Below, in pieces: positions 1-12,403 of a stretch of DNA of 12,403 nucleotides (positions are counted from its first letter, which is position 1; each line of letters begins with the position of its first letter). Source of the stretch: Promethearchaeota archaeon (GTDB lineage Archaea; Asgardarchaeota; Hermodarchaeia; Hermodarchaeales; Hermodarchaeaceae). A model generated the notes under the pieces. The model was not told the origin of the DNA, searched no databases, and saw only the letters and a list, made by a program, of their open reading frames with translations. The stretch covers positions 1 through 12,403 of the forward strand of contig JBHLPR010000006.1 in assembly GCA_048939245.1 (NCBI GenBank). Direction: 5' to 3'. The translations under genes were made by a program, and so were the position numbers.

Positions 1-540
1 ATTGAGGTGCTTACTATAAAAGAGTCAGAACAGCTGATTCGAGAACGAATAAAACATTTTGGTGGAAAGGGGCTTGCTCCTTTCAATTCCGAAGCCATTG
101 AAGAGATCCATCTCCACACCCGGGGTTATCCACGTAGCATTCTTCGATTTTGTGAAAACATCATATCGATGGCTTTCCAAGAAGATACACCTGCAGGAGA
201 CCGAATAACCCGAGAATTTGTCCAACAAGTCATCAAACAACAACCTAGTCCACCACCTGTAACTACTCTTGTACCCAGCGCTTTAGACGAAACTCGATTT
301 ATTGAATCAAGCCCGGCCGTTGAAGATGAAGAATGGTTTGAAGAATTTGATGAACTCACTGCCACTCAACGCGAGATTATAGCGATTACCAAAGAATTGA
401 AGCGGGTAACCTCTTCCATCGTTGCTGAAGAAATTGGGATTACTAAAGGAACCGCATCAAATGAACTCAAGAAGTTATATGATATGCAAAAGCTTCAACG
501 TCGGAAGAGCTATCGTGGATTTGAATACCTACCACGCTAG
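1..540 (+). CDS. AAA+ ATPase C-terminal part (ExeA/GspA-like lid) with Pro/acidic linker and C-terminal winged helix-turn-helix; 5' truncated by window edge
   Basis: The frame is open from base 1 (ATT GAG GTG...). PFNSEAIEEIHLHTRGYPRSILRFC matches the AAA+ lid/sensor-2 pattern F..EA...I...T.G.PR.I..C. The C-terminal LTATQREII...TSSIVAEEIGITKGTASNELKKL...RGFEY is a wHTH. The Walker motifs lie outside the window. Confidence 0.7.
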   Translation: MEVLTIKESEQLIRERIKHFGGKGLAPFNSEAIEEIHLHTRGYPRSILRFCENIISMAFQEDTPAGDRITREFVQQVIKQQPSPPPVTTLVPSALDETRFIESSPAVEDEEWFEEFDELTATQREIIAITKELKRVTSSIVAEEIGITKGTASNELKKLYDMQKLQRRKSYRGFEYLPR

Positions 541-595
541 TGCTTCTACTCCCTTTACAGATTTTTTGAAGAATCAGCCTGAGATGTTTACAGAC

Positions 596-610
596 ACATA
601 TCTTTAAGTG
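596..610 (+). promoter_or_regulatory. Candidate archaeal TATA box for the Rab-like gene
   Basis: TTTAAG at 603-608, about 50 nt upstream of ATG 661, after a T-tract (562-567) that may terminate the upstream gene. Confidence 0.4.
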
Positions 611-660
611 AAACTTCCACGGAATTAAGATAAGAAAAAACCTGCTGCCGGGACCAGCTC

Positions 661-1209
661 ATGTCACACGATGCTTTTGATTACCTTTTCAAAGTTGTAC
701 TAGTCGGTGACGCTGAAGTCGGCAAAACAAGTCTAACCACTCGCTTCGCTTATGGGACTTTCACTGATGGATACATTTCCACCCTTGGTGTTGATTTTAT
801 AGTAAAATCACTTCCCCTCAATAACTATATCGTCAAGCTCCAAGCTTGGGATACCGCTGGGCAAGAAAGGTATGCCGGGGTTCGTCCAATTTACTATCGA
901 GGTGCGAAGGGAGCCTTGTTAGTCTTTGATATCACAATGCGGCAAAGCTTCGTGAATGTAGATAAATGGTATGATCAAATCCGAAAGTATTCTGGTGCTG
1001 ATGTGCCCATTATCCTGGTCGGGAACAAGATTGATCTTGTTGATTCGCGTGTGGTTTCTACTGATGAGGTTCAGGTTTATGCAGCACAAAAGGGTATGCC
1101 CTTTTTTGAAACCAGCGCAAAAACTGATTATGCCGTCAATGACGTTTTTCACAAACTTGCAGAGCTCATTCTGACTACTGAACTTGCTCGAAAAGGGCCG
1201 CAGGATTAG
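661..1209 (+). CDS. Rab-like small GTPase (Ras superfamily), no C-terminal prenylation motif
   Basis: G1 GDAEVGKT, G2 T41, G3 WDTAGQE, G4 GNKID, G5 ETSAK. Rab family motifs LGVDF, KLQAW, YYRGA and LVFDIT, plus N-terminal DYLFK. Confidence 0.95.
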   Translation: MSHDAFDYLFKVVLVGDAEVGKTSLTTRFAYGTFTDGYISTLGVDFIVKSLPLNNYIVKLQAWDTAGQERYAGVRPIYYRGAKGALLVFDITMRQSFVNVDKWYDQIRKYSGADVPIILVGNKIDLVDSRVVSTDEVQVYAAQKGMPFFETSAKTDYAVNDVFHKLAELILTTELARKGPQD

Positions 1210-1245
1210 CCGGTCCCGCTTGCACAAGAAAGGTTAGGTCGAATA

Positions 1246-2454
1246 GTGATGCGGGAGGATGCCTCCAAGTCTGATATTCAACCTCCAAGTCGATTCTGGG
1301 AGCTCCTCGAACGTTATACAGTCCTGAGTGCAAAATATGATGAAGAATCTCGTAGAATTCAAAAAGAGGCGAATAAACGGCTTATTCAGTATTTTCAAGA
1401 AAAATCTCCTGACTTACAACATCATCTCGTGGATACCCAGGCTTTGATTGAATTCATTGATGAGTTTGTCGACCATTTGTTGATTTACTATACCTATTAT
1501 CGCAGCGTTCGACGGAGCATGGCGACCCTGTTTGCCTCGATTGGAATCACAGATCATCGAATGTTCGCTGAAATGGTCCGAGCAACTAGTGACCCACGCG
1601 TAAAGATACAACTCAACGATCTCGATGTGCAAGGCATTGGTTGGTTCCTTCGCCAGTTTCTGGACGAATACCAAGCCGTGGAACGCCATATCACGAAATT
1701 GGCAGGATATATGCCAAAATTGGAGAAAGCAGTTAAACAGACTTATAGTAAAGGAATGCGCCGTTTCCTTCAAGTGCTTCAGTACGCGACTTCGGTTACT
1801 TCCAGGGATTTACGGCTCGATGGTTATGAAAAGGTGGAAACTGCTATTGCGGAAGACGACTTGAGCCAAAAGGTCAATTCGGTCGTTGAGGCAATCGAGT
1901 ATTTTGTAAAAGACGCTCAAAATCATCCCGCCTTTATTCTCACTGAATCGGTTGGCTACTTTGGTTCAGCGGAACTTGAAGAATTTGACAAGAAAATCAC
2001 TTCCTTCAAACGCGTCCATGAGCTGTTTAAAGAACATGTCAGCCTTGCAACTCGAACTCGCTGGGTCTATCAGCGACATCACGCAACACTCTTTTCCAGC
2101 ATTTTCGAATGCTCGCATTTCGAATTGCTGGAGATTCGAGATAAAATACGGAACGGAGCAGAAATGAAGCAATTCCAGGACCGTATTCGTGATTGTTCTG
2201 GCATGCTCCTAGGAGTATCTCAGGCACATTCTCTCTACCTTGAGTATAGCGCCTATTCCAAACAAATGCTTACCCTGGTCGATGCCTATCGAGAAATTGG
2301 AGATTTCTTACAAAGCGAGTTACTGCGGATATTGTACACTATGGAACTACAACGGAACCACTTGTATCTGGAAGTACGAGATGACTTCCGACAAACGTTA
2401 GATGAATTTCAACAAACACTCCTTGAGGTTTGTTCCCTAAGTCCAACTGAATAG
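1246..2454 (+). CDS. Hypothetical soluble, predominantly alpha-helical protein (402 aa)
   Basis: Long ORF 36 nt downstream of the Rab gene on the same strand. Rich in E/L/R/Q/F with amphipathic helical patterning and few Pro. No TM segment or catalytic motif recognised. Confidence 0.8.
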   Translation: MMREDASKSDIQPPSRFWELLERYTVLSAKYDEESRRIQKEANKRLIQYFQEKSPDLQHHLVDTQALIEFIDEFVDHLLIYYTYYRSVRRSMATLFASIGITDHRMFAEMVRATSDPRVKIQLNDLDVQGIGWFLRQFLDEYQAVERHITKLAGYMPKLEKAVKQTYSKGMRRFLQVLQYATSVTSRDLRLDGYEKVETAIAEDDLSQKVNSVVEAIEYFVKDAQNHPAFILTESVGYFGSAELEEFDKKITSFKRVHELFKEHVSLATRTRWVYQRHHATLFSSIFECSHFELLEIRDKIRNGAEMKQFQDRIRDCSGMLLGVSQAHSLYLEYSAYSKQMLTLVDAYREIGDFLQSELLRILYTMELQRNHLYLEVRDDFRQTLDEFQQTLLEVCSLSPTE

Positions 2455-2516
2455 TAGGTTTTTAATGTCTGGTTCAGGGTCCTTTTATTTTCCCGCTGCT
2501 TCAGATACACTTTGGT

Positions 2517-2531
2517 GAAAAGCTTTTTAGC
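2517..2531 (+). promoter_or_regulatory. Candidate BRE/TATA promoter of the sensor-receiver pair
   Basis: GAAAAGC-TTTTTAG about 42 nt upstream of GTG 2573, preceded by T-rich tracts after the 2454 stop. Confidence 0.45.
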
Positions 2532-2572
2532 TTACACTCCTTCTCTCCTTTCCACTGCGATGGTTCGGAAGC

Positions 2573-4597
2573 GTGGGTGTGGTGTTGGAACAAAAATACA
2601 ATAGCCGCTGGTTCAGAAGCTATGAACAGAAACTCATGGCTATCGCATTTCCCATCGCTCTTCTCTTATCGGTATTGCCTCTAATTGTTGGCTTATTTGT
2701 ACCCCAATTTGCCACGGTTTATCTGATAGGTGCCTACCTTGTGGGATTCCTCGCGGTCTTTGGCATTTGTTTAGTTCTTCTTGGGTTTCATAGCAAAATC
2801 GCCAAACGGCTTGCTCTGACAGTGGCTATCAGCTGTTTATTAGGCGCATTAGCTCACTACTGGTTGCTCATTGAAATTTTCTTTTTAGGCTTTCAAATCA
2901 CCTACCCAAATATCTCTGCATACCTTACTGCAGCAGCTAATGTTGTATTCCTTATCGGATTTGCACTGCTATCAATCGAGCAACGAAGGCAATCAAAGCG
3001 ACAAATTGCCGGCTATATTTTGATTACGTTATTTTTTGTTATATGCATTCTTTCAACCTATCAGATGAACCTTACTTACAACCCACCAATATTGCCAGCC
3101 ATCGGGACGGGAGTACGGGTACTCTTAGGTTTTTTCACCGCAATCTTTGCTTGGGCGTTCTACTTCAATCAAGATCCACCACTTGACGTCATTGGGCGGC
3201 CTAGTCGGCTCCTTCTAATGTTCGCCAGCATATTTCTCATTCTTGGCTACACAGTGTTTGCCTTCCAATATGCCCCTGGATGGCCAACAGTTTCAACATT
3301 CTATTATGCTGGGTCCATCTCTGATACTCTCACACTTTTTGCCATCTTTGTTTTTCTTATTGCCATAATGGTTCTTTTTACTGAGACACTTGAAAACATG
3401 GCTACAATTCGCCCTCTTTCAGTGAAATATCAGGTCCCCACTCGGGTTTTGCTTATAATTTCCTTTTTGGTGGGTACGACCCTAACTGTCACTATCTCTA
3501 TTACCCTAATTGGACGTGTCCTTCGAATATATCTTAATCCCATTGATGCACTGGTCGCATTGCAGACCATTGGTGTCGGTCTGCTGATGGGGTTCGGATT
3601 GATAATTCTCATATTTAGTGCCATTGGGTATCTGCTCTCTCGGTGGTTATATCGTCCATTAGAGCAGCTTGAACATGAAGCTATGGCCGTAACCGAACCC
3701 GGTATTATCTCCTATACAGAACCTCCTGGATTGGTATTCACGGAACTCCAAGGCGTTTCCGACAGCTTTACCGAGGTGCTAAACGAATTAGGAAGAGTTC
3801 GAGCTGAGCTGCGTCGGTTCACCATTACTCAACGCCAGCTTCGGGTTCCTTCAACCTCCCAATTAAGCAGGTTGGACTATTATCTAGCAATTCTAAACAA
3901 TACGATAACCAATCGGCTTCAAACCATCATGAATTTCATAGAACTTGGACGGGCAACTTCGAACCAAGAAGAACAGACCCAACTTCTTGATCTAATCCAA
4001 ACTGAAATCAACGAGATTCATTACTTGCTAAAAAGCATTCAACTTCTACGGCTCATCGATACCCAGGCATTACCCGAGTTCCACCGGTTTGATTTGGTTC
4101 CAATGCTGACCAATCTTATCCAAAAACTCCAAGAAGCCATTCCCGATTCCAGAAACCAAATTTCCTTATCTTTCCCTGAAAAAAAGGCCTTGGTGTTTGC
4201 TAATGAATATGTAATGCAGATTTTTCAATCATTATTCCGGTTGGTTTTAGAACGTGATATGGGTGGTCCTGTAACCATTGAAGTCAAGCTATCAACAACT
4301 AAGGAATTAGGTGTTGATTACTGGCAAATCGACATATTCCATTCCAAATGGATACTTTCTGACATTGAAAGGGTTCTCTTATTTCGATCGGACCCCGAAC
4401 AACCACAAAAAGCCAATCCCAATCTCCTTCTGGTTCCAGCTCTGGTTGAATATTTCCGTGGAAAATTCCATGTGAAAAATATCGTGATTGATGACCCACA
4501 ATATGGTACTGTCCTTCAAGTTTTATTACCGCACGCAGACAGTCGCAAACCCCAACCTCAGGAAGAAGAACCAGACTTAGGGAGTGGAGCTGAGTGA
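2573..4597 (+). CDS. Multi-pass membrane sensor with HAMP and degenerate HisKA/HATPase domains (histidine pseudokinase)
   Basis: About 10 hydrophobic segments in aa ~20-357. HAMP: RPLEQLEHEAMAV...TELQGVSDSFTEVLNEL. DHp-like: YYLAILNNTITNRLQTIMNFIEL. The C-terminus LVPALVEYFRGKFHVKN...DDPQYGTVLQVLLP matches the end of archaeal HATPase_c domains. Catalytic boxes are altered. Start codon uncertain. Confidence 0.8.
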   Translation: MGVVLEQKYNSRWFRSYEQKLMAIAFPIALLLSVLPLIVGLFVPQFATVYLIGAYLVGFLAVFGICLVLLGFHSKIAKRLALTVAISCLLGALAHYWLLIEIFFLGFQITYPNISAYLTAAANVVFLIGFALLSIEQRRQSKRQIAGYILITLFFVICILSTYQMNLTYNPPILPAIGTGVRVLLGFFTAIFAWAFYFNQDPPLDVIGRPSRLLLMFASIFLILGYTVFAFQYAPGWPTVSTFYYAGSISDTLTLFAIFVFLIAIMVLFTETLENMATIRPLSVKYQVPTRVLLIISFLVGTTLTVTISITLIGRVLRIYLNPIDALVALQTIGVGLLMGFGLIILIFSAIGYLLSRWLYRPLEQLEHEAMAVTEPGIISYTEPPGLVFTELQGVSDSFTEVLNELGRVRAELRRFTITQRQLRVPSTSQLSRLDYYLAILNNTITNRLQTIMNFIELGRATSNQEEQTQLLDLIQTEINEIHYLLKSIQLLRLIDTQALPEFHRFDLVPMLTNLIQKLQEAIPDSRNQISLSFPEKKALVFANEYVMQIFQSLFRLVLERDMGGPVTIEVKLSTTKELGVDYWQIDIFHSKWILSDIERVLLFRSDPEQPQKANPNLLLVPALVEYFRGKFHVKNIVIDDPQYGTVLQVLLPHADSRKPQPQEEEPDLGSGAE

Positions 4598-4965
4598 CAA
4601 CTGCAGTCATGGTGATTTCTCCACAGAATTCTCTTCGTACTTCTGTCGAACAGTTAATCGAACAAGGACACTATCTTGTATGTCCGGGCGTCGATAATCT
4701 TGGAGGATTTCGCCACGCTTTGAATGCAACGGAAACAACACCAAATGTCATTATTGTGGATTATTGGCTCAGTCGTTCACAAACTATCGATTTCATCCGG
4801 GGTTTGAAAAATCAGGGCTTTGCGGTTATTCTCATGGGAACCAGTTTCTTGGGTAAAGATGTGGCAACGCAGGAAAAGGTAGAATTCATCGAGAAACCAT
4901 TTACACAAAATGAGCTACTCAAAGCGATTACTAGGGTGAATAAGGGAACCACCACTAAACCGTGA
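4594..4965 (+). CDS. Stand-alone atypical response-regulator receiver (REC) protein
   Basis: PNVIIVDYWL (D56), VILMG and FIEKPF (K101) fit the REC fold. The start GTG overlaps the upstream TGA (GTGA), with GGAG just upstream. Confidence 0.85.
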   Translation: MTTAVMVISPQNSLRTSVEQLIEQGHYLVCPGVDNLGGFRHALNATETTPNVIIVDYWLSRSQTIDFIRGLKNQGFAVILMGTSFLGKDVATQEKVEFIEKPFTQNELLKAITRVNKGTTTKP

Positions 4966-5797
4966 TAAGTTTTCGGACACCTGACTCTGAAACGTACAAA
5001 GCTTTACCTGAAATCGGTCCACGATACTCTCGGCAGGAAAAAAGACTCATGATCTTACCGTTAAAAAATTCATGAAATCCTTGTGGAAATACTTCATGCG
5101 ACCGCACAATGAGTTCCAACGAATTTTGAGTCATGAACTCCTCGGTAATATCTTGTCCAAAAGTTCTAATTCGGCTTCCCCGCATCGACGGTCCAAAACC
5201 TTTCAGTGTTTCCCGTGGATCATTCCACAATAATTGAAATGTGACAGGATGTTGGGGTTCGATTTCACGGGGCAGCTTATCAATCTCCTCTACACGACTA
5301 AGACTCTCAGAGATGCCACCATGTACTGCAAAGATTTTTTGTCTTTGACTAATCGCAGCTATCGGCAGATGTGCAAATGTTTCCCAGTACTGTTCAATGA
5401 TATTTCCTAATGCGTTTTGAACCGTGTCATAAAATCCATAAGAGCGATTAATGCTTGGGGTCTCATGGTTTCCGCGGAGAAGCATTACTCGATTGGGTGC
5501 TTGGATTTTCAACGTAAACAGCAAATTCATGTTTTCAATCTGATGAGGACCTCGGTCCACATAATCGCCTAAAAATACAAAGACAGCATGACTATCCCAA
5601 TACCGCATCAAAAGACGTTTTGTTGCATCCCAATCACCATGGGTATCGCCAACGAAAATCAACGGTTTATCCAGTAACTTCAGTAATCGTGGTTCCTGTT
5701 GTAGCAGGGGCAGGACACCTTCTAGAAGCTGCAGAACATCTTCTCTGAGATACTGTTCAACCCTAGCGACTACTTCAGTGATCATGGGGGGCAACAA
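4955..5797 (-). CDS. Ser/Thr protein phosphatase, PPP family (PP1/PP2A-like)
   Basis: GDTHG, GDYVDRG, LRGNHE, VHGG, LLWNDP, FG, RSHE, GF..F and SLFS motifs in canonical order. An alternative start is ATG at 5785. Confidence 0.93.
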   Translation of the reverse strand: MLPPMITEVVARVEQYLREDVLQLLEGVLPLLQQEPRLLKLLDKPLIFVGDTHGDWDATKRLLMRYWDSHAVFVFLGDYVDRGPHQIENMNLLFTLKIQAPNRVMLLRGNHETPSINRSYGFYDTVQNALGNIIEQYWETFAHLPIAAISQRQKIFAVHGGISESLSRVEEIDKLPREIEPQHPVTFQLLWNDPRETLKGFGPSMRGSRIRTFGQDITEEFMTQNSLELIVRSHEVFPQGFHEFFNGKIMSLFSCREYRGPISGKALYVSESGVRKLITV

Positions 5798-5856
5798 TCC
5801 TGCTCTTATTCAAAATGCTCTCCGTTAAATATGTTGCAACTCAATGAAACGGGATT

Positions 5857-6795
5857 CTAATCTGCTAAAATCTGAGTTCCCGCTTCACCCCGAATCGCTC
5901 GTGCAATATTTTCAGGTGAAGTGATGATCGCTAGCTCCCCACCCTCCTCAAGAAATTGGATGACTGATTCGATTTTCGGAGCCATGGATCCAGGGGCAAA
6001 GTGGCCTTCTTTGAGATATTGTTTCGCTTCCTTAGCTGTCATCCTATCAATACCCTTTTGGTTTGCCTTTCCAAAGTTCAAATAGACCTTATCAATTGAC
6101 GTTGAGATAAGGAACCCCTTTGCACCCAACGCTTTACAAAGCAGAGCAGATGCCCGGTCCTTATCAATCACCGCTGCTACGCCTTTTAGTTTCTGATTCT
6201 CTTCCACAACCGGGATCCCTCCACCGCCCACTGTAATTACAATGAATCCATCGTTCAGTAAATTGTCAACAGCTTGGGCTTCAATGACTTTTTTCGGAAT
6301 GGGTGAAGGAACCACACGTCGCCATCCACGTCCCGCATCCTCAACGATATGCCAGCCTTCCTTACCCCTTCGGTTAGCAGTCTCCTCATCCATGAAAGAA
6401 CCAATGGGCTTGTTAGGGTGGGTAAAAGCTGAATCATTCTGATCAACCAGGACTTGTGTAACTACGGTAACTGGCAACTTGTTGATTTTCCGGCGACGAA
6501 GCTCAGTTAAAAGGATTTGCTGGAGCATATACCCAATTGCACCTTGTGTATCTGCCCCACAAAAATCAAGAGGTACCTCATGCAATTCACCAGCAGCTAA
6601 CTCAGAGCGTCGTAAAATGAACCCCACTTGGGGACCGTTACCATGCGTGATAGCAACATCCCACCCCTCTTCCACTAGATCTACAATGTGGGGTACTGTT
6701 TGTGCAGCGGCAGCATATTGGTCTGGCACAGTTTTGTGCGCTGCATCTTTGATTAGGGAGTTGCCTCCAATGGCAACAACGATTCGTTTAGCCAT
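5857..6795 (-). CDS. arcC: Carbamate kinase
   Basis: VVAIGGNSL, ITHGNGPQVG, GADTQGAIGY, TQVLVD...KPIG, EDAGRGWRRVVPSP, GGGGIPV, AVIDKD, GHFAPGSMAPK. Confidence 0.96.
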   Translation of the reverse strand: MAKRIVVAIGGNSLIKDAAHKTVPDQYAAAAQTVPHIVDLVEEGWDVAITHGNGPQVGFILRRSELAAGELHEVPLDFCGADTQGAIGYMLQQILLTELRRRKINKLPVTVVTQVLVDQNDSAFTHPNKPIGSFMDEETANRRGKEGWHIVEDAGRGWRRVVPSPIPKKVIEAQAVDNLLNDGFIVITVGGGGIPVVEENQKLKGVAAVIDKDRASALLCKALGAKGFLISTSIDKVYLNFGKANQKGIDRMTAKEAKQYLKEGHFAPGSMAPKIESVIQFLEEGGELAIITSPENIARAIRGEAGTQILAD

Positions 6796-6851
6796 GTTAA
6801 GAACATCCTTGGTTCAGTTTCACAAGAGGACTTATCTCACAACCCACCTTG

Positions 6852-6866
6852 ATATAAAAGCTTCCC
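6852..6866 (-). promoter_or_regulatory. BRE/TATA promoter of arcC
   Basis: The minus strand reads GGGAAGC-TTTTATAT about 56 nt upstream of ATG 6795, with an AGGATG SD-like motif before the start. Confidence 0.55.
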
Positions 6867-7027
6867 AACAGAAAACTGTCAAAGGCAGGACTGGTCTGAC
6901 TGGATAAACACTTAGCCTGTTGTTCAAACAATCTCTCGTTATTCCTCTGCTATGAACAGTAAAAATGCTACGATTCATGCTTCAAGGGCTTCTTTTCTTC
7001 CAGCTTAGCTTTCCTTCAATTCATTCA

Positions 7028-7162
7028 TCAAGGTTTTTTTGTGCATTGCACCTTACAACAGCAGTCTGTATTGGGGGTATGCTCTTCACAAAACCAGTAT
7101 TCCAATACTCTATTAACTCCAGGTTTGTTGCATACTTCACACGATTCACTTTTTTGGGGCAT
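7028..7162 (-). CDS. 44-aa Cys-rich putative zinc/metal-binding microprotein (absent from ORF track)
   Basis: Manual translation gives MPQKSESCEVCNKPGVNRVLEYWFCEEHTPNTDCCCKVQCTKKP*, with a CxxC...CxxH pattern, tandem TGA TGA stops and a TATA box at leaderless spacing. Confidence 0.7.
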   Translation of the reverse strand: MPQKSESCEVCNKPGVNRVLEYWFCEEHTPNTDCCCKVQCTKKP

Positions 7163-7185
7163 AGCTGAAAAACCACATTTTTTCG

Positions 7186-7200
7186 ATAATAAACCTTTCC
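7186..7200 (-). promoter_or_regulatory. BRE/TATA promoter of the Cys-rich microprotein
   Basis: The minus strand reads GGAAAGG-TTTATTAT, ending 23 nt before ATG 7162, which is typical of a leaderless archaeal transcript. Confidence 0.6.
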
Positions 7201-7284
7201 ATCTAGCTGGTTGTCAGTTCTTAATCATCCAAGTCTATTTTTGTGAGTAAACACTTATGCTCACTAACAGATTATGGAATACTT

Positions 7285-8250
7285 ATGGTATCTCTTCAGG
7301 ATATTCAAGCCGCTCACAAACGGATACAAAAGGTGGTCATTAACACACCCGTAATGACATCAAATACCGCTAACCGCCTTACCAATTGTCACCTCTTTTT
7401 CAAATGCGAGAATTTCCAACGAGTGGGCGCCTTCAAATTTCGTGGAGCCTATAATGCCCTCTCACAATTATCGTCGAAAGAAAAAGAACACGGTGTGATC
7501 GCCCACTCATCCGGTAACCACGCCCAAGCTGTAGCCCTGGCGGCACAAATGCTAGAAGTCCCTGCGACTATAGTGATGCCTAAGAATTCCTCACCGGTAA
7601 AAATCGCTGCCACTCAGGATTACGGTGCCACCATTGTATTTTGCGAACCTGAACTCAAATCGAGAGAATCTACAACGAATGCGTTAATTGACAAACATAG
7701 GTTTGTCCTGATTCATCCCTACGATGATTCGCGTATCATCGCAGGAGCTGGCACCGCTACCCTCGAACTCCTCAATGAAGTGAAAAACTTAGACGCCATT
7801 TTTGCCCCCGTAGGTGGGGGAGGGTTGATTAGCGGCACCGCTATTGCCACAAAAGGTGTAAGCCCCACCACCAAGGTCTTTGCTGTAGAGCCTGAACAAG
7901 CCGATGATGCCTGCAAATCATTCAAATCCGGTAAACTACTTCCAAGTGCCAATCCTACAACCATTGCAGATGGATTACGTACCTCATTAAGCGAGTTAAC
8001 GTTCTCTATCATCCAAAAACATGTGGATGATATCATCACAGTCTCCGAGGACGAGATTCTTGATGCCATGCGTTTCCTTTGGGAACGAATGAAATTGGTC
8101 ATCGAACCCTCAGGCGCCGTTTCACTAGCGGGGGTCTTCAAGCTGCAAGAACAGATTAACAACCAAAACCTCGGGATTATCCTCAGTGGAGGAAATGTTG
8201 ATCTAACTCGCTTCTTCAATCATTGGCGTACAGATGACACGAAACGCTGA
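7285..8250 (+). CDS. PLP-dependent fold-type II serine racemase / Ser-Thr dehydratase family enzyme (no ACT domain)
   Basis: FKCENFQRVGAFKFRGA (PLP lysine), HSSGNHAQA, PVGGGGL, EPEQADD, TIADG, WERMKLVIEPSGA, ILSGGNVD. ATG 7285 (MVSLQDIQAAHKRI) fits the family N-terminus better than GTG 7243. Confidence 0.9.
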   Translation: MVSLQDIQAAHKRIQKVVINTPVMTSNTANRLTNCHLFFKCENFQRVGAFKFRGAYNALSQLSSKEKEHGVIAHSSGNHAQAVALAAQMLEVPATIVMPKNSSPVKIAATQDYGATIVFCEPELKSRESTTNALIDKHRFVLIHPYDDSRIIAGAGTATLELLNEVKNLDAIFAPVGGGGLISGTAIATKGVSPTTKVFAVEPEQADDACKSFKSGKLLPSANPTTIADGLRTSLSELTFSIIQKHVDDIITVSEDEILDAMRFLWERMKLVIEPSGAVSLAGVFKLQEQINNQNLGIILSGGNVDLTRFFNHWRTDDTKR

Positions 8251-8410
8251 AATTTGCCTGAATGATCCGATTTCTTTGGTGTATGTTTCTAACTGGTATT
8301 TTGGGCTATCATAAACATACCGGGTTCATTTTACTCTCCGGAAGGGATTGAAATAGTTAGAGCGAACTCTTTAAGGTACAACAGCTATCGAATATATCTA
8401 TTCGGCGAGA

Positions 8411-9556
8411 ATGATGTCCAAAATATCAGATCGAGAAATTCTGAGACTTAAGGTGGCGATGCTTGCTCGTGGAGTCCATTTTGTATCCGACGAGACGACT
8501 GGACGCACAGGTGGGGCTGGACCTACTTTGGGTCGCTATTTTCTCATTGATAAGGATGTCGTTGTTAATGCACCCGTTCGCACTAAAAAACAAGCAACTC
8601 TGTTCCACGCTCTGGAGCTTCAACCTGTGAAAGGAAACAAGTTTCATGGCAATCTCGAAGGTAAGGATTTTACTATTACTTTGGTAAAAACACCCCACTA
8701 TTACCAGATGGAATTGGTAGATGGCACACCTATGACCCACATCGCGCTGGTGCATGGAACCGACTGTCTAGCAACAACAATAGTCCAGCATTGCAATTAT
8801 TTCGACAGCGGCTTAGAATGTCGATATTGTAGCATTCCTGTAAGTCTCGCTCAAGGTAAAACAATTCTACGCAAATCTCCAGAACAATTCTTACAAGTTC
8901 TAAAAGCCGCTCAAATGGAAGACTGCGCAAGTCATCTTACATTAACGACGGGAAGTCCGGATCGCCCTGACCGCGGAGCACGAGACTACGTTCCGTTTGT
9001 ATCTAGCATCCGCAAAGAAAGTGATGTCCCAATTCATGTGCAGCTGGAACCCCCCAAATCACCAGGACAATTGCAAGCGCTAAAAAATGCGGGGGTGGAT
9101 ACGGTGGGAATCCATCTTGAAATCTACGATGATGCACTCCGCAAGGAATATTGTCCCGGTAAATTCGCCTATGCAAGTTTCTCTGAGTACTTAGATGCAT
9201 GGCGACATGCCGTACACATTTTTGGACGAGGACAAGTCAGCACATTCATCCTCTTAGGGTTGGGTGAAACTCCTGAACAGTTGCATCACGGATTTAAAAC
9301 AACCATCGAAATTGGTGTCATACCCGTTCCAGTTCCCTGTCGGCCAAACCCGGGCTCACAATTAGAAGGACATATTCCAGTTTATGTGGAAAATCTGGAT
9401 CAAATTGTCGATAATTATCTGGACTGCGCTAGCTTGCTGCTTGAATACCAACTGAATCCCGCTGAACATCGGGCGGGCTGTATTCGCTGCACCGGATGCA
9501 CAGCCCTCATGGAAGCCTATCACATCGTCAAATCTGAGCGTGAAGGCAAGCACTAA
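8411..9556 (+). CDS. Radical SAM protein, MSMEG_0568/NitD-like family
   Basis: GRTGGAGP, HGTDCLATTIVQHC-x8-CRYC, LTLTTG, VGIHLE, FGRGQVSTFILLGLGE and the C-terminal AGCIRCTGC. Confidence 0.85.
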   Translation: MMSKISDREILRLKVAMLARGVHFVSDETTGRTGGAGPTLGRYFLIDKDVVVNAPVRTKKQATLFHALELQPVKGNKFHGNLEGKDFTITLVKTPHYYQMELVDGTPMTHIALVHGTDCLATTIVQHCNYFDSGLECRYCSIPVSLAQGKTILRKSPEQFLQVLKAAQMEDCASHLTLTTGSPDRPDRGARDYVPFVSSIRKESDVPIHVQLEPPKSPGQLQALKNAGVDTVGIHLEIYDDALRKEYCPGKFAYASFSEYLDAWRHAVHIFGRGQVSTFILLGLGETPEQLHHGFKTTIEIGVIPVPVPCRPNPGSQLEGHIPVYVENLDQIVDNYLDCASLLLEYQLNPAEHRAGCIRCTGCTALMEAYHIVKSEREGKH

Positions 9557-9584
9557 AAAATCCTTGTAGCACAGGTTCCTTATC

Positions 9585-10112
9585 ATGTCCCTGCCGCCGT
9601 CCACCAAAGAGTTTCCTCCTGAGGATGGGGGGATTCACATCGAAGAACTTACACCAGAGGATGCTCCCGAAATCTCCCAACTCATGGCTCTCGTATGGCC
9701 TAACTCAACTCATATCCCCTCTGAATGGCGGCAAAAACGCGTCCTTAGCCCTGAACAAATCATCCAGGAAATGCAAGCAGGTTACCACTATTTTGGTGCA
9801 CGACTTGAAGGTCGTATCGCCGGCTTCTACAAAACCATGATCATACCCGATGGGCTACTAGGGGAACACCAGACGGTACACCCCGATTTTCGTCACCGCG
9901 GCCTGGTCCGTGCTATGTATCGCCAATTCATTGATTACGCTCAAGAACTCCAAGTATCTGCCAATCTCTGTAATATCCTCACCGCACACGAAACAATGCG
10001 AGCTCTCGTCGAAAGTTTTGGGTTTCAACCAGAAGGAGACCCTTATGAGCAAGTGCCTGGCATGCAAGTCCAACTCTATAAACGTCTCGTTAAGGCGCCA
10101 CCTCCCCCCTAG
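9585..10112 (+). CDS. GNAT-family N-acetyltransferase
   Basis: IEELTPEDAPEI, GRIAGF, acetyl-CoA motif TVHPDFRHRGLVRAM, LVESFGF. Confidence 0.85.
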   Translation: MSLPPSTKEFPPEDGGIHIEELTPEDAPEISQLMALVWPNSTHIPSEWRQKRVLSPEQIIQEMQAGYHYFGARLEGRIAGFYKTMIIPDGLLGEHQTVHPDFRHRGLVRAMYRQFIDYAQELQVSANLCNILTAHETMRALVESFGFQPEGDPYEQVPGMQVQLYKRLVKAPPPP

Positions 10113-11156
10113 ATTTTTTTCCATTCACTCCTTCTAGGACTGTTTTACTTCGAAGCTTCCATAACCAGATGCGTTGCGATCGGGAAGGACCAAATTGCAA
10201 CAGCCCATAAATCACCTCGGCAGAAAAGGAAATGACAATTATTGCTATCCCTGAGAGAAACAAAATCGTATTCATTAGTGGATAATCATGTCCCAATAAT
10301 GAAAAATAAAAAAGTCTTCCAAGCCCTACAAATGGGAAGCTTGTCTCGATGAAAATAATCGCGGACAGAATAAAAGTACAAAAAAACCCTGTACGGAGAC
10401 CTGTCTGGATAATGGCCTGTTTTATTTTACCAGATGGATTTGCATCTTCAGAAAATATTGGACGAGAGGTATGGGATTGAATTTTTATCGCCAGCTTCCA
10501 CCCGATAATAATGGCACCAGCTGAACCGAAAGCTGGTAAGGCAAAATAGCGGGGATCGTAAAGATTGAAATTCTCTCTGTCAAAATTGCCATAATATGTC
10601 CAAAAGATAATGTATCTGAATAGAAAGGGACAGGTAATAGAAACAAAATACGCTAGCAACAGTCCCGTGATAACGATTAGCATTACACACAAACCAGGCA
10701 GAAGCAACCTATATTGACGGCTATTTGCAGTTCCAAAATGATGGATACTTGAGTTCCACAATTTCAGACTAAAGATTATCCAAAGAGCAATCACTACGCC
10801 AACGACGATTAAAAGAATGGATGCAATACCATACAACAAAAGGTCCAAACGTATTCCACAGGTAGATATCTATCTAAACCCATAATCGCCTCTAAACATG
10901 TGTGTGATGTAAAAAACGAAACGTCCCATTTCTAAGACAGCAAAATCCATCCTTCCATCCAAAAATGCCACCAAGAATAATTTGGATCCCACGGGCTAGC
11001 TTCAGGGATATTTCCTATACGCGGGAAATCTATGGATGGAAATATTAATTCCGCGGGTGGAATTGATGAAAAAATTGTGAAACATAAGAACGAAAAAGCA
11101 ACTAACATCACTACTCCGGAGGCAAGTCTTCGAAAAAGATATTCATATATCCGCAT
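10090..11156 (-). pseudogene. Disrupted/split DppB/OppB-like peptide ABC permease (fragments 10932-11156, 10870-10950, 10090-10848)
   Basis: N-terminus YEYLFRRLASGVVMLVAFSFLCFTIF. After a frame change at ~10950, RFVFYITHMFRGDYG, then TAG at 10870-10872. In the same frame, IETSFPFVGLGRLFY..LLGHDYPLM...AEVIYGLL. The reconstructed length is ~355 aa. Confidence 0.7.
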
Positions 11157-11190
11157 TCAACTCCACTCACGTCATTGAAGCCCTTTGGTG

Positions 11191-11225
11191 AAAAAATGGT
11201 GAAGGGCGGTTCCCAGCCGCCCTTC
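11191..11225 (-). terminator. GC-rich hairpin followed by T-tract downstream of mini-DppB
   Basis: The minus strand reads GAAGGGCGG-CTGGGAA-CCGCCCTTC-ACCA-TTTTTT, a 9-bp perfect stem. Confidence 0.6.
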
Positions 11226-11254
11226 GTGTGTTGGTTCGCATTGGAGGTTCTTCC

Positions 11255-11431
11255 CTAGTTGAAGCGGACACGTGGATCAAGGAAGCTGTATGAGATATCG
11301 GCGATGAAGTTCACTACGATCACGGTTAACGCTATCATGTAAAAGAACACGAAGAAGTTGAAGATAATGGTCCCGAGAATAAGGACGAAGCTATCGATCA
11401 CGCGTCGAATCATGAATTCACGCATTCCCAT
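11255..11431 (-). CDS. 58-aa mini-DppB/OppB: N-terminal and C-terminal ends of a peptide ABC permease fused in frame (absent from ORF track)
   Basis: Manual translation gives MGMREFMIRRVIDSFVLILGTIIFNFFVFFYMIALTVIVVNFIADISYSFLDPRVRFN*. It carries the N-terminal F.IRR..........I.NF..F and C-terminal VN..AD..Y..LDPRVR signatures. Confidence 0.8.
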   Translation of the reverse strand: MGMREFMIRRVIDSFVLILGTIIFNFFVFFYMIALTVIVVNFIADISYSFLDPRVRFN

Positions 11432-11462
11432 AATTTTTCACTTTAGGGATCCATCTGTTAGC

Positions 11463-11484
11463 GTTTGATTTAGATCAATCAAAC
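11463..11484. promoter_or_regulatory. Perfect inverted repeat GTTTGATT-N6-AATCAAAC, candidate operator
   Basis: 8-bp perfect arms, 31 nt upstream of the mini-DppB ATG, in the divergent intergenic region shared with the wHTH regulator. Confidence 0.45.
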
Positions 11485-11635
11485 TGCCTACTCCTATGCC
11501 TCACATCCCAAATTATCCTACACATTAGAACAGGCCAGAAAGGGCTGTTCAAAAGTTTAGAACGATACCTGCGTGCAGGTCTTTTCTTACTTCCTTTGAA
11601 GTATAATGTTCGTTTGTGGGGAAATTAGTAAGAAC

Positions 11636-11651
11636 GAAAAGGCTTATATAC
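11636..11651 (+). promoter_or_regulatory. BRE/TATA promoter of the wHTH regulator
   Basis: GAAAAGGC-TTATATAC ending 30 nt before ATG 11682. Confidence 0.6.
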
Positions 11652-11681
11652 TTCTTTAGATAAACAATTAACAGAGTTAAG

Positions 11682-11924
11682 ATGTTGTCTAAAACTGAAG
11701 CACTCCAACATAGTACCCGGAAGAGAATCATGTACAAGTTATCCAAAGATAAAGCTTTCCTCCGTGAAATCGCCAAAGATTTAAACATTCCCACTTCCAC
11801 TGCTGCTTATCATCTAAAACGACTTACCCAAATCGGCCTCATCAACGAGCGACGAGGCGTGTATCACGTTTGGTTTGATCTAACGGATAAAGGCCGACAG
11901 CTGCTCGATAACGAAGCAGCATAA
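11682..11924 (+). CDS. ArsR-like winged helix-turn-helix transcriptional regulator
   Basis: ALQHSTRKRIM...LREIAKDLNIPTSTAAYHLKRLTQIGLI...FDLTDKG. Confidence 0.85.
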   Translation: MLSKTEALQHSTRKRIMYKLSKDKAFLREIAKDLNIPTSTAAYHLKRLTQIGLINERRGVYHVWFDLTDKGRQLLDNEAA

Positions 11925-11974
11925 ACTGGGCTGGACGATAACGCATGATCCTCCGCCCATCATTTTTCTTTACT

Positions 11975-12403
11975 TCAAACTTCATAGTTGGGATTAGGTT
12001 TTTTCGAATCCTGCTGCTTACTTTCTTGTAATTGAATCAAGGCGATTTTGGCTTCGTGGGCTACAAGCTCATCGGAATCAGTTTCTGCAATCTTTTTAAG
12101 ATGGGGGTATGCGCGTTGTTCACCGAGTATGCTCAAACCCACTATGGCCCCAATTCGGATTGTGGGATTATCCGCTTGGAGTTCACGTTCTAGAAGGCTA
12201 TAGGCGTCGGGTCCTCCAAGGTGTCCAAGGGCTCGGAGAATTTGATCTTTGACGTAGACTGTTTCATGCTCATACCGAGCTAAAAGCTTGGGTGTGGCAT
12301 GTGTGGCTTTGAGATAAGCGATCGCGCTTAGCGTTTGGAATCGAACAGCTTCTACATCATCGTCGAGTAATGGGATTAGAGAAGCGCCGTCCTCTTTGGT
12401 GCC
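11975..12403 (-). CDS. HEAT-repeat (PBS-lyase HEAT-like) protein, C-terminal part; 5' end outside window
   Basis: Manual translation of the open minus frame gives LIPLLDDDVEAVRFQTLSAIAYL / YVKDQILRALGHLG / LQADNPTIRIGAIVGLSILG / ETDSDELVAHEAKIAL, with ~31-aa periodicity. TGA at 11975-11977. Confidence 0.85.
   Translation of the reverse strand, partial: GTKEDGASLIPLLDDDVEAVRFQTLSAIAYLKATHATPKLLARYEHETVYVKDQILRALGHLGGPDAYSLLERELQADNPTIRIGAIVGLSILGEQRAYPHLKKIAETDSDELVAHEAKIALIQLQESKQQDSKKPNPNYEV

Follow-up and report, generated by a model that had tools for sequence, protein, structure and literature searches.

A Rab-like GTPase with a candidate helical partner in a probable mosaic of separate gene units of an Asgard archaeon

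Results

Gene content of the locus

We analysed a window of 12,403 nt at the start of the Asgard (Thorarchaeota-type) contig JBHLPR010000006.1 of a Promethearchaeota archaeon and compared it with the orthologous loci of its own and a sister genus. Six genes had been described here, five of them co-oriented and converging on a PPP phosphatase, and the open reading frames fit this description (Table 1). The 11-nt overlap (4955-4965) of the 3′ end of the phosphatase gene with the receiver gene is likewise real. Our direct observations are gene identities, motif states, spacing and the conservation or variation of gene order. All loci compared come from one family of close relatives and are hence not independent, and the relatives' genomes are 72-91% complete.

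Table 1. Genes and other features discussed in the text, with their positions in the window
Feature	Position	Strand	Match or remark
AAA_22 ATPase with C-terminal winged helix-turn-helix (ATPase-wHTH), C-terminal 179 of 386 aa	1..540	+	truncated by contig start
Conserved TTTAAGTGA(C) motif	603..612	+	~55 nt upstream of Rab start codon
Rab-like small GTPase (Rab), 182 aa	661..1209	+	PF00071, E 2.9e-58
H402, orphan all-helical protein, 402 aa	1249..2454	+	two four-helix-bundle-like halves
Spacer with T-runs (2458-2462, 2482-2492) and promoter-like AAAGCTTTTTAG near 2520	2455..2572	+	
M674, membrane pseudo-histidine-kinase, 674 aa	2573..4597	+	~10 transmembrane helices, linker helix, DHp, CA-like domain
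REC, atypical single-domain receiver, 123 aa	4594..4965	+	PF00072, 29.2 bits
PP1-like PPP Ser/Thr phosphatase, 280 aa	4955..5797	-	Metallophos, E 2e-27
Carbamate kinase (CK)	5857..6795	-	NCBIfam arcC, E 2e-111; 59 nt upstream of phosphatase, co-oriented

A tail-less Rab-like GTPase and its neighbour H402

The best 60 PDB sequence matches of the GTPase are all Rab, Ypt or Sec4 proteins (Rab1/3/35/11/8/10/43, Ypt1, Sec4; E 2.5e-51 to ~1e-42), and judged by its sequence the protein is nearer to Rab than to the Ras, Rho, Arf or Ran families. As read from the sequence, G1-G5 are intact (P-loop GDAEVGKT, T41, WDTAGQ68E, NKID and ETSAK). When the RabF motifs were compared by eye with the published consensus, LGVDF, KLQAWDTAGQE, YYRGA and LVFDIT fitted, while RabF3 (RYAGVR) diverges. 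The original prediction had called this Rab tail-less, and indeed it has no C-terminal tail and no cysteine anywhere in its 182 aa, so that the C-terminal Cys motif for geranylgeranylation is absent. It thereby resembles other Asgard Rab-like GTPases such as Thor-Rab (PDB 7EZB), which share the Rab-type G domain with best matches to Rab1, Rab3 and Rab35, occur with many paralogs per genome and lack a C-terminal prenylation cysteine, as has also been reported for Thor-Rab itself (Tran et al. 2024, PMC10933270). In the genome studied here, Rab is one of 33 Ras-family matches.

The downstream gene opens at GTG 1246, and its true start, judged from an alignment, is probably ATG 1249. Its product, H402, has no Pfam or NCBIfam match, and its AF2 model (pLDDT 85.9) gave no specific fold match. 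Among 1.8 billion proteins, H402 is represented by only 10 cluster representatives; neither the H402 nor the M674 family was found outside this one family of organisms. The spacing of the two genes is tight, with a gap of 18-54 nt in 12 of the 13 loci and a 7-nt overlap of the reading frames in the thirteenth (G009). The spacer contains an SD-like GGTTAGGT and no terminator-like T-run. Upstream of Rab, the motif core TTAAGTGA is invariant at all 13 orthologous loci of both genera amid variable flanks, and the TTTAAGTGA(C) motif probably serves the Rab-H402 unit as TATA/promoter or as an operator. Both spacing and motif agree with the earlier view that Rab and the 402-aa gene look like a single transcription unit.

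The wider H402 family extends this association beyond the Rab-paired clade. Members of clade B lie next to small GTPases in 4 of 4 cases and those of clade D in 6 of 9, with two more at contig edges, and the adjoining GTPases belong to at least three subfamilies. A rough background estimate from the 33 GTPase genes per 2.5 Mb is that ~5% of random genes would have a Ras-family gene within ~1.5 kb. Every adjacency at the locus, including that of Rab and H402, could in principle reflect chance and recent common descent with no functional pair at all: some adjacency is expected with 33 Ras-family genes in the genome, the compared loci all come from one family, and GTPases do not adjoin the largest clade of the H402 family, which is a derived one. 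However, three deep clades of this family adjoin GTPases of different subfamilies, and the spacer keeps its 18-54 nt in 12 of 13 loci despite sequence divergence down to 43% identity, so that we regard chance as an unlikely explanation. H402 is thus a candidate dedicated partner of Rab. Spacing and synteny suggest that the two genes form a bicistronic unit under their own conserved promoter motif, and that H402 most likely binds Rab as a dedicated regulator or effector. H402 may also provide the localisation that the missing lipid tail of Rab cannot.

Genes upstream of Rab

The N-terminus of the ATPase is encoded at G000:C67:4046-4761, where contig C67 ends and overlaps the start of the window; the gene is whole and simply split by a contig break. 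Its full-length ortholog matches AAA_22 (E 2e-8) and gives weak MarR/HTH matches. A larger unit, comprising the longin/DENN-like protein up371, two small proteins, the ATPase-wHTH, Rab and H402, with M674-REC and the phosphatase as bystanders, is possible but rather doubtful. Such a unit would be related to a predicted Asgard operon in which a LAMTOR1-like roadblock protein and a Rab-like GTPase are encoded together with a DENN protein (Liu et al., 10.1101/2020.10.19.343400). This reading is favoured by the co-oriented series of up371, small ORFs, ATPase, Rab and H402, which is common to both genera and to contig C67 and the abutting window, as well as by the protein Atlas, which puts Folliculin/C9orf72-type longin-DENN clusters nearest to up371 (score 0.81, a lead only). 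A Rab-like GTPase encoded near a candidate longin/DENN-type protein would indeed recall the operon of Liu et al. However, up371 has no Pfam match and no PDB sequence match, and no LAMTOR1-like roadblock gene was seen. In another family, homologs of the ATPase (38% identity) keep the longin-like neighbour with no Rab downstream. Moreover, a conserved motif of its own precedes Rab, and the stop codon of the ATPase gene is followed by a T6 run (561-566). Two further differences from the operon of Liu et al. are that the ATPase-wHTH gene and two small ORFs lie between up371 and Rab, and that the direct candidate partner of Rab belongs neither to the DENN nor to the longin proteins but is an all-helical orphan. 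We therefore favour separate units, in which the ATPase-wHTH gene would group with the genes upstream of the window, namely the longin/DENN-like candidate and the two small ORFs.

An atypical kinase-receiver pair

The signals in the H402-M674 spacer mark it, as far as can be read from the DNA, as the boundary of the Rab-H402 unit towards the M674-REC unit. Here the caveat of the original prediction holds, in that probable separate promoters at ~603 and ~2524 mean that the genes are not clearly one operon.

In its AF2 model, M674 has ~10 membrane helices followed by a DHp and CA histidine-kinase fold. A Foldseek search with this model returned 192 PDB matches at E<=1e-3, led by WalK, LvrB, RetS, HK853 and DivL, and the top rows were all kinases. 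The family profile matches the kinase structures 3a0r and 7z8n, and an Asn is aligned to the His of AHEIRNP in 3a0r. This phospho-acceptor position is Asn in all orthologs of the genus and Ser or Tyr in two aligned sister-genus sequences. Degeneration also affects the ATP-binding boxes N, G1 and G2 (SLFRLVL, HSKWI and NLLLV), and Pfam did not detect HATPase_c in the M674 of the window even at E 10, while a sister-genus ortholog still scores 32.5 bits for this domain.

REC falls just below the PF00072 cut-off of 30.2 bits and aligns over its full length to the NtrC4 receiver 1zit (E 0.002). D56 and K101 are invariant in all 13 orthologs, and T83 is Thr in 11 and Asn in 2; all three align to acceptor positions of 1zit. 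The Mg2+-binding acidic pair is absent in 13 of 13 orthologs; its place is taken by Ser/Thr and then Pro, or Ala in one ortholog. As proposed, the dead kinase and the atypical receiver form a tight pair: their genes overlap by 4 nt in the window, and the gap lies between -4 and +14 nt at 9 of the 13 loci. Three loci show larger negative values, which probably reflect over-extended ORF starts, and one locus is disrupted. At C55, a canonical kinase is followed by a receiver in an identical layout, and M674 and REC probably represent a degenerate copy of such a normal kinase-receiver pair. Their overlap and the joint loss of phosphotransfer residues also argue against chance adjacency.

The DHp and CA fold of M674 is shared with the pseudo-histidine kinases DivL of Caulobacter and RetS of Pseudomonas, both among its best structural matches. 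Since M674, like these proteins, has no usable phospho-acceptor or catalysis, normal phosphate transfer would be lost in M674 and REC, which probably signal through contacts between proteins. M674 differs from DivL and RetS in that its membrane domain of ~10 helices is specific to its family, its His site holds Asn and not Tyr, and its paired receiver has lost the metal-binding acidic pair.

A phosphatase paired with carbamate kinase

The phosphatase carries intact PPP signatures (GDTHGD, GDYVDRG and GNHE), and its top PDB matches are PP1 (E 4e-45). It is single-copy in this genome and found in 215 of 301 genomes of the phylum. With its three signature motifs, PP1 best matches, single copy and wide distribution it resembles other archaeal and eukaryotic PP1-like PPP phosphatases; it differs from these in its pairing with carbamate kinase, which is specific to this family, and is otherwise unremarkable. 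This pairing is kept at 15 loci of both genera, with a CK-to-PPP gap of 3-72 nt, or -4. At 14 phosphatase loci outside the family, no M674, REC, Rab, H402 or CK gene lies within 1.5 kb. Thus, the phosphatase is the downstream gene of a CK-phosphatase pair and stands outside the plus-strand units. It would be the single general PPP enzyme of the genome and probably shares a minus-strand transcript with carbamate kinase; the overlap of its 3′ end with REC may simply reflect a compact genome.

Gene order among relatives

Across the genus, the order of the whole window is kept, including the CK, PALP, radical-SAM and GNAT genes. Since these metabolic neighbours (carbamate kinase, PLP enzyme, radical-SAM and GNAT) are as conserved as the genes of interest, this order points to shared ancestry and not to selection. 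A gene for an M28 peptidase of 686-690 aa lies between H402 and M674 in G003, G004, G007, G009, G011 and G012, and in the sister genus a radical-SAM gene also lies at this place. H402 is absent from two species (G006 and G012) and REC from the sister genus; given the 72-91% completeness of the relatives' genomes, such missing genes may simply be unassembled. Gene order does reach beyond the genus, but to one sister genus only and in pieces, with peptidase and radical-SAM genes in between and the receiver absent. The Asgard-wide comparison proposed to check the original prediction cannot support the module positively because the 402-aa and 674-aa families are absent outside this one family.

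Discussion

Our comparison argues that the window is a mosaic of four separate units which are kept together only by the close kinship of the compared genomes, and we put the probability of this reading at roughly 0.7. The supported links are limited to Rab-H402 and, separately, to the pseudokinase and its receiver. In both genera all five plus-strand genes point the same way, so that read-through or a looser functional neighbourhood is conceivable.

Rab, helical protein, pseudokinase, receiver and phosphatase had been proposed as a possible module of a membrane receptor acting on a small GTPase. In its full form, the membrane pseudokinase would be the receptor and would recruit or control the tail-less Rab, H402 would be an adaptor, REC the output and the PPP phosphatase a reset enzyme. 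All genes lie within 5.8 kb, five of them co-oriented; a Rab without a lipid anchor needs a membrane partner (PMC10933270); and in the sister-genus genome G018, ATPase-Rab-H402 and M674-PPP share one contig. There are also precedents for pairing a membrane kinase with a small GTPase: the actinobacterial conservon consists of the CvnA kinase, the CvnB roadblock protein, CvnC and the MglA-like GTPase CvnD, and Group 1 Rup GTPase neighbourhoods carry a coiled-coil protein and a kinase (Wuichet and Sogaard-Andersen 2015, PMC4316618). The window resembles both in its membrane kinase-type protein and small GTPase within one neighbourhood, and Rup also in its helical cytoplasmic protein. However, conservon and Rup are single conserved operons, whereas here the kinase-like gene forms a separate unit and is parted from the GTPase in relatives. 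Moreover, unlike in the conservon, the GTPase is Rab-like and not MglA, and a profile search found no roadblock (MglB) gene in the window. The two halves of the proposed module are split by one or two unrelated genes in most relatives, terminator-like and promoter-like signals lie in the H402-M674 spacer, and H402 or REC is lost individually. In addition, the phosphatase, whose gene is near-universal and single-copy, goes together with carbamate kinase, and adjoining metabolic genes are equally conserved. The integrated module is thus very improbable, and we give equally little credence to a physical coupling of Rab and H402 to M674-REC in a complex that is also a target of the PP1-like phosphatase. 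If it were true, a eukaryote-style GTPase switch would have a dead two-component receptor as its membrane dock or its input, and the coupling would be a lineage-specific bridge between two-component and eukaryote-style signalling. The mixing of two-component and eukaryote-like regulators in Asgard archaea has been raised as a general idea (Liu et al., 10.1101/2020.10.19.343400). Such a hybrid island would be more striking than the Rab-H402 pair, but the evidence does not carry it.

Within the mosaic that we favour, the co-degenerate kinase-receiver pair would neatly illustrate how two-component systems evolve towards phosphate independence in archaea, which is of modest interest. The Rab-H402 pair bears on a broader question. 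According to Tran et al. 2024 (PMC10933270), Asgard GTPase genes generally lie outside operons with regulators, genome layout rarely helps, and the GAPs and GEFs of Asgard Rab-like GTPases are unknown. Unlike Thor-Rab, the GTPase of the window is regularly followed by the gene of a candidate partner, which comes from a helical family not described before. Matching any of the dozens of Asgard Rab-like GTPases to its regulator or effector is an open problem, for which Rab and the 402-aa protein offer a concrete candidate pair for binding, exchange and hydrolysis assays.

Results

All six genes of the original prediction were borne out by the ORF list and the family scans (Table), as was its overlap of 11 nt between the 3′ ends of the receiver (REC) and phosphatase genes. 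The genes for the membrane pseudo-histidine kinase (M674) and REC overlap by 4 nt. The window opens contig C28 and covers its initial 12.4 kb. The genome (G000) measures 2.52 Mb, is 88% complete and contains 33 Ras-family matches; the proteins closest to those of the window are recorded under Thorarchaeota or Promethearchaeota archaeon. The first gene of the window supplies only the last 179 residues of a 386-aa AAA_22 ATPase that carries a winged helix-turn-helix (wHTH); since contig C67, whose end holds the missing N-terminus, overlaps with the start of the window, the gene is intact.

Table. Location of features in the window (plain numbers) and at related loci.
Feature	Location	Strand
ATPase-wHTH gene	1-540	+
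Rab-like GTPase	661-1209	+
H402 (402-aa helical protein)	1249-2454	+
M674	2573-4597	+
REC	4594-4965	+
PPP phosphatase	4955-5797	-
Carbamate kinase	5857-6795	-
Carbamate kinase-phosphatase pair	5797-6795	-
up371 (369 aa, G000:C67:2053-3162) and two small ORFs (67 aa; 93 aa, Cys-rich)	G000:C67:2053-3988, contig abutting window start	
M28 peptidase gene, relative G003	L026:8085-10151	
Closest M28 peptidase copy in G000	C29:3275-5314	
Single 1396-aa open frame, relative G009	L030, G009:C73:3136-7326	
Split H402, relative G007	L031, G007:C20	
H402 paralog without linked GTPase	G000:C102:1466-3980	
KaiC/RecA-like ATPase (258 aa), Rab-like GTPase (184 aa), KaiC-like ATPase (488 aa), canonical receiver (128 aa)	G000:C46:33907-37170	-
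Histidine kinase (1131 aa)	G000:C46:40322-43717	

We collected the orthologous regions of 18 genomes, which represent two genera of the family, and located every window gene in them. Within the genus the full window is collinear, including the carbamate kinase, PLP-dependent dehydratase, radical-SAM and GNAT genes; because these metabolic neighbours are equally collinear, the order within the genus is uninformative on function. In the sister genus the order is broken by an M28 peptidase gene, a radical-SAM gene at the same site and the absence of REC, so that M674 overlaps the phosphatase gene directly. The peptidase (679-690 aa, with Ig-like domains and an N-terminal signal or anchor) separates M674 from H402, or from the Rab, in G003, G004, G007, G009, G011 and G012 (686-690 aa in these six) and occupies the equivalent site in G015, G016 and G018. 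It is lacking at the window site, and the closest copy in G000 (E 3e-164) is oriented divergently to the gene of a 767-aa kinase that is an M674 paralog. In G006 and G012 no H402 was found at all. The 118-nt spacer between H402 and M674 in the window contains T-runs and a promoter-like AAAGCTTTTTAG. These insertions, separate losses and spacer features indicate that the H402 and M674 halves behave independently. The proposal of one hybrid signalling island stands only in part: the Rab and H402 genes look like one unit and M674 and REC like a pair, while a single module that also includes the phosphatase is not supported in view of the independent variation of the halves and the probably general role of the phosphatase.

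Two relatives show unusual gene structures. A single open frame spans the M28 peptidase and M674 in G009; it is a genuine gene fusion or else stems from an error in sequencing or assembly. In G007 an in-frame TGA splits H402 into 125-aa and 309-aa pieces, and M674 and the phosphatase are also each in two pieces, which suggests that genes are decaying locally or that this genome is poorly assembled.

At 12 of the 13 loci, H402 is co-oriented with the Rab gene and starts 18-54 nt beyond its end; in G009 the two ORFs overlap by 7 nt. The spacer in the window (39 nt) is free of T-runs and carries an SD-like GGTTAGGT. The stop codon of the ATPase gene is followed by a T6 run, and about 55 nt 5′ of the Rab start we found TTTAAGTGA(C), with a core that is invariant in both genera and variable flanks. 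These sequence features suggest that Rab and H402 make up a single unit driven from a promoter of their own.

A tree of 54 H402-family members, paralogs included, comprises three deep clades and one large derived clade. Apart from clade A, which is H402 itself, a small GTPase gene adjoins all four members of clade B (sister genus) and six of nine in clade D, where two further members are cut by contig ends. The clade D GTPase lies 179 nt upstream of the H402-family gene in G012 and ~1.1-1.3 kb upstream in five other genomes, with an intervening EamA-type transporter gene in all three of these five loci that were examined. The derived clade (28 members) lacks GTPase linkage, one divergent pair excepted. 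The adjoining GTPases belong to at least three GTPase subfamilies. As only ~5% of random genes would have a GTPase gene equally close (33 GTPase genes per 2.5 Mb), chance is an improbable explanation for the recurrent adjacency, even though co-duplicated pairs do not count as independent events. One G000 paralog without a linked GTPase lies two genes from a 150-aa ORF, which from its sequence looks like a dual-specificity/PTP-type phosphatase.

H402 had no matches in family scans. In genome searches its family turned up in 19 of 301 genomes, all of them from the family of the window genome. When a profile was run against 1.8 billion representatives, ten proteins were retrieved, none of them above 418 aa in length and none a fused form. 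Only L152, L355, S357 and R370 are conserved across the entire H402 family. The AF2 model (pLDDT 85.9) is all-helical and resembles two four-helix-bundle halves (~65-235 and ~257-397); an internal duplication was not significant in hhalign of the N against the C half (E 0.25 over 26 columns). Foldseek of the model against the PDB gave no match below E 0.06, and an exhaustive structural scan (VIA-align wide) recovered generic four-helix bundles only, with a best Z of 11.1, under the ~13 that is meaningful for helical proteins. TBC, DENN, Vps9, Sec7 and longin folds were absent from the matches of both searches, which linked H402 to no known GAP, GEF or effector fold. The best Atlas clusters, of the dynein tail (DHC_N1, 0.95), were set aside as uninformative due to the low recognition value. 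The neighbouring GTPase is Rab-like: it matches PF00071 (E 2.9e-58), and Rab, Ypt and Sec4 proteins account for the whole of its 60 best PDB sequence matches. We consider it probable (roughly 0.7) that H402 is a dedicated binding partner of the GTPase, a term that here covers a regulator as well as an effector or adaptor.

Alternatively, the true unit could be a wider Rab-regulatory neighbourhood that includes the upstream side. The order up371, two small overlapping ORFs and ATPase on C67 is the same in both genera, and up371 has a longin-like N-terminus and Folliculin/C9orf72-type proteins as nearest Atlas clusters (score 0.81, a lead only), with no Pfam or PDB profile match. Homologs of the ATPase in another family (38% identical) have a divergently placed, longin-like 140-aa neighbour and no GTPase downstream. 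We regard this wider unit as a credible though less likely reading; if real, it would resemble the operon of roadblock, Rab-like GTPase and DENN predicted by Liu et al.

The M674 model (pLDDT 70.5) shows about ten membrane helices followed by DHp and CA domains, with the cytosolic part at residues ~380-674, and Foldseek retrieved 192 PDB matches at E<=1e-3, headed by WalK, LvrB, RetS, HK853 and DivL. The family profile has Asn opposite the phospho-acceptor His of ThkA (3a0r), and no M674 ortholog has a His at this position. In the genus of the window the N, G1 and G2 boxes are unrecognisable in the alignment and Pfam does not find HATPase_c, a domain for which the ortholog of the sister genus still reaches 32.5 bits. 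REC retains D56, T83 and K101. In place of the acidic pair that binds the metal, all 13 orthologs have Ser or Thr and then Pro, or Ala in one case. The whole genome yields just five HATPase_c matches, along with three canonical receivers; among these, a canonical kinase on contig C55, a weak paralog of M674, is directly followed by a receiver. The simplest reading of M674-REC is a duplicated two-component pair whose two phosphotransfer partners degenerated jointly, and by analogy with DivL or RetS we infer that it may act by protein contact.

The phosphatase has all PPP motifs, is most similar to PP1 and is the sole PPP of the genome. Of the 301 genomes sampled from the phylum, 215 encode this phosphatase, almost always in single copy, and at 14 loci outside the family none of M674, REC, Ras-family, H402 or carbamate kinase genes lies within 1.5 kb. 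Between its 3′ end and REC the distance ranges over -21 to +19 nt. The enzyme is most plausibly a general phosphatase within a compact genome. Inside the family it lies 3-72 nt (or -4) downstream of the carbamate kinase gene on the same strand at 15 of 15 loci; outside the family this combination of metabolic kinase and protein phosphatase is not seen.

Discussion

Tail-less Rab-like GTPases have already been published for the Asgard lineage (PMC10933270), and the complete lack of cysteine in the window Rab agrees with Thor-Rab as described by Tran et al. (PMC10933270). Liu et al. (10.1101/2020.10.19.343400) proposed that two-component parts are mixed with eukaryote-like regulators in Asgard archaea. 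In bacteria, kinase-GTPase operons are known from the conservon and the Group 1 Rup neighbourhoods (PMC4316618); the window locus differs from the conservon in not forming a single operon. Elsewhere in G000, a tight co-oriented run on contig C46 combines another Rab-like GTPase with a receiver whose DD pair is intact, and a histidine kinase gene lies 3 kb from it. As a candidate for a link between a GTPase and two-component parts, this locus is more promising than the window.

The novel element of the window is the H402 family as a recurring GTPase neighbour, and the significance of the locus, which we judge to be moderate, rests on the Rab-H402 pair.

Follow-up and report, generated by a model that had tools for sequence, protein, structure and literature searches.

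A His-less membrane pseudo-histidine kinase and a pseudo-receiver encoded as a pair in Asgard archaea: probable signaling by binding

Introduction

Pseudo-kinases and pseudo-receivers are common, and the mechanisms of most of them have still to be worked out. The pseudo-histidine kinase DivL of Caulobacter crescentus exerts its function through binding to a single-domain response regulator (PMC4211667). PsmA of Streptomyces venezuelae is a hybrid histidine pseudokinase that carries neither the His nor the ATP-binding motifs and for which autokinase activity was not detected; the Asp of its receiver is dispensable for function, so that both halves are phospho-dead (PMC12963549). Together, these two proteins set the precedent for pseudo-kinases that work by binding (PMC4211667; PMC12963549). 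With regard to receivers, loss of DD2 is the commonest deviation among bacterial pseudo-receivers (the PsR class), affecting about 80% of them, and a 2025 review knew of no functional studies of archaeal PsRs (PMC12632262). A functional class of pseudo-histidine kinases is due to Collins and Childers (cited in PMC12632262).

Here we describe a pair of adjoining genes in which both the kinase-like and the receiver-like partner have lost residues needed for phosphorelay. It lies in the window, which is the whole analyzed stretch of 12,403 nucleotides of contig JBHLPR010000006.1 from a Promethearchaeota genome. The concept of pseudo-kinases and pseudo-receivers is already known and the archaeal form is new; its hosts are Asgard archaea, whose signaling bears on the question of eukaryote origin.

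Layout of the gene pair

A first-pass annotation, made from the nucleotide letters, had reported two full-length frames joined by a GTGA overlap. Both frames, ORF A and ORF B, are indeed uninterrupted, and they share these four nucleotides as the GTG start of ORF B (4594-4596) and the TGA stop of ORF A (4595-4597). The features are as follows.

2573..4597, + strand: ORF A, pseudo-histidine kinase gene (P0001, 674 aa), with 24 orthologues at 53-89% identity
2621..3607, + strand: family-specific ten-helix membrane domain, aa 17-345 (AF2-predicted helices)
3608..3829, + strand: HAMP-like helix-loop-helix, aa 346-419 (predicted helices to 374 and 387-419, loop 375-386)
3830..3853, + strand: flexible Ser/Thr-rich linker R-x-P-S-T-S, aa 420-427 (low pLDDT)
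3854..4060, + strand: DHp-like helical hairpin, aa 428-496, with Asn443 (3899-3901) at the phospho-acceptor His site (hhalign to canonical P0029; helices 428-461 and 465-496)
4082..4534, + strand: CA-like (Bergerat-fold) domain, aa 504-654, without N, G1 and G2 boxes (VIA, Foldseek, motif columns)
4594..4965, + strand: ORF B, single-domain pseudo-receiver gene (P0002, 123 aa; AF2 fold and motif alignment)

Alternative starts are possible at GTG 2579 for ORF A, whose orthologues begin with MVLE, and at ATG 4609 for ORF B, whose orthologues begin with MVISPQ. In all 12 loci of the genus (12/12), the receiver gene follows immediately 3' of the pseudo-kinase gene.

A kinase core without kinase motifs

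The cytosolic core of ORF A is related to histidine kinases. Profile-profile alignment with P0029, a canonical kinase encoded in the same genome, gave 97.8% in hhalign (E 1e-12), and 1854 profile matches to ORF A were confined to positions 430-654; phmmer with the whole protein found nothing among PDB sequences. In VIA the core matched the DHp-CA part of DivL (Z 19.6 over 221 residues), HK853 (Z 18.6) and isolated CA domains (Z 16-17), and Foldseek matched the CA-like domain to 4u7n with a TM-score of 0.82. The AF2 model, VIA, Foldseek and hhalign thus agree on the DHp hairpin and the Bergerat-fold CA domain of histidine kinases.

None of the residues that define a sensor histidine kinase, namely the phospho-acceptor His, the N-box Asn and the G1 (DxGxG) and G2 (GxGxG) boxes, is found in this fold. 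In the alignment to P0029, the His column is occupied by N443, the two N-box Asn columns by S553 and L557, the G1 Asp column by H590 and the GTGLGL stretch by K613-L618. The H-box reads L441-N442-N443-T444-I445-T446-N447, with the codon AAT of N443 at 3899-3901, and the His site is Asn in 20/20 orthologues. The N-box region is QIFQSLFRLVL, with S553 at the Asn site (column P16/S2/T1/N1 in the orthologues); the G1 region is IFHSKWIL, with H590 at the Asp site (H19/N1); the G2 region, 613-618, is KANPNL. The residue and codon check and the P0029 alignment therefore uphold the replacements read by the first-pass annotation at all four boxes. Its proposed comparison with profile HMMs leads the same way: in Pfam, HATPase_c has no match to ORF A, HisKA stays below threshold (12.9 bits, cut-off 26.9), and the receiver falls just short (29.2 against 30.2 bits).

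The orthologue alignment shows no invariant His on the DHp, and H590, inside the former G1 box, is the only invariant His of the cytosolic part. The best conserved segment is the former ATP lid (596-622; 48% invariant columns), and DHp helix 1 is also strongly conserved. We infer that the remodeled lid and this helix are likely to form new binding surfaces. Kinase-derived, predicted to lack one or more kinase functions and yet conserved, ORF A fits the pseudo-histidine kinase class. In HisKA kinases, the Asn at H+4 is the residue that serves phosphatase activity; its counterpart Asn447 is present in 17/20 orthologues. Where the E/DxxT/N phosphatase motif has an acidic residue, at H+1, the family has Thr/Ser.

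Membrane domain and connecting segments

Ten transmembrane helices are predicted in ORF A, matching the roughly ten-pass sensor proposed before; in the AF2 model they span residues 17-42, 44-69, 75-104, 114-135, 142-169, 173-198, 209-242, 249-276, 287-320 and 323 onward. A profile of the domain (A4), searched against 400 Asgard genomes, matched in this Asgard class only, and Y233, G247, S248, D251 and R280 are invariant in 27/27 family members. An ESM Atlas search with the domain gave no usable match. The sole structural matches pointed to a GPCR-like fold for residues 43-271; at Z of about 12 they lie in the noise range quoted for helical bundles, and for this reason they were rejected and no fold was assigned.

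For the HAMP domain of the first-pass annotation, a motif (RPL...TELQGVSDSF; TELxxxxxxF) and the predicted helix-loop-helix at 346-419 are the only means of recognition, with P362, E391 and L392 invariant; in Pfam, HAMP (PF00672) found no match even at E up to 10. Beyond it, residues 416-426 fall below a pLDDT of 50 in the AF2 model, and P426 and S429 are invariant in 20 orthologues.

ORF B is a receiver without its metal site

The AF2 model of ORF B (pLDDT 90.2) has the (beta-alpha)5 receiver fold and superimposes on PhoB 2iyn with a TM-score of 0.81; for both partners, models and structural matches show the fold to be kept. The score against Pfam PF00072 (29.2 bits, gathering cut-off 30.2) is complemented by precomputed PF00072 matches of several orthologues. 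HMMER alignment with PhoB sets S9-P10 on E9-D10 and D56 on D53, in accordance with the Ser-Pro at the acidic pair and the retained D56 and K101 noted at first reading. Of the DD, D, T and K residues of a receiver, both DD residues are thus gone: across 25 orthologues the Mg-binding site is S/T-P/A/S, and S-P in almost all. D56, K101-P102 and the aromatic switch residue F98 are invariant, and T83 is nearly so. The Gly said to stand at the switch Thr/Ser position is ambiguous, since this position is G82 with HMMER, G87 with MAFFT against the genome's own receivers and T83 at the end of strand beta4 in the AF2 model. A search of longer proteins for fused forms of this receiver gave none, a result of little evidential strength.

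Retention of Asp56, Lys101, F98 and possibly Thr83 may still permit some chemistry at Asp56. It might be phosphorylated by another kinase or a small donor via a non-canonical metal site, with the pseudo-kinase as a phosphatase or scaffold acting through Asn447. The invariant receiver residues and the frequency of Asn447 speak for this reading, which we nonetheless regard as distinctly unlikely: both acidic residues are replaced, Pro at DD2 is unable to ligate Mg2+, the H+1 acidic residue has given way to Thr/Ser, and Mg2+ is required for phosphorylation as well as dephosphorylation (PMC12632262).

Distribution, selection and family history

Within the Asgard archaea, the pseudo-kinase family occurs only in a single small class, in 17/19 of its genomes. 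The motif losses are common to 20/20 close kinase orthologues and 25/25 receiver orthologues, in answer to a test proposed by the first-pass annotation. Its further test, for dN/dS below 1, likewise comes out in its favor, with omega of about 0.09-0.15 throughout, in the receiver as well as in the TM, HAMP-like, DHp and CA-like segments of ORF A (dN 0.25-0.33); synonymous change is at saturation (dS 2-3, or beyond computation), so these values are rough and an exact dN/dS is not possible. The converse, close orthologues with His and G boxes beside a neutrally drifting copy, was not seen: all 20 lack the His, at omega of about 0.1. Judging from these substitution rates, both genes are held under strong purifying selection. 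That the two are decaying relics without function is extremely improbable, even though all catalytic motifs are gone and one orthologue (G007) is split in two pieces, given that at least 12 genomes carry intact frames (53-89% identity, saturated dS, omega of about 0.1) and that the replacement residues are themselves invariant.

A metagenomic relative, P0061, keeps the canonical boxes (H-box LLSHEIRNY, NLLRNA, DRGLGI), and in the core tree it is sister to all His-less members (family clade support 99). The kinase of the sister genus is without the His and retains the N-box Asn and G1 Asp. HATPase_c scores follow this gradient, from 56.6 bits in P0061 through 27.6-30.4 in the sister genus to no match in the genus of ORF A. 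Searches for the contigs of the metagenomic relatives P0058-P0061, in metagenome contigs (with P0061 and P0208) and genome contigs (with A6 and P0058), found nothing. Descent of ORF A from a kinase is supported by the homology of its core, the retained fold and the early-branching P0061 with its intact boxes. In four sister-genus genomes (80-83% complete) the receiver profile found nothing; a His-less kinase without a receiver of the ORF B family indicates that the kinase-like protein can function alone and that pairing is not obligatory.

Genomic context

Besides the pair, canonical two-component genes are present in the genome: four HATPase_c genes of the kinase type and three stand-alone receivers, among them a kinase with a receiver next in order on contig C55. 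The pair could modulate these systems: the pseudo-kinase might bind or heterodimerize with a real kinase, as in RetS-GacS, or read the state of a response regulator, as in DivL-DivK~P, and the pseudo-receiver might act on real kinases, either as a competitor or as an allosteric ligand. The presence of such systems, RetS and DivL among the top structural matches, and the conservation of DHp helix 1 favor such a role. We consider it rather unlikely, however, because the ORF A core shares no more than 18-26% identity with the real kinases of the genome, which makes heterodimers unlikely, and because an operon strictly shared with a dead receiver of its own argues for a private partner.

A Ras-family GTPase is encoded upstream in 9/9 genus loci with enough sequence; in the sister genus it does not adjoin the pseudo-kinase. 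A neighboring gene encodes a PPP phosphatase (signature GDTHGD / GDYVDRG / GNHE); it is convergent and not co-transcribed, and the adjacency of pseudo-kinase and phosphatase is present in both genera. Across the genus the whole 12-kb region is collinear, including the carbamate kinase, PLP dehydratase, radical SAM and GNAT genes. Since this collinearity takes in metabolic genes, adjacency is of little weight, and gene neighborhood was rejected as evidence of function.

The same considerations bear on a scaffold controlled by Ser/Thr phosphorylation, with the R-x-P-S-T-S linker as the site and the PPP phosphatase as the eraser, or by the neighboring small GTPase module, instead of by its own membrane sensor. 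Although the linker combines Ser/Thr richness with conservation and disorder, and both the phosphatase and the upstream GTPase recur as described, we hold this to be very unlikely: to the collinearity are added the convergent orientation of the phosphatase gene, the separation of the GTPase in the sister genus and the fact that no kinase was identified. Equally a long shot is a phosphorylation-free TM receptor and adaptor feeding the neighboring Rab/Ras-like GTPase module (AAA-wHTH protein, GTPase and 402-aa helical protein), with the adjacent PPP phosphatase perhaps tuning it. If true, it would represent Asgard receptor-to-small-GTPase signaling built from recycled two-component parts.

Proposed mechanism

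The pair most likely signals by shape change and binding. We consider it probable that ORF A derives from a real ten-TM sensor histidine kinase, that ORF B is a CheY-like receiver without a Mg2+ site, and that the signal passes through binding without phosphotransfer. In ORF A, neither the phospho-acceptor His nor any ATP-binding motif has survived, but the TM-HAMP-DHp-CA scaffold has; the stand-alone ORF B has lost its Mg2+ site. A signal sensed by the membrane domain would pass through the HAMP-like linker and shift the conformation of the DHp/CA-like dimer, so that the small pseudo-receiver is bound or released; the latter may then act as a diffusible adaptor on some target. No phosphoryl group would be transferred between the two proteins. 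The first-pass annotation had arrived at a phosphorylation-independent receptor/adaptor; we infer the same for this pair, an interpretation supported as far as computation allows.

Altogether, the family offers a graded series within one architecture, from the intact kinase P0061 through a His-less form with N-box Asn and G1 Asp and no adjoining receiver gene to a form that is fully degenerate and has a dead receiver dedicated to it. Through this series, the surfaces that take over after the loss of phosphotransfer become directly testable.

Comparison with known systems

The closest structural relative is DivL (PDB 4q20), the top match to ORF A (Z 19.6, rmsd 2.8, 221 residues), with which it shares a DHp and CA fold that carries no phospho-acceptor His. 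The His site is Tyr in DivL, whose CA domain binds ATP, whereas ORF A has Asn and its ATP motifs are all gone; DivL reads the phosphorylated canonical DivK, whereas the partner of ORF A is itself devoid of a metal site, and ORF A in addition carries a ten-TM domain. RetS of Pseudomonas aeruginosa (Foldseek TM-score 0.69-0.70 to ORF A) is likewise atypical, a membrane kinase whose signaling relies on protein binding, but it retains the His and the catalytic motifs and acts on GacS, and no such partner is indicated for ORF A.

PsmA resembles the archaeal pair in that the His and ATP motifs are missing and in being lineage-restricted and conserved. It is cytosolic, however, with PAS domains, is fused to its receiver via a long disordered linker and binds DivIVA, whereas the archaeal pair is membrane-bound and encoded by two separate genes. 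ORF B, finally, shares with PsRs that lack the DD metal site the retention of D and K; while most characterized atypical regulators are orphans with output domains, ORF B is archaeal, consists of a single domain and shares its operon with a kinase-like partner.

The gene pair

The dead kinase-receiver pair lies on contig C28 of an Asgard archaeal genome that is 88% complete, and it is a genuine feature of this DNA.

2573-4597, + strand: ORF A, pseudo-histidine kinase, 674 aa, intact frame
4594-4965, + strand: ORF B, pseudo-receiver, 123 aa, intact frame

The two frames overlap as the first-pass annotation had proposed, the stop of ORF A and the GTG start of ORF B sharing GTGA. Alternative starts exist at GTG 2579 for ORF A and at ATG 4609 for ORF B, the latter giving the MVISPQ found in several orthologues. 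The pseudo-receiver gene stands directly 3' of the kinase-like gene in 12 of 12 loci.

A kinase core without its catalytic residues

Pfam profiles detect little in ORF A (no HATPase_c; HisKA at a sub-threshold 12.9 bits). ORF A is nonetheless a kinase-derived protein. A family profile built from 20 orthologues and searched against 1.84 billion representative proteins returned 1854 matches (E down to 1e-27). Seven of those listed are full-length family clusters; all the others listed align with positions ~430-654 only, the histidine-kinase DHp+CA core. The genome also encodes P0029, a canonical kinase (HATPase_c E 8e-21; H-box AHDISN, NLIRNA, DFGRGI, GTGLGL), and hhalign aligns ORF A with it at 97.8% probability across 225 columns that are almost free of gaps. 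In the AF2 model (mean pLDDT 78.9), the ten membrane helices expected of the annotated ~10-TM sensor are followed by a HAMP-like helix-loop-helix (346-419), a disordered linker, a helical hairpin (428-496) and an alpha/beta sandwich (504-654). Fold searches with residues 425-657 matched histidine-kinase cores only, with DivL first (Z 19.6, rmsd 2.8 over 221 residues), followed by HK853 (18.6) and AdeS (18.5); Foldseek gave the core TM 0.82 to 4u7n, 0.76 to DivL and 0.69-0.70 to RetS.

The losses that had been read from the sequence are borne out by the alignment to P0029, and they are common to the orthologues (n=20, 53-89% identity). Asn443 falls on the P0029 His, and this column is Asn in 20/20. 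S553 and L557 fall on the two N-box Asn, the N-box Asn column being P16/S2/T1/N1; H590, the only conserved cytosolic His of ORF A in the 20 orthologues, falls on the G1 Asp (H19/N1), with K/R and V/I in the G1 Gly columns; and K613-A-N-P-N-L618 falls on GTGLGL, where the G2 columns hold K/R, N and N/S. Nei-Gojobori estimates on 12 genomic orthologues (dN 0.25-0.33, dS saturated) put omega at ~0.09-0.15 for every part of ORF A (TM, HAMP-like, DHp-like, CA-like) and at 0.14 for the receiver, below 1 throughout as predicted. The former ATP lid (596-622) is the best conserved segment of ORF A, with 48% invariant columns, a sign that it is constrained by a new function and is not decaying.

The disordered linker that joins the HAMP-like part to the DHp-like part carries a conserved R-x-P-S-T-S-Q-L (window 3830-3862, aa 420-430; RRRSPS in the sister genus), a possible site of Ser/Thr phosphorylation.

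The pseudo-receiver

ORF B falls just below the Pfam Response_reg cut-off (29.2 against 30.2 bits), and its AF2 model (pLDDT 90.2) has the (beta-alpha)5 fold, with TM 0.81 to PhoB and matches to receiver structures by the hundreds. S9-P10 occupy the place of the acidic pair (E9-D10 of PhoB), as the first-pass annotation had stated, and this pair is never acidic in 25 orthologues. The reported retention of D56, which aligns to PhoB D53, and of K101 likewise holds: D56 and K101-P102 are invariant in the same set, as are F98, M81, G82 and G87, and T83 is kept in 24/25. The Gly assigned to the switch Thr/Ser position is uncertain: depending on the method, G82, T83 or G87 falls there. The canonical receivers of the genome have an alpha4 longer by about six residues. 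Judged by its residues, ORF B fits a published definition of pseudo-receivers (PMC12632262) and belongs to their most frequent type, with DD2 lost; its context is unusual.

The two proteins lack residues that established enzymology requires: in ORF A the His that accepts the phosphoryl group and the N, G1 and G2 boxes for Mg-ATP, in ORF B the acidic pair, needed for Mg2+ in both phosphotransfer and dephosphorylation (PMC12632262). The invariant Asp56 could mean that chemistry survives there, with Asn447 of ORF A as phosphatase residue; without the acidic pair we consider this very improbable.

Distribution and history

With a TM-domain profile, the family turns up in 17 of 19 class members (two genera); the 381 Asgard genomes sampled outside the class gave no match. 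The sister-genus proteins P0027 and P0028 (32-33% identity) have Tyr or Ser for the His and keep the N-box Asn and G1 Asp (HATPase_c 27.6-30.4 bits). They lack a downstream receiver gene: the kinase-like gene and the phosphatase gene are direct convergent neighbors. The receiver profile found nothing in four sister-genus genomes (80-83% complete). Among metagenomic relatives, the His column reads N in P0058, R in P0059 and Y in P0060, and P0061, which has the same TM domain at 32-33% identity, retains LLSHEIRNY, NLLRNA, DRGLGI and RGLGL (HATPase_c 56.6 bits). A quick maximum-likelihood tree built from the cores, with nine canonical kinase cores as outgroup, recovers the family as a single clade (SH-aLRT 99) in which P0061 is the sister of the whole His-less group (support 90), a topology that fits a single early loss of the His and a subsequent stepwise loss of the ATP site.

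Genomic context

Neighboring features (window coordinates unless a locus is named)
1-540, +: AAA/STAND-like ATPase (386 aa), C-terminal wHTH part, upstream of the GTPase
661-1209, +: Ras-family GTPase (Pfam Ras, E 3e-58)
1246-2454, +: 402-aa protein, 36 nt after the GTPase; no Pfam or NCBIfam match
4955-5797, -: PPP Ser/Thr phosphatase (metallophosphoesterase; GDTHGD, GDYVDRG, GNHE signature)
5857-6795, -: carbamate kinase (TIGR00746, 372 bits)
7243-8250, +: PLP enzyme, threo-3-hydroxyaspartate / threonine ammonia-lyase-like
L016 5085-7151, L017 7692-9752, L042 3364-5112, L044 9604-10713: M28 peptidase with Ig-like domains, ~688 aa, between the 402-aa gene and the pseudo-kinase

The genus order runs from the AAA/wHTH protein through the GTPase, the 402-aa protein and the M28 peptidase (the last two not always present) to the pair, then on the other strand to the phosphatase, which in the window converges on the receiver gene with an 11-nt overlap, and carbamate kinase, and on to the PLP dehydratase, a radical SAM gene and a GNAT gene. 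The AAA-GTPase-402-aa order holds in 9/9 genus loci, save that the 402-aa gene is absent from G006 and G012. The peptidase, present in four genomes and absent from the window and four others, marks an indel polymorphism. In G009 (C73; L042 3364-7314), peptidase and pseudo-kinase share one frame of ~1408-1426 aa with a stop-free junction, which could be fusion or chance. The G007 orthologue (C20; L044 6745-8735) is in two pieces (aa 1-593 and 594-658) and could reflect frameshift, decay or assembly error.

Control might instead run through the Ser/Thr-rich linker and the neighboring phosphatase or GTPase. The sister genus does share the pseudo-kinase/phosphatase/carbamate-kinase adjacency, and only that; the entire block is collinear in the genus, so that adjacency by itself says little on function, and carbamate kinase and the PLP enzyme are ordinary metabolic neighbors, collinear genus-wide. 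We regard such control as very improbable.

The genome also carries canonical components: four kinase-type genes and three stand-alone receivers whose acidic pairs are intact, among them a kinase-then-receiver pair of the same layout on C55. A working phosphorelay is thus present beside the dead pair. That the dead pair modulates these real kinases is conceivable, though unlikely.

Proposed signaling without phosphotransfer

We infer instead that the pair signals by conformation. In this model the DHp/CA-like dimer would take its state from the membrane domain and HAMP-like linker and, depending on that state, capture or free the small receiver, which would serve as an adaptor. Asgard pseudo-kinases have received only passing mention (PMC10343646), and we found no description in the literature of a conserved two-gene pair with both partners dead. 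Most characterised atypical regulators are orphans, whereas ORF B directly follows a kinase-like gene. Precedents for the conformational signaling proposed here are DivL, in which the kinase core senses DivK (PMC4211667), and the hybrid pseudokinase PsmA, with undetectable autokinase activity and a dispensable receiver Asp (PMC12963549).
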